A stretch of 64,000 bases of DNA from a virus. The stretch lies in the IMG/VR virus record IMGVR_UViG_3300030012_005163, positions 96,001-160,000 of that record; one strand, written 5' to 3'. Positions within the stretch are counted from its first letter, which is position 1; each line of letters starts with the position of its first letter. The notes under the pieces are model-generated. The model was not told where the DNA came from, made no database searches, and worked only from the letters and a program-made list of their open reading frames with translations. Both the position numbers and the translations under genes were made by a program. Positions 1 through 64,000 of this stretch are shown here, one piece after another.

Positions 1-2
1 GT

Positions 3-644
3 GAATATTGCCCAATGTATGAAGCAAAAGAAGCTTTATTAATGGAAGGTAGTAAGAAAGCCAAAGAAATGGCGAGAGAGTATACTCCTCGTAAATTTTA
101 TGTGGTAAAAGGTATCGACAGAGATAACGAAGATCACGGTGTTAAATTTTGGAGATTTAAACACAATTATACAGGTAACGGTGTTATGGATAAGTTAATG
201 CCACTTTTTAAATTAAAAGGTGATATTACAGATGCTAGAGAAGGTAGAGATATTATTATCACTACTAACCGTAATGAAAAAGGGTGGAGTGTAGTAACTT
301 CTATTATGTGTGATGATGTAAGTATGTTAACTGAAGATACGGTTAAAGCTAACGATTGGTTTAACAACGAAGAAACATTTAGAGATGTTTACGCTAAAAA
401 ATCACCAGAATATTTAGAGATAGTATCAAAAAATATGACTCCTGTTTGGGATTCAGAACAAAGTAAATACGTAGCAGAAGAAGAAAGAGAAGAATCAGAA
501 ACTGCTTCATTAGAAGAAGAAATAACTTACTTAAGAGAAGAAAGTAATACTACTTCTACTACCACCATAACTTCAAATGAAGATGAAGATGAGGTAACTG
601 TAACTAATCTAGAGAGTGGTGATAGTGATGATTTACCATTTTAA
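3..644 (+). CDS. ssDNA-binding protein (T4 gp32-like), 5'-truncated by the window
   Basis: Frame is open upstream of the listed ATG (EYCPMYEA...). Very acidic C-terminal tail ending DDLPF; first gene of a recA/exonuclease/helicase block. Confidence 0.7.
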   Translation, partial: EYCPMYEAKEALLMEGSKKAKEMAREYTPRKFYVVKGIDRDNEDHGVKFWRFKHNYTGNGVMDKLMPLFKLKGDITDAREGRDIIITTNRNEKGWSVVTSIMCDDVSMLTEDTVKANDWFNNEETFRDVYAKKSPEYLEIVSKNMTPVWDSEQSKYVAEEEREESETASLEEEITYLREESNTTSTTTITSNEDEDEVTVTNLESGDSDDLPF

Positions 645-662
645 TTAATTGTAAATGTGAAG

Positions 663-696
663 AATAGGTCATCTTTTATGGGTGACCTATTTTTTT
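663..696 (+). terminator. Rho-independent terminator
   Basis: aataggtcatc/ggtgacctatt stem followed by a T-run. Confidence 0.75.
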
Positions 697-712
697 AAAA
701 AAAAATATAGAT

Positions 713-1762
713 ATGGCAAAAAAACCAATTAAGAAAAAAACAACTGATTTTTCTAGTATTAGGAAAAAATTTTCATCTAGTGATAAATACAAAGAACAAA
801 AATATTTTGATTTAGGAGAATCATTTCAAAAAGCAACAGGTATTCCTGGCCCAGCTATTGGACAAATTAATATGTTGTTAGGACATTCAGATACAGGAAA
901 AACGACTGCATTAATTCAAACTGCAGTAGATGCTCAGAAAAAAGGTATATTACCTATTTTTATTATAACTGAACAAAAATTTAGTTTTGAACACGCTAAA
1001 CAAATGGGATTAGAAACTAATTATATTGAAGAGGTTGATGAAAGTACAGGAGAAATTGAGGCATATTGGGATGGATTTTTATTATACAAATTAGGTTTTG
1101 AATATATAGAGCAAGCATTTGAATATGTAACTGAAATTTTAGATGCACAATCAAAAGGAGATATTCCACACGATATTGTATTCTTATGGGACTCCATAGG
1201 GACAATACCCTGTAAAATGAGTTTTGAAGGAAAGGGTGGAAACCAACATACTGCAAGAGTAATATCAGAAAAATGGGGTATGGGTATGGCTCAGAGAATA
1301 ACCTCATCTCGTAAAGAGAGTTCGCCATATACCAATACTATGGTATTTGTTAACCAACCATGGGTAGAGTTACCAGATAATCCGTTTAGTCAACCTAGAA
1401 TTCAACCTAAAGGTGGACAATCAATTTATTTATCTTGTGCACTAGTATTCCTATTTGGGAATCAAAAGAGTGCTGGAGTTTCTAAATTAAATGCCACCAA
1501 CAAAGGTCGTAAAGTAAATTTTGCAGTCAGAACTAAAGTGGGTATCCATAAAAATCATATGAATGGTTTAGGGTATGCTGATTGTAGAATATTGGCTACT
1601 ACACATGGTTTTATTGAAGATGAAAAGAAAGCTATAGATACTTATAAATCTGATTATAAAGAATACTGGTCGACAGTATTTGATAGTGTGGGTGAAGAAG
1701 TAGACTTTACTATAGAAGAAGGGGAACATATTGATGCACCCGTAGAATATGCGGATCAATAA
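713..1762 (+). CDS. recA: RecA/UvsX-like recombinase
   Basis: Walker A GHSDTGKT, TEQK, Walker B FLWDSIG, FVNQPW, PKGGQS. Confidence 0.85.
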   Translation: MAKKPIKKKTTDFSSIRKKFSSSDKYKEQKYFDLGESFQKATGIPGPAIGQINMLLGHSDTGKTTALIQTAVDAQKKGILPIFIITEQKFSFEHAKQMGLETNYIEEVDESTGEIEAYWDGFLLYKLGFEYIEQAFEYVTEILDAQSKGDIPHDIVFLWDSIGTIPCKMSFEGKGGNQHTARVISEKWGMGMAQRITSSRKESSPYTNTMVFVNQPWVELPDNPFSQPRIQPKGGQSIYLSCALVFLFGNQKSAGVSKLNATNKGRKVNFAVRTKVGIHKNHMNGLGYADCRILATTHGFIEDEKKAIDTYKSDYKEYWSTVFDSVGEEVDFTIEEGEHIDAPVEYADQ

Positions 1763-1791
1763 TTTTGTTAAATTTGTAATCAATATGATAA

Positions 1792-2835
1792 GTGTCCAGA
1801 CCAAATAAAAGAAAAAAATTTACACAGACTCTATTAGTAGATGGTGATTCATTATTGAAAACCGCATATCATGGGGCTAAAAATCTTTATTATAAAGAAA
1901 CTCATATAGGTGGAATTTACCAATTCCTTACCATGTTAAGGAAATCACTTAATGAATATAAATACGATAGAGTTTTTGTATTTTGGGATGGGCAATTTAG
2001 TGGTAGACTAAGGTATGATTTATATAAAGAATATAAATCAAATAGAGATAAAGATTTCTATAATGAAACCCCTCCTTCTGAACCAGAACTTTTTATTCAA
2101 AAAGAAAGAGTAAAACAATATTTAGAAGAATTATTTGTTAGACAATTTGAAGATTTAGTAATTGAAGCAGATGACGCAATTGCATATTATTGTAGTAAAA
2201 TTAAAGAAGATGAAAAAATTGTTATAGTAACTAATGACAGAGATATTTTACAACTAATAAACGATAGAATAGGTGTTTATATTATAAATAAAAAAAGAAT
2301 CATTACAACTACTAATTATAGTGACTATTTTAATCATCACTATACTAATCTTAAGTTACTAAAAATATTATCTGGCGATAATAGTGATAATATAAAAGGT
2401 ATTAAAGGTGTAAGTGAAAAAACTATTATTAAATATTTTCCTGAATTTGTTAAAAAAACTTTGACATTGGAAGAAATTTTTAGTAAAATTGAAGATATAC
2501 AAAGTGAAAGAAAAAATAGATTGAAAACATTAGATAATATAATTAATAAAGTTACAGTTGGAGTACAAGGTGAAAGTATTTTTGATGTAAATGAAAAAAT
2601 TATAAATCTAAAAAAACCTTTGTTAACAGAAAATTCTATAAACGTTTTAAATGACTTGTTTAGTTCACCTATCGACCCTGAAGATAGGACTATTAAAAAC
2701 GTTATTAAAATGATGTTGGAAGACGGTTTAACAATGGCAATACCTGGGGGTAGAGATGGTTATATTAACTTTTTACAACCGTTTCTAAGAATAATTAAAA
2801 AAGAAAAAAGTTATTTTAGTAAAATTAAAAATTAA
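1792..2835 (+). CDS. 5'-3' exonuclease / RNase H (PolI N-terminal, T4 rnh-like)
   Basis: LLVDGDSLL, VFWDG, YKSNR, EADDAIAY, NDRDILQL, H3TH GDNSDNIKGIKGVSEKT. Confidence 0.9.
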   Translation: MSRPNKRKKFTQTLLVDGDSLLKTAYHGAKNLYYKETHIGGIYQFLTMLRKSLNEYKYDRVFVFWDGQFSGRLRYDLYKEYKSNRDKDFYNETPPSEPELFIQKERVKQYLEELFVRQFEDLVIEADDAIAYYCSKIKEDEKIVIVTNDRDILQLINDRIGVYIINKKRIITTTNYSDYFNHHYTNLKLLKILSGDNSDNIKGIKGVSEKTIIKYFPEFVKKTLTLEEIFSKIEDIQSERKNRLKTLDNIINKVTVGVQGESIFDVNEKIINLKKPLLTENSINVLNDLFSSPIDPEDRTIKNVIKMMLEDGLTMAIPGGRDGYINFLQPFLRIIKKEKSYFSKIKN

Positions 2836-2840
2836 AAATT

Positions 2841-3302
2841 ATGAAAAAAAGTTATGACAATCTTCCTTATGAATTTTTGTTGAAAATTAACGGAAAACCA
2901 ATTGTGGGGAGAAATTTTCACATTAAAGGGTATAATGCCGATAGTTTAAAGTCTATAGAACTTAAAGAAACTATTGATGACGCAACTAGAGTTATTGAAG
3001 AACAATTTAAATTAAAAAGTAATTTTTATTTGTGGAGATATTATAACCCTTACGCCACCCAAACTACGGAAGAGGTAGAAGAGTTAAAAAAAGATTTATA
3101 TGAAAATGAAGATGTTTTTATTTTCCAAATAAAAGTAAAAGGTAGAGTAGTTGCTCAGAAGATTTTTAGTGGAAATGACTACCCACCAAAGGTAAGATAT
3201 GATGTAGATATAAGATCAATTATTCCCGAAATCATCTCTATTATACAAAATGGGTTAAGTTTAAAAAAATATACTCACGAATACTGTGGTTACACGCTTT
3301 AG
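2841..3302 (+). CDS. hypothetical protein
   Basis: 153-aa ORF tightly packed in the operon, typical codon usage. Confidence 0.7.
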   Translation: MKKSYDNLPYEFLLKINGKPIVGRNFHIKGYNADSLKSIELKETIDDATRVIEEQFKLKSNFYLWRYYNPYATQTTEEVEELKKDLYENEDVFIFQIKVKGRVVAQKIFSGNDYPPKVRYDVDIRSIIPEIISIIQNGLSLKKYTHEYCGYTL

Positions 3303-3337
3303 TGTATATTTATTAATATATCAAAAATGATAATAGA

Positions 3338-4729
3338 ATGACTAAAGAAAAAGAAAAAAATTTAGGTTATTTAGGATGGAGTTTTCAAGTTAAGTTAGTC
3401 AAACAATTAATTGAAGATAGTAAATTTTGTGAAGAGATTATTGATATAATCGATCCAAAATATTTTGACAATGAGTATTTGAGAATAATTATTGCTAGTT
3501 TAAAAAATTACTATGATAGTTATGAGACAATACCTACATATGAAACACTATTTCAAATAATAAGGGTAGAGATAAAAAGAGAAATCGCTAGAGACTCTGC
3601 TATTGAAATGGTTAAAGAAGTCAAAAACTCTGATAATAAAGATTGTTTACATACTCAAGAAGTTGCAACTAAATTCTGTAAACAACAAGAACTTAAAAAA
3701 GCAACTAATAAAATTCAAAATATTTTAGAAGCAGGTGATTTTGATAGATATGATGAGTGTGAAGATATTCTTAAAGAAGCTTTGTCTGTTGGTGGTGAAA
3801 AAGATAATGGTATTGATGTTTTTCATGCAATAGACGAAGTATTAAGTGATGATTTTAGAAATCCTGTTCCTACAGGTTTAGTTGGTATAGACAACTTAAT
3901 GGATGGAGGATTATCTAAAGGAGAATTAGGTGTAATTTTAGCACCTTTTGGTGTCGGTAAAACCACTTTAATAACTCGTATGGCAAATACTGCATATAAT
4001 TTAGGTTATAACGTAGTACAAATATTTTTTGAGGATAACCCCAAAGTTATTCAAAGAAAGCATATGACATGTTGGAGTGAAATACCTTTAAATGAATTAA
4101 CTGAGAGAAAAGAAGAGGTTAAAGCTTTATTACCTCAGTTTAGGGAAAAAGAAGGAAACCTAATTTTAAAGAAAATGCCGAGCGATGGCACAACAATTAA
4201 TCATATAAAACAATACTTAAGAAAACTAACATCAAATGGTACAAAACCTGATGTAGTTTTTGTTGATTATATGGATTGTGTTGTACCCACTAAACAATTT
4301 AAAGATGAATATGCGGGTGAAGGAAACGTTATGAGACAGTTTGAAACTATGATTTCAGAATTAGATGTTGTTGGGTGGACTGCAGTACAAGGTAATAGAA
4401 GTTCTATAGGTGCGGATGTAGTGAAAGCAGATATGATAGGTGGTTCAATTAAAAAAGGACAAATTGGACACTTTATTATCTCAGTAGCTAAAACATTAGA
4501 ACAAAAAGAAGAAGGAACGGCTACTATGGCTATTTTAAAATCTAGATTTGGTAAAGACGGTATAATTTTCGAAGACATATTGTTTGATAACGGATCTTTA
4601 AAAATTGATACTAGTATATCTAGTGACGTTTCATTCTTAGAACACCAAAATGGTGAAGAAAAAAGAAAATCTCAATTGGTTATAGATGCTATGAAAAAGA
4701 AAAGAGAGATTGGACTGGGGGAAAATTAA
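3338..4729 (+). CDS. dnaB: DnaB-like replicative helicase (T4 gp41-like)
   Basis: PVPTGLVGID, Walker A APFGVGKT, FFED, VFVDYMD, WTAVQGNR, ILKSRFG. Confidence 0.9.
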   Translation: MTKEKEKNLGYLGWSFQVKLVKQLIEDSKFCEEIIDIIDPKYFDNEYLRIIIASLKNYYDSYETIPTYETLFQIIRVEIKREIARDSAIEMVKEVKNSDNKDCLHTQEVATKFCKQQELKKATNKIQNILEAGDFDRYDECEDILKEALSVGGEKDNGIDVFHAIDEVLSDDFRNPVPTGLVGIDNLMDGGLSKGELGVILAPFGVGKTTLITRMANTAYNLGYNVVQIFFEDNPKVIQRKHMTCWSEIPLNELTERKEEVKALLPQFREKEGNLILKKMPSDGTTINHIKQYLRKLTSNGTKPDVVFVDYMDCVVPTKQFKDEYAGEGNVMRQFETMISELDVVGWTAVQGNRSSIGADVVKADMIGGSIKKGQIGHFIISVAKTLEQKEEGTATMAILKSRFGKDGIIFEDILFDNGSLKIDTSISSDVSFLEHQNGEEKRKSQLVIDAMKKKREIGLGEN

Positions 4730-4759
4730 TAATAAGATTTAAATTAAGTATTAAAAAAA

Positions 4760-6619
4760 ATGGAGTTATCAAGCAAAATTTTATCAGATATTACTGTATA
4801 TATGAAATATGCAAAATATCTACCTGAATTAAACAGAAGAGAAACATGGGAAGAATTAGTTACACGTAATAAAGAAATGCACCAAAAGAGATATCCTCAC
4901 ATTGCAGACAAAATAGATGAAGCATATCAATATGTGTATGATAAAAAAGTATTACCTTCGATGAGAAGTATGCAATTCGGTGGAAAACCGATAGAAATTT
5001 CCCCTAACAGAATTTATAATTGTGCATATATGCCTATAGATCATATAGATTCATTTAGTGAATGTATGTTTTTATTATTAGGTGGTACAGGTGTGGGTTA
5101 TTCTGTACAAAAACATCACGTAGAAAAATTACCACCAGTTAATAAACCATATCCTAAAAGAACAAAAAGATTTTTAATTAGTGATTCGATAGAAGGTTGG
5201 GCAGATGCAATAAAACTTTTAATGAAATCATATTTAAATGGTAAAAGTTCAAGAATAGAATTTGATTACTCCGATATTAGACCTAAAGGTGCTAGATTAG
5301 TAACTTCAGGTGGTAAAGCACCAGGACCTCAACCACTTAAAGAGTGTATTGTTAAAATAAGAGGTATTCTAAGTGAAAAAGAAGATGGTGAACAATTAAC
5401 TACTTTGGAAGTACATGATATAGTTTGTCATATTGCAGATGCAGTATTAGCAGGTGGGATAAGAAGAGCGGCATTAATATCATTATTTAGTGCAGACGAT
5501 CAAGCAATGATTGGTTGTAAGTCTGGTAGTTGGTGGGAAACAAATCCACAAAGAGGTAGGGCTAATAACTCAGCTTGTTTAATGAGGCATAAGATTACTA
5601 AGGAATTCTTTTTAGATTTATGGAAAAGGGTAGAGTTAAGTGGTTCAGGTGAACCAGGAATCTATTTCAATAATGACAAAGATTGGGGTACAAATCCTTG
5701 TTGTGAGATTGCTTTAAGACCTTACCAATTCTGTAACCTATGTGAAGTAAATGTATCAAATATTGAATCACAAGAAGACTTAAATAATAGAGTTAAAGCA
5801 GCAGCATTTATTGGTACATTACAGGCAGGATATACACATTTCCATTATCTAAGAGATATTTGGCAAGAAACTACTGAGAAAGAAGCATTAATTGGTGTTA
5901 GTATGACAGGTATCGGTTCTGGTAGAGTATTAGGATATGATATGGAAGAAGCAGCTAAAGTAGTTAAAAAAGAAAACAGTAGAGTAGCTAAATTGATTGG
6001 AATAAATAAATCCGCAAGAACAACTACTGTAAAACCTGCTGGTACAACATCACTTACATTAGGAACATCTTCTGGAATTCATGCATGGCATAACGATTAC
6101 TACATTAGAAGAGTTAGAGTTGGTAAAAATGAGTCTATGTATACATATTTACTTAATAATCATCCAGAACTTGTAGAAGATGATTATTTTAGAGGACACG
6201 ATACTGCAGTTATCTCTATTCCACAAAAAGCACCTAAAGGTTCTATATTAAGAACTGAATCACCTTTTGATTTATTAGAAAGAGTTAAAAAAGTGGCTAC
6301 AGAATGGGTAAAAAATGGACATAATAGTGGTTCTAATTCACATAATGTTTCTGCAACTATCTCTTTAAAAGATGAAGACTGGGAGTTAGCAGGTGAATGG
6401 ATGTGGAAAAATAGAAAACATTATAATGGTTTATCGGTATTACCATATAACGGAGGAACATATGTTCAGGCACCATTTGAAGACTGTACTAAAGAAGAAT
6501 ATGAAAAAATGATGAAGACTTTAAATGAGATAGATTTATCAAATGTTATAGAAGAACAAGATGAAACAAATTTAAGTGGAGAGTTAGCTTGTGCCGGTGG
6601 TGCGTGTGAAATCACTTAA
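4760..6619 (+). CDS. nrdJ: Class II (adenosylcobalamin-dependent) ribonucleotide reductase
   Basis: PSMRSM, YNCAY, GGTGVG, GGIRRAALI, TNPCCEI, CNLCEVN, KPAGTTS, C-terminal CAGGACEI; no small-subunit gene adjacent. Confidence 0.9.
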   Translation: MELSSKILSDITVYMKYAKYLPELNRRETWEELVTRNKEMHQKRYPHIADKIDEAYQYVYDKKVLPSMRSMQFGGKPIEISPNRIYNCAYMPIDHIDSFSECMFLLLGGTGVGYSVQKHHVEKLPPVNKPYPKRTKRFLISDSIEGWADAIKLLMKSYLNGKSSRIEFDYSDIRPKGARLVTSGGKAPGPQPLKECIVKIRGILSEKEDGEQLTTLEVHDIVCHIADAVLAGGIRRAALISLFSADDQAMIGCKSGSWWETNPQRGRANNSACLMRHKITKEFFLDLWKRVELSGSGEPGIYFNNDKDWGTNPCCEIALRPYQFCNLCEVNVSNIESQEDLNNRVKAAAFIGTLQAGYTHFHYLRDIWQETTEKEALIGVSMTGIGSGRVLGYDMEEAAKVVKKENSRVAKLIGINKSARTTTVKPAGTTSLTLGTSSGIHAWHNDYYIRRVRVGKNESMYTYLLNNHPELVEDDYFRGHDTAVISIPQKAPKGSILRTESPFDLLERVKKVATEWVKNGHNSGSNSHNVSATISLKDEDWELAGEWMWKNRKHYNGLSVLPYNGGTYVQAPFEDCTKEEYEKMMKTLNEIDLSNVIEEQDETNLSGELACAGGACEIT

Positions 6620-6642
6620 TAGTTAATAAAATTTAATTTTTT

Positions 6643-6673
6643 AAAAGGTATCTTTTCGATACCTTTTTTTTTT
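6643..6673 (+). terminator. Rho-independent terminator
   Basis: aaaaggtatc/gatacctttt stem plus long T-run after nrdJ. Confidence 0.85.
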
Positions 6674-6707
6674 ATATAACCTTTTCTTTTAAAAAATTTA
6701 TTGTAGA

Positions 6708-6716
6708 ATATTTATA
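6708..6716 (+). promoter_or_regulatory. ATATTTATA putative late-promoter motif
   Basis: 5 nt upstream of the gp25-like ATG; the same 9-mer recurs upstream of 8 other genes. Confidence 0.55.
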
Positions 6717-6721
6717 TACAT

Positions 6722-7105
6722 ATGGCAGATGTAAGATATATAAATATTGATTTCCCTTTTAGAAATAGTGAAAAGGGTTTTTATTTTAAATTAAACCAAA
6801 CTGATAAAGATGCAATTAAAGCAGATTTATTACATCTTTTATTAACTAATAAAGGCGAAAGACTATATATGCCTGATTTCGGTAGTGATTTGAAGAAGTT
6901 TATATTTCAACCTAACGATAATATTACACATAGTGAAATTAAAGATAACTTAAATGAAACAATAAAAAGATACATTCCCAATTTAGTGGTGGATAGTATA
7001 GATTTTAAGAAAAATGAAATAGAAGAATTAATAATAGTAGAATTAAAATATACGGTAATTGATGGTACTTTCGCATCTTCCGATATTTTAGAGATAACAC
7101 TTTAA
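6722..7105 (+). CDS. Baseplate wedge subunit, gp25/GPW-like
   Basis: LLTNKGER..PDFGSDL signature, 127 aa. Confidence 0.85.
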   Translation: MADVRYINIDFPFRNSEKGFYFKLNQTDKDAIKADLLHLLLTNKGERLYMPDFGSDLKKFIFQPNDNITHSEIKDNLNETIKRYIPNLVVDSIDFKKNEIEELIIVELKYTVIDGTFASSDILEITL

Positions 7106-7107
7106 TT

Positions 7108-8931
7108 ATGAAAAAGAAAGTAAATTATAATAGTAGAAATTTTGCTGAAGTAAGGGCAGAATTAATTGGTTTCATCCAACAATATTATCCTGAAGTGTTT
7201 TCAGATTTTAATGATGCATCAGTTGGTATGATGTTATTAGAACTAAATGCTGCAGTGGGAGATATGTTATCTTTCCATACGGATAGAATGTTCAATGAAA
7301 CACAAATAAACTACGCACAAGAAAGATCTTCTTTATTAGAATTAGCAAGAACTTTTGGTTTAAAAATACCTGGAAACAGACCTAGTATAACTATTGCTAA
7401 TTTATCTGTTACAGTACCAGTAGATGAACAAGATGGTGATAGACCTGATTATAATTATGCACCTATTCTTTTAAAAGGTACACAAGTTACCGGAGCGGGT
7501 AAAGTATTTGAATTACCTATGGATTTAGACTTTTCATCTCCATTTAGTAGTAGTGGTATACCTAATAGAACGGTAATACCAAAGTTTAATGAATCAGGAG
7601 GTGTAGATAATTATGAATTAACTAAACAAGCATTAGTTATCAACGGAATTACTAAAGAATATAAAAGAGTTATTTCTAGACCCGATTATAAACCTTTCTT
7701 TGAGGTAATATTACCTGAAGATAACGTTCTTTCTATTGAAAATATTATTACATTAGAAGGTACTAATTTAACTACACCACCAACACTTAAAGAATATAGT
7801 GACTTTAATAATAATTATTATGAAGTAAGTGCACTGGCGGAAGCCGAAAAGTTTATAGAAGATCCTAATACACCAACTACAACCGAAGGTATTTTACCGG
7901 GAAGATGGAAAAATATACCTCAAAGATTTATAACGGAATATACTGATAATGGATTTTGTAAAATAACTTTTGGTGGTGGTGAAATAGATACGTCAGAATT
8001 AAATGATTTTATTGGTTGTAGAGGACAAATAAATGAAATAGGTAATTTTGTTAATAATGATTCATTAGGTGTAATACCAGTACCTGGTAGGACTATGTAC
8101 ATTAAATATAGAATTGGTGGGGGCGCTGATAGTAATATCGGACCCAATGTATTAAAAGGATTGGGTGATGTTTTTATGATTACACCCGGAGAGGATGCAA
8201 CAATTAATTTAAACGTAAGAAATAGTTTAACATCTAATAACCCAATACCTGCAATTGGTGGAAAAGAACAACCTTCGTTAAACGAAATAAGACAATTAGT
8301 TAAATACAATTTTGCGGCACAAAATAGGTGTGTCACAATAAAAGATTATTTATCAAGAATAAGTTTAATGCCAGGTAAATTTGGTATTCCATTTAGAACT
8401 GGAGTATGGGAACAAAGAAATAAAGTCAATGTAACTATATTAGCATTAAATGAAAATAGTCAATTAACTAACCAATCTACTGACACATTAAAAGAAAATA
8501 TTGCGGAATACCTATCAAATTATAGAATGTTAAATGACTATGTTACAATCAAAGATGGTAGAATTATAAATCTTTCTTTTGAAATATCTTTATTTACTGA
8601 TAAAACTACTTCTAAAGGTGAAATTATGTCTGACGTAATAGAATCGGTAGAAGAATATTTTGATATTAATAATTGGGAAATGGGACAGAACGTTTATTTA
8701 GCACAATTAATAGAAAATATTAATAATGTTGGTGGAGTACTTAATGTTACTGACATTAAAATATTTAATAAAGTAGGTGGGGAGTATTCGTTAAATGAAA
8801 TATCCCAACCTTATTCTGATGATGCAAGTAAACAAATAGATATTTCAGATGATTATACATTATTTGGTGAACCTGATGCAATGTTTGAGATTAAATTCCC
8901 AAATAGAGATATAAAAGTAAGGTTTAAATAG
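7108..8931 (+). CDS. Baseplate wedge subunit, T4 gp6/baseplate J-like
   Basis: DFNDASVGMMLLELNAAVGDMLSF, AQERSSLLELARTFG, GG...SLNEIR, AQNRCVTIKDY; follows gp25. Confidence 0.85.
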   Translation: MKKKVNYNSRNFAEVRAELIGFIQQYYPEVFSDFNDASVGMMLLELNAAVGDMLSFHTDRMFNETQINYAQERSSLLELARTFGLKIPGNRPSITIANLSVTVPVDEQDGDRPDYNYAPILLKGTQVTGAGKVFELPMDLDFSSPFSSSGIPNRTVIPKFNESGGVDNYELTKQALVINGITKEYKRVISRPDYKPFFEVILPEDNVLSIENIITLEGTNLTTPPTLKEYSDFNNNYYEVSALAEAEKFIEDPNTPTTTEGILPGRWKNIPQRFITEYTDNGFCKITFGGGEIDTSELNDFIGCRGQINEIGNFVNNDSLGVIPVPGRTMYIKYRIGGGADSNIGPNVLKGLGDVFMITPGEDATINLNVRNSLTSNNPIPAIGGKEQPSLNEIRQLVKYNFAAQNRCVTIKDYLSRISLMPGKFGIPFRTGVWEQRNKVNVTILALNENSQLTNQSTDTLKENIAEYLSNYRMLNDYVTIKDGRIINLSFEISLFTDKTTSKGEIMSDVIESVEEYFDINNWEMGQNVYLAQLIENINNVGGVLNVTDIKIFNKVGGEYSLNEISQPYSDDASKQIDISDDYTLFGEPDAMFEIKFPNRDIKVRFK

Positions 8932-8976
8932 TTACTTTTTTACTATTATGAATTAGTTTTAAAAAAAATAGAAATT

Positions 8977-9384
8977 ATGGGATGTAACACATGTAAACAA
9001 AAAAACGAAGCTTATGATAATTCAAACGGAACTGAAATAAAATTAGTTCCTGATAAAGTTGCTAATGGACAATTCAATGAGATGAATATACTTTTAAAAT
9101 TAACTACTGTTGTAGTTATAATTGCCGCTTTACCATTTATCCTTTGTGCACTCAGTTTACAATTAATTTTTACTATGTTTACTCCAGTATGGTTTGACAG
9201 AATGAGAAGTAAATGGTCAACTTATTGGAGAAGTAAGATGAAAAAAACACAAGAAAATATTAATGTAAAGAAAAGTAACGCACAAAAGAAAAAAAGAGAA
9301 AAAGAGTTTGAAAATACACCCACTTATACTGCAGAAATGTTTGAGGGAGTAGGTGTTGTAGAAAATAACGAAGAAAATGAATAA
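8977..9384 (+). CDS. hypothetical membrane protein
   Basis: N-terminal MGCNTCK, long hydrophobic segment, basic C-terminal half. Confidence 0.65.
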   Translation: MGCNTCKQKNEAYDNSNGTEIKLVPDKVANGQFNEMNILLKLTTVVVIIAALPFILCALSLQLIFTMFTPVWFDRMRSKWSTYWRSKMKKTQENINVKKSNAQKKKREKEFENTPTYTAEMFEGVGVVENNEENE

Positions 9385-9392
9385 AAATAATT

Positions 9393-12300
9393 ATGTCGAA
9401 ATCTGTTCGTATAAGAACAACACCAAATGGAGAGGATAAATATGTTAAAGTCGAACTTAAACAAGATTTTGACTTATTAGAGATTCTAAGTTTAAAAATA
9501 AAACAATCTGATGTTTATGGAAACTTCTGTTCTAATCATGGAGTTGTTGCGGGTAGAGTAATTATTAATAATGGTTTTGGTGTACCAAACGTAAAAGTAT
9601 CTATATTTATACCAAGAAATTCAGATAACCCTATTGTAGAACAATTATACCCTTACGATAGTCCTACACCGGATAAAAAAAATGTTAATGGAATAAGATA
9701 TAATTTATTACCTGATACACAACAAAAATTAAGTCACACACCAGTAGGAACTTTTCCTGATAAAATTAGTATTTTAGATGATAAAACTAATTTAGAGATT
9801 TATGAGAGGTATTATAAATATACTACCACTACTAATGAATCTGGTGATTTTATATTATTTGGTGTTCCCACAGGAAATCAAATACTTCATTATGATATGG
9901 ATGTCAGTGATATTGGTTTTATTTCTGCGAGACCTTATGAATTAATCGAACAAGGTATACCTAAAGAACAATTTCAATCCCCTTTTAAATATAAAAGTAG
10001 TAGAAATTTAGATAGTTTAACTCAAATAGTTAGTGCAAATATAAACATTCAAGTAGAACCTTTTTGGTGTGATAGTTTAAGTACGGGAAGAGTATTAGGT
10101 ATTACAAGAAAAGATATAAGTATTGATTCTTTAGAATTGATACCTACCGCAATGTTTTTTGGTAGTGTTATATCTGATGATGAAAAAGATTCGGTAAATA
10201 AAAATTGTCGCCCTCGTAAGAAAATGGGTCAGATGGATGAAATGATTACGGGTGAAGGGCAAGTAGAGGCAGTATATAGAACAATTGACGGTGACATAGA
10301 AAAGTATGATGTTCCAGAAGATGCTATAGATGAAAATGGTACTTTTGCAATGCAATTACCGATGAATTTAAGAAAAGTAGTAACCGATGAGTTTGGTAAT
10401 TTAGTTCCTAGTCCTGATGGTATAAAAGGTATTGCAACTGAAGCAGATTTTAGATTTAGAATTAGTATGGATGCCACTAGTCAAGATAAGAGACTAAGAC
10501 AACGAGCGAATTATTTAGTCCCTAATTTAACTGGTAACTATAAATTTGACAATTATGATTTAGAAGAGATGCAAGAAGAACAACCTTATCAAATCAATCA
10601 ACAATTATCTACATTTACTCAAAACACACCATATTCTGCGGACACTACTAATCAATATAATTATCTTGAGGATTTTTATACTTTAAGATGGAAAAAAGTA
10701 TATACAGTTAAACAATATATTGGTAGATATCAATCAAACAAAAAAGATAGAAATAGAAATTTCATAGGAATAAAGAGGATACTAGATGGGGTTGGTGTTA
10801 ATAAATTTCCAATTAATAGGTTATTTACTAAAATAAACCCAATATATACTATTTTATGTGTATTATTACAATTTATTGGTATTGTAGTTGCTTTTATCAA
10901 TGGGATATTAAATATTATTAATGGTTTAGTTACGGCAATCTGTAATGTTACACTAATTTGTGGTATTAAATTCGCCTTTTCCGATACTAATTGTAACTTT
11001 TCTAACCCATGTATTCCGGATGCGCAATTTATAGTACTTCAATGGTCACCTTCACTATTTGGTTATACGTTATTTAATTTATGTTTAAAGGGTAAGATAT
11101 GTTTTAAACGTAAATGTATTTTTGCCGGATTTTTATGTAAAAGATGTGATAATGTATGTGCACCTAATAATCCTTCACAACAACATAGTTGTATGAAAGA
11201 TGATAACGGTAATAACATTAATCCTCAAAGTTGTAATTTTTTAAGTAATAAACTATGTAGAAAATTAAATAAATGTACGGAAATGGTTCCTGCAGCAGGT
11301 GAATCAGATCCCGTTACCGGAGAAGAAATATTTTGTTGTAGTAAATGTTGTGGTAAAGTTAATCTCATTTCTTTAAAATGTCCTGAAGAGACAGGTACCG
11401 GTCCTTTTAGACCATCTTGTATAAGAAGTCCTTTTGCGTCCTCTCAATGTAATGACACATATGTTGATTTATTTTCTTGTAAAGAATGTTCGGGGTGGAC
11501 TACACCACAAATTAGAGATTGGGTGGCTTGTAAGTTAGAGGGTGTGGCTACTTTTTTAAATATGTTACAATTTGAGTTTTATAATGATTGGGTTAGTGGT
11601 ACATTATATTTCCCATTGATAAAGAGAAAGTATAAGGTAAGAAAAAGAAAAAAAGGTAGAGGTGATGTTAGAAAAGATAAATTTTGTGACTATGATTGTG
11701 CACCAGATTACCAACAACCACCAACCTATACTCGTTATAGAATTATAGTTAAAAACAATACAGTTAGTAAAGAAGCGGAAATTGAAGTGGGTGGTTGTAA
11801 AGCTAAATTAAGAGGAAGTTATAGATATGTAACTAAATGGTATGGGGAATATGTGGCGGGACAAAATGCTTCTGCCGCACAAGCATTAGCATTAGCGTCG
11901 GCTAAAGAAGAATTGAAATTTGCTGGAAGATTTGTTGATACAGGATATGGATGTACATTAAGATTTAGTGAACCTGCAGTAGAACAAGCATTACAAAATA
12001 ATAGTAGAATAACTATTAGAATGAATGATAATAAAACCACTAAAGATTTTCCTGGACCACATGGTAAACCTAAATATATTAAAGTAGAAGATCCAATTAC
12101 TGGAATAAATGGGTGGGAAAATGTTGGTGGTCATGCACACCATAAGAATAAATGTAATACTGTATATAAGGTAGAAAAAGAAGAATATTTTAGGGATAAT
12201 ATAGGATGCTTACCAACCGATGTCAATGATCCATTTAATAATCCAGATGGTAACCCTTTTGAAAGTCAAGACGGTCCACCTGAAGAAGGTCCATATACAA

Positions 12301-13994
12301 TTAACCCTAATAGTGCTTGCCCACCAAATGGATGTACTTCTCCTTGTAGTTCAGGTGTGCAAGGTTGTACCAATCAATGTAAATGTTATGGACATGAACC
12401 ATATAACGATAGAAATATAAAACATGGTATAGTAAAATATCAAGATGGTAATATATATTATGCATCAATAATTAAAAAAGGTGATCCAGCATTTAATGAA
12501 ACAACCAATGGAGAATTTTATAAAGCAAACTTAATGTTCCCAACAGATTTAGTTGAAATGGGTAGTTCAGTTAATTGTGATATAGATGATGTACCTTTTA
12601 TTATTGGAGAATTAGAACCTACCACATCTAAAGTTAGTGAAGAAGGTATGAAATATAAAATGACTGGTACAAATCCTAAAACAGTAACAGAAGTAGAAGA
12701 TAAAGATGGTGTAGTTAATCTTAGAGCATATGTTTCTTTTGGTTGTGCAAAAATTAATTGTTTAAATACCACTGCGGGTGTTGTACAATCACAAATAGGT
12801 GTTGATTTAATTGATGATAATGATTTAGGGATGGAAATACAACCTTGTTTCACATATTATGATCATGACGATCAAATTAGAGACTATTTCTGTAGAAGAT
12901 TTAGTACTTATAGAGATAATGATTTAAATGTAAATTATATGAGACCTGGTTCTAATGAATTTGATAATTTATATGAAACATACCCAACAGTCACATTAGC
13001 TAGTAATACACAATTTATTATAGATAATATAATTTATCCCGAAACTATTAATGATGGTGATGAATTTATTACAGGTGATAGGTGTGGTTTAAAAAATAAT
13101 GGACAATATTTTTATGGGGCAGGGTGGAATGGTAATACACCGGATACTTTACTTAAATTCCCTACAGAATCAGACATTGATAATAAAAATATACCTAATA
13201 AATTTGGGGTTATGTATAGTACATCTCAAACACCATATTATCATTATTTTGGTTTAGTACCAGGAAAAACTGCATTACACCGCTTAGTTTCATTATTTTT
13301 CGCAGATATTATAAGTGAAGTAACTTTACAAGGTTTAGGTAATAATGAAGACGCAGCACAAAACACATATAACCAACCTAATTTTAGGAATATAGAACAA
13401 AATAAATTTACTGTATTAAGAAGTTGTTTGGGAGAGGCACAAATTGCAAGTGCTACTGAAACAAGTGCAGCTAATGATGTTGCTATTGTGGTTGGTAATA
13501 CAATAGTAAATAAAGGTATTGGTGCAGGTGGGGGGGTAAGTACACCTGCACCCCCAATAACTGACTATACTGTAAATGGTATTACTACTGTAGGTAATAC
13601 AAATGTCTATTCTACTAACCAAACTAATAATGTAGGACAAATAAGTCCTACTACTATTACTGTTACTTCTGTACCTGCCCAATTAAAAATAGAAATATTT
13701 GGTGGATCAACTCCATCTTCTGGACCGTCAATGGGTGGTGGGACATTTAATATTTATGATAATGGAACAACTAATCCTGTGTCTACTAGTGTTATTTCAC
13801 AGTATGGAGAAACTTCTTCATTAGGTGCAGGAGGTCAAGCTATTACTAATGACGGAACTAATCAATCGGTAGTTGCAAATGAAAATGAAACAATAACTTA
13901 TTCTTTTAGTATTTTACAAATAGGTACGTATAATGTTTATATGGCTTATTCTTCTTTAGGAAATAATAATGATGGTTTTATGAAAATAAGTTAG
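9393..13994 (+). CDS. Large baseplate/tail structural protein (1533 aa) with hydrophobic segment and Cys-rich region
   Basis: Position in the baseplate cluster; beta-rich N-terminus, hydrophobic stretch near 10833-10943, many Cys, Ser/Thr-rich C-terminal domain. Confidence 0.65.
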   Translation: MSKSVRIRTTPNGEDKYVKVELKQDFDLLEILSLKIKQSDVYGNFCSNHGVVAGRVIINNGFGVPNVKVSIFIPRNSDNPIVEQLYPYDSPTPDKKNVNGIRYNLLPDTQQKLSHTPVGTFPDKISILDDKTNLEIYERYYKYTTTTNESGDFILFGVPTGNQILHYDMDVSDIGFISARPYELIEQGIPKEQFQSPFKYKSSRNLDSLTQIVSANINIQVEPFWCDSLSTGRVLGITRKDISIDSLELIPTAMFFGSVISDDEKDSVNKNCRPRKKMGQMDEMITGEGQVEAVYRTIDGDIEKYDVPEDAIDENGTFAMQLPMNLRKVVTDEFGNLVPSPDGIKGIATEADFRFRISMDATSQDKRLRQRANYLVPNLTGNYKFDNYDLEEMQEEQPYQINQQLSTFTQNTPYSADTTNQYNYLEDFYTLRWKKVYTVKQYIGRYQSNKKDRNRNFIGIKRILDGVGVNKFPINRLFTKINPIYTILCVLLQFIGIVVAFINGILNIINGLVTAICNVTLICGIKFAFSDTNCNFSNPCIPDAQFIVLQWSPSLFGYTLFNLCLKGKICFKRKCIFAGFLCKRCDNVCAPNNPSQQHSCMKDDNGNNINPQSCNFLSNKLCRKLNKCTEMVPAAGESDPVTGEEIFCCSKCCGKVNLISLKCPEETGTGPFRPSCIRSPFASSQCNDTYVDLFSCKECSGWTTPQIRDWVACKLEGVATFLNMLQFEFYNDWVSGTLYFPLIKRKYKVRKRKKGRGDVRKDKFCDYDCAPDYQQPPTYTRYRIIVKNNTVSKEAEIEVGGCKAKLRGSYRYVTKWYGEYVAGQNASAAQALALASAKEELKFAGRFVDTGYGCTLRFSEPAVEQALQNNSRITIRMNDNKTTKDFPGPHGKPKYIKVEDPITGINGWENVGGHAHHKNKCNTVYKVEKEEYFRDNIGCLPTDVNDPFNNPDGNPFESQDGPPEEGPYTINPNSACPPNGCTSPCSSGVQGCTNQCKCYGHEPYNDRNIKHGIVKYQDGNIYYASIIKKGDPAFNETTNGEFYKANLMFPTDLVEMGSSVNCDIDDVPFIIGELEPTTSKVSEEGMKYKMTGTNPKTVTEVEDKDGVVNLRAYVSFGCAKINCLNTTAGVVQSQIGVDLIDDNDLGMEIQPCFTYYDHDDQIRDYFCRRFSTYRDNDLNVNYMRPGSNEFDNLYETYPTVTLASNTQFIIDNIIYPETINDGDEFITGDRCGLKNNGQYFYGAGWNGNTPDTLLKFPTESDIDNKNIPNKFGVMYSTSQTPYYHYFGLVPGKTALHRLVSLFFADIISEVTLQGLGNNEDAAQNTYNQPNFRNIEQNKFTVLRSCLGEAQIASATETSAANDVAIVVGNTIVNKGIGAGGGVSTPAPPITDYTVNGITTVGNTNVYSTNQTNNVGQISPTTITVTSVPAQLKIEIFGGSTPSSGPSMGGGTFNIYDNGTTNPVSTSVISQYGETSSLGAGGQAITNDGTNQSVVANENETITYSFSILQIGTYNVYMAYSSLGNNNDGFMKIS

Positions 13995-13997
13995 AAA

Positions 13998-14006
13998 ATA
14001 TTTATA
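13998..14006 (+). promoter_or_regulatory. ATATTTATA putative late-promoter motif
   Basis: 4 nt before ATG 14011. Confidence 0.55.
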
Positions 14007-14010
14007 AGTA

Positions 14011-16014
14011 ATGGATGAAAAATTTAAAATATTATTAAATAAAGAAAAATCAGTTAGATCGGTAAATGTAACTTCACATGTTCCTTTAAATTTAGAGAAT
14101 AGTAATAAAATTATACCACTAAGTAATGAAGAAACAATAGTTAATAGTTACGAACAATTCGAAAAAGAAAGAAGAGAGTGTAATAAATATAGATTTTATG
14201 GTACATTAAATACTATGGCTAGTAATAGTTTATATAATGAAAATGTAAGGTTAGTTGATGAAACTCTACCAAATAGTATTACACCTAATATATCTAGTAA
14301 AATAATACCTGCCAACAGTATCTTTGTTAATGATGGGTGGTATGGTTATTATGAACCACCTGACACTGATGAAGCACAAATTCAAAATGACAATGAATCT
14401 TCCACGTGTCAGTTTAAAACTTTTGATCCTGGTTACAATAGATTATTAATGATTGATGATGATGGTAAACAAAACTATTTATTAAAAATTACTTATCCAT
14501 TTGATACAAGAGATATTAATTTAGTAGAAAATAATAATGGTATTTCTTTAAAAGATGGAATTCAAATTATTGAAAAAGGAACTGTTAAAATTAATAATAG
14601 AAGTTATGTTTATTTTAAGACACCAATTAATCATGGATTAAATGCTGAAGACGAAATTAAACTATATAATTTTGTAGATAATACTAATAATGGTTTATAT
14701 TTAGATGAAAGAAATTTTATTGTAACTAAGTTAGGGGATCAACAAAATAGTAATTTAAATAGAATATTTGTGATAGATATTAATCCTGCAGATATAGACT
14801 TTAATTTAGGTACATCTACGATAAAAAGAGTGGTAGATGACATAGAATCTGAATACTATGTAAGAAGATTAAAATCGTTAACAGAAGTGGAAAAAGATTA
14901 CGATATATATCCTGCAGCATATGGAGTTAATTATTTTGATGATAGAAAAGCAGGTTTTTATTTTAAAAAAGATATAGATGTTGAAGGGTTGAGAGATAAT
15001 TTAGGTAGACCATTAAGTGAGTTATTTTTTACTATTGTTAAAAATGATAATGACAGTGATTATTCTTCTATTAATAATGTTTATTGGAGAGACAAACAAA
15101 AAAATTTACCAGATGACATAAAAAATAGATTTTGGATGCCTATTGCTGCCGGATATGAAACCGAACAAAATGTTAACGTTAATTACAATATAAGGGCATT
15201 TAGTTCTAATTATCCAAATGGGGATCCTAATTACCCACAAGTTTATTTTACTAATATAGATGAAAGTAATGAGATATTTGATAACGATATTGTAGAATAT
15301 AATGAAAGTCTATTGAAAGAAATTTCATTAGAAAATATATTTCACCGAATAAATACGGTTTATAGACAAAATTTAAACTTAATAGATTCTGAAAAAGTAG
15401 ATAAAAGAGAAGGTTATATTTATAATCCTCATACTCCTATAATAATTAGGGAATTTTCCGATTATATTGAGGAGGGTGATACACAAAATACTTTAAATAT
15501 TCCAGATTATTCACACTTAAAATTTTCTGCACATACTGAGAGTTTACCTACAGGTATTTTAAAAACACGACCTTTAACAAAAGAATCTAAAGTTTATAGA
15601 TGGAGAGATTTTTTAGAAATTGGATTTATAGATGGTAATGGTAGGGGTGTGGACTATCCTTTTGAAAGTGGTGCACATTATTTATATTTAGAAAATACTT
15701 TTTACTTATATAGACAAGATCCTCCCTGTATAGTTAACTTTACTCTACAAGAGGTAAACTTACCTTCAGAAAAAGATAAATTTTTATCTTTAGTTGGTGA
15801 ACCCACTTTCTTTGATTATAAAGTAGAAGATTTAATAAGTATTTTACCGGGCGGTGCACCAGTTAATTTATTAGACCCTAATCTTTCACCTACTACAGTA
15901 GATATAAGATTTATAACCTACTCTGGAGAATATGAGTTAGGTGAGAGAGACACACCAGGAGGATGTGTAGATTATTCATCATTACAAAATCAAAACATTA
16001 CTGATGACTGTTAA
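14011..16014 (+). CDS. Putative tail/baseplate structural protein
   Basis: 667-aa ORF in the structural cluster. Confidence 0.6.
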   Translation: MDEKFKILLNKEKSVRSVNVTSHVPLNLENSNKIIPLSNEETIVNSYEQFEKERRECNKYRFYGTLNTMASNSLYNENVRLVDETLPNSITPNISSKIIPANSIFVNDGWYGYYEPPDTDEAQIQNDNESSTCQFKTFDPGYNRLLMIDDDGKQNYLLKITYPFDTRDINLVENNNGISLKDGIQIIEKGTVKINNRSYVYFKTPINHGLNAEDEIKLYNFVDNTNNGLYLDERNFIVTKLGDQQNSNLNRIFVIDINPADIDFNLGTSTIKRVVDDIESEYYVRRLKSLTEVEKDYDIYPAAYGVNYFDDRKAGFYFKKDIDVEGLRDNLGRPLSELFFTIVKNDNDSDYSSINNVYWRDKQKNLPDDIKNRFWMPIAAGYETEQNVNVNYNIRAFSSNYPNGDPNYPQVYFTNIDESNEIFDNDIVEYNESLLKEISLENIFHRINTVYRQNLNLIDSEKVDKREGYIYNPHTPIIIREFSDYIEEGDTQNTLNIPDYSHLKFSAHTESLPTGILKTRPLTKESKVYRWRDFLEIGFIDGNGRGVDYPFESGAHYLYLENTFYLYRQDPPCIVNFTLQEVNLPSEKDKFLSLVGEPTFFDYKVEDLISILPGGAPVNLLDPNLSPTTVDIRFITYSGEYELGERDTPGGCVDYSSLQNQNITDDC

Positions 16015-16903
16015 TAAATATAAAATACCAATTAGGGATATAAGTGTATCTGGTTCTTCTATTAATTTAAACATTAATCTAGATTTTACACCTGTGGATA
16101 ATACAGAGTTAATTAAAACTAAATTAATAGACGATGAAAAAGAAAAAAGCATTAATCCTATTATTGATTATAAAAAAGTAAGATTTTTTCCGGCAGACAA
16201 TAATTGGAATCTTATAAGAAAATTTAAAATTAATATGAACTTTTTTGTAGAAAAAAGTAATGGGTATTTTTATAGTAATCCACCTAGTTACAATGGTGCT
16301 TCTCCTTATGGTGATATAGGTTTTAGATTCGATGATTTGTTTTGTAGGACAGAAAGATTAATGAGTAGTTTTGTTAGATTTAATTATTATGATTCTAAAG
16401 ATTTACCTAATAATTTAATATATTCTACTAACATATACACACAGATATTAAACGATCAAAAAAATGACTATGGATTTGTTCTACCAAAGGACGAATGTCC
16501 AGTTAGTTTTGTGTTAGGGGATGCAACTTTAGAACCTGAAACGGTACATGAAGGATTTTACTTTTATTGGTTTCAAGATTTAGTGGATAATGCACCTAAT
16601 CAAGAATATGTTGTCTACTTAGAAGTTACTTTTCAAAATGCAGGTAATGGGCAGTCTACTTTACATTATTCAAAAAAGACTGTAAATTATAATACATTGA
16701 GTTTTAATGAAATTAATGATAATAGATTTTTAAAAGTGGTATTGAAAAATGATAATGGAATTTATAAGTATAGATTTGAACCTAATTCCCAGCAAACCGC
16801 ATTTAACGGTGGACCGGGAGGAATAAACCTAAACCCACAGAGTGGGTTATCAGATTTGCCTTACTTAACTTTTTGGCAAATAGAACCAAATATAGGAAAC
16901 TAA
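16004..16903 (+). CDS. Putative structural protein
   Basis: 299-aa ORF overlapping its neighbours (coupled). Confidence 0.6.
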   Translation: MTVNKYKIPIRDISVSGSSINLNINLDFTPVDNTELIKTKLIDDEKEKSINPIIDYKKVRFFPADNNWNLIRKFKINMNFFVEKSNGYFYSNPPSYNGASPYGDIGFRFDDLFCRTERLMSSFVRFNYYDSKDLPNNLIYSTNIYTQILNDQKNDYGFVLPKDECPVSFVLGDATLEPETVHEGFYFYWFQDLVDNAPNQEYVVYLEVTFQNAGNGQSTLHYSKKTVNYNTLSFNEINDNRFLKVVLKNDNGIYKYRFEPNSQQTAFNGGPGGINLNPQSGLSDLPYLTFWQIEPNIGN

Positions 16904-17673
16904 TGGATATAATAAGATTAAAAAGATGTATAGAAAATTATGTTAGTAGAGAATCTAATGATACTTATGGTGATATAATTAGTGAAACTATTAACTTAAA
17001 TTTATTTTTGACTCAAAAAATGGATGATCAAGGAATATTTACTGATGCGCCATTTAAACCTTTACTACCTTATTTAACTCAAAGACCAACAGACTTAGGT
17101 AATTTTAATTCTTTTACCTATGGTAGATTTCCTGCAGCACCTTTATCCTTTTACATTAATCCTTCTATAAAAGTTAGGGGTACAAGTGATGATGGAAAAT
17201 TACCAAATGTATCTTCATACAGAGTTGATCCTGTTACAGGTAATCCCATATATGTAAATAATTTAGATATGACAGGTAATTCTGACTTAATATTTACGGG
17301 TGTTATTAATCAAGATAATGAAAAAGTACATTATGTATTAAATGCTGATAAAAATGATGTAAATAATACGGGTGTTCATTTTATTACTTTTTTAAATCAA
17401 TATGCTAACACAATAGATGAGGAAGGTAATTTAAAAAGATATTTAAAAACAGAATTTTATAGTGATTTGGATAGTATAAACGAAAATAATGTAACATTAT
17501 CCGCATTAACAAAACAAGAAGAATATTTAGGTTTAGTTTTTAAACCAGAAGTTGATAGTGAAGTATTTATTAATAGAGGTGTGGCGGACATTTTTGAAAG
17601 ACATGCTCTATTATGTGAAATAAAAACAACTAATGATATAGACACAAATAGGGGAGGATTTATAAGAACATAA
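16903..17673 (+). CDS. Putative structural protein
   Basis: TAATG coupling makes ATG 16903 more likely than the 16873 start in the track. Confidence 0.6.
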   Translation: MDIIRLKRCIENYVSRESNDTYGDIISETINLNLFLTQKMDDQGIFTDAPFKPLLPYLTQRPTDLGNFNSFTYGRFPAAPLSFYINPSIKVRGTSDDGKLPNVSSYRVDPVTGNPIYVNNLDMTGNSDLIFTGVINQDNEKVHYVLNADKNDVNNTGVHFITFLNQYANTIDEEGNLKRYLKTEFYSDLDSINENNVTLSALTKQEEYLGLVFKPEVDSEVFINRGVADIFERHALLCEIKTTNDIDTNRGGFIRT

Positions 17674-17685
17674 AAAAAATTAATT

Positions 17686-18600
17686 ATGGCAACAGGAAAT
17701 TATGGAACAATAAGACCGGCAGATGTATCGGTAGAGGACGTAGAAATTTTATATTCTTTTAGTCCTACTAGAGGTAATAACAGTAGTGAAAGTACTTTAT
17801 TAAGTTTAGACCCTTCACAAGTATTAGTACCAACAAATAACCCAAATGATGGTAGTGAAATTTTAGGGGGTGCATATACACTTAAATTACCTACTAATGA
17901 GTTTACTGCAAAAGGTTTTTATAATATCATTATAAGACCTAAACAAATAAGAACCACTATACAAGCTTGTGGAGTTTTATCTAGTAGTCCTGATATTATT
18001 GGTGTGGTTTTACAAATTAACGATCCTAATATTGATGCATCAGATAAAGTTAAATTTGAAAATGGTAAATTAGTTGGATATAGAATTGAATATCTTACAA
18101 CTAACACTAATAGTTCACAAAAAAAGATGCAGAATTTATTCAGAATAATTACATCTAATAATAGAGTATTATCTGTAGCAGAAAATTTGAGTAATGCGTC
18201 AGCACAAGTCGCATCTTATTCTTTTGATGATAGTTCTGATTTAGTTTTTTGTACACTAACACCCTCATCTGCACCATCAATTAAACCCGATGTGTTACCT
18301 TATATTGGTGAACCGGGACAAGAAATTATAATTACTAATACTTTCTTCAACCCAATTATGTTAGAAGTTGAAATGGTAGAATATGATGACGAAACCTTAG
18401 CATATGCACTTTATGGTAACCAAACAAAATCTTTAGATGATGGTATTTATACTATATACAACTTTGAAGATGAAATTTATAAACAATATGTATTATTTGA
18501 AATCAAAGACCAATTTACAGGTAAACCATTGTATGAGGTTAGAGAAGAATTACAAAACCCAGATTTTAGTAAGGAATTTGGCGATATAACAGATGTATAG
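17686..18600 (+). CDS. Putative structural protein
   Basis: 304-aa ORF starting MATGNYGTIRPADV in the structural cluster. Confidence 0.6.
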   Translation: MATGNYGTIRPADVSVEDVEILYSFSPTRGNNSSESTLLSLDPSQVLVPTNNPNDGSEILGGAYTLKLPTNEFTAKGFYNIIIRPKQIRTTIQACGVLSSSPDIIGVVLQINDPNIDASDKVKFENGKLVGYRIEYLTTNTNSSQKKMQNLFRIITSNNRVLSVAENLSNASAQVASYSFDDSSDLVFCTLTPSSAPSIKPDVLPYIGEPGQEIIITNTFFNPIMLEVEMVEYDDETLAYALYGNQTKSLDDGIYTIYNFEDEIYKQYVLFEIKDQFTGKPLYEVREELQNPDFSKEFGDITDV

Positions 18601-18611
18601 TATTAATATGA

Positions 18612-21600
18612 ATGCCACATAACAATCAAAATAATAATCAAACTAATAATAACTCTAATAAGGTTATTAAAGTAACTGGTTATGCCAAAAGAAAATTTTT
18701 TGATGGTGGTATAGAATATAGAGATTTTAGTGATGATTTAGTAGGTTTACAATTAACTAATGAAGGGGGTACACCTTTATTTACATTGGGTAATTTTAAA
18801 GTTACTACTAACTTAAGTCCTAAATTAAATAAAACTTATAATCAAGGAACTTATTCTGATTTTTTTAGTTTAGATGATTTAGATGATGGACAACAGATAA
18901 GTTTAAAAGTACAAAAAAATCAAAAAGCAGGGTTAAATTTAGACATTACTAACCCATTAAGTTATATACTCTATGGTTCTGCAGAAGAGAAAATAAGAGT
19001 ATCTTTAGAATATATCAATGAATATTTTCCGGCAGCCATTTATGTAGATAATGTTATAGGTACAGTTAGTGGTAATAATATTACTAACTATAGTTATGAT
19101 AGTTTAAGTGATGAATCCACATTTTATATTAACACAAATTACTTTAACAATCCTTTTAATATAAAATATACAGTGGATAGGAAAAATACTTCTGATGAAG
19201 ACACTTCTAATCCTTTGAGAAATTTAACTTTGAATCATAAAAATTATGTTGTAGAACACAATGGAATAAGTAAAAAAATTAAATTTTTAACCGGTTCTAC
19301 CACTACAACAAATGGGATAATTAGAGTAGTTGTAGACGGAAACCCATTTCCTGAAATAACAGGTATAAATTTTTCACAGTTTACTTTTTTAAATGGAGCA
19401 TCAAATGCATCTATACCATTTTTTATTAAACCTAATGAAATACAATCTGAAAATTTCTTTGCTGGATTAAATAATTTAGAAAAAAACATTTTAAATAGAA
19501 ATGTTTATCCTATTTATACGGCTACTTTCAGTACTCCTAAAGAAACTAGTCAAGGTGTAATTGTATATAGTGATGAAAAATTAACCTTTCCAATATTAAG
19601 TGATGGTTATAATTTGAATTTCTTTGATGGACTTTATGTAACTTATCTTAATAATTTAATTTCTATTGGTGAAAATTTAGATAAATTTAAAACTGATATT
19701 ATAAAAAGAAAATACACTGCAGAAGTTATTACAGGTTTTGATACTTTACCATCTGGTGACGGATCTGAAGATTTAGAATTAGATGGTGCAAAAGCAACAA
19801 AACTATTAAGAATTTATGGTATAGAATTCGATGAAATTAAAAAATATATTGATGGTATTAAATTTGCACATGTTATAACTTATGATAAGAAAAATAATAC
19901 ACCGGATAGTTTAGTTAAAGATTTAGCTAATATGTTAGGGTTTGGTGAATTTGATTTTTTAACTGATGCAAATATACTAAAAAATGTTTTACCCAGTAAT
20001 GGAGTTGGTTTAATGAGTGGTACATCCACCAATCTTAGTTTAGAAGAAATAGATATAGAATTATATAGAAGATTAATTTTAAATGTTGCATGGTTATGGA
20101 AAAGTAAAGGTGCTAGAAAAGCAATAGAATTTTTATTTAGATTTATTGGTGCACCTGAATCTTTAGTTAATTTTGATGAATATATTGTTTTAGCAGATAA
20201 ACCAGTAAACATATCACAACTTAAAAGTATGTTATATGTTTATACAGGAAGTTCTGATTTAAAAGACTTACCATTTGATAGTGATGGTTATCCATTACCT
20301 ACACCTAATGGTGAAAAAGTTTTAATTGGGTTTGATAATACAACTACACCCCCATCTCCAATATATGACACTAGTTGGTTTCAAAAAGAAGGTGGTTGGT
20401 ATAGAGAAACAGGTGGGTTAAACCCACCAATAGACATAACCGAAGGTAATAATGCACATGAAGGACCTTATGATAGAGGTTCTTTTTATATGAATCAGTT
20501 TACTACATCTATTTACCCCAATGATATAACCAGTAATTTTATTACCTTAACAGGTAACACCATATATCAAAACCAATTTTTTAATTATAATGATGGTTTT
20601 ATTAACGGTACAATAGATAATGATATTTTATATATCACCCCTATTAATCCATTAAATAATCAAATTATAACGGAAGGTCTTGAAATTGAATTTTCAATAG
20701 TACCTTCACCCCCTATCTCCGGTGGGACTACCATATTTCAAGATTTATGTATTCAAGCAAAAGAAGAATATGATGCATGGGTAGAATTAATTAAAGAAAA
20801 TTGTGAATTAGTTTATTCTCCTGAATGGTTTAGAGTACAACAAAATTATATTGTCGCAAAAAATAATTTAAACAAGGAAATTAGTAGTAGAAATGGAAAT
20901 GATAATGATGCTTTAGAAATATGTATCAATTTTGACTGTGATAGTATTGAAGTAGTTCAAAACCCATGTGAACAATATACTATGGTTGAGGACGATGGTT
21001 TAATTTATTTTGTAGACGAAAATGGAAATCAAGTGAATTTTGATTCTTTCCCACAATGTTGTGTTGCAGCAGGTGGAGAGTATTTTTCTTATATAAATCA
21101 AAGTGGACAAGAATCTTTATTTTGTGCTAAAGAACCCCCATGTATAGGTAAACCAATTAATACTACAGGTGAGGCAGTTGTGTGGGAAATAGAGGGAGTA
21201 AATGCAGTACCTGATAATATAATAGAAATTAGACCATCAACTAAACCAGTACCACAATATGAGGATAAATGTATTAGACAATCTAATAGGGTAAGATTTG
21301 ATTCTGAAGAAAGTAGAATAAAGTTTCTTCAAGATTGTACAACCAGACTACGTTTAGAAAGTGGTGTAGGTGAAAGTAATGGTATTTCTGGTTGTTATCA
21401 ATTAACAGAAGCAGGAGAATTTTATTTTGGGTTTAAATCTAAAGCAAATAACACTGAGTTTACAACTCGAATTAGTAAAAATGAAGCTCCCTATGTAGTA
21501 TATGATAAAAATAGTAAACCGGTAGGTTATATACCTAATACAACCGGTATTAGTTTAATTAGTGAAGGGGTGTCTGCAATGAATTATGTTAAAAGAAATA

Positions 21601-24600
21601 AAGGTATTATTTACCCTACTTACAAACAATCATTTAGTCAAAGTACAAGAAATAACCCTCAAAATGCATTGGATAATTATTTAGCAGAAGTGAGGGCAGG
21701 TAAGGATGTACCTAGTTTCCCTAAATATTTTAAACCTATCGATTGTGACGGTAAATCCACAACTTTAATTTCTAGTGAAGAGTGTTGTGCATACTATGGT
21801 TTTGATCATTATTATGTAAATATAACACAAGAAGATGGTAGTGTTACTAGTGTAGTTTATTGTAGAGGAAGGCAAAATGATGTGGGAGAATTACCAATTG
21901 ATGAGACTAAACCTAATGATAGTACATCTCCTAGACCTAAACCTGGAAAAGGTGGTAAAGGAGAGTTATACAATCCTACTAAAGGTATTGATAAAGAAAT
22001 TGAAACGATAAATAAAGAACAAAAAGAAGTAACTAAAAAAATAGAAAATAGTAGAACTTTAACTAACAAACAAAAATCTAATTTACGTTTAGAAAAAATA
22101 AATTTAGAACAAAGAAAAATTGATTTATCTACACAAAAACAAAAATTAAATGTAAAAAATACACGTACCATCCAACCAGCATTAGAAAAGGGTTATACTA
22201 AATACGTACCGGGTAGTAATTTAAATGCAGTAACAACTAAAGGAGATGAAATAAGTGTAATAAAAGATAGAAAAGGTGTATACAATAAAGGCATAAAAGA
22301 CAATAAAGGAGATAAAGTAACTACAGATTTTGGTTCACCCTTTGGTAATCCTGACTTACAAGATATTACTAATTGGAAACTTTCTTCTGTAGATCAATAT
22401 GGTAGAATAACATTTACACCTGTGGATAGAAACGATAGTTCAATATTGAATTGGGAATCGACTTCTGAAAGCGGTGCAGATTTATATAAAGAATGTTGTT
22501 TGAGTAAGGGTTATGCTTTTGGAGAATTTCAGATAAATCCCGCAAATAATGAACTTGTACCTTATAATGGACAACCTAACAGTTTCACTAATGGTGCTAC
22601 TTTTAATGCATGTATCGAACCTACTCATACACCATGTGATGATACAACGGATGTAAAATTAATTTTTGGAAGTAATGGATCGGATGGTTTCTTCTTACCT
22701 GAAAATACTGAAAGTAATGAAGTAACTATTAAGTTTGATTATATGATTAAGTATGACGCAGAGTCACTTATTAATTGTGCAGGAATTGAAGTTTGTCCAC
22801 TTCCCTTAGATTTATATACTAATAGTATCTATAATTTAGATTGTAGGAACTTTATAGTTTTTACACAATCAGAAGAATATAAAAATATATTACAAAAAAA
22901 TGTATTATATATAGATACTGATATTGTTCCAAATTCTGAAGAATCTTTAGATTTAACTAAACCAGATAAAGATGGAATACCTAACTTAATACCTTATTGG
23001 GATACTAATAATATACAAGTATGGCAAACACCGGGAATTCAACAGACTATTGAAGATGGTGAATGTTGTACGGCATATGGTGGAGAATATGTTAATAAAG
23101 AAAGTTGGGGTAAAGTTAATTTTGAAAACGTAAGAGCCATTAAAAATGATTTTGATAATACATTAAGAGAAGTATATAAAGTAGGTGTAACCTCAACTAA
23201 CTTTCCTTCATGGGTAGATGATGATTTTAAATCTACTGCGTCAAAACTTTTACAATATACTGAAGAAGTACAAAATATTTTAAATGATGAGTGTCTTAAC
23301 TATGAAATATTTAATGGACAAAATTATTGTGATGATTTTGATAAAATTATTACTACTGAAAAAGTATGTGCATTATTAGTACCTAAAAAATTAGGTGGAT
23401 ATAGTGAAATTTTAAAAGAATATTGGAGATTAATAAATCAGTTAACTTTAATGGAAACTCAACTTACAATATGTGTTGAAAGGAATGAAAAAATAGGTGA
23501 TTTAATTAAAGAAGTAGATAAAGAAAGAATTAAAGAAGAAGTAGATAAAGAAAAGAACAAAGAAGATAGTAGAAAAAGTGAAGAAGAACTAGAAACTGAG
23601 TACTCACTTAAAGAACGTGAATTTAGAAACATTGAAAAACAAATCAATGATATCACTGAAATAACAATTGCTATTGACTCAGTAAAAGAAGAAAATTTAC
23701 CTAAAATAAATTGTAATATATATCAAGATCAGATAAAATTAATACAAAATTATAATGTAGATGAGTTTTGTAGAACAGAAACTAATGGTGTATCTGATAA
23801 TCCTGATGTGGTGTTTACCGCATATAATAGATGTGTTGAAAGAAAAAGATTAGAATTAGGGCAAGAATTAAAAAAATATCAAGAGTTATATCAAAACTGT
23901 GTAAAAAGTAATGTTATTAGTGATGAAATAACTAAAGCAACAAGTAATAATGATTTAGTTACTAAAGATAGATTAACTACTGAATATGATTTCACATTAA
24001 GAAATATAGATGAATTACAATCTACAGTGTATTGTGAGGATATAAATGAGCAGAACGAACAATTAAGAGTTACTACTGAACAAGAAAATAATATTCAAAA
24101 GAATGTAGATATAGTCGCTAAAATATTAGATGTAGATAGTGATACAATAAGAAATGGTAATACTACCGATTTATCTACACCACAAAAAATAGAAGTTACT
24201 AGAATTCTTAATACACAAAAGAATGTAGAAAACAAATTAAAAATTAAGAAAGAAGAAATAGAAAAAGAACTTACTAAAATAAGTAATGATAAAGAAAGAA
24301 TTAAAAATGAATTAGAGGTAGAGGAAAAAGATAAAGAGGAAATTATTAAAAATATTAAAGATGTTAAAAGTAATTTAGAAAAAGAATTAGGGGATAAAAA
24401 ACAAATAAATTGTTGTAGAGAAACTTTAAGTTTAACTCAAAAACTTTTAGAAGAATTAAAAGAAGTAAGAAGTGGAGTTTATTATGAAACAGATACTTTA
24501 TATCAACAATGGTATCTACAAAGATATAATAACTATTTATCGTATGTCCAAAGTAAAATGGCTACGGCATTTGACTATATGGATGAACTTAGACTGAGTT

Positions 24601-26870
24601 TTAATTTAGAAGTAGATAATAATTCTATTGGTAGTATACCTCCAAATGATATTGTAACTAATCTTACAACATTACCAATTATGGATGATAGTAATCCAAT
24701 ATGGACATTTAATCCACAAAATTATAGTGGGGTAATTATAGGAGGTTCTCAATATTATAGTAACCTTTTAGAAGATTCAATAACAGTTGCATTGATACAA
24801 CAAGGATTTAGTGGTTTAGATGCAGTTTTTGAACCGAAGTGGCAAAATTTCGAATTAAAATTACCTCAAAGTGTTATCGAAAATTTAAATGGTGCATATC
24901 CTAATAAACAATTTTTCTTATCATTTATGTTGGAGCAATATGAATGTAATGTGTGTTTATTGTTAGATAATATACAAATTAATTATAAAACATATGATAT
25001 ATTACCTTTTAATAATACTGCAGGTGATGGTTTACCAGAATTGAGTTGTGTTATAGATAATAGAAAATCTTGGGTGTATGTGGGTGATAGTATAAAACCC
25101 GTTAGTTATTTACCAGATGGTGAATGTCAAAAAAATGAAGTAACTTGTGCAACTCCTTTACAAATAACTGCACAAAATAGATTATGGCAAAATTTAGAGT
25201 ATAGATATACTGAATATGACTTTAATCATTCAGACTTAATTATTAATTCTAAATCCGCATCATTCCAAATAGATCCTTCTAAGTCTATTGAGTGTGACGT
25301 TTATAATTTTTGGAAAAATATAGACTGTGATGAATGTCCTTCTCCGTGTACCAGTGGTGATAGTGTAACTTATGAAGGAGAATTTTTATACACTGGCGGA
25401 ACATCCCAAAGTTATAGTATCCCATTATCTGCAACGTCTACTGGTACTATGTTAAGTGATTGTGAAATTTTTAATAGTACGTTAAAAAATATTGTAGAAA
25501 ATATAAAGGAAGAGTATTATACATTAACCGCAGATTATCCTTCTTCATTAAACGCAAGTTATTACGATTTAATTGAAAAAGGTGGTAGTAGTGAAGAATT
25601 ATTAATTGTAGATAATGATTGTAACACACAAACTTTTGTAATAGGAGATAGAGAAAATCTAAATAACGATCAAAGGTTAATTGTTGAGGAAGGTGATGGT
25701 ACTATATCATTATTTGGTTTATATGTTTATAGTGGTTCAACACCATATAGTGGTGGTGAAATAACAGATATTATCAGTGGAGTTTCTGCACAAACCTTTA
25801 ATCAAACATCTGATATGACTGAAGAATGTTGTAAAAATTTAAATACAATATTGTCAAATAAAGGTAAATATGGTTTAGGTTTAGATAAAGACTATGTATG
25901 GAACGAATCACTCAGTGGTTGTACGTGGAGAGAAATAAATGATGGACAAGGGGATTGTACTCATTGTGGTAATACTACACATTCTTCATTTACAGGAACT
26001 AGTAGTGGGGTTACTTGTGAGGTGGTAAATAAAACAATATGTGTAAATCCTTTAGATTTCTTAGATCAACCACCTTCTAAAATTAAAGTAAAAGAAGTAT
26101 TTGACGAAATGGTACAAAGTAATCTTATAAATGCACAAAATAGACAAACTATTAGTGGATATCCTACTTTAAAATTATTTTACGAACTTTATTTAAAAGC
26201 TAGTAATTGTGGTGAACAATATAGTGGTAAATTAACATATAATAACCTATTCCAATTTATGGATTTAATAGGTGATTATTGGTTAGAGTTAATTGAACAA
26301 GTTATACCATCTACTACAATAATGGAAGGGTGTGATAATTCTGGTAAGGTTTATAGGAATACTATTTTTGATAATAATAAATTTGTTTATAAAAAATATG
26401 CGTTAAATTATTTAGAAGTGACAAATGATTGTACTGTTAGTGGGGTAACTGATAATTCTATAGGACAAGAAACAGTAGATGTGGCAGTAGAGGAAATTTG
26501 TTTAGGTGGTGGTTGTTTACCACAAGAAAGTAATGATTGTCAAGAAGAAATTCTACAATTACAACAACAAATAAGTGATTTACAATCTCAACTAGAGACT
26601 ACTACTAATCAAATAAGTGCAACACAATTAGCAATTAATACCATTAAAAATGATATTAAAAATTTAATCTTTGTTAATAAACCTGCTAGAGAACAAAAAG
26701 AAGTCACTCAAAAAGAAAGGGAACAAATTAAATTACAACAAAAAGAAAAAGAAAGTTTAAGAGATTTAAAAAAGATAAAACAACAACAACAGAATAAAGA
26801 AACGGAGGCTAGAGTAAAAAGAAATATAAAGGAACAATCTACCTCAATAAAAAGAAATAGTAGAAGTTAA
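18612..26870 (+). CDS. Giant baseplate/tail protein (2752 aa), gp7/P2 gpI-like wedge motif plus Cys modules and coiled coils
   Basis: ELYRRLILNVAWLWKSKGARKAIEFLFRFIG resembles the KSKGT wedge motif; repeated (E/Q)CCxxxG; long heptad segments. Confidence 0.65.
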   Translation: MPHNNQNNNQTNNNSNKVIKVTGYAKRKFFDGGIEYRDFSDDLVGLQLTNEGGTPLFTLGNFKVTTNLSPKLNKTYNQGTYSDFFSLDDLDDGQQISLKVQKNQKAGLNLDITNPLSYILYGSAEEKIRVSLEYINEYFPAAIYVDNVIGTVSGNNITNYSYDSLSDESTFYINTNYFNNPFNIKYTVDRKNTSDEDTSNPLRNLTLNHKNYVVEHNGISKKIKFLTGSTTTTNGIIRVVVDGNPFPEITGINFSQFTFLNGASNASIPFFIKPNEIQSENFFAGLNNLEKNILNRNVYPIYTATFSTPKETSQGVIVYSDEKLTFPILSDGYNLNFFDGLYVTYLNNLISIGENLDKFKTDIIKRKYTAEVITGFDTLPSGDGSEDLELDGAKATKLLRIYGIEFDEIKKYIDGIKFAHVITYDKKNNTPDSLVKDLANMLGFGEFDFLTDANILKNVLPSNGVGLMSGTSTNLSLEEIDIELYRRLILNVAWLWKSKGARKAIEFLFRFIGAPESLVNFDEYIVLADKPVNISQLKSMLYVYTGSSDLKDLPFDSDGYPLPTPNGEKVLIGFDNTTTPPSPIYDTSWFQKEGGWYRETGGLNPPIDITEGNNAHEGPYDRGSFYMNQFTTSIYPNDITSNFITLTGNTIYQNQFFNYNDGFINGTIDNDILYITPINPLNNQIITEGLEIEFSIVPSPPISGGTTIFQDLCIQAKEEYDAWVELIKENCELVYSPEWFRVQQNYIVAKNNLNKEISSRNGNDNDALEICINFDCDSIEVVQNPCEQYTMVEDDGLIYFVDENGNQVNFDSFPQCCVAAGGEYFSYINQSGQESLFCAKEPPCIGKPINTTGEAVVWEIEGVNAVPDNIIEIRPSTKPVPQYEDKCIRQSNRVRFDSEESRIKFLQDCTTRLRLESGVGESNGISGCYQLTEAGEFYFGFKSKANNTEFTTRISKNEAPYVVYDKNSKPVGYIPNTTGISLISEGVSAMNYVKRNKGIIYPTYKQSFSQSTRNNPQNALDNYLAEVRAGKDVPSFPKYFKPIDCDGKSTTLISSEECCAYYGFDHYYVNITQEDGSVTSVVYCRGRQNDVGELPIDETKPNDSTSPRPKPGKGGKGELYNPTKGIDKEIETINKEQKEVTKKIENSRTLTNKQKSNLRLEKINLEQRKIDLSTQKQKLNVKNTRTIQPALEKGYTKYVPGSNLNAVTTKGDEISVIKDRKGVYNKGIKDNKGDKVTTDFGSPFGNPDLQDITNWKLSSVDQYGRITFTPVDRNDSSILNWESTSESGADLYKECCLSKGYAFGEFQINPANNELVPYNGQPNSFTNGATFNACIEPTHTPCDDTTDVKLIFGSNGSDGFFLPENTESNEVTIKFDYMIKYDAESLINCAGIEVCPLPLDLYTNSIYNLDCRNFIVFTQSEEYKNILQKNVLYIDTDIVPNSEESLDLTKPDKDGIPNLIPYWDTNNIQVWQTPGIQQTIEDGECCTAYGGEYVNKESWGKVNFENVRAIKNDFDNTLREVYKVGVTSTNFPSWVDDDFKSTASKLLQYTEEVQNILNDECLNYEIFNGQNYCDDFDKIITTEKVCALLVPKKLGGYSEILKEYWRLINQLTLMETQLTICVERNEKIGDLIKEVDKERIKEEVDKEKNKEDSRKSEEELETEYSLKEREFRNIEKQINDITEITIAIDSVKEENLPKINCNIYQDQIKLIQNYNVDEFCRTETNGVSDNPDVVFTAYNRCVERKRLELGQELKKYQELYQNCVKSNVISDEITKATSNNDLVTKDRLTTEYDFTLRNIDELQSTVYCEDINEQNEQLRVTTEQENNIQKNVDIVAKILDVDSDTIRNGNTTDLSTPQKIEVTRILNTQKNVENKLKIKKEEIEKELTKISNDKERIKNELEVEEKDKEEIIKNIKDVKSNLEKELGDKKQINCCRETLSLTQKLLEELKEVRSGVYYETDTLYQQWYLQRYNNYLSYVQSKMATAFDYMDELRLSFNLEVDNNSIGSIPPNDIVTNLTTLPIMDDSNPIWTFNPQNYSGVIIGGSQYYSNLLEDSITVALIQQGFSGLDAVFEPKWQNFELKLPQSVIENLNGAYPNKQFFLSFMLEQYECNVCLLLDNIQINYKTYDILPFNNTAGDGLPELSCVIDNRKSWVYVGDSIKPVSYLPDGECQKNEVTCATPLQITAQNRLWQNLEYRYTEYDFNHSDLIINSKSASFQIDPSKSIECDVYNFWKNIDCDECPSPCTSGDSVTYEGEFLYTGGTSQSYSIPLSATSTGTMLSDCEIFNSTLKNIVENIKEEYYTLTADYPSSLNASYYDLIEKGGSSEELLIVDNDCNTQTFVIGDRENLNNDQRLIVEEGDGTISLFGLYVYSGSTPYSGGEITDIISGVSAQTFNQTSDMTEECCKNLNTILSNKGKYGLGLDKDYVWNESLSGCTWREINDGQGDCTHCGNTTHSSFTGTSSGVTCEVVNKTICVNPLDFLDQPPSKIKVKEVFDEMVQSNLINAQNRQTISGYPTLKLFYELYLKASNCGEQYSGKLTYNNLFQFMDLIGDYWLELIEQVIPSTTIMEGCDNSGKVYRNTIFDNNKFVYKKYALNYLEVTNDCTVSGVTDNSIGQETVDVAVEEICLGGGCLPQESNDCQEEILQLQQQISDLQSQLETTTNQISATQLAINTIKNDIKNLIFVNKPAREQKEVTQKEREQIKLQQKEKESLRDLKKIKQQQQNKETEARVKRNIKEQSTSIKRNSRS

Positions 26871-26881
26871 AATAAACAAAT

Positions 26882-27625
26882 ATGATACCTAAGAATAATA
26901 TAAAAATTAATGAGAGTAAGGTTAATAAGAAAGCGGTACAACCACCCTTAGCAACTAACCCTTACAATCCGAAACCACCTACTTCACCTGCCACTGAAGG
27001 TAATAGTAAAAAACCTTTAACAGGTAGTAGTAAACTTCCTACAGTTGGTGGTGATGTTATAGGTAATACTACTGTTCCTAAACCGGGTACTAAAAAACCA
27101 CCTACCTCACCTATTACAGGTGGAAAACCTAACCTTCAATTAGAACAATTAACAACACAGTTACAATCATTGGTAAATCAATTGGATATTTTGACTCAAA
27201 CAGAAACTTCTTTAAACCAACAAATAGGTGATTTAGATGAACAATTAGTTTCATTACAAAAAGAATGTGAAGAGTTAGCCGCACAACAATTACAAGCAGA
27301 ACAAGATTTCCAAAGTACTAAAAATGATTGTTATTCTTTAAGTGTAGAAATAGAAATGGTACAACAACAACTTATAAATACACCCAATAATAGTGTAAGT
27401 GGTTGTACTTCTAATTCAGAGTATAATAGTTTGTTGGCACATTTAGAAAATTTAAGAGAAAAATATAAAAAGTGTATTGAAGGTGCGGTTGCCACTAATA
27501 TCTCAACATATAATACTGTTTTCATAACTCAAATTTATGAAACTAATGAATATGAAGGAAATGTGACGGTAATTGGTGATGATGAGTGGGATGATAATGA
27601 TCAATTAATAGTAGATTGTGTATAA
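26882..27625 (+). CDS. Pro-rich and coiled-coil structural protein, possibly the detached C-terminus of the giant protein
   Basis: KPPTSP repeats, Q/L heptads like those at the end of the upstream ORF. Confidence 0.55.
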   Translation: MIPKNNIKINESKVNKKAVQPPLATNPYNPKPPTSPATEGNSKKPLTGSSKLPTVGGDVIGNTTVPKPGTKKPPTSPITGGKPNLQLEQLTTQLQSLVNQLDILTQTETSLNQQIGDLDEQLVSLQKECEELAAQQLQAEQDFQSTKNDCYSLSVEIEMVQQQLINTPNNSVSGCTSNSEYNSLLAHLENLREKYKKCIEGAVATNISTYNTVFITQIYETNEYEGNVTVIGDDEWDDNDQLIVDCV

Positions 27626-27640
27626 AATGAAATATAAAAT

Positions 27641-27649
27641 ATATTTATA
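27641..27649 (+). promoter_or_regulatory. ATATTTATA putative late-promoter motif
   Basis: 4 nt before ATG 27654. Confidence 0.55.
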
Positions 27650-27653
27650 AATA

Positions 27654-30590
27654 ATGGCGAAAATTAAAGGAAATATTACGAATCCACTTACTGTAAATGG
27701 TAACATTATTGTAGAAAATGAAGTAAGGACAGAATTAGATATTAATTTAAATATTAATTATTTAGCAAATTCACTTTCTCCGTCTTTATTTACTGTAAAT
27801 AATGCGTATTTTTTGGATAATTTTTCTCAGATTAAAAATTTAATTTTTAAAAATGTACCCGTATCTTTAGGTAATGTAGCTTTAAATACTTCATCAGTAA
27901 ATAAATTATGTTTATTTAAATACGAAGTAGACCCAAATGGAGTATTACAGGAAATAGATATATTTGATGATATACCTATGCAATATATTGATGGTGGTAA
28001 AACTTATTTACACTACGGTGCAATAAGTGAAAAGAAAATTTATTTGGGGTGGGAGCCAGTAAGTAATGAAGATAAGTATTCACATGAAGAAAGATCTGAC
28101 GTTTATGGATTTGATTATCCACAGTTTACTCCTAGAGGTACTCGTAAAATCCCTATTTCTGGTAGTAATGATACTTTATGTGGACCTATTACTTACGAAG
28201 GAAACGAATACACATACGATAGATTAAATTATAATTGGTTATTTGGGCAACGAGCAGGAATAAATTTCCAAACTATTGAAACCGGTGCAACACCAGTAGT
28301 TATAACTGGTTCTGTAGTTTCACAAGAAGGTTGTTCTTCAATATCTAATCAAAACGGAGATTTATTATTTTATACAGATGGAAATACTATTTATACAAGT
28401 GGTAATACAGTGATGCTACAGGGTTCTAATTTAAGTAGTTCTGGCACATCTACACAATCATCTCTAATTGTTCCTCAACCCAATAGTAAAAACTATTATT
28501 TATTTACAACAGATTATGAAGGCAATCCTAATGGGTTTGAATATAGTATTGTTGATATGTTAAAACAAGATGGAGAAGGACAAGTTACTTTAAAAAATCT
28601 AAAATTGATTCCTTTTCCTATAACTGAAAAAGTTACTGCTTGTTCACATGAAAATGAAGTAGACTATTGGATAATTACACATACTAGTGGAGATTCTAAA
28701 TTTTATTCATATAGATTAAATACTCGTGGTTTAATTGGTCCTGTTATTAGTGACACAGGAGTTACACATACAACTAGTAGAGGTTATATGAAAACATCAC
28801 CTGATAGTAAAAAATTAATTTCATTATTATATGATGAAAACATAATTCAGATATTAGATTTTAATAATACTGGTGGTACATTATCTAATGAAATTTTAAT
28901 AAGTGGTGATACTAGATTTGGACAAGGACCTTATGGGTTGGAGTACTCGTCTGATTCTTCTAAATTTTATGTCAGTGATGGGGCAGCTAATTTAATTATA
29001 CAATATGATTTGTCTTATAGTTCTGCAACTCAAATGTTAGATAATAGTATTATAGTTGCGGAGTTACCGAAAGATACTAGTTTAGGTGCATTACAAATGG
29101 GCCCTGATGAAAAAATATATGCGGCAGACTATTTAAGAAATTTCTTACATGTAATTCATAGACCTAATGGTTTAGGGGTACAATGTAATTTTAGAGAAAG
29201 AGGTTTTTCACTATCTGGAATTAGTAGTGGTGTTACATCTACATGGGGGTTACCTAATGTGGTAACTAGTAAAACACTCTCTTGTGATAGATATGTGTAT
29301 ATAAGTAAAAGAGAAAGAACACCTTTTGACTTTGAATTAGTAATGAATGATGTGTCAGATGTAGTAACACCTAATAAACTTAACTTTACTGCAGAAATTT
29401 ATCCGTACAATGTGGAATCAGGTGCATTTGATAGAGAACCTGTATATGAACAATTTTATGATTATACTGAATTTAGTGCAATTACTGGAAATAGCGAAAC
29501 TAAAATAAATATACCACTTAATAGAATTGATGAAGGTGAGTTTTTAATTAAAGGTTATTATGATTACCCAATAAAAACTTTATTACAGAGACAGTTAGAA
29601 ATAAGAAGAAATACTGTTAATACATATAAAATTGGTACGGAATATAATATCTATAATCCTGAAACGGATTGGTATTTCTTAAATATATACGAAGCAGATA
29701 AACCATTTTTTGTTAATACGGATATTGCTAGTGGTAATTTAATAGGTAATTTAACAGTTAATTCATTTATTACAACATCAGGACAAACAATATTTGGGTA
29801 TCAGTCTTTATCTGATCCTATCGTAACATATAATGGTGTACAATTAGCAAAAGGGTTAGAATATAGTTCTAACACTGAAACTCAAGGGGCTTCCTTTGTT
29901 GAATTTTATACACCGACATTAGAAAATAGAATTGTTACATTGGCATTTGTTAATGATGGACAACCTGAAAATTTAAAAGTGGATACGTATGTAGTTACAT
30001 CACCTATAGTGAGTGGTGCAACTAATAAACAACCTGATGATATTAAATTATATTATAACACTACAGAAAAGACTTTTGAATATTATTTACCTGTTTTACC
30101 TCAAGGTGATGTAGGATTGTCATTAAATGGAGAACTGTTATCTAATAATATTGAATATTTAATTTCATCTTCAGACAATAAAAGAATTATAATTTTAGTA
30201 GAGGTAAAACCAAGAGACATCATTCAAGTATTTTATAACCCAATAACTGGCTTATTTGGACCTTTACAAACTAATAAACCAACATTATCTTGGACAATAA
30301 GTAACGCACCCATTGTGGGACAAAGTGGTGTGTTTACTGTGGAAGTAACTGATGTAGATGATAAAAACTTTGAAAATATACAATATATTGCAACTACACC
30401 TTATATTATAGGAGAAGATAGTTATTCAGTAGATATGGATTTTAGTGATGCAGTTGCAGGAACAAGATTAATATATAGGGTAAAAAATCAAAAGTTTTAT
30501 ACACCTATTGTTGGAGAAATAATAACAAGTATTGCTTATAGTGACACTGTTCCGATAGAAATAGTCACAAATAAGGGAAATATTTATTAA
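27654..30590 (+). CDS. Tail-associated protein with Bacteroidota-type beta-propeller domain
   Basis: NWLFG..AGINF...GDLLFYTDG...STQSSLIVP...GPYGLEYSSDSSKFY...LQMGPDEKIY...WGLPN; later NG..L..GLEY tail modules. Confidence 0.65.
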   Translation: MAKIKGNITNPLTVNGNIIVENEVRTELDINLNINYLANSLSPSLFTVNNAYFLDNFSQIKNLIFKNVPVSLGNVALNTSSVNKLCLFKYEVDPNGVLQEIDIFDDIPMQYIDGGKTYLHYGAISEKKIYLGWEPVSNEDKYSHEERSDVYGFDYPQFTPRGTRKIPISGSNDTLCGPITYEGNEYTYDRLNYNWLFGQRAGINFQTIETGATPVVITGSVVSQEGCSSISNQNGDLLFYTDGNTIYTSGNTVMLQGSNLSSSGTSTQSSLIVPQPNSKNYYLFTTDYEGNPNGFEYSIVDMLKQDGEGQVTLKNLKLIPFPITEKVTACSHENEVDYWIITHTSGDSKFYSYRLNTRGLIGPVISDTGVTHTTSRGYMKTSPDSKKLISLLYDENIIQILDFNNTGGTLSNEILISGDTRFGQGPYGLEYSSDSSKFYVSDGAANLIIQYDLSYSSATQMLDNSIIVAELPKDTSLGALQMGPDEKIYAADYLRNFLHVIHRPNGLGVQCNFRERGFSLSGISSGVTSTWGLPNVVTSKTLSCDRYVYISKRERTPFDFELVMNDVSDVVTPNKLNFTAEIYPYNVESGAFDREPVYEQFYDYTEFSAITGNSETKINIPLNRIDEGEFLIKGYYDYPIKTLLQRQLEIRRNTVNTYKIGTEYNIYNPETDWYFLNIYEADKPFFVNTDIASGNLIGNLTVNSFITTSGQTIFGYQSLSDPIVTYNGVQLAKGLEYSSNTETQGASFVEFYTPTLENRIVTLAFVNDGQPENLKVDTYVVTSPIVSGATNKQPDDIKLYYNTTEKTFEYYLPVLPQGDVGLSLNGELLSNNIEYLISSSDNKRIIILVEVKPRDIIQVFYNPITGLFGPLQTNKPTLSWTISNAPIVGQSGVFTVEVTDVDDKNFENIQYIATTPYIIGEDSYSVDMDFSDAVAGTRLIYRVKNQKFYTPIVGEIITSIAYSDTVPIEIVTNKGNIY

Positions 30591-30607
30591 TAATATTTAC
30601 ATTGAGC

Positions 30608-30616
30608 ATATTTATA
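30608..30616 (+). promoter_or_regulatory. ATATTTATA putative late-promoter motif
   Basis: Intergenic, upstream of ATG 30635. Confidence 0.55.
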
Positions 30617-30634
30617 ATAAAATAATAATTAGTA

Positions 30635-32839
30635 ATGAGTTACATAAATAAACAAAATACCGCACTAGTAAGAGTAAAGTTAACTGATATAGGTAGGGAA
30701 CAATTAGCACAAGGAAAATTGACTTATAATTCTTGGTTAGCAGGTGATTCAGAGGTAGACTATAATTACGTTAAGGGATGGAAAGAATTTGTTCCTAGTA
30801 GCGACGCTTCAACCGGAGAGTTTTATTTTTATGGTGGAGATGGTTCAGTAACTAAAAATATTTATTCTAAGGTATTAAGACCTAAAGATGAACAACCTTA
30901 TTTTACATCTTTTTTATTAGACAATAATAATGAGTTTATACAATCTATTGATACTAATAGTAGTCTACAACTAATCAAAGGGGTTGTAAGTAATCAAGCG
31001 GCAGATAGAGGATTTTTCTCAGGATCTACAGTAGATTTAGGTTTAACTGCACAAACTTCACAAAGATTTATTAAGGAAAGTGGAACAATAGATTTAATTA
31101 ATTTTACAGGTGAAATAGATACTACTCCATTTGTACAAGGGGTATTAAGTGGTATAACTTTAACTGCAACTAGTGAAGATGATTTTATTATGTTTAGGTT
31201 TAGTAATCCTACTTTGGGTGACATTACTAATTCAACAATGACTGCCGCAACCATTAATCAATTTTACAATATAACTAGTATTAGTGGTTCTACTATTAAA
31301 GTAGATAGAGAATTACCAATGTTTAGTGGATTTGGGGGTACAATTATTACATATTATACTTTTCCGGGAGGTGACGATCCAGAAGACACATATTATGGAT
31401 TACCTTCTCTTTCTTCTTATTGGAATACAGGTACACTTTCTTTTGATAGTAGTTGTGATATTTGTGTAGAAAATATTCCAGTTTGGAATATGAATAATGT
31501 TTGGACTGAAAATATGGCAGGACAATTTAAAGATGATTTAGAAAATTATCATAGTCATAATTTATTTGGTTCAGAGCAATATGCAGGTACAAAACAATTT
31601 TTAAAATATAACGAAACACCTACTCTAAATTTAAGTAGTGATAGATTATCGGTGAGTTATATGGATCCATATATAAAAGGAATATCAATTATACATTATA
31701 CTAACAGTTGTATTTCTAATTTTTATGGAGAAATGTTTAATATTGATGGTAGTAGTGGAAAATTATTAAATTTAGATATACCAGTATTATGGCATAGACG
31801 AAATGAAGGGACAGGAAGTGGTACTACATTAGGTATGAGATTTGTGAGTGATACTATTGAAAAAACTTTAACTAATACTGATATTGAATACTATGATTTA
31901 ATTGAATTTAGTGGGATGAGTGTCACACCTAATGCACCGTTAGCGGTTGGTAAAGTATTTCCACAACTTAAAATAGTTGTGATAGATAATGAAGAATTAT
32001 TGGCTGCTATGTCATACAAATCAAATAGAAATTATACTTTACCTGATTTATCAGCTAGTTTAATTCCACCGATAGATGGGGATTGTACGGGATGTATAGA
32101 GGCAGGTGAAACAATGTATTTGACTTATGGTTTACAATACAGTGGTAGTAGTGGGTTTACATCTGTTTTACCTTGTCAACGATACACAGTATTAGATAAC
32201 AATACGGCAACAGATAAAGATTTACAATTTAGAATAAATAATGTAGATCAGTTACCCTACATGAGAAAATTAGAATCTCCTTCATATGATGGTTATGGAT
32301 TTTATGCTAATAGATTTGTTTTATTAAGTCAAAAAATTAATAAAGCCAACCAAAGTAGACCTAACCCATCAGAATGGAGAGAAATAGATTATACTAGTGT
32401 TGATATTACCAGTGGTGCGTCGGAAACAATTAGTCCATTCTTATTACAAAATCAAAATAGTGCAAATACAGGATTTATTTTGAAAGGAAGTCAATTTAAT
32501 GGTGCTAGTGCAAACACATTTAATTTAGGTGTAGAATTAGATTTACCTAAAGGTGAAAGTTATGGTAAATTAAATTTTGGTGATGAAAGATTATTTTACG
32601 GTAATTTAAGAACTTTTATTGGAGCAACAATTTATAAAACCCTTTTTACAATAAATGTAGACGGTGCACAATTACAAAGTAGTTCTAATACCACTTATAC
32701 TATCGGTGAAGATAGGTTTGTGTCTGAAGTAGGTATATTAGATAATGATGGTAATCTAGTGATGGTAGGGAAACTTTCTCGACCAATAAGAATAGCGGAT
32801 AGTAGTACTGCCTCTATTGAATTAACAATTGATTTTTAA
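30635..32839 (+). CDS. Tail/baseplate structural protein (paralog 1)
   Basis: N-term KLTDIGREQL...GDSEVDY; C-term VSEVGILDNDGNLVMVGKLSRPI. Confidence 0.65.
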   Translation: MSYINKQNTALVRVKLTDIGREQLAQGKLTYNSWLAGDSEVDYNYVKGWKEFVPSSDASTGEFYFYGGDGSVTKNIYSKVLRPKDEQPYFTSFLLDNNNEFIQSIDTNSSLQLIKGVVSNQAADRGFFSGSTVDLGLTAQTSQRFIKESGTIDLINFTGEIDTTPFVQGVLSGITLTATSEDDFIMFRFSNPTLGDITNSTMTAATINQFYNITSISGSTIKVDRELPMFSGFGGTIITYYTFPGGDDPEDTYYGLPSLSSYWNTGTLSFDSSCDICVENIPVWNMNNVWTENMAGQFKDDLENYHSHNLFGSEQYAGTKQFLKYNETPTLNLSSDRLSVSYMDPYIKGISIIHYTNSCISNFYGEMFNIDGSSGKLLNLDIPVLWHRRNEGTGSGTTLGMRFVSDTIEKTLTNTDIEYYDLIEFSGMSVTPNAPLAVGKVFPQLKIVVIDNEELLAAMSYKSNRNYTLPDLSASLIPPIDGDCTGCIEAGETMYLTYGLQYSGSSGFTSVLPCQRYTVLDNNTATDKDLQFRINNVDQLPYMRKLESPSYDGYGFYANRFVLLSQKINKANQSRPNPSEWREIDYTSVDITSGASETISPFLLQNQNSANTGFILKGSQFNGASANTFNLGVELDLPKGESYGKLNFGDERLFYGNLRTFIGATIYKTLFTINVDGAQLQSSSNTTYTIGEDRFVSEVGILDNDGNLVMVGKLSRPIRIADSSTASIELTIDF

Positions 32840-32850
32840 AAAGTATTGAG

Positions 32851-34149
32851 ATGGGATTTATTAGTTCAGCAACCACAGTATCAATAACGGCAAAATTAAC
32901 TTTAGCTGGTAGACAAAGATTACTTACACAAAGTAATCAAATACTAACCCATTTTGTATTAGGTGATTCAGATGCAAATTATCAAACTAGTGGTATTTTA
33001 AGTTCGGGGTTAGTTCCCGCAAATAGTGGTGATTTAGGTGAAAATGGGGGTGTAAATGATAATATAGACGTTGGGGTTGGTATTAAAAATAAACTTTATT
33101 TAAGTAATACACAAATTACCATAAAATCTGTAGAATCAGGTTCTAATGTTATAACTAATACTACTGTACCGTTAGGTGAAACTGTTGTAAGTGGTGATAA
33201 TTTAACATATACAGTTATAGATAAGAATGATAGAACTTCTTCATTTACTAACTATTTTGAAAGTTTGAGATTACCTATATTAGAATCTAAGAAAAATTTA
33301 TTTACAGGAACTACTTCTACAAAAGGAGGATGGTTAGACACTGCATTTAGTGGTTTAGCTTCAGATAGAGTATTAATGGTTGTTGTTAATAATGATAGTT
33401 ATGGTGAATTAATAGATGGTAAAACTATAAAGACAACATTACCTATAATAACTGGATATACGTCAGGTGGTGAAGCAACAGGAATAACGACTTATAATTG
33501 TTATTCAACATTTGTTAATAGTGGACAATATAGTTTAGTACAATTAGATGCTAAATACAAAGATAGTTCAGTATTTACTAATGGGTTATTTGGGACTGAT
33601 TTTCCAGTAAGTTATATGGTTTCAGACAACGTTCAAAAACCTAATAATGACGCTAATAAAAGTTGGGCTACTGGATATGATGATTTTAAACCATTTAGTG
33701 TTAACAACAAACAATTAATTAACACTAAAACAGTTACCCCAACCGGAATAAATGTAGATAAAATTATTGGTGTTGCGTATTTAGATAAAGGTATTTTAGC
33801 ATTTACGGACCCCACTATAGTAGATAATATAGCAACTAATTTTACTGGTGATACTGAAACAGGAACAGTCACTAATGATTTAGGACTTTATTATTATTCT
33901 GGTGGTACTTATAATACCACAGTAGATAGTGTTGTGAATAATTTAGTACAAAACGTAATATGTATTGCTGGTAGAGGTGAATTTTTTAGATCTACTAATC
34001 CAACAATTGATATTAATGATGAAGTTAGAATTACAGAAGTAGGTATTACTGATGTAACTGGTGAAGTATTGGCTATCGGTAAAGCAGATAGACAAATTAT
34101 TAAAAAGAAAAATGATTTTGTAATATTTGATGTACAAGTTGTTTTATAA
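32851..34149 (+). CDS. Tail/baseplate structural protein (paralog 2)
   Basis: N-term KLTLAGRQRL...GDSDANY; C-term ITEVGITDVTGEVLAIGKADRQI. Confidence 0.65.
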   Translation: MGFISSATTVSITAKLTLAGRQRLLTQSNQILTHFVLGDSDANYQTSGILSSGLVPANSGDLGENGGVNDNIDVGVGIKNKLYLSNTQITIKSVESGSNVITNTTVPLGETVVSGDNLTYTVIDKNDRTSSFTNYFESLRLPILESKKNLFTGTTSTKGGWLDTAFSGLASDRVLMVVVNNDSYGELIDGKTIKTTLPIITGYTSGGEATGITTYNCYSTFVNSGQYSLVQLDAKYKDSSVFTNGLFGTDFPVSYMVSDNVQKPNNDANKSWATGYDDFKPFSVNNKQLINTKTVTPTGINVDKIIGVAYLDKGILAFTDPTIVDNIATNFTGDTETGTVTNDLGLYYYSGGTYNTTVDSVVNNLVQNVICIAGRGEFFRSTNPTIDINDEVRITEVGITDVTGEVLAIGKADRQIIKKKNDFVIFDVQVVL

Positions 34150-34186
34150 ATAAAGTTGAAAAACTTTAACAAAAAAATGTTTTATA

Positions 34187-34819
34187 ATGAGTAGAATTCT
34201 AGGATTAGATGTGTCCACAAAAACAATAGGGATTGCATTGTTTGAAGACAAAGGTGAAAATGGAAAATTACAATTACTAACCCACATAACACCTAAAGTT
34301 AAACCAAAACCAAAAAATAATATTGAAACACTTATTAAAAAAGTTCAAATATTCGAAGAAGAATTTTTAGAAAAATATAGTGATATTGAAATTGATAGAG
34401 TTTTTATTGAAGAACCCTTATTAAGGTCTAATAATGTCAATACAGTAGCGACTTTATTAAGATTTAATGGTATGATATGTAGATCCGTATATGAAGTGTT
34501 GAATATTGTACCCGAATTTGTTTCTTCTTACGACGCTAGAAAATTTGCATTTCCTGAGTTAATGCAAGTTAGATTATTTAAAAAATCAGGTGAAAGGTAT
34601 ACAGATAAAGAAGTAGAAAAGAAGAATCCAGTTTTATTTGGGGGGTTACCATACGATATTGATAAAAAAGTGGTTATTCACCAAAAAGTAAGTGAAATTG
34701 AACCACAAGTTGTATGGATATATGATAAACACAATAAATTAACTAAAGAAAATTATGATATGACTGATGCATATGCATGTGTATTAGGGGGTATGAGAAA
34801 ATGTGGAGACTGGAATTAA
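34187..34819 (+). CDS. ruvC: RuvC-like Holliday junction resolvase
   Basis: ILGLDVSTKTIG, VFIEEP, DMTDAYA acidic catalytic motifs. Confidence 0.8.
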   Translation: MSRILGLDVSTKTIGIALFEDKGENGKLQLLTHITPKVKPKPKNNIETLIKKVQIFEEEFLEKYSDIEIDRVFIEEPLLRSNNVNTVATLLRFNGMICRSVYEVLNIVPEFVSSYDARKFAFPELMQVRLFKKSGERYTDKEVEKKNPVLFGGLPYDIDKKVVIHQKVSEIEPQVVWIYDKHNKLTKENYDMTDAYACVLGGMRKCGDWN

Positions 34820-34851
34820 TTTGGATTTTTAAAATAAAATTCTTATATTTG
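34820..34851 (+). promoter_or_regulatory. Bacteroidota-type sigma70 promoter (-33/-7)
   Basis: TTTG 34820-23, 20-nt spacer, TATATTTG 34844-51, ATG at 34856. Confidence 0.7.
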
Positions 34852-34855
34852 TGAA

Positions 34856-35803
34856 ATGTCACAATTAGTTGTAGAAATCTTAGAAGACGTATTAGGTAAT
34901 TCTAAAAAACATTATGAAAACAAAAGTCAAATATCTTTTGACTGTCCTGTGTGTTCATCTATTAAAGGTTTGGATTGTGGGGATGGTAAAGGTAATTTAG
35001 AAGTTAATTACTATCATCACGTTTATAAATGTTGGGCTTGTTCAGAAACCTATGGTACACATGGGACACTTAATAAACTTATTAGGAAGTATGGTAATAA
35101 AAATCATATGAAACAATATCAGTTAGTGATACCCGATAATAAAAGGGTTGTTGTAGACAAAGAGAAGTTAGTTATAACAGGATTACCCAAAAATTTTACA
35201 CCCCTAACTATAGAAAGGAACGACAGTGGATATCAACAAGCAATACAATATCTTAGTAAAAGAAATATAGGTATAGACTTAATTAAAAAGTATAACTTAG
35301 GTTACGCTAACGTAGGAGATTACAGAAATAGAATTATATTTCCATCATATGACAGTGAAGGTAATATAAATTATTTTTTAGGTAGGAGTTTTGAAAAATA
35401 CACTAAACTAAAGTATAAAAATCCTGAAGTATCTAAAATGGATATTATATTTAATGAAGGAAAAATTAATTGGGATTCTAACATTTATTTAGTAGAAGGT
35501 GTATTCGATCATATCACACTACCAAATAGTATTCCTATGTTGGGTAAAGTACTAAATGATTTGTTATTTAAAAAATTAATAGATAATGCTTCCGCCAAAG
35601 TCATAATAGTTTTAGACAACGATGCAGAAAAAGACGCAATAAATCTATATAAAAAATTAGATAGTACTAAATTGAATGGGAGGGTATTAATGGTATGTAT
35701 GCCCAAAAGATTCGATTTATCAGATGTACACCAAAGATTGGGTAGTAAAGGTGTAATTAAATTAATTACTACTGCAAAACGTATAAAAGAAAGTTTATTA
35801 TGA
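34856..35803 (+). CDS. DNA primase
   Basis: Zn finger CPVC...CWAC, RIIFP, TOPRIM LVEGVFD and LDNDA. Confidence 0.88.
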   Translation: MSQLVVEILEDVLGNSKKHYENKSQISFDCPVCSSIKGLDCGDGKGNLEVNYYHHVYKCWACSETYGTHGTLNKLIRKYGNKNHMKQYQLVIPDNKRVVVDKEKLVITGLPKNFTPLTIERNDSGYQQAIQYLSKRNIGIDLIKKYNLGYANVGDYRNRIIFPSYDSEGNINYFLGRSFEKYTKLKYKNPEVSKMDIIFNEGKINWDSNIYLVEGVFDHITLPNSIPMLGKVLNDLLFKKLIDNASAKVIIVLDNDAEKDAINLYKKLDSTKLNGRVLMVCMPKRFDLSDVHQRLGSKGVIKLITTAKRIKESLL

Positions 35804-36186
35804 AATTATTTTTAGATGATATTAGAAATCCGTATGATGTATTTAAAATAACAGTTAATCCATTATATGAAAATAATATTGATTGGGTTATAGTAAGAGA
35901 TTACCATCAATTCATTTCTGCGATTAATAAATTCGGTTTACCGACACATATTTCTTTCGATCATGATCTGTCGTATGATGCATATTTACCAGAAAATCAA
36001 AAGGGTGATATAAATTATGGTAGTCTTAAAGAAAAAACAGGATATGACGCTTGTAGATGGTTGTGTGAATATTGTTTAGACAAAGGTAAAGATATACCAT
36101 TCTATTTAATACACTCCGCTAATCCTGTGGGTGCGGAAAATATAAAAAAATATTTAGAAAATTTTAAAAAACATTTGGTAAATTAA
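35800..36186 (+). CDS. Cyclic-phosphate-processing receiver-like domain protein
   Basis: LFLDDIRNP, ISFDHDL, TGYD, IHSANPVG pattern. Confidence 0.7.
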   Translation: MKLFLDDIRNPYDVFKITVNPLYENNIDWVIVRDYHQFISAINKFGLPTHISFDHDLSYDAYLPENQKGDINYGSLKEKTGYDACRWLCEYCLDKGKDIPFYLIHSANPVGAENIKKYLENFKKHLVN

Positions 36187-36209
36187 AATATTTTTTATAT
36201 TTTTACAAT

Positions 36210-36362
36210 ATGAAATTACAAAACATAATAGAGGAATATCACACAACTAATAAGTTTAGATTAATAAAAAGGTATAGACTAATGAAGAAAATTAGATTGT
36301 TAATAGATCCCGTTCATTTAAAAGGGATACATTCAATATTATATACTATAATTTTTAAATAA
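36210..36362 (+). CDS. small hypothetical protein (50 aa, not in the ORF track)
   Basis: ATG after a promoter-like TTTG-N20-TATTTTTA; fills the intergenic gap. Confidence 0.4.
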   Translation: MKLQNIIEEYHTTNKFRLIKRYRLMKKIRLLIDPVHLKGIHSILYTIIFK

Positions 36363-36368
36363 TAAAAT

Positions 36369-36557
36369 ATGTTAAATTTAAGAGAACAGTTTAATTATGT
36401 TAATAAAGTTGTTAATAGTTGTATAACGGAAAAACAAAAAGAACACGCCTATGAGTGGGCACAAGATTGGGCAAAACGTATGAAACGTAATTTCCCTAAC
36501 AAAGTGGACTCTTATACGGATTTATTTTTAGATGTAATATCAAAAACTTATAATTAA
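36369..36557 (+). CDS. small hypothetical protein
   Basis: 62-aa ORF on the coding strand. Confidence 0.6.
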   Translation: MLNLREQFNYVNKVVNSCITEKQKEHAYEWAQDWAKRMKRNFPNKVDSYTDLFLDVISKTYN

Positions 36558-36589
36558 TTTGTTTTATTAAAATATTATTACTATATTTG
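36558..36589 (+). promoter_or_regulatory. Bacteroidota-type sigma70 promoter (-33/-7)
   Basis: TTTG 36558-61, 20-nt spacer, TATATTTG 36582-89, ATG at 36594. Confidence 0.7.
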
Positions 36590-36593
36590 AGGT

Positions 36594-36764
36594 ATGATTA
36601 AAATAAAAAATATAAAAACACTCACTTCACTGTACAATAAGGCAGTAAAAGAAGGTAAAAATGCATTTCATTATGAAGGTAGAAGTATTATACTTTCAGT
36701 TGCTAAAGATAGAATTGAACATATGAATAGGGAATTGAAAATGATTGAGTGGTTTAAGAGATAA
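36594..36764 (+). CDS. small hypothetical protein (56 aa, paralog A; not in the ORF track)
   Basis: MIKIKNIKTLTSLYNKAVKEGKNAFHYEGR...; aligns without gaps to the next ORF. Confidence 0.7.
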   Translation: MIKIKNIKTLTSLYNKAVKEGKNAFHYEGRSIILSVAKDRIEHMNRELKMIEWFKR

Positions 36765-36766
36765 TT

Positions 36767-36931
36767 ATGATTAGTTTAGAAAATATAGATAAATTTAAAT
36801 TACTGTATAACGATGCAGTAAGTAAAAATAAAGAAATGTTTGTGTTTGAAGGTAGAGATGTTCTTACTTCATACGCTAAATATGTTATTGAATATTTTAA
36901 TAACATACTCGATGCTCGAGTGGTGGAATAG
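36767..36931 (+). CDS. small hypothetical protein (54 aa, paralog B; not in the ORF track)
   Basis: MISLENIDKFKLLYNDAVSKNKEMFVFEGR...; last 18 nt overlap tRNA-Leu. Confidence 0.7.
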   Translation: MISLENIDKFKLLYNDAVSKNKEMFVFEGRDVLTSYAKYVIEYFNNILDARVVE

Positions 36932-36997
36932 GTAGACACGCAAGACTTAAAATCTTGTTCCCATTTGGGAGTGCGGGTTCGATTCCCGCTTCGAGTA
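36914..36997 (+). tRNA. trnL: tRNA-Leu (anticodon TAA)
   Basis: GCTCGAG/TTCGAGT acceptor, D-loop GGAATAGGTAGAC, CAAGA-CTTAAAA-TCTTG anticodon arm, long variable arm, GGTTCGATTCC T-arm; no encoded CCA. Confidence 0.93.
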
Positions 36998-37003
36998 CAT
37001 ATT

Positions 37004-37077
37004 GGACCGGTAGCTCAGCTGGATAGAGCATCTGCCTTCTAAGCAGACGGTCGGAGGTTCGAATCCTCCCCGGTTCA
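37004..37077 (+). tRNA. trnR: tRNA-Arg (anticodon TCT)
   Basis: GGACCGG/CCGGTTC acceptor, TAGCTCAGCTGGATAGAGC, TCTGC-CTTCTAA-GCAGA, GGTTCGAATCC; no encoded CCA. Confidence 0.95.
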
Positions 37078-38367
37078 CTTTTTTTCTTTAAAGTCTGGAT
37101 TTGGTGCAACAAATGCTCTGAGTTTAACTTTATCCCAATCTTTTAACTCAGTAGGTGTTTCTTCGTCCCACAATTCATCATTATAATCATCTTCATCATA
37201 ATAATCTTCAGTAGGTTTATCACCCATTTTTAAAATAGACATTGTTCTATGCCAACCTTCTACTAATTGATAAGTACCATCGGGATTTTGTAGGATAATA
37301 ACTGGTTCATTCATTCCATCATCTCTCCTCATACTCATTTGAGTGTCCATTCGTTCTTCATCATTGGGTACGTTGTATGCATTTATATTACCGAAGTCCC
37401 TTTGTTCAAACGCTCTTACTGTACGTTTATCAAAATCCATTGGGTTTACATTTAAAACTTGTAACTTCCACGGACCTTTTAAATAGTTATACCACCATCC
37501 ATTTCCATCGCCCTTAATATAAGGTATTGGATCACCATTATACATGTTTAATATATCTTTTATTGCTGGACGATGACCTGGTGCTCTCATTAGTATAATA
37601 TTTCTATAATAATCTTGTAAGACATATTCTGGTGTGTCAGGGAATTCTCTCCTCATTTTTTCATATATTCTTTTATGAGGATTATTATCTTTATATATTG
37701 GAATACTAGTTACCTCTTCTTCTAACTCCACACCCATTTCATATTTGTTTTTGTTTGGGTTTGCATCACTAACATTCCAGTACTTTAAATCCTCTTCTAT
37801 TTTAGATAATTGACTTTCAGTAATAATAATTTTTCTTTTAGTAATACTTTCATTTATAGTTCGTAATACATCTGCTTCTGTATCAAAAACCTCATCATAA
37901 TCTCCTTGATGTATTTCATCATCTATGTGAGTTGTTAATTCTGGACTCACTACATTACCATAATCGAATTCCCAGTCCATTGCGTCTATGGCAGTATCAC
38001 TATCATCTGACACGACAGTATTTTTGATTTCTCTCCAAGAATTTATGTTTTGATAAAATTTAATTTGATACTCTTTCATTTGTGGTACAACTACTTCTTC
38101 TATAGAAGCAAAATCACCATCTTTATTTAAAACATTGAATAAATTATTTTTATATAAAGCATAAAAATACATAAGTATATCCTTATCTAATGCTAAGTTA
38201 CCTATGATGTTAGAATCCATTAAAAGATTAAGATCCGTTTTTTTAGTTGATGCATAGTCATTTATTTTACCACCTAAAGTTCTATATATTTCTCTTAATA
38301 TTGCAATTTCAAAATTATTGAACGGTTGAGTATCAGTAGTATTTCTTATAATGTCTTTTAATTTCAT
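37075..38367 (-). CDS. Two-part protein with C-terminal ParB/sulfiredoxin-like domain
   Basis: EPVIILQNPDGTYQLVEGWHRT ParB-N motif; likely start MKLKDII at 38367, downstream of a minus-strand ATATTTATTA. Confidence 0.6.
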   Translation of the reverse strand: MKLKDIIRNTTDTQPFNNFEIAILREIYRTLGGKINDYASTKKTDLNLLMDSNIIGNLALDKDILMYFYALYKNNLFNVLNKDGDFASIEEVVVPQMKEYQIKFYQNINSWREIKNTVVSDDSDTAIDAMDWEFDYGNVVSPELTTHIDDEIHQGDYDEVFDTEADVLRTINESITKRKIIITESQLSKIEEDLKYWNVSDANPNKNKYEMGVELEEEVTSIPIYKDNNPHKRIYEKMRREFPDTPEYVLQDYYRNIILMRAPGHRPAIKDILNMYNGDPIPYIKGDGNGWWYNYLKGPWKLQVLNVNPMDFDKRTVRAFEQRDFGNINAYNVPNDEERMDTQMSMRRDDGMNEPVIILQNPDGTYQLVEGWHRTMSILKMGDKPTEDYYDEDDYNDELWDEETPTELKDWDKVKLRAFVAPNPDFKEKK

Positions 38368-38409
38368 TTGTTTTTTTAAAAATAAATGATTATCTTTGTA
38401 ATAATAAAT

Positions 38410-39315
38410 ATGCAAAAAATGGAGATTATTAAAGAATTATCAGTCTTTAACAATATAAAATACTATGATGAACCTCATACGTATTATATTGATGGGGAGA
38501 AAACAATATCCTGTACTGGTTTTATTCATAAGTTTGAAGAAGACTTTGAGTCTAATGTAGATAAACCAGATAAATGGGCAGAAAAACAAGGACATATATA
38601 TAAGGCTAAAAGTATGGCAGATAAGTTTGCGCATAAACAAAACTTTTATCCTATGGAAGGTGATCCGTATGATAGGCCTGATTACTCTAAACCAAAACCA
38701 CCAGAGGAATGTACTAGTGAAGAAGACATCAAAAAGTTATGGAAGTATAAAAACAATCATGCTACTTTTGAGGGTACAACACTTCACGATTATATTGAGA
38801 ATTATCTCAATAATAAAATAATGCCTTACCCCACTAAAAGTCCTGAAGGATTGGATTTTAGTGATATAGAAGAAACATATAAGATTATGGAAGGATATTT
38901 TCATAACTTTTACAATGATACAGTAGCTAAAGGTAAGTTAGTACCAATTAAATCAGAGTTAGTGGTTGGTGATAAAGACTATATGTTATGTGGTATGGTG
39001 GATCAGTTATTTTGGAATGAAAGATATGGTACTTTAGAGATATGGGATTGGAAGACTAATACTCGTCTAAATATGAAGGATGATTATGGTAACAAAATGA
39101 AGGGGTGTTTATGGATGTTAGATAAATGTGAATTTAATACATATTCATTACAACTTAATATCTATAAAAAAATAATTGAGAAAAATACTAACCTAAAAGT
39201 GGGTAGATGTAATTTAGTATGGTTCAATGAAGATAACCCGAATTATAAAGTTATCAAATGTGCAGACTATAGTGAACATGTAGATAATATGTTAACTACT
39301 TTAATTCCTGCCTAA
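38410..39315 (+). CDS. PD-(D/E)XK exonuclease (RecB/Cas4-like fold)
   Basis: GTTLHDYIE, SELVV, GMVDQLF, IWDWKTN, YSLQLNIY; the 38386 start in the track is probably too long. Confidence 0.8.
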   Translation: MQKMEIIKELSVFNNIKYYDEPHTYYIDGEKTISCTGFIHKFEEDFESNVDKPDKWAEKQGHIYKAKSMADKFAHKQNFYPMEGDPYDRPDYSKPKPPEECTSEEDIKKLWKYKNNHATFEGTTLHDYIENYLNNKIMPYPTKSPEGLDFSDIEETYKIMEGYFHNFYNDTVAKGKLVPIKSELVVGDKDYMLCGMVDQLFWNERYGTLEIWDWKTNTRLNMKDDYGNKMKGCLWMLDKCEFNTYSLQLNIYKKIIEKNTNLKVGRCNLVWFNEDNPNYKVIKCADYSEHVDNMLTTLIPA

Positions 39316-39319
39316 TCGC

Positions 39320-39351
39320 GTTGTCTTTTTAATAAAAAATCGTTATATTTA
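39320..39351 (+). promoter_or_regulatory. Bacteroidota-type promoter variant
   Basis: GTTG-N20-TATATTTA directly before ATG 39356. Confidence 0.5.
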
Positions 39352-39355
39352 AGGT

Positions 39356-40174
39356 ATGATAAAAAAATTATTTCACATTGCAGATTTACATTTTAGAACT
39401 TATAATAGGCATAATGAATGTAAAGAAGTCTGTAACAAATTCCTCAATGAAGTTAAATTTTATATAGAAGATAACAACTTATCTTTTGAAGAATGTAGAA
39501 TAGTAATTGCAGGAGATATAGTGCATCAAAAGATTACTATATCAAACGAGTTAACAATGTTAGTTTCTTGGTTTCTTAATAAATGTAGTGAGTTATGTCC
39601 TGTGGTTTTAATTGCGGGTAATCACGACCTTTTGGAAAATAATAAAGATAGGTTGGATTCCTTAACACCAATAATAGAAATAATGAATAACCCATATGTG
39701 AACTATATGACTGAAAGTAAGTGTTATTTAGATGAAAACATAGTTTGGTGTTGTTATTCTATATTTGAAGAAAACGCTAGACCAGATATTGATGCTTGTA
39801 GAAAAGAATATGGTAGTGACAAGAAATATATTGGTTTATTTCATGCACCAGTTAACGGTGCAATAACTTCAGTAGGTTTTGAATTTGATGAATCTGCGGA
39901 GTTAAAACAGTTTGAGGGATGTGATGCAGTCATTATGGGTGACATACATCATAGACAAAATTTTGTGCATAAAGGTATAAATATAACATATTGTGGAAGT
40001 TTTATCCAACAAGATTTTGGTGAGAGGGTATCTGAACATGGTTACTTAATATGGGATGTAGAACATTTAGATTATACAGAACATGATATAAATACAGAAT
40101 ATGGATATTATGTTTTTAAAATAAATTCTTTAGAAGATTTAGAAGTAGGTAAAGAATATCTAACTAATGCTTAA
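39356..40174 (+). CDS. sbcD: SbcD/Mre11/gp47-like metallophosphoesterase nuclease
   Basis: HIADLH, AGDIVH, AGNHD, GLFH, MGDIH, GSFIQQDFGE. Confidence 0.85.
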   Translation: MIKKLFHIADLHFRTYNRHNECKEVCNKFLNEVKFYIEDNNLSFEECRIVIAGDIVHQKITISNELTMLVSWFLNKCSELCPVVLIAGNHDLLENNKDRLDSLTPIIEIMNNPYVNYMTESKCYLDENIVWCCYSIFEENARPDIDACRKEYGSDKKYIGLFHAPVNGAITSVGFEFDESAELKQFEGCDAVIMGDIHHRQNFVHKGINITYCGSFIQQDFGERVSEHGYLIWDVEHLDYTEHDINTEYGYYVFKINSLEDLEVGKEYLTNA

Positions 40175-40830
40175 TGAGAATACCTAAAAAAATAAGGGAC
40201 GAAATAAAAGAATTTTGTAAACTCAATGACATTGAGGATGTAGATAAGTTTATATTGAGTAATATTCAGACAGGATTTAACATAGAAAAATATGGTAATG
40301 CACCATTTATAAAAGAAGTTATAGTTGAAAAAGAAGTACCTGTTGAAACTATTAAAGAAATTATAGTAGAAAAAGAAGTACCTGTTGAAGTTTTAAGAGA
40401 AATAGTAAAAGAAGTACCTGTTGAAAAGGAAGTAATAAAAGAAGTGATGGTAGAGAAAGAGATTTATATTACAGATGATAATCAAGTGAAAGAATTAGGT
40501 GATAAAATAACTTTATTGGAAAATAATATTATTAAAAAAGAAAAAAATATTACTAATTTAAAAAATAAAATAAACAAAATAGAAAAAGACAGTATAATAA
40601 AAACAACAGAGTCTTTAGATAAAGATAGTGAATTAAAAAAACTTAATAATAATTTAGGGAAGAAAAACAATGAAATAAAAAAACTTAAAGGTAAAATTAT
40701 TGAGTTAGAGAAAGAAATAACAGATTTAAAAAATCAAAATAATACTAAAGGTAGACCCTTTAGAGACATTTATGACGAAGATGAGAATACTGGTGGACAT
40801 TGGGGATCTAACCTTATAGATAAAAAATAA
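40174..40830 (+). CDS. hypothetical coiled-coil protein with (V/I)EKEVPVE repeats
   Basis: Repeat block then heptads. Confidence 0.7.
   Translation: MRIPKKIRDEIKEFCKLNDIEDVDKFILSNIQTGFNIEKYGNAPFIKEVIVEKEVPVETIKEIIVEKEVPVEVLREIVKEVPVEKEVIKEVMVEKEIYITDDNQVKELGDKITLLENNIIKKEKNITNLKNKINKIEKDSIIKTTESLDKDSELKKLNNNLGKKNNEIKKLKGKIIELEKEITDLKNQNNTKGRPFRDIYDEDENTGGHWGSNLIDKK
40330..40425 (+). repeat. Three exact 18-bp coding repeats aaagaagtacctgttgaa (KEVPVE)
   Basis: Copies at 40330, 40372, 40408. Confidence 0.85.
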
Positions 40831-40834
40831 TAAT

Positions 40835-43216
40835 ATGGAAAACAATATTGAAGTGGTAAGAACAAAAAAATTAGTAGACGTACCAAAAAATGCACAACTG
40901 AGAGTTGATTGGCAAGATTATCCAGAAAATAGGACATTAGAGACTATTAATAGAGTCAAAACTTATTTTTCTGATAAGTATGGGTTATCCAAAACCTCAA
41001 TTAAAATAAATTTTATCCCAATATTAAAAAATAGTGTCGGTAAAGTAGTAGACATTACCGATGGACTAATTGATAATATAATGGACACTGCATACCAAAG
41101 AAAGTTGTTTACTCAATGGATTGAAATAAATGGTGTAGATATAAATTTTGATAGGTTATGTAGGTTAGATGATAAAGTTAATGATGTCTTAGTTAATTTA
41201 GGTGAAGAAGATATTAGATACCGAAGATGGAGTATAAATAAATTGTGGATAGATAATTTTTTATCTTTTGGTGAAGATAATAATATTGATTATAATGGGT
41301 TAAAAGGATTAAGTATTGTAAATTCTTTACCTGCCAATCAAGGTGGTAAAACTATTTTTAGTATTGATTCTATATTATTTTTATTTTTTGGTAAAACTAC
41401 TAAAACAGATACTGCAGCAGAAATATTTAATACTTTTACCGATAAAGATGAAGTTACTGTTGGGGGTGAAATAAATATTGATGGTGAAGAATACATAATA
41501 GAAAGGAAACTATTTAGAAAGAAAACTAAAACAGGTAATTATAAAACTTCTTCTGAATTAAATTTTTTCCGAGTATTATCAGATGGTAGTCATGAAAATT
41601 TAGAAGGTGAACAACGTAGAGAAACAGATAAATTAATATCGGAGACTATTGGGACATACGATGATTTTATGTTGACTATTGTTGCAACTGCAAAAAACTT
41701 AGAGGATCTATTAGAAACTAAACCAACCCAAAGAGGTAGACTTTTAACTAAATTTATTGGGTTAGAGATTATTGAGAAAAAAGAAGAGATTAATAAAGGA
41801 TTAATGTCGGATTTTAAAAGTAAGATGAAATCTAATGTTCATAATACTAAAGAGTTAGAATTTGAAATAGAAGATAATATTATAAAGATAAAAGAAAATA
41901 AAGAATTAATAAAAGAAAATAATAATAAATTATTTAAAATAGATGGGGAAATATCTGAAGCTAATTCTAAAAAAGAAATTTTATTATCCGAAAAATATGT
42001 GATTGATGATGAAGTTAGTAATGTTAACCCTAAAACCCTTAAAGATGAAATAGATACTTTAACTGATGAAGGTGTTACTAAGAAAAAATCTTTAGATGAT
42101 ATTATAAAAAACATTACTAAGATAGGTGATGTAGATTATGATGAAGACAAACATGAGGAGATTAGAGAAGAAGAAAAAGATTTACTATTGAAAGAAAGTA
42201 AAGAATTAAGTAATAAAGAAAGAAAAGAGTTATTAATAAAAAATTTGGAGGAAGGAGAAATTTGTCCAACATGTAAAAGAGCATTAGAAGACGTTGATCA
42301 TAGTGAAGAGATAAAAGAGGAAAAGAAAAATTTAAAAAATATAAAAGACTTAATAAAAGTAATACAAAAAGATTTAGGTGTCACACTTAAGTCTTTGGAT
42401 AAACAAAGTAATCTAAAAACTATTTCTGATGAAAAAGATAAGTTAGAATTAAGTAGAGACAGATTAGAAGTAGAGATTGATGGGTTAAGAGTCGATTTAA
42501 AAGAAAAAATGAATCTACAGAAGAACTATGAACGTAATATTGAATATATTGAAAAGAATAGAAATTTAGAAAGTAAGATATTAGGATATAACCAACTTTT
42601 AGAAAAACTAAATAAAAAAAGAGATGGTATCAGAAATGAAATACAGGATCTTAAAAATGATAATAAAGTAAAAAAACAAAATAATATCGATAATCAAAAT
42701 ATAATAGAACAGATATTAAGAGAAGAAGAGGTATTAAAAATATTTGAGATTTATAATAGGATGATAGGTAAAAACGGTATTTCAAAATTAGTTCTATCTT
42801 CAGTAATTCCTATAATAAATTATGAACTAGACAGACTGTTAGATGAAGTATGTGATTTCCAAATACAGTTAGAGATTAATGATAAAAATGAAGTAGATTT
42901 TAATATAGTTAAAAAAGACGTAACCAAAAAGTTAAAATCAGGATCAGGATTAGAAACAACATTAGCATCTTTAGCTCTTCGATGTGTACTAGGTAGAATT
43001 TCTACGCTACCAAAACCAAATATTATCGTCTTTGATGAGGTGTTAGGTAAAGTTGCTAATATAAATTTAGATTATGTTAAAATATTTTTTGATAAAATAA
43101 AAAAGATGTATGAGGTAATTTTATTGATTACACATAACCCAATAACACAAGATTGGGGTGACAAAATTATAACAATTGAAAAAAATAATGACGTTTCGTC
43201 ATTGCAGATTAAATAA
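40835..43216 (+). CDS. sbcC: SbcC/Rad50/gp46-like SMC ATPase
   Basis: NFLSFG, Walker A NQGGKT, coiled coils with CPTC zinc hook, signature KSGSGLE, Walker B IVFDE, LITH. Confidence 0.88.
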   Translation: MENNIEVVRTKKLVDVPKNAQLRVDWQDYPENRTLETINRVKTYFSDKYGLSKTSIKINFIPILKNSVGKVVDITDGLIDNIMDTAYQRKLFTQWIEINGVDINFDRLCRLDDKVNDVLVNLGEEDIRYRRWSINKLWIDNFLSFGEDNNIDYNGLKGLSIVNSLPANQGGKTIFSIDSILFLFFGKTTKTDTAAEIFNTFTDKDEVTVGGEINIDGEEYIIERKLFRKKTKTGNYKTSSELNFFRVLSDGSHENLEGEQRRETDKLISETIGTYDDFMLTIVATAKNLEDLLETKPTQRGRLLTKFIGLEIIEKKEEINKGLMSDFKSKMKSNVHNTKELEFEIEDNIIKIKENKELIKENNNKLFKIDGEISEANSKKEILLSEKYVIDDEVSNVNPKTLKDEIDTLTDEGVTKKKSLDDIIKNITKIGDVDYDEDKHEEIREEEKDLLLKESKELSNKERKELLIKNLEEGEICPTCKRALEDVDHSEEIKEEKKNLKNIKDLIKVIQKDLGVTLKSLDKQSNLKTISDEKDKLELSRDRLEVEIDGLRVDLKEKMNLQKNYERNIEYIEKNRNLESKILGYNQLLEKLNKKRDGIRNEIQDLKNDNKVKKQNNIDNQNIIEQILREEEVLKIFEIYNRMIGKNGISKLVLSSVIPIINYELDRLLDEVCDFQIQLEINDKNEVDFNIVKKDVTKKLKSGSGLETTLASLALRCVLGRISTLPKPNIIVFDEVLGKVANINLDYVKIFFDKIKKMYEVILLITHNPITQDWGDKIITIEKNNDVSSLQIK

Positions 43217-43291
43217 TTTGCCGTATATTTGTAAAAATTGGGTAATGGTACTCAATTTGTAAGTATATATTTAAAAAGTAAAAGTTTTAAT

Positions 43292-43792
43292 ATGGAACAA
43301 CTAAGATTAAAAAAATATTGTCTAATAGGTTTAGATGAAATAGATGAAATAAAAAAAGATTTAGAAACATTATCAAATGACATAGTAAATTATGCCACTG
43401 GTAATGATTTAATTATCGCAACATTTAAATCGGAATTTAATATTATTGAATTAGAAGAGTTTCTTAATTTAGAAAAAAGAGCTTACATTGTTTTTGAAAT
43501 GTTACCAGCAATTTTTTCAGCAAATTTATTAATAGAAAAATTTCAAGACGCATTATTTGGTGGTAAGATAGACAATAGTGAATATACCCCATTATTTGAG
43601 GCTAGAAATAATATGGAGAATATAATGTCATTTACTGAAGAAATGGGTGAAAATATTGTAGAAAAATTTACAGATATTAAACCTATTAAACCTACTATGG
43701 ATGAACTGTTAGATAAAATTAGTAAAGTAGGTTTAGATAAATTATCTAAAATAGAAAAACAATACTTAAAAGAATATTCAAACGAACAATAA
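43292..43792 (+). CDS. hypothetical protein
   Basis: Ends in a DELLDKISKVGLDKLSKIEKQYL helical motif; likely start at ATG 43292. Confidence 0.65.
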   Translation: MEQLRLKKYCLIGLDEIDEIKKDLETLSNDIVNYATGNDLIIATFKSEFNIIELEEFLNLEKRAYIVFEMLPAIFSANLLIEKFQDALFGGKIDNSEYTPLFEARNNMENIMSFTEEMGENIVEKFTDIKPIKPTMDELLDKISKVGLDKLSKIEKQYLKEYSNEQ

Positions 43793-43803
43793 AATAAAAA
43801 ACT

Positions 43804-44610
43804 ATGGATTATAAAAGATACATTAATACCAAAGAAGATTCCATGTCTATATATCTTAAAGATGTGAGAAAAAGTGAAAGAATTACACCACAAGAAGAAG
43901 TAGAAATTGCTAAAAGAATTGCTAATGGAGATGAAAGTGCAATAGATGAATTAGTGATGGCTAATTTAAGATTTGTTATTGCTATTGCTAAAGACTATCA
44001 AAATCAAGGCATCTCTTTAGCGGATTTGATATCTGAAGGTAATTACGGATTAATTACCGCAGCTAAAAGGTTTGATTATACCAAAGGGTTTAGATTTATC
44101 TCTTATGCAGTTTGGTGGGTTAAACAATCTATTTTACAGTGTTTGAATGATAATTCTAGAATGGTTAGAATACCCGCTAATATGGTTAATAAGTTATCTA
44201 AAATAAATAAAGAAATAGAAAAATTTGAAAAGGAATTTGAAAGATCACCTACTTCTGAAGAGGTAGAATATCTTCATATACCCACATGTGGCTCTTTAAA
44301 TAAACACATTAATGAAGATGGGGACGAATTGTGTGCAGTCATCAAAGATGAAACTTTTGATAGTCCAGACTCAGGTGTAGATGAGAATGATACTTTATCG
44401 GGTAAACTCAATAGAGTGATGTCATATTTAAGTCATCGTGAAAGAGAAATAATTAACTGTTATTTTGGTATATACGGTAGCCCAATGACGTTAGAAGCTA
44501 TTGGTGAAGAATTAGAGTTAACAAAAGAAAGAATTAGACAAATCAAAGAATCTGCTATTCGTAAAATTAGAAATAATGTAGGAGATATTTTTGATTATAT
44601 GGATAAATAA
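43804..44610 (+). CDS. RNA polymerase sigma70-family factor (short RpoD/SigA-like)
   Basis: LVMANLRFVIAIAKDYQNQG, DLISEGNYGL, RFISYAVWWVKQ (region 2), region 4 TLEAIG..LELTKERIRQIKE. Confidence 0.92.
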   Translation: MDYKRYINTKEDSMSIYLKDVRKSERITPQEEVEIAKRIANGDESAIDELVMANLRFVIAIAKDYQNQGISLADLISEGNYGLITAAKRFDYTKGFRFISYAVWWVKQSILQCLNDNSRMVRIPANMVNKLSKINKEIEKFEKEFERSPTSEEVEYLHIPTCGSLNKHINEDGDELCAVIKDETFDSPDSGVDENDTLSGKLNRVMSYLSHREREIINCYFGIYGSPMTLEAIGEELELTKERIRQIKESAIRKIRNNVGDIFDYMDK

Positions 44611-44637
44611 ATAAATCAAAATTATTTTTTATACGAT

Positions 44638-44664
44638 AAAGGGGGTAAAAAACCCCCTTTTTTT
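44638..44664 (+). terminator. Rho-independent terminator
   Basis: aaaggggg/cccccttt stem plus T-run. Confidence 0.8.
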
Positions 44665-44703
44665 ATACACTTTTTTAAATTCTGGTGTTATTTATTATTA
44701 AAG

Positions 44704-44712
44704 ATATTTATA
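44704..44712 (+). promoter_or_regulatory. ATATTTATA putative late-promoter motif
   Basis: After the terminator, upstream of ATG 44737. Confidence 0.55.
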
Positions 44713-44736
44713 TAATATAAAAATAAAAAAAAAGTT

Positions 44737-45039
44737 ATGAAAAAATTATTAGATTTTATTGACAAATGGGGAAGTAGAATATCATTCGGTTTAGTTTTAA
44801 TTATATTTCTAAAAACATGTACTACTAATACTAAAATAGAAAAAGTACAAAAAGAATTAGATAAGAAAACAGTTACTATTGATAGTACATTAATTAAAAT
44901 AGACAGTAAGATTATCAGTGAAGACCAAATGATTAAATTAATTAAAGAAGTACCTAATTGGAAAACATTAGAATTAGAAGAGTTATCAGATAAGAATAGA
45001 ATACCTATTAACAAATTAAAAAACGATAACGAAAAATAA
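44737..45039 (+). CDS. Single-TM or lipoprotein-like coiled-coil protein
   Basis: Hydrophobic ISFGLVLIIFLKT followed by Cys, then heptads. Confidence 0.6.
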   Translation: MKKLLDFIDKWGSRISFGLVLIIFLKTCTTNTKIEKVQKELDKKTVTIDSTLIKIDSKIISEDQMIKLIKEVPNWKTLELEELSDKNRIPINKLKNDNEK

Positions 45040-45051
45040 AAAAATAAAATT

Positions 45052-46080
45052 ATGAAGTTAATTGGAAATTGGATTAAAAACAATCCTATACGCACACTGT
45101 TTTTGATACCGATTATACTTGTTGCAGCAATTTCTATTTCACACGTAGTTACATGGTATAGTATCGCAAACCCAATTAATTGGGCAATTTATTTATCTAT
45201 TGCTATCGAAGTAGGTGCAATGACTGCATTAGTCGCAGCAACTAATAGAGTAAAAGGTGGTGTATGGTTTATGTTTGGTTTAGTAACATTTATACAAATG
45301 GTGGGAAATATATATTTTTCTTTTAAGGAAATTGATACTACTGGAGAATTATGGAAATCATGGATAGAATTAACTACACCAGTTTGGGAAATGGTTGGTA
45401 CAGAACTATCTGATACTTTAGCCCTTAAAAGATGGTTAGCCTTTTTAGAGGGTGGGTTATTACCTATTATTTCACTTACCTCATTACACTTTTTTGTAAG
45501 ATACGATAGAAATGAAAATGAAAAAATAGACAAAGAAAAAATAATAAAAGAATATTTCGAAGCTAGAAATAAAAAAATGGTAGATATAGTAGAAAATAAA
45601 AGAGAGGATAAAGTGGAGGACGAAACTGAACATCTTCTTAAATCAGAAGCAAATAAAGAACATTTAGAAGAATCTATACAACAAGCTAAGGAAATAGAAA
45701 AAAAGATAGATGAAAAAGATATTTACGGTGAAAGTGATGAAGTTCCGTGGGAAGAAGATCCTGAAGTACAGGAATTTTTAGAAAAGATGGATGAACCAGG
45801 TCCATGGCCGGAGGAAGATGATAAAATATATACTGTAGGTGGATTAAGTGCAGATAAAGAAAGAGATTTTATTAAATTTCATAAAAAAGAAGAAGAGTTT
45901 AGTAAACAAATTAAGGAAGAAGAAAAAGAGTCTAATGAGACAGAAATTTTAAAGAAAGCTATTAATGAGTATCAAAATAAAAAAGAAGAAAAACCACAAA
46001 AAAAAAAGAATAAAAGTGGAATGATTCCTACGGAATATGGTAAAGTTAGGAGAAAAACTAATATTAAAAGAATTGATTAA
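45052..46080 (+). CDS. Multi-pass membrane protein with acidic C-terminal tail
   Basis: About 4 hydrophobic helices in the N-terminal half; E/K-rich C-terminus. Confidence 0.7.
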   Translation: MKLIGNWIKNNPIRTLFLIPIILVAAISISHVVTWYSIANPINWAIYLSIAIEVGAMTALVAATNRVKGGVWFMFGLVTFIQMVGNIYFSFKEIDTTGELWKSWIELTTPVWEMVGTELSDTLALKRWLAFLEGGLLPIISLTSLHFFVRYDRNENEKIDKEKIIKEYFEARNKKMVDIVENKREDKVEDETEHLLKSEANKEHLEESIQQAKEIEKKIDEKDIYGESDEVPWEEDPEVQEFLEKMDEPGPWPEEDDKIYTVGGLSADKERDFIKFHKKEEEFSKQIKEEEKESNETEILKKAINEYQNKKEEKPQKKKNKSGMIPTEYGKVRRKTNIKRID

Positions 46081-46691
46081 TGAAAGTTGATAATCTTACA
46101 TATGAATTAACTGAAAATAACTATTATAGTAAAGAATTTGAAAAGAAACAGATAGTTATTGGTAATACTTTTAATGAAAAATTTTATCATTTCAATGGTT
46201 GGTTAACAAGATTAGATGGGCAATATACTAATACTGCAAATTATACAATTACTAGAAAAGGAGAAGTATATGAACATTTTAACCCTACTTATTATTCTGA
46301 TTTTGTTAATGAAAAAAGGGTTGATAAAAAAATAATTTCTATTGTATTAGAAAATCAAGGGTGGTTAAAAAAAGATTTATTAAGTGATAAATATTTTGAT
46401 TGGGTAGGTAATACTTATAAAAGAAGAGTTAAAGTATATGAAAAAAGGTGGAGAGGACAACAATATTGGGATCCTTATACACCTAAACAATTAAAGTCTA
46501 CTATAGATTTAGTTAATCATTTATGTGATACATTTAAGATTGATAGAAAATGTGTAGGACACAATACATATACTAAAGAAGTAGGTGATTTTAATGGGAT
46601 AACATATAGAAGTAACTATTATAAAGATAATACTGATGTAAACCCTTCATGGAATTTTAGAAAATTTAAAGAAAGAATAGAAAAAATATAA
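46080..46691 (+). CDS. Amidase_2 / T7-lysozyme-fold protein, probably catalytically degenerate
   Basis: KQIVIGNT, NYTITRKGEVY, ISIVLEN, YTPKQLKSTIDLVNHLC, VGHN, TDVNPSW. Confidence 0.65.
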   Translation: MKVDNLTYELTENNYYSKEFEKKQIVIGNTFNEKFYHFNGWLTRLDGQYTNTANYTITRKGEVYEHFNPTYYSDFVNEKRVDKKIISIVLENQGWLKKDLLSDKYFDWVGNTYKRRVKVYEKRWRGQQYWDPYTPKQLKSTIDLVNHLCDTFKIDRKCVGHNTYTKEVGDFNGITYRSNYYKDNTDVNPSWNFRKFKERIEKI

Positions 46692-46700
46692 AAATAAGGT

Positions 46701-46709
46701 ATATTTATA
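46701..46709 (+). promoter_or_regulatory. ATATTTATA putative late-promoter motif
   Basis: Upstream of ATG 46724. Confidence 0.55.
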
Positions 46710-46723
46710 TAAAAAACAAAGAT

Positions 46724-47260
46724 ATGAATCAGCATGATGAAACAAGAAAAATATTAGAATTAATTAGAGAAAGTGGTAAAAAACCTTCAATAGGTAAAAC
46801 TTTAATTAAAGAACAAGATTTAAACGTACAATCACAAGATGAAAATGCGTTAGATCCTACAGAAATGAAAGAACAAGAAAGATTGTTTAGAGATACTGTT
46901 ACACAAAGAGTTAAATTTAACCAAATGAAACTTTACCCAAAAGCACAAAATGTAGAATGGAGTGGTGAATTTACTGATAATGCAGTAGAATGGTTCTATT
47001 CTTTAGATGACACACAAGGAGTTTATGTAACAACTGAACTATTACAACTTAGAGAAGATACAATGAAACTTTTACAAAAGTTAATTGCATATTATAAAAC
47101 ATGGTCAGATGACTGGGCGAAAAGAATTGCAGAAGAATATGAAAATCAACAAGAAGATGAAGAAAATGCCGAAGAAGGTCCAGATAGTTTAAACTCGCCA
47201 GGATTTGGGGAAGAAGGTGAAGGAGAATCCATGCCTAACCCAACCGAAGAAAATGCTTAA
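46724..47260 (+). CDS. hypothetical protein (possibly virion-associated)
   Basis: 178 aa, acidic tail, motif upstream. Confidence 0.6.
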   Translation: MNQHDETRKILELIRESGKKPSIGKTLIKEQDLNVQSQDENALDPTEMKEQERLFRDTVTQRVKFNQMKLYPKAQNVEWSGEFTDNAVEWFYSLDDTQGVYVTTELLQLREDTMKLLQKLIAYYKTWSDDWAKRIAEEYENQQEDEENAEEGPDSLNSPGFGEEGEGESMPNPTEENA

Positions 47261-47633
47261 AATTAATATAGACTTAAAGGCAATTTTAATATTATCACTA
47301 GCAGTTGCGTTAGTCCTAAGTTTAATATTTAGACCGAGTGTACCTATAGAGGAATATGAGGAAGAAATTAGTGTTTTACAAAAACAAAATAAAAAACTCC
47401 TCATATCAAATGATAGTATTATTAAAGCAAATATAAAATTACAAAAAGAGATTGATGTTATTTTATATGCAATTGATAGTACTAAAGTTGTCCTTCGAGA
47501 AACAGAAGATAAATTAAAAAAATTAGAAAAAAAGAGAAATGAAGTATCTAATATCGTTGATAATATGGATAGCGATGGTGTCACCAACACTATCTCAGAC
47601 TATCTCCAAAGGAGAGGTCAGAACAATCGTTAA
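47253..47633 (+). CDS. Inner-membrane spanin-like protein (N-terminal TM plus coiled coil)
   Basis: AILILSLAVALVLSLIF then heptads; overlaps the next gene by 95 nt; likely start ATG 47253. Confidence 0.5.
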   Translation: MLKINIDLKAILILSLAVALVLSLIFRPSVPIEEYEEEISVLQKQNKKLLISNDSIIKANIKLQKEIDVILYAIDSTKVVLRETEDKLKKLEKKRNEVSNIVDNMDSDGVTNTISDYLQRRGQNNR

Positions 47634-47994
47634 GAATGGTGATACATTAGTTATTATGAATTTAGAGGACGCTAAGGTTATACTTAACGATCTTTTAGAG
47701 TATGAGATTGCAGATAGTTTATTAACTGTTTATAAAGAAAAAGACAGTCTTAATACTAATACCATAACTCTACAAAAAGAGGTTATTTTTAAGTTAATGG
47801 AAAAATCGGATAACCAACAAAGTCAAATAGATAATTTCCAACAGATATTGGATAATAAAAATTCTGAGTTAGGTATGAAAGAAGATACCATTAAACAACA
47901 GAAAAAAGAATTACGAAAACAAAAACTTTTAAAGTTTTTAGGTTTTGGTGGATCAGTAATTCTCCCAATTATTGCAATATTGATTTTAGTCTGA
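47539..47994 (+). CDS. Secreted coiled-coil protein with C-terminal TM (spanin-partner-like)
   Basis: Signal peptide MKYLISLIIWIAMVSPTLS-Q, heptads, C-terminal FLGFGGSVILPIIAILILV. Confidence 0.55.
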   Translation: MKYLISLIIWIAMVSPTLSQTISKGEVRTIVKNGDTLVIMNLEDAKVILNDLLEYEIADSLLTVYKEKDSLNTNTITLQKEVIFKLMEKSDNQQSQIDNFQQILDNKNSELGMKEDTIKQQKKELRKQKLLKFLGFGGSVILPIIAILILV

Positions 47995-48012
47995 TTTTTT
48001 TCATAATATCAA

Positions 48013-48021
48013 ATATTTATA
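48013..48021 (+). promoter_or_regulatory. ATATTTATA putative late-promoter motif
   Basis: Upstream of ATG 48039. Confidence 0.55.
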
Positions 48022-48038
48022 AATAAACATGCATTACC

Positions 48039-48299
48039 ATGAACGACATTGAATTAAAACACATAATTAAAGAAGCGTTAACTAAAACCGATGAAAATAA
48101 AATTGGTGTAATGATACGTAAAGAGATTAAGGATGCGTTTGGTAGTGATTTAGAGAAAAAAGTTGCTAATATTGTTAATAAAGAAATAAAGGGGACTAAG
48201 TTTGAAAAGGAAGTGGTTAAGATTAGTAAAGATGTATTAGAGCAACTTTATAGAGAATTATGGATGAGACGTATGTTTTGGAAAAACGCAATAAAATAA
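48039..48299 (+). CDS. hypothetical protein (possible head-associated)
   Basis: MNDIELKHIIKEAL leader. Confidence 0.6.
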   Translation: MNDIELKHIIKEALTKTDENKIGVMIRKEIKDAFGSDLEKKVANIVNKEIKGTKFEKEVVKISKDVLEQLYRELWMRRMFWKNAIK

Positions 48300-49453
48300 T
48301 GGAAGATATAAAAAAAACCTACGATAAAGTAAGAGATATAATATTATCTTGTAATAATGCATCACAATTGAGGGTAGCGGTTAAGGTATTTAATAAACTA
48401 TTAGATAAACATAATAAGGATTTAACTGATAAACAAATAAATACTTTAAAACAATTAATCGGATTAATGAGAATCAAATGTGTTAAAGGAAAAGAAGAGG
48501 ATAAAGTAAATGAAATTTTTAATAGTGGAAAAGATTTTAAAACTCAATTAAATTTAAGTGGACAAAGTGAATTACAAGATTTAGCACCTCAAATGAAAGA
48601 AGAAATTAACATAGGTACACAGATAGAACAAAACCATTTACCATTAGAACAAGCACAGGAACTAGCTACTCAAAATGTAAATAAAATTGCTGACTATTAC
48701 ACTAATCCTAACTTTTGTATTATTGCAGTAGAAAGTAAAAATGGTAATAAAAAAACTATTAGAGTAGAAAAAGAATTGTACGAAAAAAGTAAAACTGATG
48801 ATTTACAATTAATAATGGATGATATGGAAATATTTCATGAAGATTTAGATACTAATGAAATTTCAAACAGACTTAGAGATCAGTTAAGACAACAACAAAG
48901 ACAAAGATTTACTAAAAGTGAAATTTTTAATAAAATAAGAGAAAAAAGAAAGCAAGAATTAAAAAGAAGAAGAGCAGAAGATGAGGTAAATGATGGAGAA
49001 TTAGAAGAAGCCACAGGTGCTAGTAGTGCAGGTGCCTTTGTTGCTCCATTAAATCAAGAACCTATTACTAGGAGATTTGCTAAGAATGAAATACCGGTAA
49101 CTAAAAATGGTATCACTAAACCTATAGGTAAAATATATTCAATGGATATTTTAGAAGAAGATGACGAAATTGAAGAAGCGGTGGATTATGGTTCTGCGGT
49201 AGGTTCTTATGTTACACCAGCAATGTGGGCGAAAAATAAAAAGAACTGGAGAGGAGCAAATAAATTAGCTTATCCCGGTGGTAAATTTGTTAATATAAAA
49301 GAAAAATGTTCTACCTTTCCTTATTGTAATCAAGGGTATGGTAGTAAAAAAACTTCTCCAATTACTTTGACAAATACCTCTGATATGAAAATTGATAATG
49401 TATTCAATGAGAATAAAATAATTAAAAAAAGTAATTTAAAACTTAAAAAATAA
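48299..49453 (+). CDS. hypothetical multidomain protein (possible head-associated)
   Basis: TAATG coupling gives start 48299; two EEA-x-(S/G)-S-A-x-G-x-(F/Y)-V-x-P motifs. Confidence 0.6.
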   Translation: MEDIKKTYDKVRDIILSCNNASQLRVAVKVFNKLLDKHNKDLTDKQINTLKQLIGLMRIKCVKGKEEDKVNEIFNSGKDFKTQLNLSGQSELQDLAPQMKEEINIGTQIEQNHLPLEQAQELATQNVNKIADYYTNPNFCIIAVESKNGNKKTIRVEKELYEKSKTDDLQLIMDDMEIFHEDLDTNEISNRLRDQLRQQQRQRFTKSEIFNKIREKRKQELKRRRAEDEVNDGELEEATGASSAGAFVAPLNQEPITRRFAKNEIPVTKNGITKPIGKIYSMDILEEDDEIEEAVDYGSAVGSYVTPAMWAKNKKNWRGANKLAYPGGKFVNIKEKCSTFPYCNQGYGSKKTSPITLTNTSDMKIDNVFNENKIIKKSNLKLKK

Positions 49454-49472
49454 TACATTATCTAATTAATGT

Positions 49473-49481
49473 ATATTTATA
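49473..49481 (+). promoter_or_regulatory. ATATTTATA putative late-promoter motif
   Basis: Upstream of ATG 49499. Confidence 0.55.
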
Positions 49482-49498
49482 TATAAACACACAATAAA

Positions 49499-50347
49499 AT
49501 GGAAAAGAAATTTTTAACTAAAAATACTAAAGTAACCATTAAAGAAGAAGCAGCACCTAATGGATTAAAAACTTATGAAAAAGTTCATAAAGAAGATGGG
49601 ACAATAAATAATGATGCATTAAAGGCGATAGGTAAAAAGTTAGAAGATTATTATGGTGATGAATTAAAAGAATTGGATCCGGTATTAAAAGTGGACAGAG
49701 AACAAGATGCAACTGGTGATGTTAACGTATATGATGTAGAAGCATTGGGTACTGGAATGCAAGGATTAAAATATGATGACGAAGGTAGTGAGGTATTTAA
49801 AAAGTTTATGAAGAGAATGGATGATTTAAATGATACTTCGGAATATGATAAAGAGTTTGGCACTAAAGATGGTTTTGGTGAGACAGATGAAAAAGATGAT
49901 ACTTACGAAAAATTAGAAAAAGCATCTGATGAGTATAAAAAGAATAAATATGATGAACCTAATCCTGAAATTGCAACACGTAGACTAAGGGTTCAAACAG
50001 AATCAAAAAATGATAAAATGAAAAGATTAAATTTTAAAACAGAATTTTCTTCAGTAGAAGAAGTAAAAGAATTAATACCTGAAAATTATAAGGTTGAAAA
50101 CCACACTTTTTTAATGACAGATGGTAACCAAACATTTAAAATGAGATGGGATGAATCATTGAATGAGGCTACAGTATTAAATTTTAGAAATGAAAAATCT
50201 ATAAAGGAGAATGTAGAAAAGATGAAGAAATTATATGATTTCCAATATGGTGATGTTAACACAAAAACTAATGATTATACTGAAGAAACTAAAGTTTTTA
50301 AAAACTTAATGGAATCAGTTAAAGATAAAAACTTATTATCGGATTAA
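49499..50347 (+). CDS. hypothetical acidic protein (possible head-associated)
   Basis: 282 aa; KVTIKEEA leader. Confidence 0.6.
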   Translation: MEKKFLTKNTKVTIKEEAAPNGLKTYEKVHKEDGTINNDALKAIGKKLEDYYGDELKELDPVLKVDREQDATGDVNVYDVEALGTGMQGLKYDDEGSEVFKKFMKRMDDLNDTSEYDKEFGTKDGFGETDEKDDTYEKLEKASDEYKKNKYDEPNPEIATRRLRVQTESKNDKMKRLNFKTEFSSVEEVKELIPENYKVENHTFLMTDGNQTFKMRWDESLNEATVLNFRNEKSIKENVEKMKKLYDFQYGDVNTKTNDYTEETKVFKNLMESVKDKNLLSD

Positions 50348-50367
50348 CCACCCACAAACCACTAATT

Positions 50368-50393
50368 AAACCTCCATTTATGGGGGTTTTTTT
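50368..50393 (+). terminator. Rho-independent terminator
   Basis: aaacctcca/tgggggttt stem plus T-run. Confidence 0.75.
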
Positions 50394-50404
50394 ATGCTTT
50401 CATT

Positions 50405-50413
50405 ATATTTATA
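50405..50413 (+). promoter_or_regulatory. ATATTTATA putative late-promoter motif
   Basis: 4 nt before ATG 50418, just after a terminator. Confidence 0.55.
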
Positions 50414-50417
50414 TGTA

Positions 50418-51185
50418 ATGGAACTTAATTTTAAAAATATATTATTAGAATCAATTATTGATGAATTAGAAACTTTAACTAGAATGGATAAGGCAGTTCT
50501 TAAGTTTATTCACCAATCAATGGATAAAGAAAAATTTAACCATACAGTTGGTAAAAGTAGTTATGAGATGGAAGCAAGTGATGCATTAAGGATTAATGAT
50601 TTAATTGAGACTTTTGGGTTAAAGGATTATGATTATGTTTTTAAAATGTGGAATTTTTATAAAAAGTTTGGTGGTGTTTTATTTGATGAAGAAGCATTTG
50701 ATGACTTTTCATATAGTAAAGAAGATTATGATGAAACAACTGAAGTAATTCTTGCAAAATATTATTTAGATAATATTGTGGGTAGAGAAATATATCCTGG
50801 TTGGACTGTAGGATCTATGGAAAATGATCCTATTACTATGGTTGAAGAAGGATTATTAACTATGTTTGTAACTAATAGTGAGTTTGAACACATATTCCTC
50901 CCTATCGTAGATTTCAAAAGTGATTGGTTAAAAGGAGACTTAATGACTAATAATGAAAATGGTTTAGGTGTGTATTTTTCAGAGGATATTAAAGTGTCTA
51001 AATATAATGATATTATTGATGCAATTGAAATACCAAACCCAATAAGACGTTTAAATAATTTAAGTGATGAAAGTTTGGAAAAATATTTTGATTTCATTAT
51101 TGAACAATTACAGGATGAGATCGAACAGTGGGATGAAGATATCCGACACTACTACGAAAAAATTAAACCAGAAAGAGAAGGTTAA
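50418..51185 (+). CDS. hypothetical acidic protein
   Basis: Likely start MELNFKNILLESII at 50418. Confidence 0.65.
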   Translation: MELNFKNILLESIIDELETLTRMDKAVLKFIHQSMDKEKFNHTVGKSSYEMEASDALRINDLIETFGLKDYDYVFKMWNFYKKFGGVLFDEEAFDDFSYSKEDYDETTEVILAKYYLDNIVGREIYPGWTVGSMENDPITMVEEGLLTMFVTNSEFEHIFLPIVDFKSDWLKGDLMTNNENGLGVYFSEDIKVSKYNDIIDAIEIPNPIRRLNNLSDESLEKYFDFIIEQLQDEIEQWDEDIRHYYEKIKPEREG

Positions 51186-51222
51186 TTCGGATAAACCAAT
51201 AATAGAACAAAAAAATAGAAAT

Positions 51223-52059
51223 ATGTTATTAAAAAAAGGAAGTAAAGGTGATGATGTTAAAGAATTACAAAAATTATTAAATATCACTGTTGATGGTGAT
51301 TTCGGTCCTGCAACTGAACTAGCAGTAATGAGATTTCAAGCACAAAACGGTTTAAAAACTGATGGTATAGTCGGCCCTAAGACATGGAAAAAGATAGAAA
51401 GTAGAAATAACAGTATAGAAAAAAGTGATGGGTACGTATGGATATTAGATAATGGACATGGAGGTATAATAGACGGTGTATATCAGACACCTGGTAAACG
51501 ATCACCTAAGTGGGAGGATGGTACACAGTTATTTGAAGGAGAGTTCAATAGAGCGGTCGTAAATAGAATTATTAAGATGTGTGAAAAAGATGGTATTGAA
51601 TGTATTAATTTAGTTGATACAGAAAAAGATTTATCATTAAGATGGAGAACTGATAAAGCAAATGACATATACAGAGAAAGACAACAAAGTGATGGTAAGA
51701 AATGTATTTATGTTTCAGTACACGCTAATGGATTTAATAAAGAATCCGCACACGGTTGGTCAGTATATACAACTGTAGGTGAAACTAAATCTGATAAAAT
51801 TGCTCAAATATTACATGAAAAGGCAAAAGCAGAATTCCCAACACATAAAATGAGGGTAGATACAAGAGATGGAGACGCAGATAAAGAATCTAATTTTTGG
51901 GTTCTACGTAAAGTAGTTATGCCTTCCATATTATCAGAAAACTTCTTTATGACTAATAGAGAAGAAAGTAAACTACTTTTAAGTGAGGAGGGAAGAGATA
52001 GGATAGCTAAAATACACTACCAAATGATAAAAGAAGTAGAATCCAAAAAAATTATTTAA
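51223..52059 (+). CDS. Endolysin: PG-binding domain plus N-acetylmuramoyl-L-alanine amidase (Amidase_3)
   Basis: LKKGSKGDDVKELQKLL..DGDFGPATE..DGIVGPKTW; Zn/catalytic motifs LDNGHGG, EGEFN, SVHANG, LSENFFM; likely start MLLKKG at 51223. Confidence 0.9.
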   Translation: MLLKKGSKGDDVKELQKLLNITVDGDFGPATELAVMRFQAQNGLKTDGIVGPKTWKKIESRNNSIEKSDGYVWILDNGHGGIIDGVYQTPGKRSPKWEDGTQLFEGEFNRAVVNRIIKMCEKDGIECINLVDTEKDLSLRWRTDKANDIYRERQQSDGKKCIYVSVHANGFNKESAHGWSVYTTVGETKSDKIAQILHEKAKAEFPTHKMRVDTRDGDADKESNFWVLRKVVMPSILSENFFMTNREESKLLLSEEGRDRIAKIHYQMIKEVESKKII

Positions 52060-52105
52060 TAATAACTCTTTATTAGAGTAATAAGTGTTATTATATTAGT
52101 ATTAT

Positions 52106-52573
52106 ATGAATAGTGCAGAATTTATACATTACATTTCCAAACCTCTAACTATGGAGGAAATGACGTTATTATATAAAGCTAATAATATAAATTATGATAA
52201 ATGTAATTTATATTATGATTTTATATTAACTTTAAATCGTAAAATTAATAATACTTTTTTAGGTGATGATGTAATTAATTCAGAAAAAGATATTCATAGT
52301 CATTTTGATTGGTGTTTTGAAAATACGATTAAAAATTTTACCAAAGAAAGTATTATTTTAAAAGAAACTATGTTATTAAAAGAGTATTTTTTTAATTTTT
52401 ATGTAGAATTATTTTATAATACACCTAATAAAAAAGAAGTATTAGAAAAATTAGATAAGTTCCCCAATATGTCTTTTAAATACTATAGATTGAAAACGAG
52501 ATCAGATATGGATGTATTATTAGAATTATATCGTATTTTTGAAAAAAGTTTAGATTTTAAGTTAAAAATATAG
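52106..52573 (+). CDS. hypothetical protein
   Basis: 155-aa ORF on the coding strand. Confidence 0.65.
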   Translation: MNSAEFIHYISKPLTMEEMTLLYKANNINYDKCNLYYDFILTLNRKINNTFLGDDVINSEKDIHSHFDWCFENTIKNFTKESIILKETMLLKEYFFNFYVELFYNTPNKKEVLEKLDKFPNMSFKYYRLKTRSDMDVLLELYRIFEKSLDFKLKI

Positions 52574-52618
52574 ATTATAGTATTTATTTTATAAGAAAAT
52601 AGTTTTATAGTTACATAT

Positions 52619-52867
52619 ATGAATAACAAAATTAAGTTTTTAGAAATAGTTTTATCAGATTTAATATCTGAAAGAGATACGTTAGAATTAGATTTAAATT
52701 ACACTTTAAATAATTTATCTGTTGAAGCCAGAAAAAGAAAAGAAAAGTTTGTTAAAATTTTAGAATCTATAGTAAACGTAAATAATAAAATAAACACTCT
52801 AACGGAATATTTGGCACAAATAACTGCAACCAATAATATGACGGAAAGTGTAAATGAAGAAAAATAA
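52619..52867 (+). CDS. hypothetical coiled-coil protein
   Basis: 82-aa ORF. Confidence 0.6.
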   Translation: MNNKIKFLEIVLSDLISERDTLELDLNYTLNNLSVEARKRKEKFVKILESIVNVNNKINTLTEYLAQITATNNMTESVNEEK

Positions 52868-52888
52868 CAAAAATTAAAATCAAAAAAA

Positions 52889-53077
52889 ATGAAAAATTTT
52901 GAAACATTAAAATCATTAGTTGCAAACTTAGAAGAAGATGCAGTAAAATTTTATGAAAAAAACAATAAAGCTGCAGGTACAAGAGTAAGAAAAGGGTGTC
53001 AAGATATTAAAAATCTTTGTCAAACTATTAGAGTAGAAGTATCTGAATTAAAAAAGGCTGATACTGTGACAGTATAA
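52889..53077 (+). CDS. Hc1 / bacterial 'histone H1'-like nucleoid protein
   Basis: LEEDAVKFYEKNNKAAGTRVRKGCQDIK..CQTIRVEV pattern. Confidence 0.8.
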   Translation: MKNFETLKSLVANLEEDAVKFYEKNNKAAGTRVRKGCQDIKNLCQTIRVEVSELKKADTVTV

Positions 53078-53084
53078 TAAAAAA

Positions 53085-53288
53085 ATGATTATGATGGTAG
53101 ACATTCTTAATAAAGTATTTTTGTTTTTATTAATTCTTTCTATTTTAAATGTAATACGTAATACATTTTTTCTAATAAGAAGTTATGTAGATAAAGAAAG
53201 ATTTAAATTAGGTAAACCTTCTTTGTTAATTTTAGGAATGTCTATCTCTTATATTATTTTAACCTTAATTGAGGGTATAAAAATTTAA
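53085..53288 (+). CDS. small 2-TM membrane protein
   Basis: Two hydrophobic helices. Confidence 0.6.
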   Translation: MIMMVDILNKVFLFLLILSILNVIRNTFFLIRSYVDKERFKLGKPSLLILGMSISYIILTLIEGIKI

Positions 53289-53289
53289 A

Positions 53290-53766
53290 ATGATACAAGA
53301 AAAATTAAATAGTTTAAGACCATATGTAACAGGTTTAAGATTCGTTAAAGATTTACCTGTTGTAGATTTAGTTTTAAAAGAAGGGTGGAATATGTTTGAA
53401 TCGGATAATGTATCTTATAAACCCAGTAGTAATAATAAAAATTATTTTATGGTTTTTCCTAAAGATCCTAAAGATTCTATAGACGAAGTGGTGACACATG
53501 TAGAAAACGTTATAGAGATTAACGTTGAAAAAGAAAATAAATTAGTTTTACTTAAAGCTAAAATTGAAGAACTTAAAAGATTATTTACAGATAAAAGTTT
53601 AAAAGATTTAGAAAGACTTAAATTTGTTTTTCCGGATATTGATGAACCATCTTTATCGGATATAAATATTTCTTCTGTAAGTAGACATGTTAGTAAAGAA
53701 GGTAAAAATGTGGAATTACCACCCAAACCTAATAAAGAAAAGGTTTTAGAAAAAGAGGAAAATTAA
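53290..53766 (+). CDS. hypothetical protein
   Basis: 158-aa ORF. Confidence 0.65.
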   Translation: MIQEKLNSLRPYVTGLRFVKDLPVVDLVLKEGWNMFESDNVSYKPSSNNKNYFMVFPKDPKDSIDEVVTHVENVIEINVEKENKLVLLKAKIEELKRLFTDKSLKDLERLKFVFPDIDEPSLSDINISSVSRHVSKEGKNVELPPKPNKEKVLEKEEN

Positions 53767-53777
53767 TTCCTCTTTTT

Positions 53778-54098
53778 TTATGCCTCAAAGTATTCTTGAA
53801 AGGTATGTATTAACCAAGTGGTTCCAGATAAAAGACAACTATCTAAAAATATAGCAATAAAAAAATTATCTAAACCGTAATGTGTTAGGGGTGAAAATTG
53901 AGTATAACCCAATAATTGAGTACTAGTAGATAAAAATGCACCTACCCAAAAAGGTAAACACATCATACAACTAAATAACTTACCCCAAAAATCTGGAGAG
54001 TATAAATTTAATTTATCTCTTAACCCTTCGAAGATACTTCCATATACTATTATGTTACATATTCCATAACATACCAAAATAGTTAAAATAATACTCAT
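53778..54098 (-). CDS. small membrane protein (DUF1360-like)
   Basis: Hydrophobic, LFSCMMCLPFWVG CxxC motif. Confidence 0.6.
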   Translation of the reverse strand: MSIILTILVCYGICNIIVYGSIFEGLRDKLNLYSPDFWGKLFSCMMCLPFWVGAFLSTSTQLLGYTQFSPLTHYGLDNFFIAIFLDSCLLSGTTWLIHTFQEYFEA

Positions 54099-54145
54099 TT
54101 TTTTATGTTTTTTATACTATTTATTATATAGTAAATATAGTAAAA

Positions 54146-54571
54146 ATGAGATTAATAGTCAATGATAAACAATATAAACGTTTAATAGAACAACAAAATA
54201 AAGAAAACAACTTTGTTAATGGTTGGGGATTATTGATTAAAGATACTATATTAAAAAGATTAGAAAATAAAACTTTAAGTGAAAATATTATTTCACTAAA
54301 TAAATTAAATATTAAATTAGGTAATAAAAAGTTTTTTAATGAATTACCTATTGATAATCTAATATTAAATATTTATAATGAAAGTATTGATGATTTTCAG
54401 AGTGAGTGGGATGAGGAAGAAACTTATTTATGTGAATCTAAACATATAAAAAATGTAGTTTTAGATATTACAATAAATGGAGAAAAAGAATTAAATGAAA
54501 CTATTAATGAAAATTATATTAAAATAAATTTGTTAAAAATAAAAAAATGGTATGAAAATAAAAATAACTGA
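54146..54571 (+). CDS. hypothetical protein (possible head-associated)
   Basis: MRLIVNDKQYKRLIEQ leader. Confidence 0.6.
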   Translation: MRLIVNDKQYKRLIEQQNKENNFVNGWGLLIKDTILKRLENKTLSENIISLNKLNIKLGNKKFFNELPIDNLILNIYNESIDDFQSEWDEEETYLCESKHIKNVVLDITINGEKELNETINENYIKINLLKIKKWYENKNN

Positions 54572-55574
54572 ACAACAATTAATAAAGATTAAAGAAGATA
54601 GTGAGTCTTCTGAAACTTTAACTACTTTGGCAAATTTAACTTCTACTGCAGATAAATGGCAAGAGGATTTAGATGGTAAATATTTACGTAGATTTAGAAA
54701 AAACAATAAAGAACATGTTAAAAGAATTCAAACAATGTTAACTCTATTGGGTTATGATGTAGGGCACTATGGTGATGGTGAACCGGTTATAGACGGTATA
54801 TATGGACCTGACACTGCAGAGGCAGTTAGAAAATTTCAAAAAGACACTTTTATTGAACCCATTGAGTGGGATAGTATAGTAGGACCTAAAACCTATACTG
54901 AATTATATGTTGATATAGAAGAATTAGGAGATGAACATGCTATGTCAGTAGAAGAGATTTTATTATTAGGTTTGGACGATGAAAATATTATGGGTGATGA
55001 AGATGATCCACATTATGGTGATGACGAAGAAGAGGAAGAAGGTGAAGGAGAGGAAGAAGAATTAAATTGGGATGAAGTTGGTGCTGGTGACTATGAAATA
55101 AGTGATGAAGTAAGTAAGTTAGGAAAAGAAGTTGTGGATAAAGCATCGGAAAGACTAGGTGAACCTTATAAGTGGGGTGGTAAATTTGATGGTGTAGGTG
55201 GTGATTGTAGTGGATTAGTAGATTGGACATTTAGACATGTTGATGGTGTTGATTCACCGGGAAGAGATACTACTTCTACATTAAAAAGAGAAGAAGGTTT
55301 CAGAGCGGGAAAAGATAACTATAACGAAGTAAAACCAGGCGATATTTTATTATTTGATGGTAAAAAAGCGAGACATACTGGAATTGTATCTGATGTAAAT
55401 GGTGACACAATTAGTATGATTCATTCTGCAGGTACTGGTTGGGATAAGGGTACTAAAAGAGGAGTACAAATAACTAAAGATACATTTAATGGTTATAAGT
55501 ATTTTAGAAATAATTATTTAGGTTACGTCCCTTTAGAGTATTTTATGGTTGACAAAGGAGATGTAATGGCTTAA
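54552..55574 (+). CDS. PG-binding plus NlpC/P60 cell-wall hydrolase
   Basis: VKRIQTML..IDGIYGPDTAEAVRKFQ; GEPYKWGG, DCSGLV, PGDILLF, RHTGI, MIHSAG (Cys-His-His); acidic linker. Confidence 0.85.
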   Translation: MKIKITEQQLIKIKEDSESSETLTTLANLTSTADKWQEDLDGKYLRRFRKNNKEHVKRIQTMLTLLGYDVGHYGDGEPVIDGIYGPDTAEAVRKFQKDTFIEPIEWDSIVGPKTYTELYVDIEELGDEHAMSVEEILLLGLDDENIMGDEDDPHYGDDEEEEEGEGEEEELNWDEVGAGDYEISDEVSKLGKEVVDKASERLGEPYKWGGKFDGVGGDCSGLVDWTFRHVDGVDSPGRDTTSTLKREEGFRAGKDNYNEVKPGDILLFDGKKARHTGIVSDVNGDTISMIHSAGTGWDKGTKRGVQITKDTFNGYKYFRNNYLGYVPLEYFMVDKGDVMA

Positions 55575-55584
55575 ATTTAATTAT

Positions 55585-55962
55585 ATGAACAAGTACGGAG
55601 GAGTTTTATTAATTTGTGAGAAAACAAATAATTTTTTATTATTAAAAAGATCTAAAGAATCTAGTTACCCCAAAACGTGGTCTATAGTTTCTGGAGGTAT
55701 AGAAAAAGGTGAAAAACCTTTAGAGGGTATCAAAAGAGAATTAGAAGAAGAAACTGGTATTAATGATAAAAATATAAGGTACGAATTTTTTGAACATCAA
55801 AATCAGTTAATTCCTTATTTTGACTTCTACATTGGATATTGTGATGAAGAATTTGTTTGTAAGTTAGATAATGAAAATACTGATTGTGGTTGGTTTAACT
55901 TAGAAAATTTACCCAAACCATTATTTCCTACCCTTTATTCTTCACTAGTTAGAATTATTTAA
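55585..55962 (+). CDS. Nudix hydrolase
   Basis: Complete Nudix box GGIEKGEKPLEGIKRELEEETGI. Confidence 0.9.
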   Translation: MNKYGGVLLICEKTNNFLLLKRSKESSYPKTWSIVSGGIEKGEKPLEGIKRELEEETGINDKNIRYEFFEHQNQLIPYFDFYIGYCDEEFVCKLDNENTDCGWFNLENLPKPLFPTLYSSLVRII

Positions 55963-55975
55963 TTATAATTGTAAT

Positions 55976-56167
55976 ATGGATGAAATAGAAAGAGAAAGAT
56001 TCAACATAGAAATGGATCGTGAAAAAACTCAACTTAAAAAAGAACAATTTATTCGTGAAATTAAAAATGGGTTAGGTGAACACATTAAAAAAAATGGTAA
56101 TAAAGTTAAAAAAATTAAAAGAAGTAAATGGGAAAACTTCTGGACACGAATAAAAAATATATTTTAA
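55976..56167 (+). CDS. small hypothetical protein
   Basis: 63-aa ORF. Confidence 0.6.
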   Translation: MDEIERERFNIEMDREKTQLKKEQFIREIKNGLGEHIKKNGNKVKKIKRSKWENFWTRIKNIF

Positions 56168-56168
56168 A

Positions 56169-56390
56169 ATGGACTTAGAAAAAGTTTTAGAGATAGCAAA
56201 CGAATGTGTAAGTAATGAAGTAATTCCTACAGAAGGGTTAACTTTAACTTATTTTTTAGAAAGAAAATTACATAGACATTTAGATGAAGAGTTATTTTAT
56301 AAAACTAATAATAATAATAGTTCATTTAGTCATAATGAAGAAATAGAAGTTAATATTGCAGGTATAACTTTTATATTTAAACAGAAATAA
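56169..56390 (+). CDS. small hypothetical protein
   Basis: 73-aa ORF. Confidence 0.6.
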   Translation: MDLEKVLEIANECVSNEVIPTEGLTLTYFLERKLHRHLDEELFYKTNNNNSSFSHNEEIEVNIAGITFIFKQK

Positions 56391-56432
56391 TTTTACATTG
56401 TCATTTTTTTTAATTAAGTTTAAAAAAAAGCT

Positions 56433-57194
56433 ATGGAAAATTTGAATCAAATAACTTATAATCAATATTCTATCAAAATAGGTAAAAATTGTGATATTGC
56501 AGATGATGTCATTATCGGTAAAAACCCCAAAATAGGTAATAATGTTAGAATCTGTTCGGGAACTATCATAGGGGATAATGTTAAAATTTATGATGGTGCA
56601 ATAATTGGATCTGACCCACAAGATTTAGTCTATGAAAATGATATACTCACTCAAACTATCATAGGAGATAATGTAACGATAAGAGAATATGTAACAATAA
56701 ATAGAGGTAGTGAGAGAACTTTAAAAACAGTGGTTGGTGATAATTGTTATCTAATGTCGTATTCACACGTATCACATGACACTATCTTAGGTGATAATGT
56801 AATTTTAGCTAATTCAGTTCAAATAGGAGGTAATAGTGTTATTGAGGATTTTGTGTTTATGGGTGGTGGTGCCGTTCTACATCAAAAAGGAAGAATTGGT
56901 AAACATGCAATGATAGGTGGTGGGTCCGTTTTAAATAAAGATGTTTTACCATTCTCAACAATTTTGGGGGTTAACACTACATTAATAGGTGTTAATATAG
57001 TAGGAATTAAAAAGAACTATGATAAAGAAAAAATAAATAATATTCAAAACATATTTAATAAACTTAAAGAAGAAGGTTTATTTAGTAATAAAATTAAGTA
57101 TATAGAATCATTGAGTACTGAAGAATCACAAATTATATGTGATTTTGTTAAAAACAATAAAAGACCTTTATTATTATGGGAGAAAAAATATTAA
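56433..57194 (+). CDS. lpxA: LpxA-like acyl-ACP:UDP-N-acetylglucosamine O-acyltransferase
   Basis: Hexapeptide left-handed beta-helix; IGSDPQDL, TIREYVTINRGS, MSYSHVSHD, HQKGRIG, MIGGGS, DVLPF, GVNIVG plus helical C-terminal domain. Confidence 0.8.
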   Translation: MENLNQITYNQYSIKIGKNCDIADDVIIGKNPKIGNNVRICSGTIIGDNVKIYDGAIIGSDPQDLVYENDILTQTIIGDNVTIREYVTINRGSERTLKTVVGDNCYLMSYSHVSHDTILGDNVILANSVQIGGNSVIEDFVFMGGGAVLHQKGRIGKHAMIGGGSVLNKDVLPFSTILGVNTTLIGVNIVGIKKNYDKEKINNIQNIFNKLKEEGLFSNKIKYIESLSTEESQIICDFVKNNKRPLLLWEKKY

Positions 57195-57967
57195 GTATTT
57201 GTATACCATCGTTGTTTCCTAGAAAAAAACAACTTAATAAATTATTATTAGATTTAGAAAAACAAATTAAAATTAATAATTTAGAAGAAATGGTAGAAAT
57301 ACTAGTGTGTGTTGATAATGGAGAAATTACTTTAGGTGAAAAAAGTAATAAACTTGTGAATAAAGCGGTAGGGAATTATATTACAGGAATAGGGGATGAT
57401 GATATTGTAAAACCTACATATGTAAAAGATATATATGATATTGCCAAAAATAAAAAGTATGATCAAATAACATTTATAAAAGAATGTGTTGAGGGTAAAA
57501 AAATTATCCCTATGGAGTTTTCTAAAAAATATAAAAATTATATTATATTTTTACCTTTTAATATAGAAATACATTCTTTAAAATTTTTAAGTAATGAAAG
57601 TGATAAATTAATAGTGTATAGAAATAAAAGAATCTTATTTGAAAATAATTTAGTAGTAGGTTTAGTTTTTATTATTTTTAAAAAGTTTATTAAAAAAATA
57701 GCGTGTTACAGTTGGCCCACAATGGTAGTAAAAAAAGATATAGTGGATAAAGTTAAGTTTACCGACTTAAAAAGTGGGCAAGATATGGAATGGGCAATAA
57801 ATTTATCTAAAAAAAAATTAATAAAAAAAGAATATAATATAAATAAACCTTTATATGTGTACAAGTTTAATAAGAAAAAATCTAGTAGATTTAACAACAC
57901 TAATATAATTACTGATATTAACCATACAATAAAACCAGTAGATAAAAAAATAGTAAAATTTATATAA
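57176..57967 (+). CDS. Family 2 (GT-A) glycosyltransferase
   Basis: LSICIPSL, VCVDNG, GEKSNKLVNKAVGNYITGIGDDDIV (DxD region), GQDMEWA; overlaps lpxA by 19 nt. Confidence 0.8.
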   Translation: MGEKILSICIPSLFPRKKQLNKLLLDLEKQIKINNLEEMVEILVCVDNGEITLGEKSNKLVNKAVGNYITGIGDDDIVKPTYVKDIYDIAKNKKYDQITFIKECVEGKKIIPMEFSKKYKNYIIFLPFNIEIHSLKFLSNESDKLIVYRNKRILFENNLVVGLVFIIFKKFIKKIACYSWPTMVVKKDIVDKVKFTDLKSGQDMEWAINLSKKKLIKKEYNINKPLYVYKFNKKKSSRFNNTNIITDINHTIKPVDKKIVKFI

Positions 57968-57968
57968 A

Positions 57969-59030
57969 ATGGAAGAAAAAAACGACATAAATGACTTTGT
58001 TAATTTTATCTTAAATGACGAAGTAAAAGAAAATGAAAAAGAATTAGGTTTAGAACATCCTAGTGTGGAATATGAAGCTAAAGAAAGAGAAGTAGTAGAT
58101 AAAGTTTTAGAAGAACGTAGTATCGAAGAGAGATTATCTTATTATACTTGTAAAAGGTTTCAAGGTGAAGAAAGAGGTGTTTGTGATAAATTAAATGTAT
58201 TAGGTAGGTGGTTAAAAGAAAAAGATGGGTTAGATATGCAACCTATTATAGATACCTTATTGTTACCACGTAAAGATGATAGAGATATGAATCCTAATTT
58301 TCAAGAACCTTTAAAGTATTTGTATGAAACTGGCAAATTCAAAGACATAAGCGAAAAAGATGGTTATTACACATCTCAAAGACTATTAAGTTGTGAGTTA
58401 GTCAGAAATGAAGAAGGTGAATGGGTATTTGTGAACAAATTAAATACTAGTTGGAGTGATCTTGCAGAACTACTTACTACATTGTTTATGAGGGGTGGTA
58501 AAATAGGGGAACTTAAACATATGAATGTTACTGAAATAAAAAACTTTCTTTTAAATTTAAGAAACAGTGGTAACCCAACAAGAAAAAATCCTCAGTCATC
58601 ACATTTATATAGATTATTAGAAAAATATTTTACTGTGGATGAGTATGATGAATATACATATAATACTCGAAAGAATACTATCATAGGAGATGAAATAGAA
58701 GACTTAACAATTAAGTTATTGGAAAAACAAGGTTTTAAATTACTTTATCACGGTAATAATGGTAACTTTATTGATATGAAGTATGGTATTGATATGATTA
58801 TGGAATTAGAGGGTAAAGTTTATTTAATACAAGTTAAGAGTAAGTCTAACGCAGCGAAGATGGCAATGGATTATCCTAATTATAGATATATTGATTTATT
58901 CGCTGGTGAAACTCCAGATAAGAATGGTATAATGTTATATGACAGAGAATCTATGAAAGAAGGTGAATTCATCGCCAAAGATATCCTACAAGATAATTTA
59001 GATTATCTGATTAATAAGTACTCCAATTAA
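57969..59030 (+). CDS. hypothetical protein with C-terminal PD-(D/E)XK nuclease-like domain
   Basis: GDEIEDL..LLEKQGF...GIDMIMELEGKVYLIQVKSK. Confidence 0.55.
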   Translation: MEEKNDINDFVNFILNDEVKENEKELGLEHPSVEYEAKEREVVDKVLEERSIEERLSYYTCKRFQGEERGVCDKLNVLGRWLKEKDGLDMQPIIDTLLLPRKDDRDMNPNFQEPLKYLYETGKFKDISEKDGYYTSQRLLSCELVRNEEGEWVFVNKLNTSWSDLAELLTTLFMRGGKIGELKHMNVTEIKNFLLNLRNSGNPTRKNPQSSHLYRLLEKYFTVDEYDEYTYNTRKNTIIGDEIEDLTIKLLEKQGFKLLYHGNNGNFIDMKYGIDMIMELEGKVYLIQVKSKSNAAKMAMDYPNYRYIDLFAGETPDKNGIMLYDRESMKEGEFIAKDILQDNLDYLINKYSN

Positions 59031-59062
59031 TTTGTAATTTTATTTATAAATTACTATATTTA
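59031..59062 (+). promoter_or_regulatory. Bacteroidota-type promoter variant
   Basis: TTTG-N20-TATATTTA upstream of ATG 59086. Confidence 0.55.
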
Positions 59063-59085
59063 CAAAAAATTAAATATTTATAGGT

Positions 59086-59724
59086 ATGGGATGTGATATA
59101 CATATGTATGTGGAAAAGAAAAATCCAGTTACACATAATTGGGATAAGATGGGAAATGTATTTTTTCAATCTTATGGCGCTAGTCTTATAATAAGACATT
59201 TAGTGAGTAATATGGGTATAACTGAGGATGAAGGATGGACTATTTTACAAAAATGGAGAGATGGTGAAGAACCCTCTAATAAATTAGAAGAGTATATTAT
59301 TGGTACTTATATTCCAAAAAATATGGCAGATGAACATTTACATTGGTATGAGGCAGATCAAAAAGGATTATTTCCATATCCTTATAGTGATCAACCCTAT
59401 GGTGGTAGGTGTTATAGATTATTTGGTGCATTAGCAGGTGTAAGAGACACATCAATAGATATGATAGTACATGGTAGGTGGGATACATTACCTGATGATG
59501 TGAGTGATGAAATAAAAGGTATATCAGATGAATGGGGAATGGACGCTCATTCACACAGTTACTTAACATTGAGAGAATTAATGGATAGTAAGTATTATAA
59601 GATGAGTGGGCGCGAGTTATACGATATGGGTATAGATGCATATTTCTTTAAAACTATGGTTCCTGATTTACAGAAATTTGGTAATCCCGATGATATAAGA
59701 ATAGTATTTTGGTTTGATAATTAA
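59086..59724 (+). CDS. conserved phage hypothetical protein (MGCDIH...RIVFWFDN type)
   Basis: Recognisable N- and C-terminal motifs, R.Y.LFGALAGVR, HSHSYLTL. Confidence 0.7.
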   Translation: MGCDIHMYVEKKNPVTHNWDKMGNVFFQSYGASLIIRHLVSNMGITEDEGWTILQKWRDGEEPSNKLEEYIIGTYIPKNMADEHLHWYEADQKGLFPYPYSDQPYGGRCYRLFGALAGVRDTSIDMIVHGRWDTLPDDVSDEIKGISDEWGMDAHSHSYLTLRELMDSKYYKMSGRELYDMGIDAYFFKTMVPDLQKFGNPDDIRIVFWFDN

Positions 59725-59726
59725 TT

Positions 59727-60425
59727 ATGGAGGAAAAAAATAGAATATTAATAATTGGTGTAGATAAAGAAATTCATTCATCAATTACAGAGCAATTCGA
59801 CACCCAAAATTTTGAGTGTGTTGCAGTAACACACGGAAAAGAAGGGTTAAGTAAAATAAGAGAGTTTAGATTTGATGTCGTAATTTTAGATGAAAAATTA
59901 GTGGATATCGAAGGATTAGATTTAGTTCAAACCATAAGATTAGAGGATAGTAAAACACCTATTATATATATTAGTTTTCACGATCATGAAAACAAAATGT
60001 TACAATTACTACGAAATGGTGTAAATGATTATTTAGTAAAACCTTTATCTTATGAAGAAATAAAATATAAAACTATAAATTATATTAAATTATTTGGTAA
60101 AAATGTTAATAATATGACTACTGATAAAATAGATATTGGTGATCATAGCATTGATTTTAAATCATTTATTGTTAGTAATGAGGTAGGTGATGAATTTAGA
60201 TTAACCCAAAGACAAGTTAAATTACTAAAACTTTTAATTAGTAAGAATAATGAAGTTGTATCAAGAGAAGAAATTTTAGAAAAGATATGGGGTTATGATG
60301 TTTACATAAAAACTAGAACAATAGATAATGTTATACTGTCTTTAAGAAAAATATTTGAGAAGGACAAAACCCCTAATACTTTCTTTAAATCTGTAAGAGG
60401 GGTAGGTTATAAATTAACTTTTTAA
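59727..60425 (+). CDS. OmpR/PhoB-family response regulator (receiver plus winged helix)
   Basis: FDVVILDE, TPIIYIS, GVNDYLVKP; VVSREEILEKIWG, TRTIDN, SVRGVGYK. Confidence 0.88.
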   Translation: MEEKNRILIIGVDKEIHSSITEQFDTQNFECVAVTHGKEGLSKIREFRFDVVILDEKLVDIEGLDLVQTIRLEDSKTPIIYISFHDHENKMLQLLRNGVNDYLVKPLSYEEIKYKTINYIKLFGKNVNNMTTDKIDIGDHSIDFKSFIVSNEVGDEFRLTQRQVKLLKLLISKNNEVVSREEILEKIWGYDVYIKTRTIDNVILSLRKIFEKDKTPNTFFKSVRGVGYKLTF

Positions 60426-60443
60426 AAAAAAATTAAAAAAAAA

Positions 60444-60475
60444 TTTGACTTTTAAATATATTCGCCCTATATTTG
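60444..60475 (+). promoter_or_regulatory. Bacteroidota-type sigma70 promoter (-33/-7)
   Basis: TTTG 60444-47, 20-nt spacer, TATATTTG 60468-75, upstream of the TROVE-like gene. Confidence 0.7.
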
Positions 60476-60516
60476 TATCACACTTTTAAAAAACAATTTA
60501 AAAAACAACCAAAACT

Positions 60517-61968
60517 ATGGGTAATTCAATGACTAAATACAGAGAAATGGAGGAAGAAAAAGCGCAATTAACCGAAAACGGTATGTCTACGAATAACACT
60601 ACACTAAATAACTGTGTAGATTTATTTTTCTCTATTGGGGCTATGAGAGGAAAGAATAAAGTCACCTTAATTGAAAAATTTTCCAAAGCATATAGTGAAA
60701 ATCCATTGGTTGCTACTCGCATCCTTTTTTGGGTAAGGGATGTTAGAGAAGGTGCAGGTGAGAGACAAATTTTTAGAGATGTTATTTCTCACTTAGTAAA
60801 ACTTTCACCAGATGTTGTTAAAAAGAATGTTCATCTTATTTCTGAATACGGAAGATGGGATGATGTATTTACATTAATTGGTACTGACTTAGAAGGTATG
60901 GTTATAGACTTAATCGTAACTGCGTTAGGTAACGAAGACGGTTTATGTGCTAAGTGGATGCCTCGTAAAGGTGAAGTATTTAATAAAGTTAGAAGAGCTT
61001 TAAAAGTTTCCCCAAAAGAATTAAGAAAAAGATTAGTAGGTTTGACAGATGTAGTAGAAACTAAGATGTGTTCAAATCGATGGAAAGAAATTGACTACTC
61101 TAAAATACCTTCATTGGCATCGGCAAGATACCAAAAAGCGTTTTGGAGAAGAGATGAAAAGGGTTATAACCAATTTGTAGAAGACCTTAAAGAAGGTAAA
61201 ACTACAGTTAATAGTGGGGCATTATATCCTTACGATATTTTAAAGACTTTGTATACTGGTGTTGATGAAACAGTTTCTCAAAATCAATGGGATAATTTAC
61301 CTAACTTTATGGAAGGTAATGAGGATAGAGTTTTACCAATGGTTGATGTTTCAGGTTCAATGAGTTGTTCCGCAGGTAGTAATGATTCACTTACTTGTAT
61401 GGATGTAGCAATCTCATTAGGTATCTATATTTCAGAAAGGAATGAAGGAGCATTTAAAGATAGTTTTTTAACTTTTTCTTCAACACCGAGTTTACAGTAC
61501 TTAACTGGTGATTCACTAAAAGGTAAATTACAACAGTTAAGAAGTGCACATTGGGGAATGAGTACAAATTTAACGGCAACATTTGATTTATTGTTAAATC
61601 AGGCAGTAACTCATAATATTCCTTTAGGGGAAATGCCGACAAAAATATTAATATTATCAGATATGGAATTCGATGCAGCGACAGGAAATTGTTGGGAAGA
61701 ATCTGATAGTTGGAATCCTACCGCAATGGAGATGATTAAAACAAAATATGAAGAAGCTGGTTATGAAATGCCAACAATAGTATTTTGGAATCTTCATTCC
61801 AGAGGTAATGATAATTTTCCTGTTAAACAGGATGAGATGAACACCGCTTTAATCTCAGGATTTAGTCCATCAATATTAAAGTCAGTATTGAATGGGGAGA
61901 ATTTAACTCCTTACTCAGTAATGATGAAGACTGTTGATAGTACTAGGTATGAGAATATAACGGTATAG
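60517..61968 (+). CDS. TROVE/Ro60-like protein with vWA domain (DUF2828-type)
   Basis: CVDLFF, LFWVRDVREGAGERQIF, EYGRWDD, AKWMPR, VETKMC, LYPYDI; MIDAS VDVSGSM, WGMSTN, LSDMEFD, IVFWNL, ISGFSP. Confidence 0.85.
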   Translation: MGNSMTKYREMEEEKAQLTENGMSTNNTTLNNCVDLFFSIGAMRGKNKVTLIEKFSKAYSENPLVATRILFWVRDVREGAGERQIFRDVISHLVKLSPDVVKKNVHLISEYGRWDDVFTLIGTDLEGMVIDLIVTALGNEDGLCAKWMPRKGEVFNKVRRALKVSPKELRKRLVGLTDVVETKMCSNRWKEIDYSKIPSLASARYQKAFWRRDEKGYNQFVEDLKEGKTTVNSGALYPYDILKTLYTGVDETVSQNQWDNLPNFMEGNEDRVLPMVDVSGSMSCSAGSNDSLTCMDVAISLGIYISERNEGAFKDSFLTFSSTPSLQYLTGDSLKGKLQQLRSAHWGMSTNLTATFDLLLNQAVTHNIPLGEMPTKILILSDMEFDAATGNCWEESDSWNPTAMEMIKTKYEEAGYEMPTIVFWNLHSRGNDNFPVKQDEMNTALISGFSPSILKSVLNGENLTPYSVMMKTVDSTRYENITV

Positions 61969-61980
61969 TTCTTTGACATA

Positions 61981-62390
61981 AAAATGGTATAGAGGAATGG
62001 TTTCGGCAAATTTAAAAAACTAAAACCAAGATCGAGAAGGTGGGAGTTTGACCCACAACCTTTCAGTAATGAGGGGCGGAAAAAAACAAACACATACAAT
62101 TCCGCTACCGTTTTTTAAATTGGTGTAAAACGAATGGTTTCTGCAAACTCTAACTTAAAACTAGAACGTAGAACAGAGGTTTTATTTTCCCTTTACCCAA
62201 ACTTATAAAGGGATCAACCATAGGTAAGTTTAAACGTGAGATAATCTCACACTTTAGGTTGTAAAACATACCTCTTGAATTTGTCTCAAGTTAAACAAAG
62301 ACACTCAGTGGGGCTGAGTTACCAAATCTACCGTAGGGACAGTCCTTACGTTAAATAAAAGCTGGACCCCCATTCCGACACCACATTATT
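61981..62390 (+). ncRNA. Putative structured non-coding RNA(s) downstream of the TROVE-like gene
   Basis: No credible ORF; higher GC than flanks; many hairpins and long-range helices; ends at a terminator. Confidence 0.6.
61995..62166 (+). repeat. Two copies of hairpin GAATGGTTT-C(G/T)GCAAA-N12-13-AAAC(C/T)A
   Basis: Copies at 61995-62030 and 62132-62166. Confidence 0.7.
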
Positions 62391-62391
62391 G

Positions 62392-62427
62392 AGAGAGGAT
62401 ATTTTAATTAGTATCCTCTTTTTTTTT
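62392..62427 (+). terminator. Rho-independent terminator
   Basis: agaggatat/gtatcctct stem plus 9 T. Confidence 0.85.
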
Positions 62428-62462
62428 AATATAACTTTATTATATTTAATAATAAAAACATT

Positions 62463-62759
62463 ATGGGAAAATTTGATGAATTAATAAACTCAGAAAAACC
62501 TACATTAGTAGATTTTTATGCCACTTGGTGTGGACCGTGTAAGATGATGTCTCCTTTATTAGAAGAAGTTGCAACAGAATTAGGTGAGTCTACTAAAATA
62601 ATAAAAGTAGATATAGATAAGAATCGTGATGCTGCGGCACAATATGGTATTAGGAGTGTACCTACTCTATTATTATTTAAAGAAGGTGAGGTTGTTTGGA
62701 GACAAAGTGGTTTACCACCTAAAAATTTAATAACAGAATCTATAAAAAAGTTTATCTAA
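62463..62759 (+). CDS. trxA: Thioredoxin
   Basis: DFYATWCGPCK, VDID, IRSVPTL. Confidence 0.95.
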   Translation: MGKFDELINSEKPTLVDFYATWCGPCKMMSPLLEEVATELGESTKIIKVDIDKNRDAAAQYGIRSVPTLLLFKEGEVVWRQSGLPPKNLITESIKKFI

Positions 62760-62826
62760 TCATTTACAGTATTAAAAAAAATGACTAATATTATACTATA
62801 ATAATAAAAAAGTATAAATATATGTA

Positions 62827-63291
62827 ATGAAAATAGTAACTAAAAATTATTCACTTAAAAACGGAAAGAGATCGTATTTAGTGTATTTGAAAGATCAAAA
62901 TGATAACTCCTTAGAATGTTATGACATTTATGGTGATGAAGAAAGGTTGAAAAAGGAAGAAGAGTTAAGTGAAAAATATGAAATTGATACAATCAATATT
63001 AGTTACGTTTCATTAGAAAAGTTTAAAGAAGACGAAGATCCGATAGAAAAACCATTATTTTTAGTATTTTATTTAAGTAGAGATTTATTTACTAATAAAG
63101 AATTAGTTGCAGCATATGGGGAAAATGTTAAAAAATATTTAGACGAAAAAGGTGACAATGTAAGATTATTTTTTATGCCCACAGACGGTGAAGAAAAAAT
63201 AGAATGTATTAATCCATTATATATCAACAGTAGAAAAGAGTATAATAAAATAGATAATTTAATTAATGAACTAGAGAATCAGTTAGTTTAA
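62827..63291 (+). CDS. hypothetical protein
   Basis: 154-aa ORF. Confidence 0.65.
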   Translation: MKIVTKNYSLKNGKRSYLVYLKDQNDNSLECYDIYGDEERLKKEEELSEKYEIDTINISYVSLEKFKEDEDPIEKPLFLVFYLSRDLFTNKELVAAYGENVKKYLDEKGDNVRLFFMPTDGEEKIECINPLYINSRKEYNKIDNLINELENQLV

Positions 63292-63935
63292 GGTCTAGTT
63301 TTTGTTCTATATAATTTGAATTCGTCCCAGCCAGTCTTATCCCTAATAAGTTTGTAAATATCTTTTTTATTTTTACTTATTTTTCCGGTAAACATTATAT
63401 TTTTTAAATTATTATTTTGATAAAAATCTTCTAATAAATAATATAATTTTTCACAATCTTTTTGACATTTACAAATTACTATATCAAAATCATTATTTTG
63501 ATGAATTAACAATTTGTTGTTTACATAATTAACTTGTTTTATTATTAATCCTTTATGTTTTTTCATTAGTATAGATTTAATAATTTCAATACATGTTAAT
63601 CTTTTATCATAGTTAAAAACACTAAATTTTTCCTCAAAGTGATAGTTACATTTTTCCACTATAGTCCACTTTTTATTTTTATCTTCGATTTCAATATTTC
63701 TTCCTATCTCATCTCTATCAATAAATGGTTTATCACCCTCACTCCATTTTTTTAATAAAATTAATTCGTATTTTACTGGTTTAACTTTTTTATATGCAAT
63801 ATGTTCTCTACTATATAATACTTTATTTTTATCTTTGTATTTAAAATATTTTTTAGTAGCGAATGATAAATCATTACCTTTAAATAATATTTTTTTCTTT
63901 TTATTATTACTTGTTATGATAATTCTATACTGCAT
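63288..63935 (-). CDS. hypothetical basic protein
   Basis: 215-aa ORF convergent with the previous gene (4-nt overlap). Confidence 0.65.
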   Translation of the reverse strand: MQYRIIITSNNKKKKILFKGNDLSFATKKYFKYKDKNKVLYSREHIAYKKVKPVKYELILLKKWSEGDKPFIDRDEIGRNIEIEDKNKKWTIVEKCNYHFEEKFSVFNYDKRLTCIEIIKSILMKKHKGLIIKQVNYVNNKLLIHQNNDFDIVICKCQKDCEKLYYLLEDFYQNNNLKNIMFTGKISKNKKDIYKLIRDKTGWDEFKLYRTKTRP

Positions 63936-64000
63936 TACTTTATTTTTATTAAAATAAGTGTTATTATTTATAAATAAATAATAAAGTATGACAAAAGATT

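Follow-up and report, generated by a model that had tools for sequence, protein, structure and literature searches.

A phage-borne LpxA-derived acyltransferase coupled to a glycosyltransferase in a hypervariable island of a marine T4-like phage

A phage-borne enzyme derived from LpxA is coupled to a GT2 glycosyltransferase (GT) in the window, the stretch of 64,000 nucleotides analysed here (positions 96,001 to 160,000 of IMG/VR record IMGVR_UViG_3300030012_005163). This central claim of the original prediction stands. Two functions had been offered for the pair, remodelling of host lipid A/LPS or production of an acylated nucleotide-sugar for the GT2. The evidence leans to the second on three grounds: a remodelled sugar pocket, a start/stop overlap that has been conserved, and the joint diversification of the two genes. 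The favoured reading, to which we assign a probability of about 0.45, is that the captured LpxA and the glycosyltransferase form a two-step acyl-sugar module with a variable target.

Results

Gene arrangement and origin of the record

The features of the locus are as follows.

55585..55962, plus strand: Nudix hydrolase, a conserved neighbour (PF00293, E 3.8e-16)
55976..56390, plus strand: two small conserved ORFs (63 and 73 aa), kept in close relatives
56433..57194, plus strand: full-length LpxA-derived acyltransferase, 253 aa (NF003657, PF00132, PF13720, PDB matches, tree, residues)
56500..57900, no strand assigned: divergence island, most of lpxA and the whole GT (nucleotide identity against locus L008, dN/dS)
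57176..57194, plus strand: overlap of the lpxA stop and the GT start, 19 nt, translational coupling (ORF coordinates, sequence)
57176..57967, plus strand: divergent GT2 (GT-A fold), 263 aa, of which about 60 (roughly residues 121-177) form an insert specific to the lineage (phrog_14775, relatives, AF2 model)
57969..59030, plus strand: 353-aa protein starting 2 nt past the GT stop (cross-locus conservation)

The two-domain LpxA-like reading frame overlaps the GT2 frame by 19 nt exactly where this had been claimed, and the Nudix gene, described as lying about 470 nt upstream, ends 470 nt before the lpxA start. It is a conserved neighbour of the pair, syntenic in related loci with a dN/dS of 0.06-0.09. 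The gap between them is occupied by the two small ORFs, which are conserved in related phages. Every closely related locus has them, and their identity to the L008 copies is 96-98%; searches against Pfam, PHROG and PADLOC gave no family match for them. When the module and the genes next to it were scanned with PADLOC, a weak Nudix match was the only result. The 353-aa protein is highly conserved (95-98% identity across loci, dN/dS about 0.04) and therefore lies outside the variable cassette; at locus L013 it is absent and the lpxA-GT pair is still present. It has no match in Pfam, PHROG or PADLOC. Atlas clusters that resemble it carry RE_TaqI, RE_MjaI or Mrr_cat, a lead only, and it possibly has a restriction-endonuclease-like PD-(D/E)xK fold. 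The genes around the pair are non-structural, including a peptidoglycan hydrolase, the Nudix hydrolase and a response regulator, and the virion modules are far off.

The whole record of 198 kb, about 60% complete, belongs to a T4-like phage, and either end carries phage genes: those for terminase, portal, protease and major head at the left and phage families at the right. Baseplate, RNR and helicase genes are encoded as well. The GC content is uniform along the record, and independent assemblies show the same gene order. These observations dispose of a provirus or host contamination and of a chimeric assembly, either of which would have undermined the original prediction. Among GenBank phages, megablast with 14 kb gave zero matches and tblastn with LpxA gave nothing above 29-34% identity, several such genes being on bacterial contigs filed as phage. 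The carriers are a clade of large T4-like marine phages, with AT-rich Bacteroidota as their probable hosts.

LpxA identity and descent

The 253-residue protein passes the LpxA model NF003657 (232.4 bits, cut-off 226) and falls just under that of TIGR01852 (228.6, cut-off 231.05). Both the left-handed beta-helix (PF00132, Hexapep, 2.3e-26) and the LpxA-specific C-terminal helical domain (PF13720, 1.6e-10, residues 170-245) are present. Every top match in the PDB is an LpxA structure (3r0s, E 4e-47), and the aligned span covers residues 22-249. Clustering with generic sugar O-acetyltransferases of the NeuD, PglB, WbbJ or Mac type, which had been named as a refuting outcome, is ruled out by the scores: NeuD reached 87 bits and the others at most 36, against 232 for LpxA. 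The shortened LpxA-like N-acetyltransferases of the 8E62 type, of about 190 residues and without the C-terminal helical domain, were rejected as well. PDB 8E62 ranks 18th (E 9.4e-23 against 4e-47 for LpxA structures), whereas the phage protein is full length with PF13720, keeps the 3-hydroxyacyl contacts and lies on a true LpxA branch.

The tree was a quick build with long branches and AT-rich composition. In it the phage LpxA proteins form a single monophyletic clade (SH-aLRT 100) with a long stem (0.67). This clade is enclosed by Bacteroidota LpxA (support 98), its sister being the chromosomal lpxA P0012 (support 96). The latter is found in the chromosomal order HD-lpxD-lpxC/fabZ-lpxA-efp on a marine contig of 25.5% GC, and its product is at most 59% identical to LpxA of any of 400 sampled genomes from one Bacteroidota class. 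The best 80 genome matches to the phage LpxA are nearly all from Bacteroidota, at 38-45% identity. The phylogeny against host LpxA proposed at the outset thus places the phage protein inside Bacteroidota LpxA, and on this tree its descent from a Bacteroidota lpxA is shown.

Active site and nucleotide-sugar pocket

The residue assignments made by eye in the original prediction all hold in the alignment with E. coli LpxA. In E. coli numbering, Q73, D74, H122, H125, D126, H160, Q161 and N198 are kept in the window protein, which carries the changes K76V, H144N, R204K, R205N or a gap, F162K and L116Y. In the E. coli enzyme H125 and D126 are catalytic, G143 forms the oxyanion site, H122 and Q73 contact the acyl 3-OH group, and N198 and Q161 are among the contacts to uracil and alpha-phosphate of UDP (PMC6286764). 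All nine members of the phage clade have Q73, H122, H125, D126, H160, Q161 and N198, and G143 is invariant.

The UDP-GlcNAc pocket, with residue lists taken from PMC7072397 (D74, L75, K76, H144, F162, L116, R204 and R205), is in a different state and is not conserved in the phage proteins. D74 is replaced by His in 4/9, K76 is lost in 7/9 and R205 in 9/9, while F162 is changed to Lys, Asn or Arg and L116 to Tyr in every member. Residues D74, K76, F162, L116, R205 and P191, changed or lost in the phage clade, are invariant in 105-111 of 111 cellular LpxA. Among these 111 proteins 54 positions are at least 95% conserved, and 15 of them, with D74, K76, F162 and L116 of the pocket among their number, are changed in at least 3 of the nine phage proteins. 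It is important to note that not every such change is diagnostic, since genuine Bacteroidota LpxA likewise differ at the H144 position, with either H or E. The ruler position G173 is occupied by G, A, L or T within the clade. The window protein retains G173 as well as D74 and passes NF003657, and it may therefore still accept UDP-GlcNAc.

The nine phage proteins are 52-87% identical overall. Their variation clusters in the sugar loop (61-75) and in a UDP/ACP-facing segment (166-195), while the beta-helix core is 0.82-0.89 identical. Judged by these alignments, the chemistry and the acyl 3-OH and UDP contacts appear to be intact, and the residues that read the sugar appear to have been remodelled and to be still changing within the clade.

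The glycosyltransferase

The GT of the window has no Pfam/NCBIfam match at E <= 0.01, and the assignment to GT2 is upheld by other evidence. It matches PHROG glycosyltransferase families (phrog_14775 at 1.5e-22), and a profile search collected 2851 relatives, some of which pass PF00535 (26-34 bits, threshold 23.3). The AF2 model (pLDDT 92.2, pTM 0.90) has a GT-A fold, and Foldseek matched it with probability 1.0 to the GT-A/GT2 structures 6p61, TarS, TarP, WrtF and RmlT. Among 50 relatives the DxD motif D74-D75-D76 and the C-terminal acidic residue D203 are invariant or nearly so and K56 is invariant. Within the phage clade, variation is concentrated in residues 121-165 of the insert. The half of the enzyme predicted to bind the nucleotide-sugar is conserved, and the insert, probably on the acceptor side, is its most variable part. 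Glycosyltransferases of mycobacteriophages and Gordonia phages resemble the N-terminal third of the protein. Distant relatives are also found without LpxA.

Conservation and variability of the pair

The pair occurs in six distinct marine phage loci, and the two genes overlap in 6/6, by 19, 19, 19, 19, 4 and 11 nt, so the synteny that was to be looked for is present; the overlap is retained even at L013, where the surrounding genes differ. An IMG/VR scan with the clade alignment gave no additional member, the best match being 39% identical in the beta-helix only, and this GT family was found in 0/24 remote IMG/VR loci.

Compared with L008, the window has a nucleotide identity of 61-81% in the sharply delimited island, 94-100% upstream and about 90% downstream. 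The dN/dS values are 0.34 for LpxA, 4-8 times those of the flanking genes (0.04-0.09), and 0.45 for the GT; all are below 1 and the reading frames are intact. The faster evolution relative to the neighbours suggests that the pair makes an acylated sugar directed at a target that varies, and does not simply top up host lipid A. In comparison with L099, however, the GT is 95% identical and LpxA only 71%. The two genes are therefore separately exchangeable, which weakens strict co-adaptation, and the high divergence of the pair could result from cassette recombination instead of selection on specificity.

Related genes elsewhere in the record

No family match to ACP, LpxC, LpxB or FabZ was obtained in the 198-kb record, about 60% of the genome, nor was an aminotransferase, GFO-type oxidoreductase, epimerase, nucleotidyltransferase or other nucleotide-sugar gene found there. 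Host substrates must therefore be used, and nothing found supports phage synthesis of an exotic sugar. A second glycan cluster in the same genome adjoins head and baseplate genes. A PIG-L-type de-N-acetylase and LpxD-like and NeuD-like acyltransferases are located 130 kb from the pair beside further glycosyltransferases, the PIG-L and LpxD-like cluster being at C1:16.5-26.6 kb. The LpxD-like beta-helix protein was not accepted as LpxD, its score of 163 bits being below the cut-off of 207 and its family being mostly without the LpxD N-terminal domain. DNA, one of the glycosylation targets first suggested, is without support, as a thymidylate-synthase-type hydroxymethylase was not found in the 198 kb.

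Discussion

Comparison with known systems

Cellular LpxA (NF003657/TIGR01852; 3R0S, 4R36, 1LXA) and the phage protein share the fold, the length and the C-terminal helical domain, as well as H125-D126, G143, H122/Q73 and N198/Q161. However, the phage gene has no lpxC, lpxD or lpxB context and overlaps a GT2 gene, and in its product D74, K76, H144, F162, L116 and R205 are changed or polymorphic, with evolution 4-8 times faster than in the neighbours. It is useful to consider LpxA of Leptospira interrogans (PDB 3HSQ), which prefers another sugar nucleotide, UDP-GlcNAc3N. In this enzyme the Lys76 equivalent is replaced (Gly71; PMC7072397 Table 1), as in 7/9 phage proteins, and the LpxA family can therefore switch its acceptor sugar. 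The Leptospira protein differs in being a lipid A enzyme of a cellular pathway, and the phage record is without aminotransferase and oxidoreductase genes for making GlcNAc3N.

TarS and TarP are structurally similar to the phage GT, and TarP, the product of a prophage gene, modifies a polymer of the host surface (PMC9650247). The identity is only 11-15%, however. The phage GT is set apart by the insert of about 60 residues, is without the C-terminal domains of TarS/TarP and is paired with LpxA. In Vibrio schizotequatroviruses an island that is swapped between close relatives contains a glycosyltransferase together with a PagP-like lipid A acyltransferase (PMC12028318). As in the present case, a large marine T4-like phage carries a lipid A-type acyltransferase and a GT in a replaced region, but PagP, an enzyme of the outer membrane, is unrelated, LpxA is absent, the GT gene is not overlapped, and the host belongs to another phylum.

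Proposed function and alternatives

In the proposed acyl-sugar module, a host lpxA would have been captured once by the clade of large T4-like marine phages, and its product would have been kept active, transferring an (R)-3-hydroxyacyl group from host acyl-ACP to a host UDP-sugar. The gene would be co-translated with that of the GT-A glycosyltransferase, which would consume the O-acylated UDP-(GlcNAc-type) sugar and so draw the LpxA reaction, which is thermodynamically unfavourable, in the forward direction; in cells LpxC has this effect. The GT would then attach the acyl-sugar to an acceptor that varies from one host strain or phage lineage to another. A component of the envelope is the most likely acceptor, and the virion a less likely one. 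We know of no glycosyltransferase with UDP-3-O-acyl-GlcNAc as donor; LpxB is a GT-B enzyme and its donor is the diacylated form. The module could be extended to a phage-run lipid A-like side pathway, which we regard as rather improbable. There LpxA would O-acylate the UDP-sugar, the GT2 would transfer it, and the PIG-L-type, LpxD-like and NeuD-like enzymes would re-tailor it, so that an acylated glucosamine glycoconjugate would be built with neither LpxC nor LpxB. Arms-race diversification would act on the specificity, for instance in excluding competing phages or escaping envelope-based defence. The immune visibility mentioned in the original prediction is inapplicable as a motive to a marine phage.

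The main competing explanation is a canonical auxiliary metabolic gene. In this case UDP-3-O-(3-hydroxyacyl)-GlcNAc would feed the host Raetz pathway, either supplying outer membrane during a long jumbo-phage infection or changing the primary acyl-chain length of host lipid A, and the GT would be an unrelated neighbour. The score above the equivalog model NF003657, the descent from chromosomal Bacteroidota lpxA and the retention of all catalytic, 3-OH-acyl and UDP contacts are what would be expected, and the variation at G173 could alter chain length (ruler concept, PMC7072397). In addition, lists of viral LPS genes from marine viromes include lpxA (PMC10653327), and a PagP-type lipid A acyltransferase shares a swappable island with a GT in Vibrio phage K566 (PMC12028318). 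However, commitment to the pathway and its regulation do not lie at the LpxA step. The reaction of this enzyme is unfavourable and can be reversed (PMC6286764), so that extra LpxA alone should add little flux. The loss of pocket residues that cellular LpxA hardly ever vary, the raised dN/dS and the overlap with the GT kept in all six loci also speak against this explanation. A bounded hypervariable island is not predicted by a housekeeping-type function. We consider the auxiliary role somewhat unlikely.

Two further explanations change the target or the activity of the pair. Mycobacteriophage glycosyltransferases glycosylate virions, and the resemblance of the N-terminal third of the GT to these and to the Gordonia phage enzymes, together with the second glycan cluster beside head and baseplate genes, would fit an acylated glycan built on head or tail proteins and not on the cell. 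Against this, the pair is distant from the virion modules, a Ser/Thr-rich acceptor protein was not seen nearby, and we know of no precedent for a soluble virion protein that bears a cytoplasmic 3-hydroxy fatty-acylated sugar, all of which makes virion decoration improbable. The long branch and the loss of several substrate-pocket residues might instead indicate a non-catalytic protein that sequesters 3-hydroxyacyl-ACP or UDP-GlcNAc or disturbs host lipid A control, leaving the envelope weakened or reprogrammed. However, all nine proteins, in spite of their divergence, retain the His-Asp dyad, the oxyanion Gly and the residues that contact the acyl 3-OH. This fits selection for catalysis, and such a binder or decoy seems very unlikely.

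Implications

LpxA is a housekeeping enzyme and an antibiotic target. The pocket of cellular LpxA is almost frozen, and the phage lineage provides a natural series of pocket variants in which the chemistry appears to be kept. The pair, hypervariable within clear bounds, is thereby marked out as a host-interaction locus of uncultured marine jumbo phages whose hosts are probably Bacteroidota. The pair also offers a direct test of whether the viral "LPS genes" of virome surveys are really metabolic boosters. If it makes an acylated sugar for the GT, phages would have a glycolipid or acyl-glycan pathway of a new kind, and the GT would be the first glycosyltransferase besides LpxB shown to use an acylated UDP-sugar.

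Organization of the lpxA-GT pair

The window corresponds to G000:C1:96001-160000 in an IMG/VR virus record of 198,361 bp. The gene for the LpxA-derived acyltransferase (lpxA) and the overlapping gene for a GT2 glycosyltransferase (GT) are located in the window among the following features.

54552-55574: NlpC/P60-CHAP peptidoglycan hydrolase with a PG_binding_1 domain and a long acidic linker
56433-57194, plus strand: lpxA, called ORF of 253 aa
57176-57967, plus strand: GT, called ORF of 263 aa
57969-59030: 353-aa protein, starting 2 nt past the GT stop
59727-60425: complete OmpR-type response regulator (receiver and winged-helix domains)

The 19-nt overlap of the original prediction is borne out, with the GT ATG lying within the final codons of lpxA. 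The Nudix gene, which had been placed about 470 nt upstream, indeed ends 470 nt before lpxA, and the gap is filled by two small conserved ORFs (63 and 73 aa). No terminator-like site was found at 55.4-60.6 kb; the pair therefore lies in a long co-directional run. The order NlpC/P60, Nudix, 63 aa, 73 aa, lpxA, GT, 353 aa is repeated in independent TARA, JGI and ENA assemblies. Synteny across phages, a check proposed earlier, revealed the overlapping pair in six distinct loci, in each of which the end of lpxA runs past the GT start, by 19, 19, 19, 19, 4 and 11 nt. The more distant locus L013 keeps the overlapping pair despite quite different neighbours (HSP70, thioredoxin, M23 peptidase).

The pair belongs to phage DNA and not to host contamination or a chimera, as is evident from the phage modules, the uniform GC content (25-34%) and the same gene order in independent assemblies. 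The record contains 173 densely packed, mostly co-directional ORFs, with terminase, portal, prohead protease and major head protein genes at its left end, baseplate wedge, RNR, DnaB-type helicase and SbcC-like genes in the window, and DNA methyltransferases, a peptidase, a PNK-like gene and a tRNA nucleotidyltransferase downstream. Phage genes at both ends and the uniform GC make the IMG/VR class "provirus" look like a misclassification, for which the host-like glycan and LpxA genes may be responsible. Two adjacent tRNA genes at 36914-37078, Leu(TAA) and Arg(TCT), both read A/T-ending codons, which fits a very AT-rich phage and host.

Origin of the phage LpxA

The lpxA product scores above the cut-off of the NCBIfam equivalog NF003657 (232.4 versus 226 bits) and narrowly under that of TIGR01852 (228.6 versus 231.05 bits). 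Generic sugar acetyltransferase models reach at most 87 bits, which speaks against a generic sugar O-acetyltransferase. Both the hexapeptide helix and the C-terminal domain specific to LpxA are recognized by Pfam. The top 17 matches in the PDB are LpxA throughout, with C. jejuni 3R0S at E 4e-47; after them, in last place, comes the shortened acetyltransferase 8E62 (9e-23). By these matches, the family models and the tree below, the phage LpxA does not belong to the branch of 8E62.

The closest relatives among 5.8 billion proteins form eight clusters with 53-87% identity, and all readable contexts among them are phage-like. Below these, at no more than 47% identity, follow cellular LpxA in the thousands, the named ones mostly from Bacteroidota; the best 80 species-representative genomes are also almost all Bacteroidota (38-45%). 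A maximum-likelihood tree of 120 sequences places the nine phage proteins in a single clade (SH-aLRT 100) on a long stem of 0.67; this clade is sister to the cellular LpxA P0012 (96) inside Bacteroidota LpxA (98). By family models, PDB matches and tree, the phage protein is a real LpxA by descent. The gene for P0012 lies on a marine contig (25.5% GC) whose gene order, HD-lpxD-lpxC/fabZ-lpxA-efp, is that of Bacteroidota; the phage contigs have 27-28% GC. The monophyly of the phage clade and the chromosomal, AT-rich context of its sister support a single ancient capture of the gene from a marine, AT-rich lineage of Bacteroidota, as judged from a quick tree with long branches and skewed composition. 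Virome surveys have entered lpxA among viral LPS genes without analysis (PMC10653327), and no characterized phage LpxA was found in the literature searched.

Conserved and altered residues of LpxA

Contact roles (E. coli numbering) were taken from the product-complex legend of PMC6286764 and the pocket table of PMC7072397, and conservation was assessed against the 111 nearest cellular LpxA. Apart from D74, the residues earlier judged by eye to be kept are present in all nine phage proteins: the catalytic dyad H125-D126, the acyl 3-hydroxyl contacts H122 and Q73, N198 (uracil), Q161 (alpha-phosphate) and H160. The oxyanion-hole G143 is also invariant.

However, several residues each conserved in 105-111 of the 111 cellular proteins are changed. 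F162 is K, N or R, L116 is Y, A124 is S, and R205 (uracil O4 contact) is deleted or N in all nine; K76 (sugar ring oxygen contact) is V, N or I in seven, P191 is altered in seven, G173, the ruler of chain length, is replaced by A, L or T in five, and D74 is H in four. The window LpxA itself retains D74 and G173. The predicted changes of K76 and R205 are therefore confirmed. H144 (sugar 6-OH), also judged changed earlier, is N, R, E or H in the phage clade, but it is not diagnostic, since cellular Bacteroidota also have H or E. Among the cellular LpxA, 54 positions are near-invariant; the nine phage proteins all retain 28 of them, and at 15 at least three phage proteins differ.

Within the phage clade, the beta-helix core coils retain 0.82-0.89 identity. 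The sugar loop (61-75) has 0.46, versus 0.67 in the far broader cellular set, and the segment into the UDP-binding domain (166-195) has 0.43-0.51 versus 0.56-0.68. The simplest reading of these alignments is that the phage LpxA would be an active 3-hydroxyacyl transferase on a UDP-sugar, with sugar recognition altered and still changing. Neither genes making unusual UDP-sugars nor ACP were found in the phage record; the substrates must therefore be host-derived.

The GT2 protein

The GT protein has no match of its own in Pfam or NCBIfam, and it matches two PHROG glycosyltransferase families. Searching 1.84 billion representatives with a profile of the six syntenic copies gave 2851 relatives, including about ten full-length clusters. 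Most relatives among the best matches listed have 180-220 aa and align in two stretches, representing the same core without a central insert of about 60 aa; several pass PF00535. All 50 sequences compared share K56, D75 and D76 (DxD motif) and D203. The AlphaFold model (pLDDT 92, pTM 0.90) matches GT-A/GT2 enzymes with Foldseek probability 1.0 (a small Leptospira GT, TarS, TarP, WrtF, RmlT). The second gene of the pair is a divergent GT2. Within the clade, conservation is higher in its nucleotide-sugar half and lowest in the insert (residues 121-165; 0.31-0.39).

More distant full-length relatives occur on other phage-like contigs without LpxA. In two of three informative contexts a PIG-L-type GlcNAc de-N-acetylase is found beside the GT, immediately after P0127 and one gene off from P0130. 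These neighbours hint at a GlcNAc-type sugar for the GT, and the GT with the deacetylase may be a recurrent module.

Variability of the pair and its neighbours

Between the window and the related locus L008, identity is 95-98% for the Nudix protein and the 63-aa, 73-aa and 353-aa proteins (dN/dS 0.04-0.09), 65% for LpxA (0.34) and 49% for the GT (0.45). Nucleotide identity, 94-100% before, is only 61-81% at about 56,500-57,900 and about 90% beyond. In the comparison with L099, identity is 95% for the GT and only 71% for LpxA; the two genes are therefore also exchangeable separately. Both appear to be functional: no dN/dS value reaches 1, no ORF is disrupted, and the catalytic residues do not vary. 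By these sequence comparisons, the pair is a conserved yet hypervariable cassette. Bounded islands of this kind in phage genomes are usually home to host-interaction genes.

The upstream cell-wall hydrolase is also variable (51% identity to L099, 94% to L101). The 353-aa protein, without any family match, hardly varies (dN/dS about 0.04); its C-terminal part and Atlas look-alikes suggest a restriction-endonuclease-like fold. Gene content also varies at the position following its gene, which makes this a second variable slot close behind the pair. An extra 639-aa gene lies there, before a 212-aa gene, at L011:12605-14524 and L012:10767-12686, and L099 and L101 have at this position a gene of at least 979 aa, extending past the locus end. 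The response regulator is kept in all related loci, and no cognate kinase was seen near it. DnaJ, a glutamine synthetase-like protein and thioredoxin are encoded in related phages (L009:7743-10753), and in the more distant L013 (7962-9812) an HSP70/DnaK-like protein adjoins the pair.

A second glycan cluster is found in the same record.

G000:C1:16546-26572, minus strand: second glycan cluster (loci L004 and L005, outside the window)

It is flanked by the head module and a Phage_base_V (baseplate spike-like) gene, and encodes a GT2 (PF00535), an 811-aa GT2_5+GT4 fusion, a PIG-L/LmbE-type GlcNAc de-N-acetylase, a NeuD-like acetyltransferase and an LpxD-like beta-helix acyltransferase. The latter reaches 163 bits, short of the cut-off of 207, and is without the LpxD N-terminal domain.

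Possible function

LpxA catalyses a freely reversible, thermodynamically unfavourable reaction, which in cells is pulled by LpxC (PMC6286764). A lone extra LpxA is therefore a weak route to more lipid A flux, whereas a co-translated GT consuming the acyl-UDP-sugar would be a source of such pull. This pull, the remodelled pocket and the joint diversification lead us to favour, with a probability of roughly 0.45, a two-step acyl-sugar module formed by LpxA and the GT. Because of the place of the pair among non-structural genes, its acceptor seems more likely to be an envelope component than the virion. The main rival, a canonical or chain-length-altering lipid A gene with the GT as an unrelated neighbour, agrees with the NF003657 score and with D74 and G173 of the window protein, and Vibrio phage K566 has a PagP-type lipid A gene and a GT in a swappable island (PMC12028318); we regard it as somewhat less probable than the module.

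A phage lipid A-like side pathway joining the pair to the second cluster is unlikely. Virion decoration by the pair is improbable, as the pair sits among non-structural genes. LpxA as a non-catalytic decoy, with the dyad kept throughout the clade, is very improbable.

For the altered sugar pocket, the LpxA of Leptospira, whose substrate is UDP-GlcNAc3N, is a parallel. The Lys76 equivalent is likewise missing there (PMC7072397). This enzyme demonstrates that sugar switching is possible within the LpxA family.
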